The position numbers were made by a program, and so were the translations under genes. A DNA stretch of 64,000 bases from Piromyces finnis finn. Taxonomy: Eukaryota > Fungi > Neocallimastigomycota. The notes under the pieces were generated by a model that was not told where the DNA came from, ran no database searches, and saw nothing but the letters and a program-made list of their open reading frames with translations. Location of the stretch: assembly GCA_002104945.1 (NCBI GenBank), contig MCFH01000061.1, forward strand, positions 250,759 to 314,758. The letters run 5' to 3'. Below, one piece after another: positions 1-64,000 of this stretch (the first letter of the stretch is position 1; each line of letters opens with the position of its first letter).

Positions 1-815
1 ATTATAAGTTGCTTTTTTTTTTTTTTATTTACTAGTTGTGTAGCTGATCATCATCATCATCATCTCTCCTTTATAATATACACCTTTATTTTAATTACAA
101 ATAAAAAAAACAATTATTTACTTGAAGAAAAGATTTTAAAAAAAAAACTTTTAGTATTATTATTTTTATTATTATTTTATTAGTATTTTATTAGTATTAA
201 AAAAAATAAATATTTTTTATTTAATAATTTAAATTTGATTACATTAATAATTTTGTTTACATTACATTATTTTACATTATTGCTATAATGTATTTAATTT
301 ATTTTTTTAAATCATAAATCAATTCTTTATGGCAATGTGACTCAACTAATTTATGGAAAATCAAGTTCTATATCACATGATTTTATGTACTTTTTGGATA
401 TTTAGGGTTTTATTATAAAGTATTTTCTTATCATTTTATTATATTATAGACTAACTAAAAATAATGAATTTTTAATATTATATTTTTTTCTAGCTTATTA
501 ATATTAATAGAACTTAATTATTAAGTTATAATATTAGGATTAAAACATACATTTATCTTATTATATCTATATTTTCACTCCTCATTTTAAAAATAATATT
601 TATTATTTAACAAGGATAAAATGTAATTTTTTTTTATATCATTTGAAAGTAATATAATCAACAGATATTTCTAAATACATAATAATAATTTAAAAATATA
701 AAAATAAAAATATTATATTATTAAATTTATTATATATTTTTATAAGGTAGTATAATACAAAATAAGTAAGTTCTTTAGATATATCTTCCTATTGATTACT
801 AAATTATACTATTTA

Positions 816-1031
816 TTTTCTATAATTCTAATCAATTAAAAAAAATAAAGTTATTATTGATTTTCTATAATTCTAATCAATTAAAAAAAATAAAGTTATT
901 ATTGATTTTCTATAATTCTAATCAATTAAAAAAAATAAAGTTATTATTGATTTTCTATAATTCTAATCAATTAAAAAAAAATAAAGTTATTATTGATTTT
1001 CTATAATTCTAATCAATTAAAAAAAAATAAA
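816..1031. repeat. Minisatellite, ~5 copies of a 45-46 bp unit (TTTTCTATAATTCTAATCAATTAAAAAAAATAAAGTTATTATTGA)
   Basis: Unit restarts at ~816, 861, 906, 951 and 997; copies differ mainly in A-run length. Confidence 0.9.
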
Positions 1032-1904
1032 GCTTTTAAATAAACAATATTTTTCTACATATCGATGAAATCAAAATTATTATCATAATTAATAATTAGT
1101 TATGAATTTGAACTAATTTGCAAATAAAAAATACAATAAGCTATAAAAATAGAAATTCAAGTTTATTAATTTTAATATTACAGTCAAAGAAATAAGTAAA
1201 AGTTAATAATATTAAAATATATATTAAATATATTAAATATTCCATTTTTTTTTGCTAACTTTTATAACATTATTATTCATTATTATATATATTAATAATA
1301 TTTTTATTTATTATGCTTCAACATAATATCAATATTTTTTTTATTATTTTTTTTTCTTTTTTTTTTTTTTACAGAATTTTACAATTTGTAAAAATAAAAG
1401 TTTTATTTTTTAACTTGTTCATAATAATTCTGTTTTTTTTTTTTTTATATAATAATTTAATAATTAAAATTTATTGGATAAAATCAAATTTTAATTAAAA
1501 AACTTAACCATGCATTCTAATTATTATTTTTAATTTTTTTTTAATTTACTAAACCTTACCTTTCATTCTTTTTTTCTTTTCTTTTTTTTTTTTTTACTTA
1601 ATATTATTTATTTAGTTATTTAGTTATTTTAAAAACTTTTAAAAAAGTATAAATAAACAAAAAAAATTCATTTCTTTTTTTTTTTTTATTCATCAATATA
1701 TTTTATATATTTTATTAATTATAAAAATTTATTTAAAATATTTTTCAATGATTTATCAATCTATTTTAAATTTATATTCAGTAAATTTAATCTACATTAT
1801 ATATCATTTTCATTATTTAATAAATTAATACGTTTTTTTTTTAAATTTGAGTTTAATATTATAAAACAAAATTAAAAAGTTATTTAAATTTTAAAAGGAA
1901 AAAA

Positions 1905-4331
1905 ATGACCCTTAATAAGTGTTTTGCTATTGATTACAGTGGTTCAACTTGGAATGATACATTTTATCACTCAAATGTTCTTTCTATTTTAAAGGCAAAA
2001 TTTAATGAAGGAGATGAAATTATTATTTGGGATACTGAATCAAAGTTTGTTACATGGGATGAATATATGGAAATCAACAGTACAAAGGATGGTAATGGAG
2101 GAACCGATCCAAAGTGTTTATTTAATTCAGTGTTTTCAAAACATCAAAAGGCTACTTATTCTGAATTTATTTTAATTTCCGATGGAATGGTTTATGACCG
2201 TGATGTGGAACAACTTGATGAAACTATCAAAAGACATGCTGACGATTTCAAATGTAATTATACAGAAGTTTATTTATTAGGAAACGGTGCTAATCTAAGT
2301 ATTGCTTGTCCTTTCACCCGTTTTAATGCAAGTAGGACGATTGTTAAGAATTTAAATAGTGAAGACCAAATCATTGATGTTTCCGATGAAGATTTAAAAA
2401 CTATTGATCAAATTGACACCATCAATACAATGGAAGAGTTTGATTTAATGTTTCCATCTTTGGAAAAGGCATTTATTGCTAGATGCTTAGGTACAGATGG
2501 AGATAAGGAATTAAGAAGGTCAGTTTTATTAATGCAAAAGAGAATTAATTCTAATAACGCCAAAAAGACCGAGAATAAGAATGAAAGAATTAATACACTA
2601 GTTATGCAAGATAAGAATTATGAAGAAGCAAAGACAGAAGCTATAAAGTGTTTTACCTCTGTATTAAGTGGTGATTTCCAATCCAAGATAAATTCATTAA
2701 TTCGTATGAGTGATGGTGGATTAAAGCAAGTGTTCGATATTAACAAGTTACAAACATTTAGGGCATTTACTGCAAATACCACCCAGGTCAATGAAGTTGA
2801 AGATATTCAAGATTTAAATATAGAATCATCGGTGGGTAATTCTCAATGGGAATGTCCAATTTCCATTGATTATGAAACGGATCCAATGATTCTTATCACT
2901 GTTGATGAAAATGATGAAAATGAGGAACAAAAGCCAGTTCTTTTCGGATTTGACAAAAGGATGACAGAGTATATGCTTAATTGTCCATTAAATGCATTGT
3001 ATATTGATGAATTTGTTACCAAGTTCAAAGCATACATTGATCATTCAATTTCTTTAAAGAACTATCGTGCTTCCTTACAATCTTCAAATCCAATCGTAAA
3101 GTCACCATTCACTCGTAGAACCATTATTGGTGCCATTCCATTAGGAGAAAACGATGAACATGTCAAGTCTGCAAATTGGTCATTAATGAAGATTATTACA
3201 GGAGGAAAGCATTTAGGAGATATTCATTTATGGTTTTTCGTTTTATATATATTAATAAAAACAAATCAAATTCCTTACTTGAAGGATATTGAACCATTTA
3301 TTGAAGCTCAAGTCAAGTACCGTTTCTCTCATTTTACTACTTCGATTTCTTTAAGTGGTTTGTCCAATTTACCACAAACTAGAGTATTCTATCCAACAGC
3401 AGCTTGGACTTGTTTAATTTCTCCATTCTTGATTCCAAAGATTCCTTCAAATTTAAATTTACTCTATACTCACTTGAGTCACTACAAGGATTTATTACAA
3501 ATTTTAGCGTTGTATGCTATTGAATTACCAAACGAATTTCAGCCATTTGTTCATCGTCTTGAAATTTTAGCCCATCTTTTATCGTACTTTAAGAAGAATC
3601 CAAAATTATTAGACGTCTACAAGAATGGCCTTCAAAACGCTACACTTTTCATTAACGTTGACGAAAATTCACCAATGTCTTCAGGTGGTGTATGCGGTGA
3701 TTTATTTATTCCAATTGATGGTGAAATCAAGGATGAAAATAGAATGAGATGCGTTCAGAGTCTGTCTACTGTATGCTATAATGCAGTTCAAGACGGTAGA
3801 ATTAGTTTAGATGAATTAGCATGGCTTATTGATTTTGTTGATGTTCAAAAAAGTTTAACAGATATTAATATTTTGCCATTGATTCAAGGAAAGCCAAGTG
3901 GAAGTGATAATGCAACATCCGCAATTCATGAATTTTGGAAGGAATGGGATGCTAATATTGACAAGTTCAATGTCAAGATTAGTGAAAACACTTGTAGACC
4001 ATATTATTATGTCAAGGAAGGAGTTACATGGTTAGAAGAATTAAGTACTATTCTTGATACCACTCGTCCAATTTTATCGTTAGATAAGCATTTTGGTAAT
4101 TTTGTTGATACCTATGGTAGATATCCAAGTCGAAATGAATATATATTATATTTATATCGTAAAATATGTTTAGGTAGTAAAACTTCAACCACATTACCAA
4201 GAAATATTTTAAAGTTCACCGATCAAGTATTTGCACGTTTTAATCCTATTATGAACAAGTATACTCCTGAAACTTTTATTAGAATCTTTCAAGATAATGC
4301 ATCAATTAATACTAGGATTAATAATGAATAA
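1905..4331 (+). CDS. Intronless 808-aa protein with N-terminal vWA-like (MIDAS) domain and U-box-like CPIS / SPFTR motifs (copy 1)
   Basis: Long open ORF. DYSGS (DxSxS), GGT and ISDG match the MIDAS pattern; WECPISIDYETDPMILI and KSPFTRR resemble the two ends of a U-box. Near-identical paralog at 22366-24786. Confidence 0.8.
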   Translation: MTLNKCFAIDYSGSTWNDTFYHSNVLSILKAKFNEGDEIIIWDTESKFVTWDEYMEINSTKDGNGGTDPKCLFNSVFSKHQKATYSEFILISDGMVYDRDVEQLDETIKRHADDFKCNYTEVYLLGNGANLSIACPFTRFNASRTIVKNLNSEDQIIDVSDEDLKTIDQIDTINTMEEFDLMFPSLEKAFIARCLGTDGDKELRRSVLLMQKRINSNNAKKTENKNERINTLVMQDKNYEEAKTEAIKCFTSVLSGDFQSKINSLIRMSDGGLKQVFDINKLQTFRAFTANTTQVNEVEDIQDLNIESSVGNSQWECPISIDYETDPMILITVDENDENEEQKPVLFGFDKRMTEYMLNCPLNALYIDEFVTKFKAYIDHSISLKNYRASLQSSNPIVKSPFTRRTIIGAIPLGENDEHVKSANWSLMKIITGGKHLGDIHLWFFVLYILIKTNQIPYLKDIEPFIEAQVKYRFSHFTTSISLSGLSNLPQTRVFYPTAAWTCLISPFLIPKIPSNLNLLYTHLSHYKDLLQILALYAIELPNEFQPFVHRLEILAHLLSYFKKNPKLLDVYKNGLQNATLFINVDENSPMSSGGVCGDLFIPIDGEIKDENRMRCVQSLSTVCYNAVQDGRISLDELAWLIDFVDVQKSLTDINILPLIQGKPSGSDNATSAIHEFWKEWDANIDKFNVKISENTCRPYYYVKEGVTWLEELSTILDTTRPILSLDKHFGNFVDTYGRYPSRNEYILYLYRKICLGSKTSTTLPRNILKFTDQVFARFNPIMNKYTPETFIRIFQDNASINTRINNE

Positions 4332-5258
4332 AAAAGAAAAAAAGTTGATTATATAAAATTTTTTTTTGAATTACCATTATAATGTATATTTTATTTTTAT
4401 TCCTTTCCTATAAAATATTCATAACAAATGAATATTTAATGTAATTGTTATTCATTATTTAAGTTTAACTTTATATAGATAAAATTTAATATATATTATA
4501 TTATTTTTATTATTATAATATTATTATTATATAGCTATTATAAATATTATAAATATACTTTTTTTGGATATATATATATATTTTTATTTTTATTCATTAT
4601 TTTTTTGTTTAGTTTTCAATATAAACTCTTTATATATTAGTAAAATTTAATAAATATTAGTATATATTAAAAACCAATTTTATATAAGCAGAGATCTTTA
4701 TATTTACTTTTGTGTTCTTTTTATGTATTTAACTCAACATCTCTATTAATTAATATAGTATGATTTATAATATATAAAATATTATGTCAATTGAAAATAA
4801 TAAAAAAAAAAAGAGTATCTAGTAATTTTTTAATCTATATAATAATTAATTATTTTTTCTTAAAAAAAAAAAGAAATTATTTATCTTCCAACACTTATTA
4901 TTATATAATATATTAATTCTTATTTCTTCGTACAATAAACAAATATTATTAAGGAAAAATAACGAATATAAATTTTTTATTTTATTTAATAAATTTTTAA
5001 ATATTAATAATTTTTTATTGATATTGATAAGAGTATTGTGCTGATATAAATATAATCAATAATAAAATATATTTTATGTATTTTATAATAACATAAATAA
5101 TATTATATTGAAATAAATATTATATATATTATAAATTGTTATAAATATTGTGTGTATATAAATATAAATGCGTTGATAATAAAATTTAAAGAGTTGAAAT
5201 AAAATGTTCATTTCAACAAAGATATACAAAGAGATTGTATCATTTTAATAAAATAGTA

Positions 5259-7696
5259 TTATATATCTGGGCAAAATCCATATTTATTTTGGCATTTGTT
5301 AATGGAACAGTAAGCCGAGGTTGTTCCACAGTAGCCTTTGTTACTACAGCATTTGTTATCGGAACAGGTTCCATAACTTTCTCCACATTTGCAACTACCA
5401 TAGTTAGATTGACATCCACTAGATGATGCACAATAAGCTTTGGTTCTTCCACAATATCCTTTCTTACTACAGCATTGTCCGTCTGAACATAATCCATAGT
5501 TTTCACCACATTTACAACTACCATAGTTAGATTGACATCCGTTGGAAGAATAACAGTAAGATTTAGTTTTTCCACAATATCCCTTTTTACTACAACATAA
5601 ACCATCTGAACACATTCCATAATCCTCACCACATTTACAAGTACCGAATTCAGATTGACATCCATTAGAAGCAGCACAATGAGCATCGGATACTCCACAA
5701 TAACCATGTTTACTGCAACATTTACCAGAAGGACAACTACCAAAGACACCTCCACATCTTCTTGCAGCTTCACATTTATTACCATAGTTATATTCTGAAT
5801 GACTATATAATATGTTTTTATATAAGCAAAAAAACATTATGATGTGTTATAAAATAAATATAAATATATTAATATTTTACTTTTTATTAAAATAATCTAC
5901 ACAATAAATAGATAAATAAATAAATCAATAATTACTTTATTTTTTGAATTTCAGCTGGAAGAGTATCAATACAATTTTTATCAATTCCTCTATAAATTTA
6001 AAAATATTATATTTAATAATTAGTATATTTCATTCAAATGAAATAATAATGGCAGTCAGTTAAATTTTAATATTTACAAATATATAAGATTTTCTAAATT
6101 TCCAATTTCAGCTGGGACTTCCTTTATTCTGTTATCTGAAAAATCTCTAAACACATTATTTAATTATATAAAATAAATAAAGAGATATATTTATTAAATT
6201 AAAAATTTAATAAAAAATCATATACATATGATAACAAAGAATCTATATATATACATACAAAAATATGAGATTTTTAAGATTAGCAATTTCTGATGGAATT
6301 GTGGATAATACATTACTTTGTAAATATCTATTAACATAGTTTTAATAATTAAAGAATTAATTTTTTTGATCTTATATGTATATAGTACAATATATTTTTT
6401 TACTTACAATTGTTCAAGATTGGTAATATTTCCAATGGAATTTGGAATTTCAGTTATTTCATTATTATATAAAAGTCTATAATAAAAATTTAAATTTATA
6501 AATGTGTTAAAAAAAGCTATTTTATATATTGCTATTGGTAAGTTTATCGTTTTACTAACAAATATAAAAGATTCTTAAGATCACCAATAGTTGAAGCAAT
6601 TGTAGATATTTTATTATTAAATAAATATCTATATTTTATAAATATATATTTATATTTTAAATTTGTGAATAAATTTATATATATTATATTATATCATATA
6701 ATGCTATTATTATTATAAATTTTATTCTTATTAAATTACAATTTATTAAGACTTTGAAGATTTTTAATTTCAGGTGGAATGGAGGTTACTACATTGTTAG
6801 ATAAATCTCTATAAATTGTATAAAATACATTATTTTATTATTTTATTTATATAGATGAATTTTCAATATTATTTGTTAATATTTAATATATTATATTTAC
6901 AAAAAGTTAAGATTTTTAAGTTGGCAGATGTCTGATGAAATGGTAGTTAATGTATTATTATTTAATTGTCTATAGTAATTATTTTAATTAATGTTAGTAT
7001 TATTATAAATATGTAAATAAATATATAAAATATTAATTATATTATATATTATATATATAATATCTTAATTTCGTACAATGTTAAAAGATGTTCAAGATTT
7101 CCAATTTCTGGAGAAATTTTAGTTAACATATTCCTTGATACATCTCTATAAATATATAATTTTATTATCATTAATAACTATTAATTTTAATAATCTATAT
7201 TTAATATTTATATTATTAATTATTTGTTAATTTACAATGTTTCAAGGTTCTTAAGTTTTTCAATATCTGAAGGAATTTCAGTTAATTTATTATCATATAA
7301 ATTTCTATTAATATTAAATATTAATAGAGATAAATAGAAAATTAAAAAATTATTATACTTATCATAAATATGATTTAAATAAATATATAATTTTATACGA
7401 ACAAGAAAGTTAAAGAGGTTATTTTATATACAAATTTTGGTATTTCTGTTAAATCTTGATAATTTATATACCTTTTTTTAATTAAATAAAATAAAATAAT
7501 TTATATTAATGGTTTTTTTTATATTTATAATTTTATATTATTTAATATATGATATATACAATTTTGAAGCATTTTTATATTTATTGTCTTCACAACTAGT
7601 AACAAGATTTCCTAATTTTTGTTTAACTTCTTTACATGAATAACCAAAAGTTATTGAAATTAATAACCCCAAAATCAAAATAGATTTTAATATCAT
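5259..7696 (-). CDS. Secreted LRR + 4x hevein/CBM18 protein, copy A (12 exons, 451 aa predicted)
   Basis: Manual GT-AG model. Exon 1 7696-7560 (MILKSILILGLLISITFGYSC..., signal + cap). Nine 69-nt LRR exons: 7471-7403, 7304-7236, 7145-7077, 6969-6901, 6808-6740, 6628-6560, 6476-6408, 6327-6259, 6146-6078 (e.g. NLYDNKLTEIPSDIEKLKNLETL). 54-nt cap exon 5989-5936. Last exon 5802-5259 with four CG..GxCxxxxCCSxxGYCG repeats. All introns phase 2, frame open throughout. Confidence 0.9.
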
Positions 7697-8353
7697 TTTA
7701 TTTTTGTCCTGTATTTTTTGCTTTATTTTAAAAAGTTAATACAATTATTATAGATTTTAAAATAAAAAATTGTAAATTTTCTTTGTTTTATTTCTTTAGA
7801 TAAAAAGTATAATTGAAACTTGGTCTAATTGAAAAATGAAGGAAAAGTGAAAAGTCATTCTATTTATACTTTTTATTGAAAATAAACTTTTTATTACTTA
7901 ATTAAAATAAATTAGAATTAAATAACATGATATCTGAAACTATTTAAATATAATATTTAATTATAATATTTAATTATAATATTTAATTACCATTATTACT
8001 ACTACTATTATAATTATTATTATTATTATTATTATTATTATTTACACTTGTTCATATATTAACAAATATATTAATGAAAATATTTAAATTGAAATAATTA
8101 AAAGAATTTCTTTATCAAATAGAATTTCTTCAAAATTAAAGAAATCTCTTAATTTATCTTTCTGAAATCTTATTGGTTCTAGTCTTCAAAGAATGACGTT
8201 TATCTTTTATTGATTTTCTATGAAGAGTTTATTTGTATTATATTAAAATATATATATTATTTTTTATTATGTATAATCCAATTATAAATTAATTTAATTT
8301 TATATATAGAAAAAAGATAAAGTCTTGATAATTTTTTTTTCTATTACTCATCC

Positions 8354-8358
<5 letters not shown>

Positions 8359-8404
<46 letters not shown>

Positions 8405-8406
8405 TA

Positions 8407-8443
<37 letters not shown>

Positions 8444-8445
8444 TA

Positions 8446-8500
<55 letters not shown>

Positions 8501-8502
8501 TA

Positions 8503-8536
<34 letters not shown>

Positions 8537-8538
8537 TA

Positions 8539-8584
<46 letters not shown>

Positions 8585-8586
8585 TA

Positions 8587-8631
<45 letters not shown>

Positions 8632-8654
8632 GTTGTTGTTGTTGTTGTTGTTGT
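8359..8654. repeat. (ATT)n microsatellite with periodic TCTAAT interruptions, ending in (GTT)n
   Basis: Directly visible; explains the poly-I and poly-Y ORFs in the track. Confidence 0.95.
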
Positions 8655-9361
8655 TTCAAAAGACAATATTATATTTATAAAAAAGTATTATTTCTATTTG
8701 CTTAAATAATCACAAGTTTAGTGATGAACAAATTTAAACTTTTATAACGTTTTTACTATTTATAATGAAAAAATAAGTTATTTAATAAGGCTTTAAAGAA
8801 AAAAGAATTGAATGTAACTTTTTTCAAAATTTAAATTAATAGAAAAAAAAAAAGATGGCTTGAACTTTTTTATTTAATCATTTTTAATATTAAACTGTTA
8901 TCCCATTAATATTCATTTGATCTTATTTGAATTATTATTAATTAAATTACTATTTAAATAATAATTCATATTTAAAGAATTAGAATTATCATCTTTTTTT
9001 AACATCATTACTATGACTATTACTATTTTTATCTTTTTAACATTATTATTATTACTATAATATTTATAATTTTTATATTGCTAAGTAAATGAACTATAAA
9101 TGTAAATAACCTATTATTTGATAACACGAGAAAAATAATACATATATAATTTAAAAACTTTATATATTCTTTATTGAAATGTATATAAATACTGAATACA
9201 TGAAATCAATGTCTAATACAATTTTAATTATAATGATAAAGATGTTTGAAATAAATAAATGTTATTGTTATTAATAAAATTTAAAGAGTTGAAATAAAAT
9301 GTTCATTTCAACAAAGATATACAAAGATACAAAGAGATTGTATCATTTTAATAAAATAGTA

Positions 9362-12255
9362 TTATTTATCTGGGCAAAATCCATATTTATTTTGGCATTT
9401 GTTAATGGAACAGTAAGCTGAGGTTGTTCCACAGTAGCCTTTGTTACTACAGCATTTGTTATCGGAACAGGTTCCATAACTTTCTCCACATTTGCAACTA
9501 CCATAGTTAGATTGACATCCACTAGATGATGCACAATAAGCTTTGGTTCTTCCACAATATCCTTTCTTACTACAGCATTGTCCGTCTGAACATAATCCAT
9601 AGTTTTCACCACATTTGCAACTACCATAGTTAGATTGACATCCGTTGGAAGAATAACAGTAAGATTTAGTTTTTCCACAATATCCCTTTTTACTACAACA
9701 TAAACCATCTGAACACATTCCATAATCCTCACCACATTTACAAGTACCGAATTCAGATTGACATCCATTAGAAGCAGCACAATGAGCATCGGATACTCCA
9801 CAATAACCATGTTTACTGCAACATTTACCAGAAGGACAACTACCAAAGACACCTCCACATCTTCTTGCAGCTTCACATTTATTACCATAGTTATATTCTG
9901 AATGGCTATATAATATGTTTTTATATAAGCAAAAAAACATTATGATGTGTTATAAAATAAATATAAATATATTAATATTTTACTTTTTATTAAAATAATC
10001 TACACAATAAATAGATAAATAAATAAATCGATAATTACTTTATTTTTTGAATTTCAGCTGGAAGAGTATCAATACAATTTTTATCAATTCCTCTATATTT
10101 TAATAAATTAATACAAAAACAAAAATAATATTAGTACTTAAATAAGTCATTTTGTTGTTTAATTAAATACGATAATTTACAGATATTTAAGATTTCTTAA
10201 ATTTCCAATTTCAGCTGGAACTTCCTTTATTCTATTATCTGAAAAATCTCTAAATGAATGATGTTATAAGTTAATATATAAAACCAAATTTATTTATTTA
10301 AAATATTCTAATATTTGATAAAATGTATTTACAAGTATTCAAGTTTATTAAGGTTTTTGATTTTAGATGGAATGACAGATATATAATTTTCATTAAAACG
10401 TCTGTATAATTTGTATAATTTTATATATTTTAAAAAAGATGATAAATACAATAGGTTAAAATAATATATTTATTTATTATTATACTATTAAAAACTATTT
10501 TAAATATACATACAAATCTTTAATATTTTCAAGATTTCCTATTTCGGATGGAATTGTCGTTAATTCATTATTATGGGAATACCTATTAAAAGATTCCGTA
10601 ATTCAATATTTAATAAAATTATCTTAATCATATATTGTTTCATATTAAATTATACATACAATTTTGTAAGATTTTTAAGATTTCCAATTTCTTGAGGAAT
10701 TGATGTTAATTTATTATTTTCTATATATCTATTAATATGTAATAATTAAATAGGTTTAATAATATAATATATAATATAAATTTATATTAAAACTTTATTT
10801 ACAATTCTGTAAGATTAACAAGATTTCCAATTTTTGCTGGGATAGATGTTAATTCATTTTGTGATATATTTCTATAACGTTTTTTAAAAATATTAATTTT
10901 ATTATTATTTTTTTATAAAATATTTCTATTTTATACTATATAATTAAATTATTTAGTATTTTTATATTTCATTTTACAATTCTTTAAAATTTGAAAATAT
11001 ATCAATATCAAATGGAATTTGTTTTAATTTATTATCATTTAATGTTCTATGAGTGATATGATTAAAGTATAATGTAAAGCATTAATAAATTTACTTTTCT
11101 TAATAACACATATTTATTATTATTCTATTATATAATACTTAAAATTGTTTTAATATACATACAAATCTTTAAGCTTTTTAAGATTTCCAATTTCTGATGG
11201 AATTGTTGTTAACTTATTATTATTAAAATATCTTTATTAAATATATTGTTAATAACATTAAATTTTTATATAAAAGTATACATTCAAATATTTTATATAC
11301 ATTTACATTCAATATACTTACAAATATTCGAGATTAACAAGATTTCCAATAGATTTTGGAACTTCAATTAATTCATTATAATATAAAACTCTAATATAAA
11401 AATTCAATTCATATTAAATAAATTATTTTATGATATTGATTTTTCTTTTTTTTTCTTTTACATTTTGACTTACAAGCAATAAAGATTTTTAAGATCACCA
11501 ATAGTTGAAGGTATTTTTGATAATTGATTATTATTTAAAATTCTAATTAATATATATTTTTTAAAAATGTAAACTTATCAATAAAATAATTATATTTAAT
11601 AATTATTTTTTCTTCCATAAATAAAAAAATTGTGAATAATTTTTTACAATAGCAAAAGATTTTTAAGTTTTCCAATTTCTGGAGAAATCGTAGTTAACAT
11701 ATTATTTGGTAAATATCTATAAACAAATTTATAAAAAAAAGTATTAAAAATAGTGGTTTTAATAATTTTTATCATATAATATTATTAATAAAATTCTACT
11801 TACAGTTGTTCTAGATTTACAAGCTTTCCAATATCTGAAGGAATTTCAGTTATTTTATTATTATATAAATTTCTATTTATTCATATATTAAATAAATAAA
11901 AAATTAAAATAAAATTTTAAAAGTAACAATTTTTACATTTTTATGATTAATATATTAATACATACAAATATCTTAAGGAAGTTATTTCAAAAATAAATTC
12001 TGGAATTTCAGTTATGCCTTTAGAATGAATATGCCTTTTTATTGAAATTAAATATTATGTAAATAATAAGTATATTAATGATTATTTCATTTACATTTAT
12101 TAAAATTACAAAATTTACAATTCGTAAGGAACATTTTCTTCTTTTTCACCGCAGTGAGTAAGAATATCTCCTAATTTTTGTTTAACTTCTTTACATGAAT
12201 AACCAAAAGTTATTGAAATTAATAACCCCAAAATCAAAATAGATTTTAATATCAT
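9362..12255 (-). CDS. Secreted LRR + 4x hevein/CBM18 protein, copy B (15 exons, 520 aa predicted)
   Basis: Exon 1 12255-12119. Twelve 69-nt LRR exons: 12034-11966, 11872-11804, 11716-11648, 11542-11474, 11390-11322, 11231-11163, 11046-10978, 10871-10803, 10728-10660, 10582-10514, 10401-10333, 10249-10181. Cap exon 10092-10039; CBM18 exon 9905-9362. All GT-AG, phase 2, no stops. Confidence 0.9.
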
Positions 12256-12519
12256 TTTATTTTTGTCTTGTATTTTTTGCTTTATTTTAAAAGTTAATAC
12301 AATTATTATAGATTTTAAAATAAAAAATTGTAAATTTTCTTTGTTCTATTTCTTTAGATAAAAAGTATAATTGAAACTTGGTCTAATTGAAAAATGAAGG
12401 AAAAGTGAAAAGTCATTCTATTTATACTTTTTATTGAAAATAAACTTTTTATTACTTAAAATAAATTAGAATTAAATAACATGATATCTAAAACTATTTA
12501 AATATAATATTTAATTATC

Positions 12520-13231
<712 letters not shown>

Positions 13232-14128
13232 TACACTTGTTCATATATTAACAAATATATTAATGAAAATATTTAAATTGAAATAATTAAAAGAATTTCT
13301 TTATCAAATAGAATTTCTTCAAAATTAAAGAAATCCTCTTAATTTATCTTTCTGAAATTTTATTGGTTCTAGTCTTCAAAGAATTATAAATTAATTTAAT
13401 TTTATATATAGAAAAAAGATAAAGTCTTGATAATTTTTTTTTCTATTACTCATCCTTTTTATTATTATTTTGTAACTTGAATAAATGTCATAATCATTTC
13501 CATTAAAACATAAATAAGTTTCTGAAATAATGACGAATGCTTCCAAAATCTATTTGTTTTTGGATTATTAATATAAAATTCAAATATGAATTTATTAGTA
13601 TAATCCGTTTGGCAATACGCAAAGAATAACCTAAATGAAATAATAATGCATTTAAATTATATTTGATTTTTATAGTTAATCCTTCATATAAAAAGTATAA
13701 AATATTTAATGTATAATAAAATACAATAAAATATAAATATAAAATAATAAATGGCATAGTATAAAATTATGTTTTTATTATTTAAATTTATTTTATCTTG
13801 TGAAAATGTTTACTTTTCATTTGGCTACAGTCACATTGTCTCATGCCTATTTTACTATATTTTATTTAATAAAGTTTTTATTTCAAAAATATAAAAAGGA
13901 TAACATGCATTGAATATAAAGACTTTTAGGATAATTGGAAATTTAGACCAGACATAAAATAATGATTAATATGAATGTCATTAAATTAGGTTAATCAACG
14001 TTGAATACTAAGGAAAATTTAAATACATACCACTACTTCCAATATAATGTAACTTATTATCAGAGTACAAATCATTTATATAATTTTCAATTGCTTTATT
14101 TTCACATTTAAATTTTAATAAATTAGGT

Positions 14129-14853
14129 TTAAATATTTTTTTTGGAATATTTTGAAATTATTTTCATAGAAAAATTTAAATGCATTCTATAGCTACAATC
14201 GCAATTAATATCATTTATACAATTAAAATTTTGTATTAAATAATCTAAAACATTAGTATCTCTTCCAAATACTACAAATATATTATTAATTAATTTTTCT
14301 TCGGAAATATATTTAGTAACATTTTTTATATTATGTTTTCCATTCAAATAAAAGTAATCTTCGAATAGTACAAATAAAATACTTGGATATAATTTATATC
14401 TTTGTGTTCCATTTCTGATGGATAAAGGTATTTTAATATCTGTAATGATATTATATTTATACAAAAAATAAATGTAGAATACTATATTGATATTTTTTAT
14501 AAATTTTATTAATATATCTCTTCTTGATTCTTTCAGTAATTTATTAATAAAAAATTCGTCAATTATTAGGAAATCAAAAGTATACATTTGATAATTACCC
14601 AAGATTACATCTTCTTTATATTTATTAGTAAAAGAAATTTGCATAAATCTTTCATATTGTTTATCGTTAAAAATAATAAAAAATTACTTATCTCTACAAC
14701 GTTTTCATGATATTTTATTGATTCATATTCAAATAATGGTTTTATTAAAAAAATTCCTTTTTGAGATAGTTCCAATAAATAATCAGGATCACAGTCTTCT
14801 TTCTCTAATTCTTTATAGAATAACTCGGTATTCCTTTCTTTGCTACTATTCAT
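14129..14853 (-). pseudogene. Intronless hypothetical protein split by one frameshift (~240 aa if joined)
   Basis: ORFs 14605-14853 and 14129-14644 overlap; shifting frame near 14670 gives a continuous ...ISNFLLF/NDKQYERFMQISFTNKYKED... Could be an assembly indel. No family recognised. Confidence 0.5.
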
Positions 14854-15271
14854 TTAAAAAATTTATATAATTAGAAAATAAATTTTTAAAGGGTTATTGT
14901 CAAAAATAATTGTATATAATTAGTTAAAATTTTATATATTAATAATTTATATATAATAATAAAAATTTAATTTATATTAAAAGTTTTTTATTTTTTATAA
15001 TTACAACAATTTAAGCAAAGAGTAATGTAATATCTTATTTCTTATGTAATAAATTAATGAATAAAGTATTTATATGATATTTAACCCTAATAGATTAAGG
15101 TATAGTTAACAAATCTATTTTATTTATAATATTTCTTTAATAAATCATTTTAATATTTATTTTTTATTTTTTATTTTTCATAAAATGATTTATTAAATAA
15201 ATTTTTATTTCAAAACTTATACATAATAAATATAAAATATTTATTATTATTCTTAACATTTTTAATTATAA

Positions 15272-15665
15272 AATGTTATTGCAATTCTCACATTCATTAT
15301 TTGTATGAATTATCATTATTAATTTTAGGAGTTGCAGATAAATCATGTGTTCAATTAAAGGAATGTGGTCCTAAACTTTCTGATCCAAATGATATAAATT
15401 AGTTTAAGAATTTGGATTATCCATTATTATGATTAGGATTACTGAAGAAAATCCTAAAAAGTTTCCACACGTTGAAAATTATGTAAACAAAGATGGCAAT
15501 GGTATTACAAAATACATATTTGGCAATCTGGAAGTAGTCGAACCTCAGACAGAAGATTTAGAAGTTATAATTAATGATGTAATAAAATCTAAATCTGACT
15601 GTCATGGTTATATTTACAGAAGAATCCACTGGAAGATATCAATTAATAGATATAAAGAATTATAA
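15272..15665 (+). pseudogene. Degenerate coding remnant, unknown origin
   Basis: Coding-like composition with in-frame stops upstream (LILGVADKSCVQLKECGPKLSDPNDIN*) and a 78-aa ORF at 15429-15665. Confidence 0.3.
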
Positions 15666-15748
15666 GATAATTTAAAAAAAAAAATAAAATAGACACAAAT
15701 AAAGAATTATAAGATAATTTAAAAAAAAAAATGAAATAGACACAAAGT
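15650..15748. repeat. Tandem duplication, ~47 bp x2 (AAAGAATTATAAGATAATTTAAAAAAAAAAAT[A/G]AAATAGACACAAA)
   Basis: Two adjacent near-identical copies. Confidence 0.8.
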
Positions 15749-15984
15749 TTAATATTTTTAATTTTCTAATCTTTTATTTTTTATATTTTTTTTTTATTTA
15801 TAATAAATAAATATAGAAGAAGGTAAAAACATTTAATAAATTAAAATAAATAACAGGATTATTCTTTTAAAATAAATAAATTAATTGTTTGGTTATAAAA
15901 TATTTTTTTCATTCTATTTAAATAGAGATAGTTTCAGTTTTTTTTTTTTTTTAAATTTATATTACTTTTTTTTTAAGTTTTGGT

Positions 15985-17097
15985 TTAATTTAAAGCACCA
16001 AAAGCAGCTAAGATGAAGTTGTAGAATCCAGCTGAAACGGCTACACCATTGTGATCAGCACCTTGAACTTCAAACCAAATGTGTTCTTGGTTGTTTCTAG
16101 TTAAAATTTCATGGTAACTCTTTGGGAATTGTCCAACAACTGAATCACTAGTACCACAGTTTATAAGAGCAACGATTGGTGAAATTTCAGCACGGAAACT
16201 GTCTTCAGTAAATAAACCTTTGTGATAACCAGAAGAGTCAGTACCTGGGGTAACACCTGGAGCTGGAGAGAAAGCACCAACATAACCAAATAAGTCAGAT
16301 CTCTTAAAACCAATGTAAAGACTGTTACGACCACCCATAGAGAAACCACAAATAGCAGTATTTTCTCTACCAGTTTTAATAGAGTAATTAGCCTTTACGT
16401 ATGGCATAATGACATCAGTTAATTCATTGATAAAGTTATCATAACCATCAAAGTAGGCTTGATTAAAAGCGGCTTCAACTTCCTTACCAGCTTCTGGAGC
16501 ATATTCATATGGAAGAACAATAATCATTTCTTTAGCTCTACCATCATTGAATAAGTTTGTTGGAATAGTAAGACTACCCATTTCAGCTTCTAACATAGAA
16601 TCTTCATTACACATAATACCGTGTAATAAGTATAAAACTGGATATTGTTTACTTTCAGTATATCCTACTGGAAGAATAACATTTAATGGACGATAGGATT
16701 GTGTAATTTTTGAAAAGTAGTAAATCTTTTTGGCAGTTGGGTATTGAACACCTGGTCTTTCAGATATAGCGTCTTTTGGACAGGATGTAACAACATCAAG
16801 TTTACTCATATAACTACCATTAGATGATGTAGTTGTATTTTGTTCTGGTTGTTGTTGTTCCCATGGATTAACGGCATTATTTATTGGTTTCTTCATACCA
16901 CACCAGTTGTTATTTTCAACACCCCATTCACCATTACTATCAACATAAACAACATCCTTTGTTTGTTTACAACATGGAACACCAAATTTAAGAGAGAAAC
17001 ATTCATCATTAATTACTTTTGGTTGTTCCCATAAATTTGCGGAAACCTTAGCAGTTAAAGCTGCTACAATTAAAGATAAAACACTGAAAGACTTCAT
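15985..17097 (-). CDS. Secreted CE1-type (feruloyl/acetyl-xylan) esterase with one N-terminal fungal dockerin (CBM10-like)
   Basis: Signal peptide [20 protein letters not shown]; dockerin [11 protein letters not shown]...[18 protein letters not shown]; Q/T/S linker; esterase motifs [15 protein letters not shown] (GxSxG), and catalytic His in GADH. Intronless. Confidence 0.88.
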
Positions 17098-18040
17098 TTT
17101 TTTTTTGGTAATAAATAAATATTATAAATTTGAAAAAAAAAAAAGTTTTTTTTTTTTATAGAATAAATAAGTTTTTAGGGTTTTTATTGTAATAAATAAA
17201 TAACTATTTTAAAATTGAATAATTTAAAAAGATTTATAAATAGAAAAATGAAATGTAATATTTTCTATTATAAATCTTTGATAGTGAAGAAAAAAAAAAA
17301 AAGGCAAAAAAACAAAACTATTTATATGAAAATCAATATTTTTACTTTTATTAATAGAAACACAATTATCCAAAAAAAGGAAACTATAAAAATTCCCAAA
17401 TTATAAATATTAAAAATAAATTAAAAATATCTCTTTTTGTGCTTTATTTATTTTATTTATTGTTTGTAACCCATTTTGGAAATTGTGGAAGGTTGGAAAA
17501 AAGATGATAATAAAAATACGGCCTATCTAAAAATGTAAATTTTATTAACAAATTATATTAAAAAATATGATTTGGAAAAAAACCGCCTTCATTATTTAAG
17601 AATGTATTAATTCATGTGATTTTAACCTATAACAATCAAAATTTATTGTTTTATTTTTTATAGGGAATAAAAATAGTAATATAGAGTAGGATTATATAAA
17701 TAACAATACAATTTAAATATTATTGGATAGAATTAAAAACAATTTGATAAAAAAAACAATAATTTTATATTTATTAAACTTTTTTTTTAAAGTGTTAATC
17801 ATTAATAAATTAAAATTAAAAATATGAATTATCCAATAATTTAAAATTATATGTTACACTAAAGTTGATTTTTTTTATCTATAAATAAATAACAATAAAA
17901 TATAACTTATTTAAGGATGATGATTATTTTTTATTTTTTAATAATTATAAAAATAAACTGTTATATTATTTAGTTATATATAATAATTAATATATATATA
18001 AATGGTAAAAATATAAAAATACAATAGTGCCTTTATGTAC

Positions 18041-18094
18041 AAATATTATGAATTACAATAATTTATTAATAATTTATTGTAATTCATAATATTT
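18041..18094. repeat. 54-bp near-perfect AT-rich palindrome
   Basis: AAATATTATGAATTACAATAA (18041-18061) is the reverse complement of 18074-18094; the spacer contains the palindrome TTATTAATAA. Confidence 0.85.
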
Positions 18095-18298
18095 TTATTC
18101 ACCACAAACTTTATTTTATAACAATTAAAGTTTATGTTATTTATTTTATAACAAAAATAAAAATTTTTATATTAATTGCCTTAAATGGTAATGCGGTACA
18201 AATTAAAATAGTAACCAAAAAAAAATTAATTAAAATTTAATTTTATAATTTTAATATTATTTAAAGAAGATCATTTTTTATAATAAAAAATTAAAGTT

Positions 18299-18426
18299 TT
18301 TGATGTTAATTGCTGCGGTTTCAGCCAAATGATGGAAATAACCAAAAGTTATCAATAGGTAGTTTGATGTTAATTGCTGCAGTTTCAGCCAAATGATGGA
18401 AATAACCAAAAGTTATCAATAGGTAG
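18299..18426. repeat. 64-bp tandem duplication (2 copies, 1 mismatch)
   Basis: TTTGATGTTAATTGCTGC[G/A]GTTTCAGCC...ATCAATAGGTAG begins at 18299 and 18363. Confidence 0.9.
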
Positions 18427-19233
18427 AACTTCATCTTACCTACTTTTATTTAGGTTAGGTGTTTCTATAAAAATATTTTTTATGCTGAAGATAGTGATCA
18501 ACTTGTTCCAGAATTTCTTAATTAAACAATTCAAACATATTTCAACAATTATAATCAAGGACACGGGTATGATCATTTTATTTCTAATTGTTGGATGTCA
18601 ATTCGATAGTTCATTATTACAAAAAATGTTTTTAGGTTTAATTAAAACAATCATTTTATCGTAATATTTAACTTTTTAATGATAAACAAAAGTAAAAAAA
18701 TATTCAACTATTATTATAAATACTTTGTAAATTTTTTATTTTTTTTTTTTTTTTTAATCATTATCATTCATTATCATTATTGTGAAATAAATTTAATTAA
18801 TAAATAATTTTATTCAAAAGGTTAACAAAGAGAAAAAGTTACATTGTAAGTTTTCAGTTATATAATGAGATGTAAGGTTATGTGATCATAAAAAATAAAA
18901 TAAAAATCTCTACAACACGTAGACATTACGTTTACAACACTTTTAATACATGTTTATGTTTTTTTAAAATTAATCACGTGTGTTTATAAATATATGATAT
19001 AGATAAATAAAATTATGTGTCAATAAATGTTCACAATTATCATTATATGTAACTTTTTTAAATAAAATTTTTTTTTAAAAAAAAAAAAAAAAGAAAAATA
19101 TTTCATTAAAATAGTTTTTATTTTTAATTTTTTATTATTTTAATTATTATTTTTCAATTTTCAATTTATTCTTATATTTTTTTAATTAACTTTTATTCTT
19201 TAAAAAAACTATTTAAATATTATTATCTTAAAT

Positions 19234-21753
19234 TTAATTTATGATAGTAGTGCGAACCATCATAACAGTTTTAGTGATAGTTTTAATTTTGTTTGTTGTG
19301 GTAGCAGTAATTGTGACAAGGTCTTCTTCTTCTTCAGAATCACTATCATTATCATCAATAGATGTTGGCTCTTCAACATCAACTTCAAGAGCTTCATCAT
19401 CTGAAATAAATTCTATTTCAGTTAGTGTTGGTTCAACTGTAGAAATAGTCTGAGTCTCAACAAATGATTCAGAATAGGTTTGGGTTGATGTCTCAGTTGA
19501 TGCTTCAGTTGGTGTTTCAGTTGATAATTCGGTGGATGTTTCAGTTGGTGATTCAATGGATGATTCAGTGGATGTTTCAGTTGGTGATTCAATGAATATT
19601 TCAGTTGATGTTTCAGTTGGTGATTCAATGGATGATTCAGTTAGTACCTCGGTTGCCAATTCATTTGGTGATTCAGTTGTTGTTTCAATTGGTGTTTCAA
19701 ATAAAATATCAGTATAATATTCATTTTCATAATCAAAGAAATAATCAGTTGATGTTTCAGTTGGCATTTCATATGAATAAGTAAAATGCCAATTATCAAA
19801 TATTGGATCATATTCATAGTTAGCATTAAGTTCTTCAACAACTGGATACTCATAATTTTCATCTAAATAAATTGGATCACATTCTAATTCATAGGAATTA
19901 CAAACAAATCTATATTTCATTAGAATCCAATATTTTAATCCATAAGATTCCATGTCTGAAACTCCATTTGTAAATTCTGAATAAGCATCCCATTGTTCTA
20001 AAGAAAAGTCTTTATTACCACTGTCAATATTAAAATAGCCTGGATAATTACCATTAGCATCTGGTGTCTTATCTAATATAACATATGGTTTAATATATTC
20101 TTTAATTTCATCAATATGAGAATAAAGAGTTGATGGATTGAAAACTTTACTAACAACTTCACCTAATATTTTTTCAAATCTAGCGGAATCAGTTGTTACA
20201 AATAATTCCAAGAGATGATTTCCTTCAGTAGTATAGTCATAAGTTGAATACAAAAAAATATCCTCTTGTCCAAAATCATGATCAAAATCATGAGATAAAT
20301 AAATCCATTTACCATTAGGTTGCTTATACATATAGTAATTATGATTAGCTTGAACATGGTCAAAAGAACCTGTTAAATAATCAATCGCCATTTCATACAA
20401 GAAATGATCAATTTCAAAAATATCTTCAAGATCTGCAGCTGATTTAGCATTTTCAACTGCTGTTAAAAATTCAATCCATTCTGAATTATCGTTCATTTCT
20501 TCTTCATTTTCATTAGAACATCCATCATAATATTGTGGTAATATATCTTCTATTTTATCACATTTATATAAATTTTTGGCATTTTTTTCACCATAAACTT
20601 TTTCAACCCATGATAATTTATAATCATCACTTAATGTATACAATCCCATAAATTCATCATTAATGTAAAGTTGAACGTAGGTAGATGAAACGGATATTAA
20701 TCCTAAACGATTGTGAATATCTGAAATTAATTTTGTTCTCATAATAGTTGGATCATTACAATCAGCACGGAGTTTTAATTGACTACGTCCATAAAGATCC
20801 TTTTTACCTCTAATCTTTAAATTAAAACCTGGCTTTTGGAAGTATCTAGAATATGCACCACCTAACTTGAGTGTTACTTTATCAAAATTTTTTTGTTCTC
20901 TACATTTATATATACAAATATTAAAAATAATATAATGAAAAAATAATAAAGAATATAAATATTAATTTCATAAATTTCATAAAATCGAAAATTTAATAAT
21001 TATACTATTTTTATATTTTATTCATTATTTCATTACCCATCTAACTCAAAAATCATAGTAGCATTTTTTGTTTTGAAGTCAGTTGATGCTCTATTACTAA
21101 CCACAAACTTTAAATTACTTATTGTTGTAGATAGAATGTTGTTTAATTCTTTATCTTTTTCATCTGAAATCTCTAATAAACTTATTCCACTGATAATATT
21201 ATATAAATTAAAATTTATATTACTTTTTAAAATACTCATCACTTTTTCATTTTCATCCTTAAAATTACTAATATTTTCTAAATTAAAGTCGAATCCATTT
21301 ATCACTTCCATTTCATCATAAGTAGGAAAACCATCTTCTCCTACTTTTAATTCTGGGAGTATCTCATCAATATTATAACCAGGGAAAAATTCTTTGAAAT
21401 TAATTTTTTTGAGAAAAAATACATAAATTTCTATTTCATATTTGACTCTTTCCATGATGATATAATCATAATAATCGTATTTAATATCTGCTTCGGTTTT
21501 TAACTCGGTAAATTCTTCATCAGGCATATATATTTTTAGATTTGGCATTGTATTATCTGTAAGTTCAAATAATTCTGCCCTTCTCCCTTTATCAATGAAA
21601 GTAGATACAGCCAAAGTACTGCAAACTAGATATAATTTATTTCAAAAATATATTTATTTAGTTAATTACATCAATACTCTTTTTTTATTATTTAATACTT
21701 TTTTAGTACGAACCACAACAACATAATAAAATGAATAAGTTTTTAATTATCAT
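19234..21753 (-). CDS. cotH: CotH-family secreted kinase with E/S/T/P-rich tail, no dockerin (3 exons)
   Basis: Exon 1 from ATG 21753 (MIIKNLFILLCCC, phase-1 intron), exon 2 21625-21037, exon 3 20899-19234. Motifs KLGGAYSR, KPGFNLK, QLKLRAD, HNYYMY, WIYLSHDFDHDFG. Tail has 12-aa ESPTETSTESSI-type repeats. Confidence 0.88.
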
Positions 21754-22365
21754 TTTTTTTAATATTTAATTTTTTGTTTTTTGTTTTTGTTTTTGTTTTT
21801 GTTTTTGTTTTTGTTTTTGTTTTTAAAAAACCAAAAAATTTCGCTTTTTTTTCTTTTATTTATACTTTTTTTTTTATAAAATTCTTAATGATTTTATTGG
21901 TTAAAAATTTAATTAAATTTTGTTATGAAAATTATTTATTTTAACTGCCTTATACCATATTAAATGAAACAGCACAAAGTGATATTTTAAATAAAATATA
22001 TAAATATATAAAATCATTTTAAATATTCTATTCAATATTATTTGATAAAATAATAATATTTTATAACTTTTAATAATATTTTTTAAGTCCTCAAAAGGTT
22101 AAAATTGAACTATGGAAAAGTTAAGGTTATTTTTTTTATTTATTTTTTATTTATTTATTAAAGTTTAAAATAATTATTAAATAAATATAAAAAAATATTT
22201 TCGAATAATAATTAAAAAAAAAGAATATATAAAATAAAAAATTATTATTTTTCAAGGTATTTTTTATATCAAATATAAAATTATATATATATATATACTT
22301 TATGTATATTATACATATATAATTAAAAATATTTGAAATATTATTAATAATTTTTTTTTTTTTTT

Positions 22366-24786
22366 TTACTTTTCATTATTAATCCTAGTATTAATTGATG
22401 CATTATCCTGAAAGATTCTAATAAAAGTTTCAAGAGTATACTTGTTCATAATAGGATTAAAACGTGCAAATACTTGATCGGTGAACTTTAAAATATTTCT
22501 TGGTAATGTGGTTGAAGTTTTACTACCTAAACATATTTTACGATATAAATATAATATATATTCATTTCGACTTGGATATCTACCATAGGTATCAACAAAA
22601 TTACCAAAATGCTTATCTAACGATAAAATTGGACGAGTGGTATCAAGAATAGTACTTAATTCTTCTAACCATGTAACTCCTTCCTTGACATAATAATATG
22701 GTCTACAAGTGTTTTCACTAATCTTGACATTGAACTTGTCAATATTAGCATCCCATTCCTTCCAAAAATCATGAATTGCGGATGTTGCATTATCACTTCC
22801 ACTTGGCTTTCCTTGAATCAGCGGCATAATATTGATATCGGTTAAACTTTTTTGAACATCAACGAAATCAATAAGCCATGCTAATTCATCTAAACTAATT
22901 CTACCATCTTGAACTGCATTATAGCATACAGTAGACAGACTCTGAACGCATCTCATTCTATTTTCATCCTTGATTTCACCATCAATTGGAATAAATAAAT
23001 CACCGCATACACCACCTGAAGACATTGGTGAATTTTCGTCAACGTTAATGAAAAGTGTAGCGTTTTGAAGGCCATTCTTGTAGACGTCTAATAATTTTGG
23101 ATTCTTCTTAAAGTACGATAAAAGATGTGCTAAAATTTCAAGACGATGAACAAATGGCTGAAATTCGTTTGGTAATTCAATAGCATACAACGCTAAAATT
23201 TGTAATAAATCCTTGTAGTGACTCAAGTGAGTATAGAGTAAATTTAAATTTGAAGGAATCTTTGGAATCAAGAATGGAGAAATTAAACAAGTCCAAGCTG
23301 CTGTTGGATAAAATACTCTTGCTTGTGGTAAATTGGATAAACCACTCAAAGAAATGGAAGTAGTAAAATGAGAGAAACGATACTTGACTTGAGCTTCAAT
23401 AAATGGTTCAATATCCTTCAAGTAAGGAATTTGATTTGTCTTTATTAATCTATATAAAACGAAAAACCATAAATGAATATCTCCTAAATGCTTTCCTCCC
23501 GTAATAATCTTCATTAATGACCAATTTGCTGACTTGACATGTTCATCATTTTCACCCAATGGAATGGCACCAATAATGGTTCTACGAGTGAACGGTGACT
23601 TTACGATTGGATTTGAAGATTGTAATGAAGCACGATAATTCTTTAATGAAATTGAATGATCAATGTATGCCTTGAATTTGGTAACAAATTCATCAACGTA
23701 CAACGCATTTAATGGACAATTAAGCATGTATTCTGTCATCTTTTTGTCAAATCCAAATAGAACTGGTCTTTGTTCCTCATTGTTATCAACGGTGATAAGA
23801 ATCATTGGATCTGTTTCGTAATCGATGGAAATTGGACATTCCCATTGAGAAGTACCCACGGATGATTCTATATTTAAATTTTGAATGTCTTCAACTTCAG
23901 TGACCTCGGTAGTATTTGCAGTGAATGCCCTAAATGTTTGTAGCTTGTTAATATTGAATACTTGTTTTAATCCTCCATCACTCATACGAATTAACGAATT
24001 TATCTTGGATTGGAAATCACTACTTAATACCGAGGTAAAACACTTTATAACTTCTGTCTTTGCTTCTTCATAATTCTTATCTTGCATAACTAATGTATCA
24101 ATTCTTTCATTCTTATTTTCTTCCTTTTTGGCATTATTAGAATTAATTCTCTTTTGCATTAATAAAACTGACCTTCTTAATTCCTTATCTCCATCTGTAC
24201 CTAAATATCTGGCAATAAATGCCTTTTCCAAAGATGGATACTTTAAATCAAATTCTTCCATGGTATTGATGGAATCAATTTGATCAATGGTCTTTAAATC
24301 TTCATCAGAAACAGCAATGATTTGGTCCTCACTATTTAAATTCTTAACAATTGTTTTACTTGCGTTAAAACGGGTGAAAGGACAAGCAATACTTAGATTA
24401 GCATTATTTCCTAATAAATAAACTTCTGTATAATTACATTTGAAATCGTCAGCATGTCTTTTGATAGTTTCATCAAGTAAATCCACCTCATGATTACAAA
24501 CCATTCCATCGGAAATTAAAATAAATTCAGAATAAGTAGCCTTTTGATGTTTTGAAAACACTGAATTAAATAAGCACTTTGGATCGGTTCCTCCATTACC
24601 ATCCTTTGTACTGTTGATTTCCATATATTCATCCCATGTAACAAACTTTGATTCAGTATCCCAAATAATAATTTCATCTCCTTCATTAAATTTTGCCTTT
24701 AAAATAGAAAGAACATTTGAGTGATAAAATGTATCATTCCCAGTTGAACCACTGTAATCAATAGCAAAACACTTATTAAGGGTCAT
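22366..24786 (-). CDS. Intronless 806-aa vWA (MIDAS)/U-box-like protein (copy 2, inverted relative to copy 1)
   Basis: Aligns end to end with 1905-4331; about 450 bp of 5' flank is also shared (24787-25225 vs ~1460-1904). Confidence 0.8.
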   Translation of the reverse strand: MTLNKCFAIDYSGSTGNDTFYHSNVLSILKAKFNEGDEIIIWDTESKFVTWDEYMEINSTKDGNGGTDPKCLFNSVFSKHQKATYSEFILISDGMVCNHEVDLLDETIKRHADDFKCNYTEVYLLGNNANLSIACPFTRFNASKTIVKNLNSEDQIIAVSDEDLKTIDQIDSINTMEEFDLKYPSLEKAFIARYLGTDGDKELRRSVLLMQKRINSNNAKKEENKNERIDTLVMQDKNYEEAKTEVIKCFTSVLSSDFQSKINSLIRMSDGGLKQVFNINKLQTFRAFTANTTEVTEVEDIQNLNIESSVGTSQWECPISIDYETDPMILITVDNNEEQRPVLFGFDKKMTEYMLNCPLNALYVDEFVTKFKAYIDHSISLKNYRASLQSSNPIVKSPFTRRTIIGAIPLGENDEHVKSANWSLMKIITGGKHLGDIHLWFFVLYRLIKTNQIPYLKDIEPFIEAQVKYRFSHFTTSISLSGLSNLPQARVFYPTAAWTCLISPFLIPKIPSNLNLLYTHLSHYKDLLQILALYAIELPNEFQPFVHRLEILAHLLSYFKKNPKLLDVYKNGLQNATLFINVDENSPMSSGGVCGDLFIPIDGEIKDENRMRCVQSLSTVCYNAVQDGRISLDELAWLIDFVDVQKSLTDINIMPLIQGKPSGSDNATSAIHDFWKEWDANIDKFNVKISENTCRPYYYVKEGVTWLEELSTILDTTRPILSLDKHFGNFVDTYGRYPSRNEYILYLYRKICLGSKTSTTLPRNILKFTDQVFARFNPIMNKYTLETFIRIFQDNASINTRINNEK

Positions 24787-27700
24787 TTTTTTCCTTTTAA
24801 AATTTAAATAACTTTTTAATTTTGTTTTATAATATTAAACTCAAATTTAAAAAAAAAACGTATTAATTTATTAAATAATGAAAATGATATATAATGTAGA
24901 TTAAATTTACTGAATATAAATTTAAAATAGATTGATAAATCATTGAAAAATATTTTAAATAAATTTTTATAATTAATAAAATATATAAAATATATTGATG
25001 AATAAAAAAAAAAAAAGAAATGAATTTTTTTTGTTTATTTATACTTTTTTAAAAGTTTTTAAAATAACTAAATAACTAAATAAATAATATTAAGTAAAAA
25101 AAAAAAAAAAGAAAAGAAAAAAAGAATGAAAGGTAAGGTTTAGTAATTAAAAAAAAAATTAAAAATAATAATTAGAATGCATGGTTAAGTTTTTTAATTA
25201 AAATTTGATTTTATCCAATAAATTTTAATTATTGTTACTGTAATGAACAAGTTAAAAAATATATAAATACAGAATTTTGTAATTATTAAGTTAATTATAA
25301 AATATTTTAAATACTTAAATACTTTTTCACATAAATTTGTTAAATGGATATAACCTAAAATAACATAAACATATATTAAATATAAATGTAATTTATACAT
25401 GTTTTAAAGATCTATATTTTTTATAATCAATTAACTATGATATAAAAATAATAGGTGACTTTGAACCTATTATATGTTAGTAAATTTTTCTTAATATTAA
25501 ATTTATATAGTTTTTATTATTATATTAATTATTTCTAATATAGTAAAAGAATGTAATATAATGTATTATTAATGTAAGAACATATAATGTAAAATAATAA
25601 TATAAATGTATAATCCATATAATTCATGCCTTATAATTGAAAAATTAGTTATTAAGTAAGCCTCATTAGAATAAATAGACTAGGAAATAGTTATTATTAA
25701 AGAGGCTTCTTGTTTTTAGTAAAGTTTTAATAATTAACAACGACAGACTTAACGTTTTAATATTTAGATAGAATAGAAATATTGAAACGTAATAAATAAA
25801 GTTATTAATAAAACACGTATTATTAAAGCTAAATTCTTTTCTAAATAAAATTAACCCGTATCAACTAAAATATTATATGATATATGTTTCTTTTATGTTA
25901 TAGTAATTTAATATTGGTTTATCTATTAGATGAAAATGTCTTATTATTAAAAAAAAAGGTTTTCATTTTGTAAATTGTTGGCACTCCTAAAAAAATATTT
26001 ATATTTAATGTACATGATTAATTTTCTTTTTTTCTAATCCTTTTAATTTTCATATTAATTATCGGTAGTAATAATTATTGTTGGTAATAATTATAATTGT
26101 TAGTAGTAATCATTATTGTCTGTAGCAATTGTTGTTAGTAATAATAAATGTAGTTTGTAGTAGCAAATATTGGTAGTATCTGTAATCATAATGATAATGT
26201 CATTGAATAATTGTAATTGTTGTAATAATAAATCTTTCTTTAAATAAAAAAATGGAGCATAAATTTTTTAATTATTAAATATAAAAAAAGTTTTTTTTCA
26301 AAAAATTTAAACAATTCAATAGATGAATAATAAAAAAACTAACCAAACCATGGCTATATGTATGACTCTATGGTTTTATGATTATTAATAAAAAAGAATA
26401 ATTAATGATACTACTACTATTGTTATTATCATTATTATTATTAAAATCTCTTTATTATGTTTATTATTACGTTTAAATTATTGTATATAATGATTAATAA
26501 AAACCTAATTGGTAATAGTAATATAAAAATAATAAGTTTATCAAAATATCGAAAGAGATTATATTTTTAATATCCATTTGAAATTGCAATAAAAAACAAC
26601 TTCTTATACCATATATCTATTAAAAAAAAGGGATATATATATTCAAACTTTGTTTAAATTTTTAAAATATTAAAATAGGTCAATAACTTGTAACAATGAA
26701 TGAATATTTAAACTATGCATTCAATATTAAAAAAATAAAAAAGATATACCAAAGTTTTAATGTACACAATTTTAAAAAACACAAATTTATTTTTAGTAAT
26801 GATGATATAGGGTAAAAAAAATTTTAATTCGTAAAAAATGACAAAAATGTAAAAAATAAAAAAAAGTATATATTACATACTATTTTATATTTTTATATAG
26901 AATTAGTATAATAATGAAGGCATAACCATTCCGAAATAAAAATTATAGCATTAAAAAAGAATCTTGAAAAAAAGAATACTGTTTTTTTTTTAAATATTTT
27001 CATAAAAAAATGAAATTCATCCTTTTAATTCTTATTTCCAGAGTTTATTTTAAAACATTTCAAATGCCAAAAAGTAAAAAAAAAAACATAGACATATTTA
27101 ATATATATTACCCAACTGAAAAAAAAAAGATATTAAATTATATCACATCCATTAAATATAATAAAGTAAAGGATCTATGATTATAAAAATGGTTTTAGGT
27201 CAAGAAAGGAGAATTTATCAATAAATGACTACAAATTTTAAATATTTTTTTTTGATTTATTAACGCAAAAAGTTAATAACAATATAGAGTTGTTGTTGTA
27301 GGAATGTAGAGGTAATTAATTAACATTTTCTTATGATGATTTATGATTTTGACTTATTATATCTTAGATATCTTTTAGAACACTATATCTCAAAGATGTT
27401 GACTTATTTTTTAAAAAAAAATATATATACATCTGTACATAATAGTTAAAATATTATTTCTTGTATTATTTAACATTACATTGAAAGAATTTTTTTTTAT
27501 CCTATAAAATTTCAACGCCGATTCGAAATAGATATATATGATATATTAAAAAATAATATATCTATATGTTATATATCATATATTATAACATATACAATTT
27601 AAATAGTAAATTGTAGTTCATCAATTTACAATGTAATTAACAATGTAATGTATAATGTATTATATTTAAAGAACATTCCACAAAATTTTTAAACAAATTT

Positions 27701-27889
27701 GTGTAACAAAATATCAGGTGAACGGATTATTTTGTTATTAATTTAAGTTTAATAAAAATTTGAAAAATAACTCAAATAATTAATAAAAGGATTTTTTTTT
27801 AATAAATTTTTAATAAATATTAAAGTTTAAAATTAAAATTTGATTTTTTATTAATATTTAAGAGTGGACTTTTCTTTTTAAGCTAAAGC

Positions 27890-27990
27890 AGTAATAAGAG
27901 ATTATTTATAATATTTTGAAAATAATAAGAGATTATTTATAATATTTAAAAGTAATAATAAAAGATTATTTATAATATTTTGAAAATAAT
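27890..27990. repeat. Minisatellite, 3 copies of ~31-35 bp (TAATAAGAGATTATTTATAATATTTTGAAAA)
   Basis: Three adjacent imperfect copies. Confidence 0.75.
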
Positions 27991-28252
27991 TCACAATGTT
28001 GAAGTTTAACTAATTTTTTCTTCAACTATTTATACTAGACATGTTGATAATATATATAATAATAAATCTGTAAATTTACATTTGGTGAACATTCTTGGAA
28101 GATTCTATTTCTTGAATGAAAATATGTTTGTTTTATAATATTTAAAGTTTATTAATAGATTAAATTTTGTTAATATAGGATAGCTATATAAAAATTTTAA
28201 AGTACAAGAAGCTTTCTTATTATACAATTTATGTCTTAATTCTAGACCACTA

Positions 28253-28392
28253 AATATTTAATACAAATACATTAAAGTAATACAAATACATAAATTGATA
28301 AGAAGGTTTGTAGAACATTGTAATAAATTAATATTATAAATTTACTACATTGTTTTACAAATCTATTAATTTATGTATTTGTATTAAATATT
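28253..28392. repeat. ~140-bp imperfect fold-back (hairpin) element
   Basis: Left arm AATATTTAATACAAATAC...ATAAATTGATA...TTTGTAGAACATTGTAATAAATT pairs with right arm AATTTACTACATTGTTTTACAAATCTATTAATTTATGTATTTGTATTAAATATT; a related 30-mer occurs at 58547. Confidence 0.7.
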
Positions 28393-28761
28393 AAGCGGCA
28401 GTATAAAAAGAAACTTTAATATTCTATATTAATAATTTTAATATTAAACCTTAAATATTATAAAAATAAATTTAATATTCAATTGGTAAAAGAATATAAA
28501 AATATTAAAATAGTCCTTTTTTTTTTTTTCTTTAAAAAAAAAAAAAAAAAAAAAAATTACAATAATAAATTAATTGTAATTTATATAAAAAAATAATTAT
28601 ACATTTATTATTAGTTTAATATTATTAAATATTAAATAAAAATTAATAAATATATATAAATAAATATAAATATATTTTGAAAGTTATTTTATTTCATATA
28701 TATTATAAAAGTAATTTAATTGTGGAATCATAAATTAAGTTATATATAAAGTATAATAACA

Positions 28762-31700
28762 ATGTTTTTTTCTAAACAATTTAAAACCATATTATGGAAA
28801 AACTTTAAGATTTTTAAGCAAAGGACCAGTATATTTCCTTGTGCTTTCGAAATCTTTTTTACTTTTCTTGTCGTAGGTTCTTTATGTAAGTTTTTGTATC
28901 TATTTTTAAATTAAATCAATAAACATTAATAATAATAATAATAATAATAAGAAGAAGAATGGTGATAGTATCAATTATTATTTGTTTAATTATGGCAAAT
29001 ATATGATTATGATAATATTGATACTAATTTTTATAATATATTATTATTTTAGCTATTCGTGATGGTAATTACCAAAAAAATGTATTCGCAGGAGCACCTT
29101 CTGATGGTATTTCTTCATCCGCTAGAACTGGTATGGCAATGGTATCAGGATATAGTGATTTTTATACAATTGCTTATGTATTACCAAATAATCAAACAGA
29201 AGTAAATGGAGAAGCATTTGTTTCATATATTACAGATAATCCTTATTTTGAAAATTATTATATTAGGAATTATACTATATTCGAAAATGAAAAAGAATTA
29301 GAAGAATTTGTACAAAAGGACAAAGATGATAGTATCTTATGTAGTGTTATTTTTAATGATGATTATACTGATTATACAATTAGAATTAAAGACTTTGAAT
29401 TTTGTGGTTTTGATAATCAATATTATGCCAAGAGAAAGAGATCTGAAGTAGATACTAAATCTGATACTATTTATACAAAAAGAGATGAATATGATAAAAG
29501 TAGTTCATTATTTATTATTACACAAACTGCTGTTAATAATGCAATTATTCAATTAAAAACTAAAGGTATGGCCAAAGGTTTAGTTATTAATGATGCTGAT
29601 CACTTCCATATTGCTTCAGAAAATAGAGAAACACTTCCATCTGAAGAAAGGAAATTTTCAGGTCTTGCACCATATGTTCTCTTTTTGTGTATTGGTCAAT
29701 TCTTCCATATTAATAATCGATTAATCGAAGAAAAAGAAAGCGGAATAAAAGAAGGTCTTATAACTATTGGTGTTAAACCTCACTATTTATGGTTCACTTG
29801 GGAAATTATTTACTTCCCTATTTCATTGATTATTTTTGCAATATTTCTTGCTTTTGATCCTTCAAACATTATAGGTGCTATCAATCCAATATTATTTATC
29901 CTCACCTATATATTCTATGTTATTTCTATGTTTAATATCGCAGCAATCGTTTCTATCCTTATTAAAAAGTCAAGAACTGTATTAGTTTTTACTTGTTTAT
30001 TCATTACTTCAATAGTTATTACGAGTAAATATGTATTTAGTTTAAAGACTGAAGGAAAAGAATCAATTGAAAAAATAGTATCTTATATTGTTTCACCAAT
30101 AGGAATCAGTATGGCCAGTGAAGAAATTTGTCATGAAGATGATCTTGGCCATTATATTGAATTTTCAAATATGTTTGATAGTGATTACGGTAAATATTTT
30201 ATTGGACTCATTATAAATGCTATTGTTTCATCTATCTTGCCAATTGTTCTCGAATACCTTCGTAAACTTGATTTTAGAAGTGTCAGTTTAAGTAAATTCA
30301 ATAAAGCGAAATTTGAACGTGAAGATTACAGTAGTGATATTCAAGAAGACCCAACTGGCAATGAATGTTTTGTTCAAGTTAAGAATATTTTTAAGGTATT
30401 CAAATTTAAAAATAACATTATTTTTGATCGTGATGATCAAAATGAAAAGTCAAAAAAAATTTTTGCTGCCAATAATGACATTAGTTTCAATGTTTACAAA
30501 GACGAAATATTTGCTATTTTAGGTCACAATGGTGCTGGTAAAAGTACATTAATACAAAATATGGTTGGTATTATTACACCAGATAGTGGTGAAACCTTAT
30601 ATCACGGATTATCAATTTCTAAAAATAAGAAAGAAATTCGTAGCCAATTAGGTATTTGTCTTCAAAGTAATGTACTTATTAATAATTTTACTGTTGCTGA
30701 TCATTTCAAACTTTACTCTGGTATTAAAGAGTGTGACGATGAAGATATTGATAAATGGTTAAAAGATATTGATTTAGAAAAGAAGAAAGATTATGAAGTC
30801 CAAAAGTTGAGTGGTGGTCAAAAAAGAAAACTTTCTATTAGTTTGGCACTTATTGGTAATCCAAAATATGTTTTCTTGGATGAACCTACTACTGGTTTAG
30901 ATCCACTTTCTCGTCGTAAAATTTGGAATTTATTATTAAAGGTTAAAAAGGACAGAGTTATTTTCATTACAACACATTACATGGACGAAGCAGATATCAT
31001 TGCTGATCGTAAATTAATTCTAAATAGAGGTACAATTCGTTGTTTAGGTAGTAGTATTTACTTAAAAAATCATTTCAAAATGAAATATAGTTTAGAAGTT
31101 GAAACTCATCATTTTGAAAAGATAGATAAACTAATTAAGCAACATATTTCAGATGCCTTTAACTTTGTCGATAAAACCGAAATTGAATATTCTAATTCTT
31201 CCTCACCAAATACTTATACTTGGAAATTACCTATTGATGATTCGAATAAGCTTTCAACTCTTTTAAGAGATTTGGAAAAAGAAAAGAATAAATTGTTAGT
31301 AAACTTCTCATTAAATGCTCCTCTTTTAGAAGAATTATTTATCAATTTAGAAAAAGAGATTGAAGAAAAGCGTAATGGAAAGGCTTCTGATCAGAATAAG
31401 GCAATTGAATTACCTCAAAATAAAAATGTTAAAAGACCTGGTACACTTAAAACTGCATTACGACTTGGTAGTTACAGAATAAGAGTATATATTCGTCAAA
31501 AAACATATGTCTTTTTAGGTATATTAGTTCCTGTAACTGCTCTTTGTGTCTTTTTACCAACATTTAGAGATCAATTTAATGGAATAGAAGATCAATATAA
31601 AAGTTCTCTTTTTAGTTTTTACGAACTTTATGATAAAACGCCGATTTCTTCTAGCATTTATAAAAATCAAAAATGGAATTATGATATTCAGAATTCACCA

Positions 31701-34010
31701 TCTATTAATGATACACTTACTCCTCAATTGATTCAGCAAGAACTTCCTAAACTTTCTAATTCTGATTCCAGTTTAGATTTATATACGGAAGTTGAAATGG
31801 AGAAAATTTATCAATCCATTAAATCTGAACCTTATTATGTTTCAAGTTTTTCTGGTGTTGTAAATGAAAATATGCATTATTTTAATATTAATTATAATAG
31901 TTCAATGCTTTTTTCACTTCCAGTCACCGTAGATATCCTTAGTAATTCAATTTTATCTTCTTCTAATGTCAATGATACAATTAAAACCAACGTTTATTTA
32001 TTTAAAACCATAGAAGACACAAAATTTAATGTTTATTCTACTTCATTGTCTACAACATTCTTTACCTTAGTTATCGTTTTATGTACAGCATTCCCACTTT
32101 CTTATTATGGTACTAATGTTATTCGTGAACGTTCTCAAAATCTATTGAAACAACTTCAATTGAATGGTATTTCTAATAAGAGTTACTGGATTTCTGTATT
32201 AATTACAGATCATTTTGTATTTTTAATTACATGCATCTTAATTTTAATGACATTTGTGATTTGTAAATTCACTCCATTGTTCCATGTTTCCTCGATTATA
32301 GTATTGGCAGTTTATTTCTTTGTTTGTGCTATTGCTTGTTTAATATTCCAATACTGCCTTAGTAATATTATTTCCAGTGAAAGTAGTGCATTAACTATTT
32401 TCTATCTTTTTAATATTGTTCCCCCCATTGGTGTTATATTGGAAGCCAATACTTCTGGTCTTGAAGTTGAAGCAGCAAAAGGAAATGATCTCATCTACTA
32501 TACTGCTGCTTTAGTTTTTATCGTATCTTCATTCATCCCTAACTATGGTCTTGTTCGTGTCCTTAAATCTTTGATTAATATTGGTGTTGAATATAACATC
32601 TATCGTAAAAAGATTTCAATCCTTGATATCTTGGCTCTTAATCGCCAAGTTCCATCTTGTTTTTTAGGTGCTTTAGTAGCTATAGCTATTTATACGTTTT
32701 TGTTAGTATTACAGACTAAAAGAAGATACAATCCATCCAGGAACGTTTTTAAAACTACAGATGAAATAAACGAAAGATTCGATAAGGAACTTCAAGAAGG
32801 AGATGAAGATATTCTTAATGAATATAAACGTGTTATGGATGATTCTGAGGAAAACAAAATCCCAATTAAAATTGTAAAATTGGCCAAAGAATATGATGAT
32901 ATTGAATTTACATCAAGACAAGAACTTTTAGATGCGATGAATCGTAAAAATCCAAAGTATGGTGAATTCCATATGTCAACTATGGGTAGTCGTCGTGTTG
33001 TCATGACTCCATTCGAAAATGTTTCATTAGGTGTGGATACATGCGAATGCTTTGGTATTCTTGGTCCAAATGGTTCTGGTAAATCAAGTTTATTAAACAC
33101 GACCTCTTTTACTTTCCCACAAACATTGGGTAAAATTACCTATGATGGTAAGAATACAACTGAAAGAAAAGGTAATGAAATTACTCTTGGTTACTGTCCT
33201 CAAGAAGATACACTCTGGAATGAATTTACTTTATTTGAACACATTGAAATGTTCTTGTATCTTCGTGGTTACTCCAAAAAAGAAGCCAAAAAGATTGCAA
33301 AGCAATTTATTAGCTATTGTCGTTTAACAGAACATCGTAATAAGATGCCATATGAATTGAGTGGTGGTACACGTCGTAAATTAAACATCCTCATTGCTCT
33401 CTGTTGTTCTTCAACCAAAATTATTATGGACGAGCCTTCTGCTGGTATGGATCCTTCTACTCGTCGTTATGTTTGGGATATCATTAAATCTTCTTTACAA
33501 ACCAACAAGTCTTCCACCATTATGTCTACTCATTCTATGGAAGAAGCCGAATTATTATGTAATCGTATTGCCATTATGATCGAGGGAAAAATAAGATGTA
33601 TTGGAACACCAGAACATTTGAAAATGAAATATGGTAATACCTATATCATGGATGTTCACACAAAAGATATTGAAAAATTCCATGAAGAAGTTGTTGTTGG
33701 TAAACAATTATTTGGTGAGAGTGAATATGAACGTGAAGATAAGTCACATCAAAGAGTTAAGTATGAAGTTAAATGTAATTCTAGTAATATTAGTAAGGTC
33801 TTTGAAATTATGGAATCTTGTAGGGAAGAAGATTTATTCTATGATTATAGTTACAGTCAAACCTCTCTTGAACAAGTATTCCTAAACTTTGCTCTTAAAA
33901 GTTCTGAATATGATGGTGATGGTGAAAATGATGACGAAAGTGACAAAACAGAAAAGGAAAATGACCAAAGTGACAAAACAGAAAAGGAAAATGACGAAAG
34001 TAAAAAATGA
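28762..34010 (+). CDS. ABCA: Full-size ABCA-subfamily transporter (TMD-NBD-TMD-NBD), 2 exons
   Basis: Exon 1 28762-28885 (MFFSKQFKTILWKNFKIFKQR, the typical ABCA N-terminal LWKN motif); intron GTAAG...TTAG; exon 2 29053-34010 is in frame with the 1625-aa ORF. Walker A GHNGAGKS and GPNGSGKS; signatures LSGGQKRK and LSGGTRRKL; Walker B LDEPTTGLD and MDEPSAGMD; ABCA-type EKESGIKE and ERSQNLLKQLQLNG motifs. Confidence 0.93.
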
Positions 34011-34458
34011 AAGTATTAAATAATATGAAGGAAAAAAAATATTTAAATATTTAATATTTTTTTTTAAAAAAAAAAAAAGATTAAATAATTTCAAGAAATA
34101 CTTTACAAATAAATTTATTATATAAAAATATAATAACTATATATTTTTTTAATTTAATAGTCAGGAAATAATATTAAAATAAGAAAAATAAAATTCTAAA
34201 TCATTAATATAAAATTATAATTTCAAAATATAAACTTTTTAATAAAAATTATAATTTCGTAAATATAATGTTAATCCTATCTATTTATGGTATATTTATA
34301 AGTAAACCATAAATAAATAAAAATTTATTGTAATAGTAGTAATTTTAAAGAAAAATGAAAAAAATAACTAAATAACAAATAATAAATAATAATAAATAAT
34401 AAATGAAAATAAAGTCAATAAAAAAAAAATAAATAAAATGGGAAAATAAAATTAATGA

Positions 34459-34922
34459 GTATTTTATTTTATTTTATTTTATTTTATTTTATTTTATTTT
34501 ATTTTATTTTATTTTATTTTATTTTATTTTATTTTATTTTATTTATTTTATTTTATTTTATTTTATTTTATTTTATTTTATTTTATTTTATTTTATTTTA
34601 TTTTATTTTATTTATTTTATTTTATTTTATTTTATTTTATTTTATTTTATTTTATTTTATTTTATTTTATTTTATTTTATTTTATTTTATTTTATTTTAT
34701 TTTATTTATTTTATTTTATTTTATTTTATTTTATTTTATTTTATTTTATTTTATTTTATTTTATTTTATTTTATTTTATTTTATTTTATTTTATTTTATT
34801 TTATTTTATTTTATTTTATTTTTTTTTTTTTATTTTATTTTATTTTATTTTATTTTATTTTATTTTATTTTTTTTTATTTTATTTTATTTTATTTTATTT
34901 TATTTTATTTTATTTTTTATTT
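34459..34922. repeat. (ATTTT)n pentanucleotide array, ~460 bp
   Basis: Directly visible; explains the ILFYF ORF. Confidence 0.95.
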
Positions 34923-36436
34923 TTTCATGCGTAACGCTACTCTTTTGAAAAATTCTCTATTGGTAACTTTAATATTCATAAAGTGAATTTGTATTCACTA
35001 AAAGAATAATTCTTTATTTTTATTTATTATTTTTTTTACATCCTTTAAAAAAATACTAATCTTATTGAACCTTGAAGAATTTTAATTATAAAAAAAAAAA
35101 AAAAGTTGATATTATTATAGATCATCATTATCAAAATAGGTGTTACAATTCTGATAAAGGACAATTTCTAATTCTCAGGTAAAGTTTTTTTAAAAGAAAC
35201 TAATAAAATTTAATCTTATTTAATGGTAAAAAAATAAAAAAAAAAAAAAAATTATTATTTTTGAATTGTTAGATGACTCAGGTGAGTTTAAGCAATCTAA
35301 AGTATTAAATATATTTTGTTTTTTTTTTTAAAAAAAGAAAAAATCTAAAATTTTTTGTTTTAAAACATATTTATAAATAAAATTATACAGTATTTATTCT
35401 TGTAGTTTTATAGAAATCATATCCAAAAAACGAATGCACTCGGAAGTTAAAAAATAAAAAAATCCAAGAAACGTGTATATATAAGTTATATTGATTAAGA
35501 TTTAAAATCGTTTTTATAAAAATTAATAAAATTGTTTTGTTAAAACACTAAATTGTTTTATTAGAAACACTTGTTTTTCTAATATTTAAATATTTAAAAT
35601 TTTTATTTATTTAAGTATAAAAGTGATTATTAAAATTATAAAATATTAATCTAACTATATATAATATTTCTTTATTAATAATAATAATAATGATTAAAAT
35701 AAGAATATTTACATGTATTTATATTTTCTTTTAAATTTAAACGTTTTAGAAATAGAGTAGTAACTATTATTAAATAAGAACATTTTAACAAGAATACATA
35801 ATATTGAAAAAAAAAATAATGCTTTTTTTTTTTCTTTACATTTTAGTTTTTGTCATAAAAAACTTAAAACTACATTTTATATATATAAAACACTTTTTTT
35901 TTTTTTAGAAAAGGTTTATATCTATATCGCTATAATTATAAAACATAAAATAAAAAAAAGAAATAAAAATTTTAATAATTTTTAACATTGAAGTATTTAG
36001 TTTTTAAATACATTTTATTTCAATTATAAAATAGAACTCTTTCATTAATGAAAAAAGGTATTTTGATAATTAATACAAATGAATAAATTTCTAATTTCAA
36101 ACATGTTTTTATTTAAAATATTTATAATAAAAAATAGTTTTAGCTATTCATATAAATACTATAAAAATTTTTAAATATTAATAATTTTTTATTGATATTG
36201 ATAAGAGTATTGTGCTGATATAAATATAATCAATAATAAAATATATTTTATGTATTTTATTATAACATAAATAATATTATATTGAAATAAATATTATATA
36301 TATATATTATAAATTGTTATAAATATTGTGTGTATATAAATATAAATGCGTTGATAATAAAATTTAAAGAGTTGAAATAAAATGTTCATTTCAACAAAGA
36401 TATACAAAGAGATTGTATCATTTTAATAAAATAGTA

Positions 36437-38895
36437 TTATTTATCTGGGCAAAATCCATATTTATTTTGGCATTTGTTAATGGAACAGTAAGCTGAGGTT
36501 GTTCCACAGTAGCCTTTATTACTACAGCATTTGTTATCAGAGCAGGTTCCATAACTTTCTCCACATTTGCAACTACCATAGTTAGATTGACATCCACTAG
36601 ATGATGCACAATAAGCTTTGGTTCTTCCACAATATCCTTTCTTACTACAGCATTGTCCATCTGAACATAATCCATAGTTTTCACCACATTTACAACTACC
36701 ATAGTTAGATTGACATCCGTTGGAAGAATAACAGTAAGATTTAGTTTTTCCACAATATCCCTTTTTACTACAACATAAACCATCTGAACACATTCCATAA
36801 TCCTCACCACATTTACAAGTACCGAATTCAGATTGACATCCATTAGAAGCAGCACAATGAGCATCGGATACACCACAATAACCATATTTACTACAACATT
36901 TACCGGATGGACAACTTCCAAAAATGCCGCCACATCTTCCTGCAGCCTCACATTTATTACCATAATTATATTCTGAATGACTATTTAAAATGTTTTTAAA
37001 AGCAAAAGTATATTAGGATTAGTTATTAAATAAATATAAATTTAAATATATATTATTTTTAAATTAGTCTACGCTATAAATATATAAAAAATAGGCAATT
37101 ACTTTATTTTTTGAATTTCAACTGGAAGAGAATCAATACAATTTTCATTAATTCCTCTATATTTTTTTGATTTAAAAAAATTATATTTTATAAATATAAT
37201 ATTTTATAATTAGTTCAAATGAAATAATAATAACAGTCAATTAAATTTCAACATTTACAAATATAAAAGATTTTCTAAATTTCCAATTTCAGCTGGGACT
37301 TCCTTTATTCTATTATCAGAAAAATCTCTAAGCACATATAATTATGAAAAATAAAAATATATATTTATTATATTAAAAATTTACTAAAGAAATATATATA
37401 TAAAAGAAAAATAAATATATATATATATACATACAAAACTATAATATTTTTAAGATTAACAATTTCTGATGGAATTATGGATAAGCCATTACTATTTAAA
37501 TACCTATCAGCATAGTTTTAATAATTATAGAATTAATAAAAATATGTTAAATTTTTAAAGTTTATATGCGTATACTACAATATATTTTATACTTACAAAT
37601 GTTCAAGATTGGTAATATTTCCAATGAAATTTGGAATTTCAGTTATTTCATTATTATATAAAAGTCTATAATAAAAATATAAATTTATAAAAGTTAAAAA
37701 AAAACTATTTTATATATTGTTAAGTGTATTATTTTACTAACAAGTATAAAAGATTTTTAAGATCACCAATAGTTGAAGCAATTGTAGATATTTTATTATT
37801 AAATAAATATCTATATTTTATTAATAAACATTTATATATTTATATTTTAAATTTGTGAATAAATTTATATATATTATATTATAATATGCTATTATTATTA
37901 AATTACAATTTATTAAGACTTTGAAGATTTTTAATTTCAGGTGGAATAGAAGTTACTAAATTGTTAGATAAATCTCTATATAGTGTATAAAATATATATG
38001 TTTATTATTAGTATAATACATTATTTCCTTTTTCAATAAAGAAGAAATTTCAATACTATTTTTAATATTTAACATATATATTTACAAAAAGTTAAGATTT
38101 TCAAGTTGACAAATGTCTGATGAAACGGTAGTTAATGTATTATTATTTAATTGTCTATAGTTATTATTTATATTTTATTCATGTTAATATTATTATAAAT
38201 ATGTAAATAAATATAGAAAATATAAATTATATTTATATATTATATATATATTATTCCCATAATCTTAATTTCGTACAATGTTAAGAGATTTTTAAGATTT
38301 TTAATTTCTGGAGAAATTTTAGTTAACATATTCCTTGATACATCTCTATAAATATTTAAATATAGTAATTTTTATAAATATTTATTTTAGCAATTTATAT
38401 TATATAATATTAATAATAAAAGTCTACTTACAAAGTTTCAAGATTCTTAAGTTTTTCAATATCTGAAGGAATTTCAGTTAATTTATTATCATATAAATTA
38501 CTATTTATATTAAATATTAATATAAATATATATAATAAAATTTAAAAAATTATTATATTTATCATATATATAACTCAAATACATATATATCTTTATACGA
38601 ACAGGAAAGTTAAAGAGGTTATTTCATATATGAATTTTGGTATTTCTGTTAATTCTTGATAATTTATATATCTTTTTTTCAATTAAATAAAATAAAATAA
38701 CTTTTATTAGTATTTTTTTATATTTACAACATAATATTTTTTAATATGACATATATACAATTTATAAACTTTTCCATATTTATTTTCATCACAACTAGTA
38801 ACAAGATTTCCTAAGCGTTGTTCAACTTCTTCACATGAATAACCAAAGGTTATTGAGATTAATAACCCCAAAATCAAAATAGATTTTAATATCAT
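36437..38895 (-). CDS. Secreted LRR + 4x hevein/CBM18 protein, copy C (12 exons, 451 aa predicted)
   Basis: Exon 1 38895-38759. Nine 69-nt LRR exons: 38671-38603, 38500-38432, 38345-38277, 38154-38086, 37975-37907, 37810-37742, 37665-37597, 37503-37435, 37327-37259. Cap exon 37156-37103; CBM18 exon 36980-36437. LRR order is collinear with copy A. Confidence 0.9.
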
Positions 38896-39934
38896 TTTAT
38901 TTCTGCTTTAAAAAGTTTATGTAATTACTATGAATATTGAATAGAAAAAATAGGTAAATAATCTTTTGTTAAATTTCTTTTGATAAAAATTATAATTAAA
39001 ACTTGGTCTAATTAATAAATAAAAAAAGAGGAAAAAAGTCTTTCTATTTATACTTTTTTTTTTTATTGAAAATAAACTCTTTATTATTTAATTATAATAA
39101 AATAAAATAATATGACATGGCATTTAAAACTCTTTAATTACAATATTTAATTTAAATATTGAATTACAATTACAATATTAAATAAAATATTATTATTTAA
39201 TTATATTTTATTATTATTTATAAACATTATTTACACTTGATCATATATTAACAAATATATTAATGAAAATATTTAAATTGAAATAATTAAAAGAATTTCT
39301 TTATCAAATAGAATTTCTTTATCAAATAGAATTTCTTCAAACTTAAAGAAATCTTCTTAATTTATTATCCTGGAATTTTATTGGTTCTTGTCTTGACAAA
39401 AGATGACGTTGATTTTGTATTGATTTTCAATGAAGAGTTTATTCATATTATATTATGATATATATTATTTTGTATTATTATGTATCATCCAATTATAAAT
39501 TAATTTAATTTTTTATATAGAGAAAAGATAAAGTTTTGATAATTTTTTTTTATTATTCTTATTATTCCAAAGGAAATATTAATATTCATAAAAAGAATTC
39601 TTACTATTTGGTAAAGCAATCACAAAGTTAGAGATGAACGAATTTAAAATTTTATAATTGTTTTTACTACTTTTAAGTATTGCAATGGTAAAAATAAATT
39701 CATTATTAAAATAAAATAAAAAAAGAAAGTTTTTAAATATTATTTTATAATAATAATTACAAAAAAAAAAAGTTCTTTTAAAATAAAAAGGTTTCATTCA
39801 TATTATTGAAATAATTTTGATAAAAAGATAAAAAGTTTAATTATATATATTTAAATATTCATTATTCTATTGAAGTTCATTATTTCTCTTTTTTTTTTTT
39901 TTTTTATAAAAAAATGTCTTTTTATAACATTTAA

Positions 39935-40045
39935 AATAAATAAATATCTATTTTAATGAATGAATAAAAAATAATAAAATAAATAAATAACTATTTAAAT
40001 GAATGAATAAAAAATAATAAAATAAATAAATATCTATTTTAATGA
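39935..40045. repeat. Imperfect ~40-bp tandem repeat, 2.5-3 copies
   Basis: AAATAAATAAATATCTATTTTAATGAATGAATAAAAAATAATA recurs. Confidence 0.6.
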
Positions 40046-42306
40046 AAGAAGAAGAAAGAAAAAGGAAAAATCTTTAAAATTTTTCTTTTATTAAATTTTT
40101 TATTTAAATAAACATTTCTTTTTTTGAATGTTACCTGTCACAGTACAAAATAAAAGGTTAATAGAATGAAAATGTAAAGTATTTTTTTTTTTTTTGACTT
40201 TAAAATAATTTTATTCATAAAAAAGGTTTAAGTATTTTATTAGCGATGCAATATTCAAAAGGAATTGTATATATTATTTTAGGTTTTTTTTTTTTTTTTT
40301 TCATCTAAATTATATTTATAATTCATCTATTAAATTCTTTTTTTAAAAAAAAAATTAAAGTATATATATATATATACAAATTATAATATAAAAAAAACAG
40401 CATAATAAAAAAAATAGTAAATTATAAAACAAAGCTAGATAATATTATTAATGGATAAAATATATTATTACAGAACGATGTATATATATAGATATAATTT
40501 TTAAATATCAAAATTAAAAAATATAAAAAGATTTTATAATTATATAATAATTTTCATTTCCAAAATACTAATTATTAAAAGGTACTTGTTAATATTGAAG
40601 AAAATTATGTATAAAATATAAATGCTTGATTTGGCCTTTTATGTTAATAATATATATTAATAACAATGTTCAATGTGTATATTTTTGGTATTTTCATTTT
40701 TATAATTATTAAAAGGTAAAAAAAAAAAAACAAAATATTATTATTCTATAAAAACAACAATTTATGAAAATATATAATAAAAAAAAAAGTTTTTAAAAAT
40801 TATCATACTTTTTAATGAATTTATTTCTATGAATAAAATATGAGTTTTCTATTACTTGTGATTAGGTTATCAGTTTAATTCTTTTTTTTTTTTTTCAAAA
40901 AGACTGTATCCTGTGATATTTATCACATGCCTATACATAAAAATAATGTATATTTCAAATAAATAATCAAACTACATTTTTCTATTCCAATAATATTTAT
41001 TATATTTATTTATTATAATATTAATATATTCATTTATATTAAATATTATATTGGAGGTATTTCCGTGTAACATTCTTTAACCAATAAAAATATACTATTT
41101 TTTATGTTATGCCATTCTTTTTAATATTCCATCAGTGGCTGTCAAAAAAAAATTAATTTATTATTAATATATGTATTAATATATTTAATTAGTTATTACA
41201 ATATAAACTAATATAAAATAAATAATTGACATTCAATGATTTTATATTAAAAATTATCCAATACTTTTATTTAATTAATAAATTAAATGCCTTTTTAATC
41301 ATGTTACACAATAACTTTATTAAATAATGATATTTGAAAGGTTGTACAATAATTAAATAAATTTTGATGTCACCTATTTTATTTATTTTAATATATCATT
41401 ATAATATATTAGAATATATTTTATTATAAATATTATTAAAATTTAATATAAATATTGATGGAGTATAAATAAATAAACAAAAAGTGTTTGTATAGTAAAT
41501 GTAAGAGTAAATGTAGATGTAATAGTAGTCATAATAGATGGTTATAATAGTTGTAATAGACGTAGTGGTAATAATAATAGATGGTTATAATAGTTGTAAT
41601 AGATGGTTATAATAGGTAATAATAACATAATAGGTCATAGTCGTCGTAGTCATAATAAATATATTGTAAATATTATAAATCGTATGTACAATATTGATAC
41701 ATTATTGGTTTAACGTATACATTTTAAATGAATTTATTTTCCATAATTTTATATTAAATTTTGTAAATAAAATAAATTACTATTATTACTCTTACTATTT
41801 TTATTATTAATAATAAACATCTTTAATGTTTATAATAATTAACTATTACCTATTATTTATTATTATTAATACATCTTTTCCTTTTCATCTTTTATTATTA
41901 TTGATAATTACCTATTATGAATACATCTATTACATTATGATAAAGTCAATTACATCTATTACAACCATCTTTTTATTATTCAAAAAAAAAAAAAAAAAAT
42001 GGCTAAAATTTTTTAAAATTTTTTTTATTTTTAAATTTTTATTATAAAATAAAGTTTGAATTCATTTTTTAAAAATTTCTTTTTTTCATATAGAAAGTCA
42101 ACTTTTTTTTCATTTTTAGTTTTTGTTATTTTTTTTAAAAAAAAAAAAAAAAGTTTATATTTGAAAAAAAAGGAAAATTTTAATATTCAATTCTTATTTT
42201 ATTTTTATTTTTTTTTGGCTACCTTTTAAATTAACAACAACAACAACAACAATCCTGCAACCAACATATTAAGGAATTAGAGAAAAGTTCACTCAACTAT
42301 ATTATC

Positions 42307-44211
42307 ATGCCATCTATGAAAAAAAATTTATATTGGTTAGCTTCTGCTTTCTTATTAAGCAGAAATGTTATTGCTAGTGATTGTTCCTATGTTGAAAGAG
42401 CTATAAATTATTTTGGGGATGAATTCAATAAAAATTACAATGTTACTGACTGTTGTCAATTTAATGGTGTGAGATGTGACGAAAATAAAAATGTTACTGG
42501 ACTGTAAACTATCAATAAATTTAAATATAATATATATATATAAAAATAAAAACACTTTTTATATAAAAAGTGTTGTATAAAAGAATTAAAAATAATAACG
42601 ATATTAAGAAAGGGAAAAAATTACTTATTTTTATTTTATATTATTATTTATATATATTAATATCCAATATTAATAATTATCATAGTAAATTAGTCCATAT
42701 TAAGGATGACACTGCTAATCCAGCTAAAATTTTTGAAAAAATTGGAAACTTGAAAGAATTAACTTATTTGTAAGTTTTTTTTTTTTTTTTTTTTAACATA
42801 ACACGAAATAAAATTATTATATTATTATAGTACAGATTATAAATTATTATAAAAGTATTAAGAAAGGTAGAATTTAATATAATAGTATAGAAGTATTATG
42901 AAAGTAGAGATTAATATAGTAAAAGTTATTATAGATTATTATAATAAATTATTATAGTAGTCAAAAACAAAAAAAAAAAAGTTATGATGATTGAGGAGGA
43001 GGAGAAAGAATGAATAATTAAATGATATAAATTATAAAAAATTTTTTTAAATATATTATATAGTAGTACAATTTCTTATTTATGTTTTTTTTTTCCTTTA
43101 TTTATTTAATAAAATAATCAGAGATTTATCCAATAATAATCTAAGTATTGATTTTCCAAAAGAAATTTGTGATTTAACCAAATTAACAAACTTAAATTTA
43201 AGTAATAACCGTTTATCCGGTGCTATTCCATACGATTGTAAAAATTTACAAAATCTTCAACAATTAAATTTAGCTGGTAATAAGGATTTAAATGGTTATG
43301 TTCCAATTTTAAGTAATCTTAAGGGTTGTGTCTATGAAAATACTAGTTTATGCTATCTTCCAAACGCAAATTGTAGAAATTCTAAAATGGCTTGTAATGC
43401 CGAACAAGTCAAAGCTACAAATGCTAATAATGGTTATCCTGATCCAGAAAGTTATCAATACGAAGGTATGGAAAAAAGTAGAGATATGAATGTTTATAAT
43501 GATGCTCAATACTACAATAGTTATGATACAAGTGCCTACGCTAACTACGATCCAAATTCATATGCCTATGATAATAGTTACGGTTATGATAATGGCTATG
43601 GTTACGGTTATGGCTATGACACCAGTTATTATAATAATGGATACAATTACGGTTATGATAATGGTTATTATGGTTCTAGTGGTTATGGTACTGGTGTTGG
43701 TTATGATTCTTATGATTATAGTGGTTACGGCTATGGTTCCGGTTCTGGTTACTCTAACTATTCTGGAGATGATTCTAGTATATTTACTTCACTTATAAGT
43801 ATCATTTTATATTGTGTCTTCTTTGTTATTGCTGTTATTGTTTGTTGTGCTTGCTGTTGTTGTGGTGTTTGTTCCTCTGGTAGTACCAATGAACCATCAT
43901 CTCAATCCAATAAACCTCACAAATATCCTACTATGACAACCACTGCTCCTCAAAAACCAGCTCAACATAAAATTGATATGGAACAAGATATCACTAATCA
44001 TACCATTCCATCTTACACTATGCCCAAACCAAATACTTATCCTCAATCAAACACTTATCCACAATCTAATATTTACCCACAACCACCAGCAGCTCCAGGT
44101 TATGGTTATGGAGGTGGATATGGTTATAATCGTGGTGTTGATGATGATGCTGAAAATGCCATAAGAGCTGTTGAAACTGTTGAAGCTAATATTAAAAAAA
44201 CAGAAGAATAA
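42307..44211 (+). CDS. Single-pass LRR receptor-like membrane protein with plant-type LRRs, Tyr/Gly-rich stalk and Cys-string after the TM helix (3 exons)
   Basis: Exon 1 42307-42503 (signal; cap DCCQFNGVRCDENKNVTGL), exon 2 42686-42769 (KLVHI...IGNLKELTYL), exon 3 43122-44211 (DLSNNNLSIDFPKEICDLTKLTNLNLSNNRLSGAIP...; in frame with ORF 43387). TM IFTSLISIILYCVFFVIAVIV, then CCACCCCGVC; Pro/Gln-rich tail. Confidence 0.85.
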
Positions 44212-44771
44212 TTCAATAATTACTCTTTTTTTTATTATTATTATTTGAAAAAAAAAACCAAGCTATTGATTTATATTACAAATATTTTAAAACTATATAT
44301 ATATATTAAATAATTGATGTTTTTTTTTTTTTTTTTTTACTGGATATAATATAAATATTAAAAAAAAAAAAAAGCACTACTATTATTAATCTTTTACACA
44401 TTTTTATTTATATACAATTATTATAAACGCATCATTAACCTAAAATATTTTATAAAATTTTCGTTTTTTATTAATGTATAAAATCTTTTTTATAAAAAAA
44501 AACGTTTAAAAATCAATAAAAAAAAATATATAAAAAAAAAAGTTTAAAAAAAAAAATAAAAGAATTTTTATTTATTATTATTATTGTTGTTGTTGTTGTT
44601 GTTGTTGTTGTGATTCCTTATCTAGTAAAAAAAAAAAAAAGAGAAAGAAAAAAATTAAAAAATAGGAATTTTAATTAAAGGTGATACTCAATATTTTAAA
44701 AATATTGAATAATCGATAGGTTATTGGAAAGCTAAAGTATTTTAATAAATAAATAGGAAAAATCAAAATTA

Positions 44772-44835
<64 letters not shown>

Positions 44836-45354
44836 ATTTTATAGAAAATAAAATAAAAAATATAAAATAAAAAAAATAAAAAAATTTTTTTTTTTTTATA
44901 AAATACTTTTTGAATAAAATATATAAAAGAAATGAAATGAAAAAAATATAATATTTTTATTATTCTTTTTTTTTTTCTTTAAAAGATAAACTTTTTTGAA
45001 TATAAAAAAATATTTTTTATATTCTGAAAAGTTTTATTATTTTCTCCTTTTATTTTTTTTTTTTTACAGGCACGTTTTTAATTTTTTTAAAAAAGATAAA
45101 AATTAAAAAAAAAATTAAAATTTAAAATTTGGTGGTGATTTAATTTGAACCACAAAAAATTAAAAAAAAATTAAAATTAAAATTTTAAAAAATAAAAATT
45201 AAAATATTTTAATTTAATTTAAAACCAATAAAATTTTTGAAATTTTAAATTTTAATTCTTATTAAAAAAAAAAAAAATAAAAAAAAAAAAGGTTCATTTT
45301 ACAAAAAAAAATCTTTTTTTATTTAAAAAAAATATATATGTAAAATTGAAAAAA

Positions 45355-48111
45355 ATGCTATTAAGAAGGTTTATTATTCTATTATGTTGTTGTTTTGGTA
45401 TATATTATTATTATTATTTAAAATCATATATTTATATAATTAAATAAAATAAAAATTGGAATGATAATGATAATATCTTTAAAATAAAAAAAGTTATTTA
45501 GAGAAAATATTTAGATGAAAAAAAAAAAAGTTTTGTTATCATTTCAATAAATATTTTTTTTATTATTTATTTATAATATTTTAATTATTTTTTTTCTTTT
45601 CAATTTGTTTTAATATTTGAAAAAACAAACAAACTAAAACTAAAACTAAATTATGATTTATTATTATGTTACATAGTGTACCATGTTTTTGCCGTGTCTA
45701 CTTTTATTGATCAGGGGAAAAGAGCAGAATTATTTGAAATAACAGAATATACCATGCCAAATTTAAAAATATATATGCCTGATGAAGAATTTATTAAATT
45801 TAAAAATGCATTTGTTCATGAACACCACAATAAATTTTCAGTTGTTATGGAGAGTATGAAATCTTTTATTAAAAGTTACTTTATTCATTTTAAAACTATA
45901 AATTTCAAAGATTTTTTCCCTTATGACCATTTTGAAGAAATACTTCCTGAATTAAAAATTGGAGAAGATGGTTTCCCTGGCTATGCCATTGAAGACGTAC
46001 TCAATGGATTTGATTTTAACCCAGAACACTATAATATCAATTTAAATGAGGAGGAGGTCGCCCAATACGTTATGGAAAGTAATCCATATTATAATATCAA
46101 TCGTATTGTTGAAGTCGTTTTTTCATTAGAATTAGCCAGTCATCATAATCTAGAAGAATTGTACTATTTAATGTTTCCGATAACGGATGAAGAAGAGGAA
46201 GAGGAAGAGGAAGATTCTATTGCTATTGAATCCCCTACTACTGAAACCTCAGAACTTTTCAAAACAAAAAAGGCTAAAATGATTTTTGAACTCAATGGGT
46301 AATGAAATTTATCCTCTTATTCCATTTTTTTTTTAAATATTTTATATATTTTTTATTTATTTATTTAAATTTATATATAACTTATTTGATCTATATATAA
46401 ATAACTGATTTATACTATTCAATTACTTTAATAGTAATAATTAAACAATACTAATACTAATACCAATAATAATAATATATATATAATGTTAACATCAATT
46501 TTTTATATATTTTCTTTCTATACATACAATATGTATTATATATATATATTTATTTCTAATATCTATATATTATCTATCTATATATCATGTATTGTATTAT
46601 ATATATATCTAAATATACCTTTCCTTTTTGATAGAGAGCAAAATTTATTTGATAAAATAACATTCAAGATCGGTGGTAATTACTCTCGATCCTTCCAAAA
46701 ACCAGGTTATAATTTAAAAATTAGGGGTGAAAAAGATCTTTATGGACGTAGTCAATTTAAACTTCGTGCAGATAGTAATGATCCAACCATGATGAGAACA
46801 AAACTAATTTCAGATATTCATAATCGTTTAGGTTTACCATCCGTTTCTTCTACCTATGTTCAACTTTACATTAATGATGAATTTATGGGATTGTACACCT
46901 TCAATGATGCCTATAAGGTATCATGGATTGAAAAAGTCTATGGGGAAAAGGAAGCTAAAAACTTGTATAAATGTGATACTATGGAAGATCTTCTACCAAA
47001 ATATTTTGATGGATGTACCAATGAAAATGAAGAAGAAAGAAACAACACGTCAGAATGGATAGAATTCTTAACTGCTGTTGAACATGCTACATCTGCCGCA
47101 GATCTTGAGGCTATTTTTGAAATTGATCATTTTCTATATGAAATGGCCATTGATTATTTAACCGGCGCCTATGACCATATTCAAAATCGTCATAATTATT
47201 ATATGTATAAACAACCCAATGGTAAATGGATTTATTTATCTCATGATTTTGACCATGATTTTGGACAAATGAGCTATTTTTTTAATGCCCCAGTAACCAC
47301 AACCCTTAGAAAAATTAATCTTTTGAAAATACTCATTTTTAGGGATACCACTCGATTTGAAGAAATTTTAAGTGATGTGGTGCAACGGGTATTTCATCCG
47401 GCCATCCTTTTCCCATACATTGATGGAATAAAGACGTATATTAAACCTTTTGTAATAAAAGATAAAACACCAGATGCCAAGGGTTATTATCCTGGTCATC
47501 TTAATACGGATGGTATCGATAAAAATTTTACCTTGGAACAATGGGATGCCTATTCCGAATTTACAAATGGTTATTCCGACACAGAATCCTATGGATTAAA
47601 ATATTGGATTCTTATGCGGTATCGATTCGTTTGTGATTACTACCAACTAGAATGTGATGCAACCTACCTAGACGAAAATTATAAATTCCCAGTGGTTACG
47701 GAACTTGATGTGGATTATAATGAATTGATTTTACTTGATAAACCTCTGGATGATGAAGAACCCTTGACCTACTATTCATCTGAAATTCCAACAAAAACAT
47801 TTTTTGAAATAGTACCTGAAACCCAAACTCAAACCATTGATACTATTACTACTACTACTACTACCGTTGAATCAACCCCAACAAAAATAATAGTAGATCT
47901 TTTGGATGATGATATTACTACTACTACTGTTGAATCAACTCCAACAGAAATAATAGTAGATCTTTTGGATGATGCCGTTACCAAAATTGAAGAGAACGAC
48001 GAAAGTAATACGGAAGAAGAAGAGGAAGAAGATCATGCCACTAGTACAATAAATGAAATAAAAACAATTACAAAAACCATTGTCATGATTCAAAGTACGA
48101 TTTTAAATTAA
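45355..48111 (+). CDS. cotH: CotH-family secreted kinase, no dockerin (3 exons); paralog of 19234-21753
   Basis: Exon 1 45355-45397 (MLLRRFIILLCCCF), exon 2 45677-46298, exon 3 46635-48111; same intron positions and phases as the paralog. Motifs KIGGNYSR, KPGYNLK, QFKLRAD, HNYYMY, HDFDHDFG. Confidence 0.88.
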
Positions 48112-49175
48112 ATTTAAAATAAATAATAATTATCTCTTATAATGATTATTTATTTTATATTATATTTTTATATATATATTTATTTTTTTTTCAATATATA
48201 TAAAAATATAATATAAAATATAGATTTAAAATTATTCTGTACCCATTTTTATATATTTAAGTATTATTATATTAAGTTTAGATGAAATTATAAAAGTGCC
48301 AAAAAAAAAAAAAAGGTACATCAATTTATAAAATAAAATAGAAATTAAGTATAAAAAAAAATAAATGTATAATATAAAAAAAAAAAAAAGTATCTTTTTT
48401 TCTTTTGATTGTTTATTTATTTGTAATAGATAAATCTACTAAAGATTATAAATATTAAAATATATATATATTTACTATTGAATTAAATATTTAATAATAA
48501 AGATTATTAAAGAAAAAAAAAATATTATTTTTTTTGTTTTTAACAAAGTTTAAAAAAAAAAAAAGGACAAGTTTAATATAAAGTAGTAAAATTAATCATA
48601 GTATTAAAAAAAGGCATTTATTATTATTTAAATAATTATTGATGTAATATTAATAGATTTTTTTTTTTTTTTTAATCTTTTTAATTCATATTACTTTACC
48701 ATTATAAATTTTTTTTTTTCAAATAGATTAAAAAATTAAAAAAAAAAAAAAAAAATCCATTTAAAAGTTCGATAAATATCTCTGTTAGATTTTTTTTTTA
48801 TTTTAAATAATGAAATGGAGTTAAAATTTTTATTTCATCCTAATACATTTTCTCTCCCTTTTTTTTTTTTTAATTATATATCCATACTTTTACTTATACC
48901 TATATTAATAATAATAATCATTGCATATCCATTTTTAAAGATTTTTTATTAGAAAAAAAAATTTTTTTTGAACTACTCCTTTTACCTTTTAAAAAAAAAA
49001 AATTGGTATTTTTTTTTTTTTCTTTATCAAGAAGGTATTAATGGTCATAAATTATTTAAAAATATTTTTTATTTCAAAAATGACTCATACTATGTATTTT
49101 CGTACATATAGATATACGCTAAACTTCAAAGGAATGGAAGTTATCTACATAGAATTTAATTTCATTGTCAGTAAG

Positions 49176-49247
49176 AGGGGCGTTCCGGATTTGAACCGAA
49201 GACCTATTGATCTGCAGTCAATTGCTCTACCGCTGAGCTAACACCCC
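49176..49247 (-). tRNA. trnC-GCA: tRNA-Cys (GCA), intronless
   Basis: Reverse complement GGGGTGTTAGCTCAGCGGTAGAGCAATTGACTGCAGATCAATAGGTCTTCGGTTCAAATCCGGAACGCCCCT: 7-bp acceptor stem, anticodon stem ATTGA/TCAAT around CTGCAGA, T-loop GTTCAAATC, U discriminator. Confidence 0.97.
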
Positions 49248-49273
49248 AATTTACATTTTTTTTGTTAAGGAAT

Positions 49274-49332
49274 GAATATAAATAGTTGAATTAGCTAGAA
49301 TTTTAGGAATTAACCTTCAACTATTTATATTC
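49274..49332. repeat. 17-bp perfect inverted repeat with 25-bp spacer in the tRNA 5' flank
   Basis: GAATATAAATAGTTGAA (49274-49290) / TTCAACTATTTATATTC (49316-49332). Confidence 0.8.
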
Positions 49333-49870
49333 CTTACTAGTGTTTAACTCTATTTTTAAAATATAAAAATTATAATATATAATTTTTATACATTTTTCTA
49401 GTAATTATTCATATTTTTATTATATAGTTATATTATTTGTATATAGTTATTTAAGACCTTTATTATTAGTATTAGTATAATTACTTATAATATTTTATAC
49501 TTATAAATTTTACAAAATTTTATTATTAAAATAGTTATAGGAATTTTATTATTATTTAAGGTTTATTTTATTAATTAACTTTATTGTATAATATTTTATA
49601 ATTTGAAATTATGACATAGAATTTAATTATAATTTTTACTAAAAGAGGCAACTGTTACACACAAAACAGAAGATACCTCGACAGAAAAATTATTATTTAT
49701 GTCTAAAAAAGGGCATAATTAATTGAATAATATAATTTTATTATATGTCATAATTAAATATATAATATATGATATGCAAAAATGTTACACATATCATAAA
49801 TTAAAATTTTATTAATTATAAATTAAAAATTTTTCTATTCAAATATTAAGAGATTATTCATAATATATAT

Positions 49871-50600
49871 TAAGGATTTAATTAATATATGTTACAGTGA
49901 ATGATCCATATATTATGAATGAAATCAATTTAAATCCTTAGCTATCCAAAACCATTAAATTTCAAATAATGGATAGTTGGAAAAAGTACGAGGATTTTTG
50001 AGAAAATTTTTAAAAATTGAAAAATCAAAAAATAAATTAAATGAATAAAAATTAAAATTAAATAAATTTTTATTTTTATAACTATTCAAGTGTTTTGTGA
50101 TATCTTATTTGAACCGTAGCATTTTTGAAGATAATAAAATATATTAATATAAGCTTACTATAAAGCCTGATTTTTTTGTCACGAATACTAGTGAAATCTA
50201 CAATTTCAAGATCAGTTGAAATTGTGAAATCCCTTATGAAATTTTAAAATCAACAAATATTTTATTTTCAAATAAATTATAAAATTTTATTAAGAAATAT
50301 TTAAAAATTTAGAAAAGGTTAAAATATGACCTTAACCCTTAATAATTTTTATAATAAATAACTTTAACTCTTATCGTCATAATTGAATAAGGAAAAGTAC
50401 GCGTATCTCCTCAACGAATGACGATTTTTGAATAAAAATTTTTTTCACTGAAACCATGTTCGTTAGAAAGTCACGCTTGAGACAAACAACATATCTTAAA
50501 ATCATGTCAATATCTCTGCTGGTTCACGAGATATTCCAATTTAAAGATATTTTGTTAGCAATGATTAATTGTTTATTCAGAGAATGATCACCCCTGATAT
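49871..50600. mobile_element. Possible non-autonomous DNA-transposon remnant(s)
   Basis: Non-coding, more GC/CpG than the flanks, several short IRs (TAAGGATTTA/TAAATCCTTA; CTATCCA/TGGATAG; AATATCTC/GAGATATT) and adjacent AAAAGG-TTAA and TTAA-CCCTT motifs at 50313-50340. No transposase, and no matched terminal pair found. Confidence 0.3.
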
Positions 50601-50984
50601 ATCAAACATAAATCATTCACTCAAAGTATAAAAAATTATTGTTTAATTAAATTAAAATTATTTTCCGGAACTAATTAACTTTATTTTATAATAATTATTT
50701 CAATAACATAATTTATAATCTTTGAACTAGAGGATTATAATTATTAATATTATATTCAATGAATTATATTATAATTAAGAAATAATTAATATTATAAATA
50801 TATAAACAATAGTTATTTTTAATAATTAGTAGTAAGTCTTAAGTTTAGTTTAAGTATTATAAAATATATTATGAATATAATCATGTATTGAAAAGTTATT
50901 TTATTATTAAATGTAAAATTACAAATAGTTTAGAATAGTTTATGAAATTAAAATCTTTGTAAAGATTATTAACCATAAATTATT

Positions 50985-51070
50985 AAATTATTAACTAGAA
51001 ATTATTAACTAAAGATTATTAACTATAAATTATTAACTATAAATTATTAACTATAAATTATTAACTATTA
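50985..51070. repeat. 13-bp tandem repeat (ATTATTAACTATA-like), ~6-7 copies
   Basis: Directly visible. Confidence 0.85.
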
Positions 51071-53231
51071 ACAATAATTAATACTTAATGAGTATTACTA
51101 CTAAATAATCTTATTATTATATATTTTAGCAATATACTATTTAAATAAAATAAAAGAAATTATTTTAACCATAATATATAATTTTAATTATTCATTTATA
51201 TAAATCAATTAAGATTATTTTAATAAAACATTTTTTTTCTAACCTAGTTATCTTTTAACCTTTTATTTAATTTAATATTTTAATACTAAATTATAAGTTT
51301 AGTAAAACTTTTACATTTAAAATCATATAAACTTAATATTAAATTAAAATAGTAAATAATTAAAATAATATAAAATATAAATATTTAATTAAATTTTAAA
51401 AATATAAAATATAAATAACTTTTGTTTATAAACTAACTTAAATATAATTAAATAGTATAAATAGAAATAGAAAATATTATTTTAAAAACTGTTACTAATT
51501 AGCCAGGAAAATTAGAATATTTTAAAATTATAATAAATTAATATATATATTTTTTATAATACATAGCGAGATGTATTATATATTTATTTTAAATAAATAA
51601 ACTAATATTATAAAACAAGATGTTTTTAAAATTTTAAATTATATTCATTAATTATATAAAACTTGTAGAATGAGCAAGTAAAAATAAATCATTCAAATAC
51701 ACACAAATATACCACTTTCTAAGCCTATTTAGAATTAAGGTATATTTGAACTTGTGTCATTTATAAATAATTAAATTTATAAATTATAAATTAATAAAAT
51801 ATGATAATATAATTTTCTTTAAATATCGATAGTAATAAGTTGTTAAAAATAATATTAATAATTATTTAAATGAATCTTATTTTACTAATTGGTTTGTTTA
51901 ATATTAATTAATTGTTACACTCTATTTATCTCCGGATAATAAATAGCTTTTCAATTATATTAAATAAACTATTATTAGTAAAATATTATTAAATTAATAT
52001 TTTAATTAATTTAACTAATAATTCAAAATTATGAAATTTCATGAAATGTCAAATTTCATGAATTGTGATTTTGACACTTGTAAACACAGATTAAAAAGAA
52101 ACATAATAAATAATGATTATTTTTGAGAGAGATTATATATTAAATATTAAAATTATTATTATTTTACAATATTTTTTTTTAATTTTTTATTTATTTAATA
52201 CATTATATTATTCAAATACCTTTTTATTGCATTGTACACCTACTGTAAAAAAAAAAAAAAAAAAAAAAAGAAATAGAGAATCTAACAATTTTAAAACTAT
52301 TTTTTTTAGTTATTATTATACTTCTCTTTCTTTCTATATATATAAATTAATTTTTATTATCAATGAAAAAAAAAATAAATAGTAATAAATATTTTTTTAA
52401 AAAAAACAATAAATGTTGTTTTTATATATAGAGTCTTGTAAAGTTTATAAATATAATATTAAGCCTGATTTTCAAGTTCACATCTTTTCTTCATAAAAAA
52501 AAAACAAAAAAAACAAAAAAAAAAAAACAATTCAATTATATATATATATATTTTATTATCCAAGGCAAAACAAATTAGTATTGTTAAAAGCTTTCGTATA
52601 AAAATCTTATTTTATCAAAGGTTATTAAGGAATATTTTTTTTTTATCTTTTTTTAAAGTATTATTAATAAATAATTATATAGTTATTTTAAGCGATTTTA
52701 AGCAATAAATAAATCACGTAGTAATTCGTTTTCGTTTTCACTTTATTATCTTTTTAAAATAAAAAAAAAAAAGTTGTAAAAAGAATAATTATACCCGATT
52801 TATTCTATAAACCCTATTATTACAAAATTTGACAAGATTAATTTCATTTTTATATTTTTCACTTTTATAACAATAATTTTTATTTTTATTATATATAATT
52901 TTTTTTATCTTTCTTTTAACTATTATTTTGTACTTACAGGAAACCAAGTTTTTTTTTTTTTTGCAAAACAACATGTTAAAAGAAATAAAGAAATTAAAGA
53001 ATATTTTTTATTTCATTTTTTTTATTTTATTTTTTTTTATTTTTGCTTTTATTTTTATTTTGTTTTTACTTTTATTTCTTTTTATATTTTTCTATGATTA
53101 TAATTATTTAATTTTGTATTTATTATGTATGTATTTTTTTTCTTTCTTTTTTTTTTTTTTGGTTTTAGTTTATTTTCTTTTAATTTTTTTATTTTTTTAT
53201 TTTTTTTTTTTTTTTGAAAAAAAATCAGTAC

Positions 53232-53804
53232 TTAGAATAAAGCATAAAGTAAAGCGAATAAAGTAGTAGCTAAAATGCTATAGTTTAAAGTGGTAGCATC
53301 ACTACTTTTTGGAGATGGTTGCTTGGAAGTACATTGTTCAGATTTTAAGTAAGCCATAGAATAATAATCACTATCACCATGTGGGTTAGCATCCTTAATA
53401 TCAAATACTTCATTGAAAGTTTTATTCTTGTAAGCATCAAGACCTATAGTACCTAATTCTAATTCTAAGATTGTGTAGGAGGCGTCAGTACAAACCTTGG
53501 ACTTGCATGATTCATTAATAACATAATTGTATCTTTCATCATCTTTTACGGCATAAGTAATTGGACAGTATTTACCATCATCACCCTTTGTACATAATGC
53601 TGCAATATAATTACTTTGTATTTCACTTTCAAATTCAAATTTTTTTTTTCACTTTCAGATAGATTATCTTCACCAAGACATTCGTAAATCTTTGGTACAC
53701 TTTCTTCAAGGAATTTTTGACATTTATTAGTATTCATTGTATCACAAAATAAAGAAGCATCTTCTTCAATTCTAGGGATTTTTAATCCTGCACATTCTTT
53801 GTTT
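53232..53804 (-). pseudogene. 5'-truncated, frameshifted paralog of the GPI-type protein at 54995-55708
   Basis: Reads NKECAGLKIP...ESEKK/(frameshift in A10 run at ~53645)FEFESEIQSNYIAALCTKGDDGKYCP...SSDATTLNYSILATTLFALLYALF*. Homology stops at ~53804, where the signal-peptide region is replaced by AAT/ACT microsatellite. Confidence 0.8.
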
Positions 53805-53840
53805 AATAATAATAATTATAATAATAATAATAAATGAATA

Positions 53841-53871
<31 letters not shown>

Positions 53872-54994
53872 AACATAATAACAATTAATAATAATAGTAG
53901 ATGATATAATTATTATAACAATAATAATTGTTAAAGTGATAATAAATAAAAGGTTATTTAAATACTTCATAATAAAACTTGTATCTAATAGTAATTAATT
54001 GCAAAAACACTTAAAATTTATAAAACAAAAATCATTCATTTTTTATTAATAATTAAGGTTTATTTATTAATTAATTTTTAATATTCCAACAATACCATAA
54101 AAAGTAATTATTACAAAATGACAGAAAAAACTTTGATCCTTTAAATAAGAATTTATCCAAATATGGACATAATTAATTAAACAATACAATTTTATTATAT
54201 TTCATAGTTATTAGTTTATACATACAATAATCACGTGATATCCTTTTTATAAATTAAAAAATATAAGTCTACTAATATTAATAGTAAATTTATAATATAT
54301 ATTATTCATTTAAATAATAAATACTCCAGTGGATATATCCTATATTATCAATGAAATTAATATAAAATTTTTAACACTTTTTATGGAAAAAGTTCACTCT
54401 CTTGGATCGTTTGAAAAAGTATGCGTTTTATTAATTTTTTTTTATAATAAAATGAATTCAAAGTAATTATTCTTATTATTCTTATTCTTATTATTTCCAT
54501 TTGATTTAATATTATAATATTATTTCAAATGAAAAAAAGAGTAATTCCTTGATAGTTTTTTATTCTTTATCAATAATTTATAAAGTGTACTAAATTAAAA
54601 ATGCCTATTATTATTTTTTGTGTTTAAAAATAAAATTTTTATTTTAAATCTTTTTTTATTTTATTTTTATTAATGCGGGATTATTTCCGAAATATAAAAA
54701 AATATTTAAAAATAATTTTTTTTTTTTTGCAAAACAACATGTTAAAAGAAATAAAGAAATTAAAGAATATTTTTTATTTCATTTTTTTTATTTTATTTTT
54801 TTTTATTTTTGCTTTTATTTTTATTTTGTTTTTACTTTTATTTCTTTTTATATTTTTCTATGATTATAATTATTTAATTTTGTATTTATTATGTATGTAT
54901 TTTTTTTCTTTCTTTTTTTTTTTTTTGGTTTTAGTTTATTTTCTTTTAATTTTTATATTTTTTTATTTTTTTTTTTTTGAAAAAAAATCAGTAC

Positions 54995-55708
54995 TTAGAA
55001 TAAAGCATAAAGTAAAGCGAATAAAGTAGTAGCTAAAATGCTATAGTTTAAAGTGGTAGCATCACTACTTTTTGGAGATGATTGCTTGGAAGTACATTGT
55101 TCAGATTTTAAGTAAGCCATAGCATAATAATCACTATCACCATGTGGGTCAGCATCCTTAATATCAAATACTTCATTGAAAGTTGTATTCTTGTAATCAT
55201 CAAGACCTAAAGTACCTAAACGAGTTTCTAAGATTGTGTAGGAGGCGTCAGTACAAGCCTTGGACTTGCATGATTCATTAATAACATAATTGTATTCTTC
55301 AGGACTATCTGAAAAAGAAGTAACAAATGGGCAGTATTTACCATCATCATCCTTTGTACATAATGCTGCCATATAATTCCTTTTTAATTCATTTTCGTAT
55401 TCAATTTTCTTTTTTTCAAATTCAGTTAGCTTATCTTCACCAAGGCATTCTAAAACCTTTGGTCCACTTTCTTCAAGGAATTTTTGACATTTATCACTAT
55501 TTATTGCTTTACAAAATAAAGTAACATCTTCACCAATATCAGGGATTTTTAATTCTGAACATTCTTTATTTTCATCAAGAAAATTAAGTAAACATGTACT
55601 TTTATCTTCCATTGGATAAATAGTCATTCCTCTTTTAAATGGAACGGATGAAGCAGCAGCAGCAGAAGTAGCAGCAACTAAAGCTAATAATGAAGTACTG
55701 AATTTCAT
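54995..55708 (-). CDS. Secreted Cys-rich 237-aa protein with probable GPI-anchor signal
   Basis: Signal MKFSTSLLALVAATSAAAA; eight Cys; Ser-rich omega region and hydrophobic C-terminus SSDATTLNYSILATTLFALLYALF. Intronless. Confidence 0.8.
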   Translation of the reverse strand: MKFSTSLLALVAATSAAAASSVPFKRGMTIYPMEDKSTCLLNFLDENKECSELKIPDIGEDVTLFCKAINSDKCQKFLEESGPKVLECLGEDKLTEFEKKKIEYENELKRNYMAALCTKDDDGKYCPFVTSFSDSPEEYNYVINESCKSKACTDASYTILETRLGTLGLDDYKNTTFNEVFDIKDADPHGDSDYYAMAYLKSEQCTSKQSSPKSSDATTLNYSILATTLFALLYALF

Positions 55709-56552
55709 TTTTTTATTTTTTTTGTTAAATTTTTGTTAACTTTTTTTTTTTTTTTTTGGCCTTATATAAACTTTTTTTTCTTATATTTGAATGTCTATCT
55801 AGAAAGTTTTTAATCTATTTTTAATTTAATATATTTTTAAGAGTAGCCAATAAAAAAGAGGTAACCATTAAAATCCTATCAATTAAGGTTTGTTTTTATA
55901 GATTTATTTAATTTAAAACTTAATTATTATAATGAACTTTATTTATTATAAAAAGGTACTATTTCATTTAACCCTTAAAAGATCATATGATTTCAATAGA
56001 AATCAATTTTATTTTAGAATGTGGATTATTCTATTGTATACATAACGCATTTTATTTATTACAATATGTAGAATTAAAAATCATTAGAAGAAGTCATAGT
56101 TCGTTTTATAAAGTCCTTTTTTTTTAAAAAAAAAGACCAAAGAAATTTAGTACAATTTTGGTTTTCCATAAAAATATACATTCATAACATATCACTTGAA
56201 TAATGAACATAATAATAGAAATAAATAACATTTTAACCAATAATAATATATTAAGGAGGTAATTTCTATTGTTATTGTTTTAATAAATAATATATACATA
56301 ATATACAAATATTGTATTAATAATGTATACATAATGTATTCATAATTTAATTCTTTTTCTAATAAAAATAATTATGTATATAATTTTAGCCACTAATTAA
56401 ATATAAGAGTTATACTGCCTATTGCCTATTACTTACCTACTACTGCCTACCTACTAATCATTGGTATGAATATTCTTATTATATAATTAAATATTATTCA
56501 TGTCAATTATTAATTAATAAATGAATGAATTATAATTTTAAAAAGTCAGCAG

Positions 56553-56593
<41 letters not shown>

Positions 56594-57410
56594 ATTCAAC
56601 AATTGTTTGTAAGGAAAAAAGTAAAGAATTAAAAAATACATAAAATAATAATAATAATAAGAAGAAATACATTTATAATGATAAACTATATTTTAGGTTT
56701 GTTATTCATTATTCATTTATATAAAAATCACTAAATATAATAATAATAATAACAGTGGGTGTGGGGGTGATGTCAATATTAAAATAATTTCATGTTTTTT
56801 TTTTTTTTCTTAATATTTATCGTTTAAAATGATTTACTCTTTTCATAGACTTTGATTCTATTATCCTATGTCTATTTTAATTTTAATGTATGAATGTCAG
56901 GATTAATAGAATAAAATTTATAAAGTTTCTATTTTTTTTATAGTTTAAACTTTTTCAGTTAACCTTTTTTTTTTTTTTAAAAAAAAAATAATATTTGAAT
57001 AGGGGCGTAGAATGAGTTTATTATTTTTAATTATATTACTTTGTTTTATTTATAATGTTAATATTTCTTTACATAAAACTTTGTATATATACTTCTTGTT
57101 TATTAAATATATTTATTTCTAAATGAATATATATGAAAAATTAAAGTTAAATATATATATATATATAAAATTGTTGAATACTAATTCATCTTTGATTTTA
57201 AATACTAATTAAATTAAGAAAATAAAAATAATAAAAAAAAAAAAAAAATGAAAAATGAAAAGTGTATTGTATTAAACATTTCAAATTGTTTGGTTACAAA
57301 GTTTTATGAATAAGGAATAAAAAAACTATCTATTTATATATATATATATATATTAATAATGGTTTAGAATTGATTTTTATATAAAAATTATAATTTATAT
57401 TTTATTTCAT

Positions 57411-58221
57411 TCATTGACTTTCTTCAACCTCTTTTGCAAATATTCTCAAGACATTTTTGCCTTTCATCATTAGTTCTTGCTTTTTATTTTGATTTTTTAA
57501 ATTTATATCAATGTATTTTCTAATTGCCTCATCATTTTGTGATATAACATATCTAAAAATTAGTTCTACCGTTGATTTATTAATTGTACCATTCTCTATT
57601 ATGATTTTTTCTTTGGTAATTTCACCAATATTATACAACAATCTAAGTATGCATTCTGAAACTTTATCTTTATCAATTATGTCTTTATTTTCTGAATTAA
57701 TTTCATATTTTAAAATATGCTTAAAAAACATTTTATAAATAACATAAATACTTGGAGGTTCTGCTATGCCTTTTAAAATGATATTTTCTGGGTCATTCAT
57801 TATGTTTTCACTAGAAATACTGGAGAGATCTTTTGAAAAAATTAAAACATTTTTCGATCCTTTATTACTAATATCAGTTATAGAATTATATAAATCATTA
57901 GCTTTTTTTTTTCAATTTCTGATATTTCAGAGTTTTTCAAGTTATCATCCAGGTCGGAATCTCTTATTTTCTTTTCCTTTAATTTGAAATCAGTCATTAC
58001 ATCTTTTGCTATACCCTTCATCTTTTTTATAAATTTTTTTTTTATTATCAGTGACCACATTACCTATATTATAACGAAACGTAATTAATTTATCATTATT
58101 ATCCTTAAAACTCTGAGAAAATTTAAATTTTTTTTCTTCATCGTCTATTTGTAATTCGTTGTATTTTCTTACTAAATTTATTAAATCTTCTTGTAAATGA
58201 AAAATTAAATTTTTAGATTTT
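57411..58221 (-). pseudogene. Hypothetical K/E/I-rich protein exon, interrupted at two A10 runs
   Basis: After an AG acceptor at 58223-58222 it reads KSKNLIFHLQEDLINLVRKYNELQID... and continues through frameshifts at ~58040 and ~57905 into the 129-aa ORF. Upstream exon not found. Confidence 0.45.
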
Positions 58222-59525
58222 CTATAAAATAAAATATTATTAAAAGTTATTAAAAGTCTTATTTATTTTTTTTTTAATAAAAATTAAATGATACCTTTTA
58301 AAATATATAAATCTCATTATTTTAACGTTGAATGATTACTTTTTTTTTTTTTGATACTAAAAAAACAACCTTTTTTTTTAAAGGGTGTCTTATTTAAATC
58401 ATAATAATAGTATTTATAAAGAACTTTTATATATTATAAATATATTGTAATATATGTTTTATACATTTTATCATTTGATAGTATATTTGTTTTAAAGTTT
58501 ATATTAAATAATATATATTAAATATATATTGTGGCTTTTAATATATTTTGTAGAACAATGTAGTAAATTAATATAGAATAAGATTTTCGAACATTCTATT
58601 CCATTCTATTTCTTTTTGAAAAATAAAGGAAATGATGTGGGGATTATCCCATAGAAATTACAAAATGGTCAAACTAGGCAAACTTCATTTTTATATAGTT
58701 ATATTCAAAAGGTAATATGGATGGATCATGTTTTTTTGGTAGTTTTTAAAAGACAATTTAAAGTTAAAAACCAACGCTATTTAAATTCTCTATAATAAAA
58801 GGATTTTCATTTTCATTCCTATTGTATTGTATATAATTGGTATTACAAGTTAATTATCATGCATTGACTAAAAGTATGAAAATGAATTTTTTTTTCCCTA
58901 TTATTGAAAAATATTACAATTTAATGAGTAAATACTATATAAAATAAAACAAAAAATACCATTTTCAGAAAAGAAAAACACTAGAAAAGTTTATAAAAAG
59001 TCATTTTTAATACTTTTTATCATTTTCATTTTATTATAGAAATACCAATATTAAATAAAAGAGTTTAAATAAACCTTTGATAGAGTCATAGATCTCTTCA
59101 TTGATTAATAGATTCATAAAAGTTTTTACTAGAGTGATGTGATAGATCCTTGGAATAATTCTCTTTTTTATTTTAGATAAACAATTTTTATTAAAAGTTT
59201 AAAAGAAAAAATAATTAGTTAACTAAATATGCTCCTTATGAAAAATAGAATTTAGCAACCTAAAAAACTAAACAATTCATAGATAGGATTTTTATATTAT
59301 TTCTTCTTCTTCTTCTTCTTCTTTATTATAATCAATGACTTATTGCTATATAATGGTTACATTATTTTTCTTCTTCTTCTTTATTATATGTGTTTTTTTT
59401 TTTTTTTTTTTTTTTAGTTATTATTGTTATTATAATCATAAACTTTTATATTTCATTATTATTACCAATATGTAATTATATGTATTGGGTTTTCAATACT
59501 TAATCAAATACAAAAATATATATAT

Positions 59526-59557
<32 letters not shown>

Positions 59558-60396
59558 CAATAGACAGTAATATGTAGTATATATTTATATATTTATATAT
59601 AATTTTTAATAATTTTTTTAAAAAAAAAATAATTTAAATTATTCTTTAGTTATAAATGTAAATGTAGTCAATTTAAAAGGATTCAATCTCATTCATCACC
59701 CTTCCATAAGAATTATAAAAATTATCAATTATGCACATTCCAAAAACTTTTTTTTTTTTTTTTTTTTAAAATGTTTGTATGAAATATTTTAATTAATTAA
59801 AAAAAATAATTTATTTATATTGAACTTTTTTTTTTTTTTTTTTAATAAAAAAAGTAATATAATACTATAGAATAACAAGATAATAATAAAAAAAAAAACA
59901 ACCAAATTTTAAAATTTATTTTAAAAAGAAATTATAAAAACATTAAATAAAAATTAAAAAAAAAAAAAAAAGATTTATTAATATTTAGTTGATAAAAGTA
60001 TTTTAATGGAAAGAAAAAAGGTATAATTTACCTATGTTTTTAATTTTATTTTATATTGAAAAATTAAAATTAAAATGTATGAATGAATAGGTTATATTAA
60101 AAGATATATAATTTTTCCCCTAGTAGAAATCAAGAACATCAAAACTTTATTCATTTATTATTCTCAAGTAAAATTGTAGCTCTTTTTTAAATCATTTATA
60201 TTCAAATTCAATTATTCAATTGATCTTTATTTTTTTTTTTTCCATTCTATAATCATTAGATATTAACATAATGATAAATGTTTAAAAACAGTTTAAACAA
60301 TTGAAAGAAAAAAAAAGGTATAATTTTTATTTTATTTTGTTTTAATTTTCAAAATTTTTATTTTCTCCATTCTACATCAGTAAAAAAGAGTATGTA

Positions 60397-60434
<38 letters not shown>

Positions 60435-60887
60435 CTTTATTTATTGATTACATAAATTATATTTATATTATTATTCTCAAGTTAACTTTTTTTTAATTAA
60501 TATTTAAAATGAAAATTTCTAATAATTATAATAATAATAATAACAATAATAATAATAATCCCATTTATTGTTATTAGTTATTAATTATTGATTATTATTA
60601 ATTATTAAATATTATTAATTATTGATTATTATTAATAATTGATTTTTTATTATTATTATTATTGTTATAATCAATACAGTTATGTATATGTTTTCAAATA
60701 TAAATGAAATAACATATTACTCGTCATTTTTTAGAAAGATGTATCAACTTGAAATTTCATTTTATATCAAACGAAAAATAATTTATGTTAATTACAAAAA
60801 TTAAATTGAAATCTTTTGCGTTTGATATTATTCCTTAATTTTTATATATATATATATATTTTTCCTTTGATTTATTTTTATTTTCAT

Positions 60888-61552
60888 TTATGCTCCTTTT
60901 TCTTTTTTCCTTTTTCCTTTTTTTTCAGAACAAAATTGAAGTACAACACCAAGAATGCATACAAAAACCATGTAAGCATATATTCCCAAATTATCTTTGA
61001 ATAAGGCATCCCTATGACCATCAGGTTGACATGTTTCGTCAAGACATAATGAAGAAAGACATTCTTCATCACTTTTACAAGGCATATACATTTGTTTTTG
61101 ACAATATACTTGACCAGCACTACAATCACAATAGTGAATATCACTTTTGGCAACACAATTTTTTTTATAACATGCGCCGGAATAACAATCACTGTTTTGT
61201 GAACATTTTGGTGTTTTACATTTTCTTTTGTCAATACTTTCAATATTACAGGTAGTTAAAATTGGTTTTGGTTCCTTTTTTATATTTTCTGTTATTAATT
61301 TTTCATTATAAGTATCATGAAAATCCATATCTATATCAATACATTTATCATTAGCTTCATCTTTACACCAAAGTACTAAAAAATTATACTTTCCTTCTGA
61401 AGAACAGGTATAATTGGAAGCTCTGATCATTGAAAGAGTATAATTGGTTGTTTTAAAAATGCTGATATCATTAGCTCATATTTTTTTTTTTTGGTGAATC
61501 CACTTAAAATCAACAATATATTACAAAAATAAAATAGCAGTAATTTACCCAT
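60888..61552 (-). CDS. Cys-rich single-pass membrane protein; 5' signal-peptide region apparently out of frame
   Basis: 180-aa ORF with two CxSxxxCxSxxC-type modules, TM GIYAYMVFVCILGVVLQFC and a basic tail. An upstream ATG at 61552 encodes a signal-like MGKLLLFYFCNILLILSGF but joins out of frame near an A12 run. Confidence 0.6.
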
Positions 61553-61637
61553 TTTAAATGAAAATCTTAACGTAAAAGTGTAGTATTAACGTTTATGTAA
61601 AAACCCAATCTTGTATGATTGTTAACAATCTGAAAGA

Positions 61638-61672
<35 letters not shown>

Positions 61673-63840
61673 ATATACTTTATAAAAAAGTCAAATGAGG
61701 GTTTAATTTATATTTAAAAAAAAAAAAAAAAAAAGTAATATAAACTTTAATTATTATAAAATTATCTTTACCAAATGACTAAGGTAAATTTTTAATGTTA
61801 AAAAAAAAAAGTATTTAAGAAAAAAAAGAAAACATTTATAAATAATACAAACTCTCTAAATCAACAAAAATTTTTAATGTTAAAAAAAAAAAAAAAATTC
61901 CTTTTAGTCCAATGGCTTTAAAAAAAAAAAAAGAGTTCAATTTTAATGCTGATTTTGCACAGGTTATATTTTTTTATACATAAAAAAAGAATTCCATTTT
62001 ATTAATAGATTATGCTAAATTAAATAAATTACATTAAATAACAACATATTAAAGATAATGAATATAAAGATAGGAAATTCATAAAATATATTTATAAGAA
62101 AAAAAAAAAAATAAAAGTCTCTAATTGAATATACATTAGAAAATTCTTTTAATTACCCCCAAACGTTATTATTCTATTTAGTTTAAAACCTTCAACTACT
62201 GTTATACATAAAATTATTAATAAAAAATTCCATATGGTTTAATCATTTCTTTGTTATTTGTATCTTTGACTGAAATATTTGTTTTACAGTATTAATGTAT
62301 TAATAGATATTTTATTGATAATCATAAATCTATATTCCTCCTCACAATCATTATTATTTATTTACTTTTTTTTATCTTTTGAGCTATTTAAATTTATTAG
62401 TTTTAAATCATTATCAATGGTAATTTCATCTTCATTTCCAGGAAGATAATATTAATAACATTTATTTTATATCTAATGAACTATCAAATTTTAACATTTT
62501 GTCTTATATAGAAATATAAGAAAATACTAATAAAAGATTTTATTTATTATTTTCATTATAAAATAATGTATTAATAAAAGTTCATTTTTTTATAATTTGA
62601 AATTATTTAAAAATTTTAAACTTTTTAATTTTAAACTGTGATTAAAATTTAGTATTAAAAAAAAAAATAAAACTTGATTCTTTTTATTAAACAAGAGTTA
62701 CTCTAAAGTTATTCTATAGAAAGAGTGAATTAGCATTTCCAAAAGAGTACTTATTTTGGAGTTACAACATTTTAATGAAAATATATATATTTAAAAGTTA
62801 TATAAAGTTATAGATGAAATTGCTTTAAAATGATTATTTTACTAAATATAAAGATTTCAATGAATTATAAGTAGATTATTTATAACATTCTTTAAGAATA
62901 TAATGCATAAAACACTTTTTTTTTTTAAAAAGGAATAAGTTAAAACGTAAATGGAAAAAAATATATTTAAAAATATATAACTAATTGTTAAACGATGAAT
63001 TTAGGAAATTGATTTATTATATATATAATAATCGACAATAATATCATAAATATTATCTATCTTAAAACCTTTCATTAGCTAATAATAGAGAATATTATAT
63101 TATATATATTTTTAATTATATACCATGTCAAAAATATGAGAATATCAATGGAATAGTTGTATTTATCAATAATATCTTATTCATGCGCTTAAAATATCCA
63201 ACAAATAATCAAGGCTAGATTTAAGAGAATTAGTGATGCTAAAATAACTTGTACTTTTGAATAGAATACTCTATATATTATAATAGAAGTATTGATAACT
63301 ATAAATGGTATAAAGAAATATTGTGTGAATGTAATAAAGCTTAATATCCATTTTGTTCTAATGATCAAAAATATGATTTCACTTGGAATACTATTTTTTT
63401 TTTTTTGACAAAATAAAAATATTGTATATGAAATTGAAACTAAAGATAATTATAATTATAATATTAATAAAAAATATTTAATATGAATTTATTTTAAAGT
63501 AATACTTTCGATACCTTTAATTTAAAAACAAGAAAAAAATAATTCTTTAACAAAATATTAATAGTACCATAAAGGATATTTATTACGAATATATAAATAA
63601 CTTTGTATAATTAGTATAAATATAAAAATAATAAAAGAATTCAACTTTTCTACGAAAAACAGATATTATCCAAGTTATTTAATTAAAAAAAAAGAAAAAA
63701 TCAATAATTATATTAATTTCCTTTTTTTTATTAATAAAGCTTTATTTATATCATCTGAATATAAAAGTATGATAAAATAATAGTCCTAGTTTTTATTTTC
63801 TATTTTCAAAAAAGAAAATACACATTAATATTAATTGAAT

Positions 63841-63877
<37 letters not shown>

Positions 63878-64000
63878 AATAATATGATTACTTTATCTGA
63901 AAATACAATAAATAATAATACAATTGAAAGATTATTTATGGGATAAAATATTTTGAGTGGTAGCAAAATTTAATTATAGTAAAATATGAATTTCAAAGAA

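Follow-up and report, generated by a model that had tools for sequence, protein, structure and literature searches.

Three neighboring genes of the anaerobic gut fungus Piromyces finnis, referred to here as A, B and C, encode predicted secreted proteins in which every leucine-rich repeat (LRR) occupies its own 69-base exon, an arrangement that has let evolution add and remove entire repeats without breaking the frame. These genes are probably germline paralogues of a secreted LRR-CBM18 family, formed by duplication of an exon together with its intron, with slow turnover of repeats, conversion of the ends of A and B, and constitutive splicing as the default. The proteins would each comprise a signal peptide, a Cys-capped solenoid of 23-residue LRRs and a tail of four CBM18 lectin modules.

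Gene Models

The genes lie on the minus strand of a window of 64 kb, that is, the whole stretch of DNA analysed, and the same strand applies to every feature of the window given below. Gene A (5259-7696; 12 exons, 451 aa) is modeled as a secreted LRR-CBM18 protein, gene B (9362-12255; 15 exons, 520 aa) has A-like ends and a rebuilt LRR core, and gene C (36437-38895; 12 exons, 451 aa) is a dispersed duplicate of A. Splice sites were predicted from the sequence; the resulting models close in frame, and internal stops are absent from every exon. All three share one layout, running from a 137-nt signal-peptide/N-cap exon through a series of 69-nt LRR exons to a 54-nt exon and a 544-nt CBM18 exon. 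Exon 1 of A (7560-7696, 137 nt) carries the signal peptide, called by eye from its hydrophobic N-terminus, and a two-Cys N-cap, ends in phase 2 (TT/G), and returned no match in Pfam. It is followed by nine LRR exons, A1-A9 (6078-7471), separated by introns of 80-112 nt, by the 54-nt exon (5936-5989), which is phase 2 at both ends, and by the last exon (5259-5802), where four stretches correspond to CBM18 (Chitin_bind_1, PF00187, E = 1.5e-26). The counterparts in B are twelve LRR exons, B1-B12 (10181-12034), a 54-nt exon (10039-10092) and a CBM18 exon with four modules (9362-9905, E = 1.2e-26); C1-C9 (37259-38671) pair one-to-one with A1-A9 at 85-97% nucleotide identity. The 54-nt exon, present in all three genes, represents a truncated last repeat or C-cap and adds to the account given in the first-pass annotation.

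All 36 introns are GT-AG, phase 2 and 74-133 nt long, and their GC content is 11% vs 27.5% for the exons; the last junction of each gene falls in phase 2 of an Asn codon. Purifying selection between A and C, with omega of 0.35 in the LRR exons and 0.06 in the CBM18 exon, indicates that these are real genes. They are already present in the public annotated genome.

Repeat Class and Lectin Tail

The 30 LRR exons yield the consensus xLxxNxLTxIPxxIGNLxNLxx plus the split Leu, with a period of 23. Such tandem LxxLxLxxNxL repeats of fixed period place the proteins in the leucine-rich repeat superfamily, in its 23-residue SHOC2/Leptospira-like class. Searches of Pfam and the PDB used either single exons or a profile of all 30. 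Single 22-aa exons gave sub-threshold LRR_4 matches in Pfam (E = 0.002-0.1), and the 30-exon profile matched 23-residue LRR proteins of Leptospira (E = 2e-60) as well as SHOC2 (1e-13). The closest repeat class is therefore that of the Leptospira interrogans LIC10831/LIC11098-type and SHOC2-type proteins (PDB 4u06, 4u08, 7t7a), which differ in being bacterial or cytosolic and in lacking CBM18, the bacterial genes also being intronless. For the tail, the assignment to CBM18/hevein (Pfam Chitin_bind_1) is clear, with scores of 92.8-94.4 bits that far exceed the Pfam gathering cut-off (27.8) and four modules per gene.

Judged from this domain content, the CBM18 tail most likely anchors the proteins to chitin of the fungal wall, and the concave face of the LRR domain would be left free for a putative ligand. 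Differences between A and B are enriched at the x positions of this concave face (23 of 35, vs 31 of 119 elsewhere). A working analogy is offered by the plant LRR-extensins (LRX), in which a wall-binding module at the C-terminus fixes an extracellular LRR domain in the cell wall, the anchor here being a putative chitin lectin rather than an extensin. The CBM18 lectin-like proteins of chytrids and anaerobic fungi form part of the same wall-anchor analogy. In anaerobic fungi, CBM18 families are expanded and regulated (PMC8665504).

One Repeat per Exon

The first-pass annotation had described all LRR exons as exactly 69 nt long and as sharing a split Leu codon, and both statements hold. Segments of the form AG-69 nt-GT that stay open in phase 2, when scanned for, coincide exactly with the 30 exons of the gene models (9 in A, 12 in B and 9 in C), and at each of the 33 junctions flanking them a Leu codon is split after its second base (TTA 26, TTG 4, CTA 2, CTT 1). 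Within the LxxLxLxxN core, this Leu occupies position 4. Since each exon is 2-2 symmetric, unequal crossing-over or slippage would add or remove whole repeats without disturbing the frame, which accounts for the 9 vs 12 exons here and for the at least 6 to 19 found per family member elsewhere in the genome.

Beyond these genes, the genome holds 68 more phase-2 LRR exons of the AG-69-GT form, together with at least 30 that measure 72 nt, at loci on C177, C1, C68, C184, C35, C171, C157, C196 and C197; a first-look search listed 1241 LRR candidates. The plant-type 72-nt and mixed 69/72 arrays (C177:242-246 kb, C196, C197, C184) share the phase and the split Leu, and differ in their 24-residue LxGxIP repeat and in their other C-terminal modules, which are membrane anchors. 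Among all these arrays, A, B and C form a small subfamily defined by the 23-residue repeat and four CBM18 modules.

The pattern of one repeat per exon would have arisen through successive tandem duplications in which an exon was copied together with its intron. A recent event of this kind is preserved in a paralogue (L009, 6105-6548), where a 148-nt unit (69 + 79) is present in 2.5-2.8 copies of 86-92% identity; exon and intron were taken together, and the downstream introns of two units are identical. The same co-duplication speaks against a very improbable alternative, in which each repeat acquired its intron separately, always at the same position, for instance through introner-like elements that target the conserved Leu codon. 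This alternative draws on the intronless arrays of the same 23-residue LRR that occur in this genome and in relatives, but introns of different units resemble one another no more than shuffled sequences do and hence do not constitute an introner family. Intronless LRR-CBM18 genes are likewise found in the same genome and in relatives, and the change may have run either as expansion of an intron-bearing unit or as intron loss by retroposition.

Proteins combining LRR and CBM18 are further known from Anaeromyces robustus and from AT-rich metagenome contigs. The 69-nt exon array is absent from the 29 metagenome loci with a related CBM18 exon, which hold only intronless LRR-CBM18 or other CBM18 proteins. 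A word search with an intronless relative (L015) yielded overwhelmingly generic LRR proteins, and the products of A, B and C were not among its results.

Gain and Loss of Exons

Genes A and C are collinear at about 86% over 3.4 kb, with identical exon order and a dS of about 0.13. B had been reported to lack the equivalents of A4-A5 and to carry five extra exons between its A8-like and A9-like repeats, and blastn blocks and exon identities agree on this: B1-B3 correspond to A1-A3, B4-B6 to A6-A8 and B12 to A9, leaving B7-B11 (10333-11046) without positional counterpart in A or C. Exon trees, built with and without introns, recover seven exon positions as well-supported A/B/C orthogroups.

The origin of the extra exons is less clear-cut. 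B6 (11231-11163) and B10 (10582-10514), suggested to be duplicates, are the closest non-orthologous pair (83% of nucleotides, 16 of 22 amino acids, dS 0.53) and maximum-likelihood sisters, but with a node support of only 42/0 the pairing is unsupported. Groupings of B6 with B10, with B9 and B10, or with A8 and C8 are neither supported nor rejected (AU p = 0.23-0.36). The introns flanking B6 and B10 reach a local alignment score of 45 vs 46 for the 99th percentile of shuffles, a comparison of little power because even the orthologous introns of A and B are equally unremarkable. Among B7-B11, only B7 could be placed, joining the A2/B2 group at 85/80 in the tree of exons plus introns.

The exon phylogeny with flanking introns, proposed with the original observation and carried out here for A, B and C, thus favored positional descent in seven orthogroups and left the cross-position B6/B10 relationship unsupported. 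As for the proposal that exon shuffling generates diversity, the in-frame gain and loss of whole LRR exons is borne out by the two-exon and five-exon blocks that distinguish B; turnover among the three genes is nevertheless slow and mostly positional, A and C having retained the same order. Repeat turnover would accordingly be slow relative to point substitution. Neither pseudo-exons nor inverted relic LRR exons are present in the window, where nhmmer returns only the 30 annotated exons.

Near-Identical Ends of A and B

Sliding identity delimits two tracts over which A and B are 98-100% identical. The 5′ tract (A 7630-7950, B about 12189-12509) covers promoter, 5′UTR and signal peptide, and the 3′ tract (A 5270-5989, B 9373-10092) covers the 54-nt exon, the last intron and the CBM18 exon. 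Synonymous divergence between the two genes is 0.02 in the 3′ tract vs 0.36 in the LRR core, and the tract edges are sharp: inside exon 1, and again where the acceptor of the 54-nt exon lies, identity drops from 98-100% to 53-73%. These features are best explained by gene conversion between the tandem neighbors, which would have homogenized the promoter and signal-peptide region as well as the C-terminal part and left the LRR cores divergent. Conversion from A to B fits the data, since the ends of B and A are equally divergent from those of C (dS 0.16 for both B-C and A-C).

Sharp boundaries and the tandem arrangement of A and B would also be compatible with unconverted ends and a B core imported as a block, by ectopic recombination or exon shuffling, from a diverged paralogue into a recent tandem copy of A. 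We consider such an import quite unlikely. No donor closer to the B core than A and C (68-70%) was found among the paralogues in the assembly, the core is positionally orthologous to A and C at seven exons, as expected of an old tandem paralogue, and the equal end divergences again fit A-to-B conversion.

Splicing and DNA Rearrangement

An array of symmetric cassette exons invites the idea that exons are skipped in a regulated or combinatorial way, giving isoforms that differ in LRR number and hence a recognition repertoire of the kind proposed for Ectocarpus ROCO genes. The LRR exons are all 2-2 symmetric and, on the sequence, skipping any of them would regenerate a Leu (or Phe) codon. Furthermore, multiple LRR splice variants are reported for brown-algal ROCO genes with 72-bp phase-2 exons (PMC11378527), and CBM18 genes of anaerobic fungi react strongly to co-culture with methanogens (PMC8665504). 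However, the splice sites of A, B and C are canonical, and constitutively spliced LRR genes have symmetric exons too. In addition, intron divergence between A and C is close to the synonymous level (identity 76-100%, mean roughly 88%, vs pS of 0.11-0.14) and no conserved blocks stand out, which gives no indication of intronic selector or docking elements under conservation, although a comparison of one close pair has little power. Regulated skipping is thus unlikely, and constitutive splicing is taken as the default assumption. Were such skipping to occur, Piromyces may display on its wall a variable chitin-anchored LRR repertoire, which could serve in the recognition of gut partners or competitors such as methanogens, other fungi or plant surfaces; brown algae, for which receptor diversity based on splicing has been proposed, would then have a fungal parallel.

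Somatic or nucleus-specific DNA rearrangement of the arrays, by analogy to VLR assembly, would have the modular layout in its favor and nothing beyond, and we regard it as extremely improbable. Germline A, B and C are all complete and open, and flanking cassette banks, pseudo-exons and inverted LRR relics are absent from the window. Moreover, three near-identical contigs that carry one paralogue, as alleles or duplicates (C75, C93 and C177), are collinear (99.2-99.8%) and do not differ by any whole exon, the differences seen in the regex scan being small indels.

Comparison with Known Exon Arrays

One-LRR-per-exon cassettes are not a new principle, being known from brown-algal ROCO genes and gonadotropin receptors. 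In Ectocarpus and Saccharina, the LRR-ROCO genes have shuffling LRR exons (PMC3341825; PMC11378527) and resemble A, B and C in having one LRR per exon, introns all in phase 2, paralogues that vary in repeat number and variation on the concave face. The exons differ in length, 69 nt here vs 72 nt in the algae, and in intron site, which here lies within the Leu codon at position 4 of LxxLxLxxN and in the algae follows NxLx. The fungal proteins lack the ROC-COR GTPase, are predicted to be secreted and carry a CBM18 tail. The algal hallmark of 'highly dynamic' shuffling, LRR exon relics that are non-coding or inverted, has no counterpart in the window, and the exon set is unchanged between the recent duplicates A and C. 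Splice variants, reported for the algal genes (PMC11378527), are not known from A, B or C. In the vertebrate glycoprotein-hormone receptors (LH/FSH/TSH), the ectodomain introns are likewise all in phase 2 and, in the account given in PMC11378527, are read as the outcome of duplication of a prototype LRR exon. These LRR exons, parted by phase-2 introns as here, vary in size and belong to animal GPCR ectodomains, and the homology is limited to the LRR fold.

Significance

Extracellular proteins of the LRR receptor type are usually said to be missing from fungi (Soanes and Talbot 2010, as cited in PMC13618815). In this anaerobic gut fungus, a large number of genes for secreted or surface LRR proteins are organized as in-frame exon cassettes, and one subfamily is fused to chitin lectin modules. 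The family provides a natural system for the growth and shrinkage of repeat arrays by exon-plus-intron duplication, and for gene conversion that holds the ends constant while the binding cores diverge. It is also a source of candidates for recognition proteins anchored in the wall of a symbiont that is still poorly understood.

Gene Architecture and Domain Identity

Scanning the window for 69-nt segments flanked by AG and GT and open in phase 2 yielded exactly 30 LRR exons, all on the minus strand, of which nine (A1–A9, numbered 5′ to 3′) belong to gene A (5259–7696; exons at 6078–7471), twelve to gene B (9362–12255; 10181–12034), and nine to gene C (36437–38895; 37259–38671). The complete models comprise 12, 15, and 12 exons encoding 451, 520, and 451 aa, respectively. 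Each begins with a 137-nt exon for a signal peptide and a two-Cys cap, and ends with a 54-nt penultimate exon, whose single repeat is truncated, followed by a 544-nt terminal exon in which domain searches place four Chitin_bind_1 (CBM18) modules. All introns (36/36; 74–133 nt) are GT-AG and phase 2, with a Leu codon split after base 2 at 33/33 junctions flanking LRR exons and an Asn codon at the last junction of each gene. The first-pass annotation, which had described 30 LRR exons of 69 nt splitting the same Leu codon, was right in every countable respect. Exons of these models have 27.5% GC versus 11% for introns, in a window ranging from 11 to 32%.

Domain searches were run per exon. The CBM18 exon scored 93–94 bits for Chitin_bind_1 (four modules per gene) against a cut-off of 27.8. 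Individual LRR exons gave only weak LRR_4 matches, as expected for 22-residue peptides, and the profile of all 30 exon peptides (consensus xLxxNxLTxIPxxIGNLxNLxx) matched solved 23-residue LRR proteins from Leptospira (E = 2e-60) and SHOC2 (1e-13). Among named eukaryotic proteins, the best relatives of the family are ‘L domain-like’ proteins of Anaeromyces robustus, including one with both LRR and CBM18.

Elsewhere in the window, a fourth LRR gene (42307–44211, plus strand) encodes a signal peptide, an N-cap with a plant-like ‘CCxFxGVxCD’ look, and a few LRRs, of which two or three lie side by side in the last exon; it further encodes a stretch rich in Tyr and Gly and a transmembrane segment rich in Cys, and is not a strict one-repeat-per-exon array. 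An inverted duplication of 2.9 kb with 95.8% identity (1459–4361, plus; 22336–25233, inverted) carries a long intronless ORF at ~32% GC versus ~15% around it.

Turnover of Exon Cassettes

Genes A and C are collinear across 3.4 kb at ~86% identity, with one-to-one pairing of A1–A9 and C1–C9 (85–97% identity), a dS of 0.12–0.16 along the whole gene, intron divergence near the synonymous level, and an omega of 0.35 in the LRR exons versus 0.06 in CBM18. Alignment of A with B resolves into three blocks (exon 1 to LRR3; A6–8/B4–6; A9/B12 to the gene end), so that B, as first annotated and as exon pairing also shows, lacks A4–A5 and has five extra exons, B7–B11. Sliding identity further revealed two A–B tracts of 98–100% around a core of 53–83%: the first starts ~250 nt before the ATG and extends into the signal-peptide sequence, and the second begins at the 54-nt exon’s acceptor and reaches the stop codon. 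The CBM18 exon has a dS of 0.02, versus 0.36 for orthologous LRR exons. The ends diverge equally for B–C and A–C (0.16), and no locus in the P. finnis assembly is closer to the B core than A/C. These observations argue for an old tandem pair with recently converted ends as the simplest history of A and B, the conversion probably running from A to B. Between the two genes lies an (ATT/TTA)n microsatellite (8325–8655; ~92 units) with a CTAATT interruption every 40–60 nt and (TTG)8 at its end.

Maximum-likelihood trees of the 30 LRR exons, built with and without flanking introns, both recovered seven positional groups, most highly supported: (A1,C1,B1), (A2,C2,B2), (A3,C3,B3), (A6,C6,B4), (A7,C7,B5), (A9,C9,B12), and (A8,C8). 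A4/C4 and A5/C5 form pairs specific to A/C. B6–B11 do not fall into well-supported groups, except that B7 joins A2/B2 (support 85/80) when introns are added, and AU tests rejected none of the alternatives. The suggestion that B6 and B10 are duplicates agrees with their position as sisters, but support is just 42/0 and alternatives pass the AU tests; their dS of 0.53 means that any such duplication predates the A/B split. The Ectocarpus LRR system is marked by relic exons, either non-coding or inverted (PMC3341825); these are absent from the 64-kb window, in which an nhmmer model of the LRR exons matched the 30 annotated exons alone.

The addition of cassettes by tandem duplication of an exon with its intron is seen directly in a paralogous LRR-CBM18 gene on contig C75 (locus L009, 6105–6548; the same in C177 and C93), where a recent tandem duplication has produced 2.5–2.8 copies, at 86–92% identity, of a 148-nt unit consisting of a 69-nt exon and a 79-nt intron. 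Two of the units have identical downstream introns. Their exons are patchworks of halves from different units, and in the third copy the phase-2 exon has been reduced to 60 nt. C75, C93, and C177 are 99.2–99.8% identical at this locus, with no whole-exon difference, and are probably allelic or secondary scaffolds, a reading that fits the description of ‘diploid gene pairs’ in this genome (PMC8665504).

LRR Arrays across the P. finnis Genome

A first look at the assembly with a 22-column exon profile returned 1241 candidates, falling into short open frames (exonic repeats) versus long ORFs of 460–2317 aa that are intronless arrays of the same LRR repeat. At fetched loci, 68 further AG-69-GT phase-2 LRR exons were counted, on C177, C1, C68 (two genes), C184, C35, C171, and C157, the C35 array having 19 LRR exons upstream of a CBM18 exon. 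The fetched loci also contain at least 30 72-nt exons of a plant-like 24-residue type that share the same phase and split Leu. Both sizes are mixed on C184, where one array (176000–181500) interleaves 69-nt (23-residue) and 72-nt (24-residue, LxGxIP-type) exons, all phase 2.

Intronless LRR-CBM18 genes were found in the assembly and on AT-rich metagenome contigs (loci L011, L014, L015, L016, and L019), L015 having its signal-peptide/N-cap style and 23-residue period in common with A, B, and C. Large intronless ORFs of the same 23-residue LRR, up to 2317 aa, lie at C163 (116–126 kb), C57 (761–772 kb), C195, C189, and others. Among the best database matches of the intronless arrays are bacterial and archaeal ROCO-type LRR proteins, which raises the question of bacterial origin versus intron loss.

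Known Parallels and Putative Function

Brown-algal ROCO genes have 72-bp phase-2 LRR exons (PMC11378527), compared with 69 nt in A, B, and C, and according to the same source gonadotropin receptors, like these genes, have phase-2 introns. A literature search found no published description of a one-LRR-per-exon architecture in Neocallimastigomycota. The P. finnis layout represents a known design in a fungal, independently positioned form. Of the exon shuffling initially proposed, in-frame gain and loss of cassettes holds, but turnover among A, B, and C is slow and largely positional rather than ‘highly dynamic’.

A–B differences are concentrated at the x positions of LxxLxLxxN (23/35 versus 31/119 elsewhere), a bias not seen in the younger A–C pair. 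That each protein joins a signal peptide and an LRR solenoid to four lectin modules for chitin suggests that it is held on chitin, most likely that of the fungus’s own wall, where it would present an LRR binding face. Co-culture of anaerobic fungi with methanogens induces CBM18 genes more than any other family (PMC8665504), which makes a role of A, B, and C in cell–cell or wall interactions plausible.
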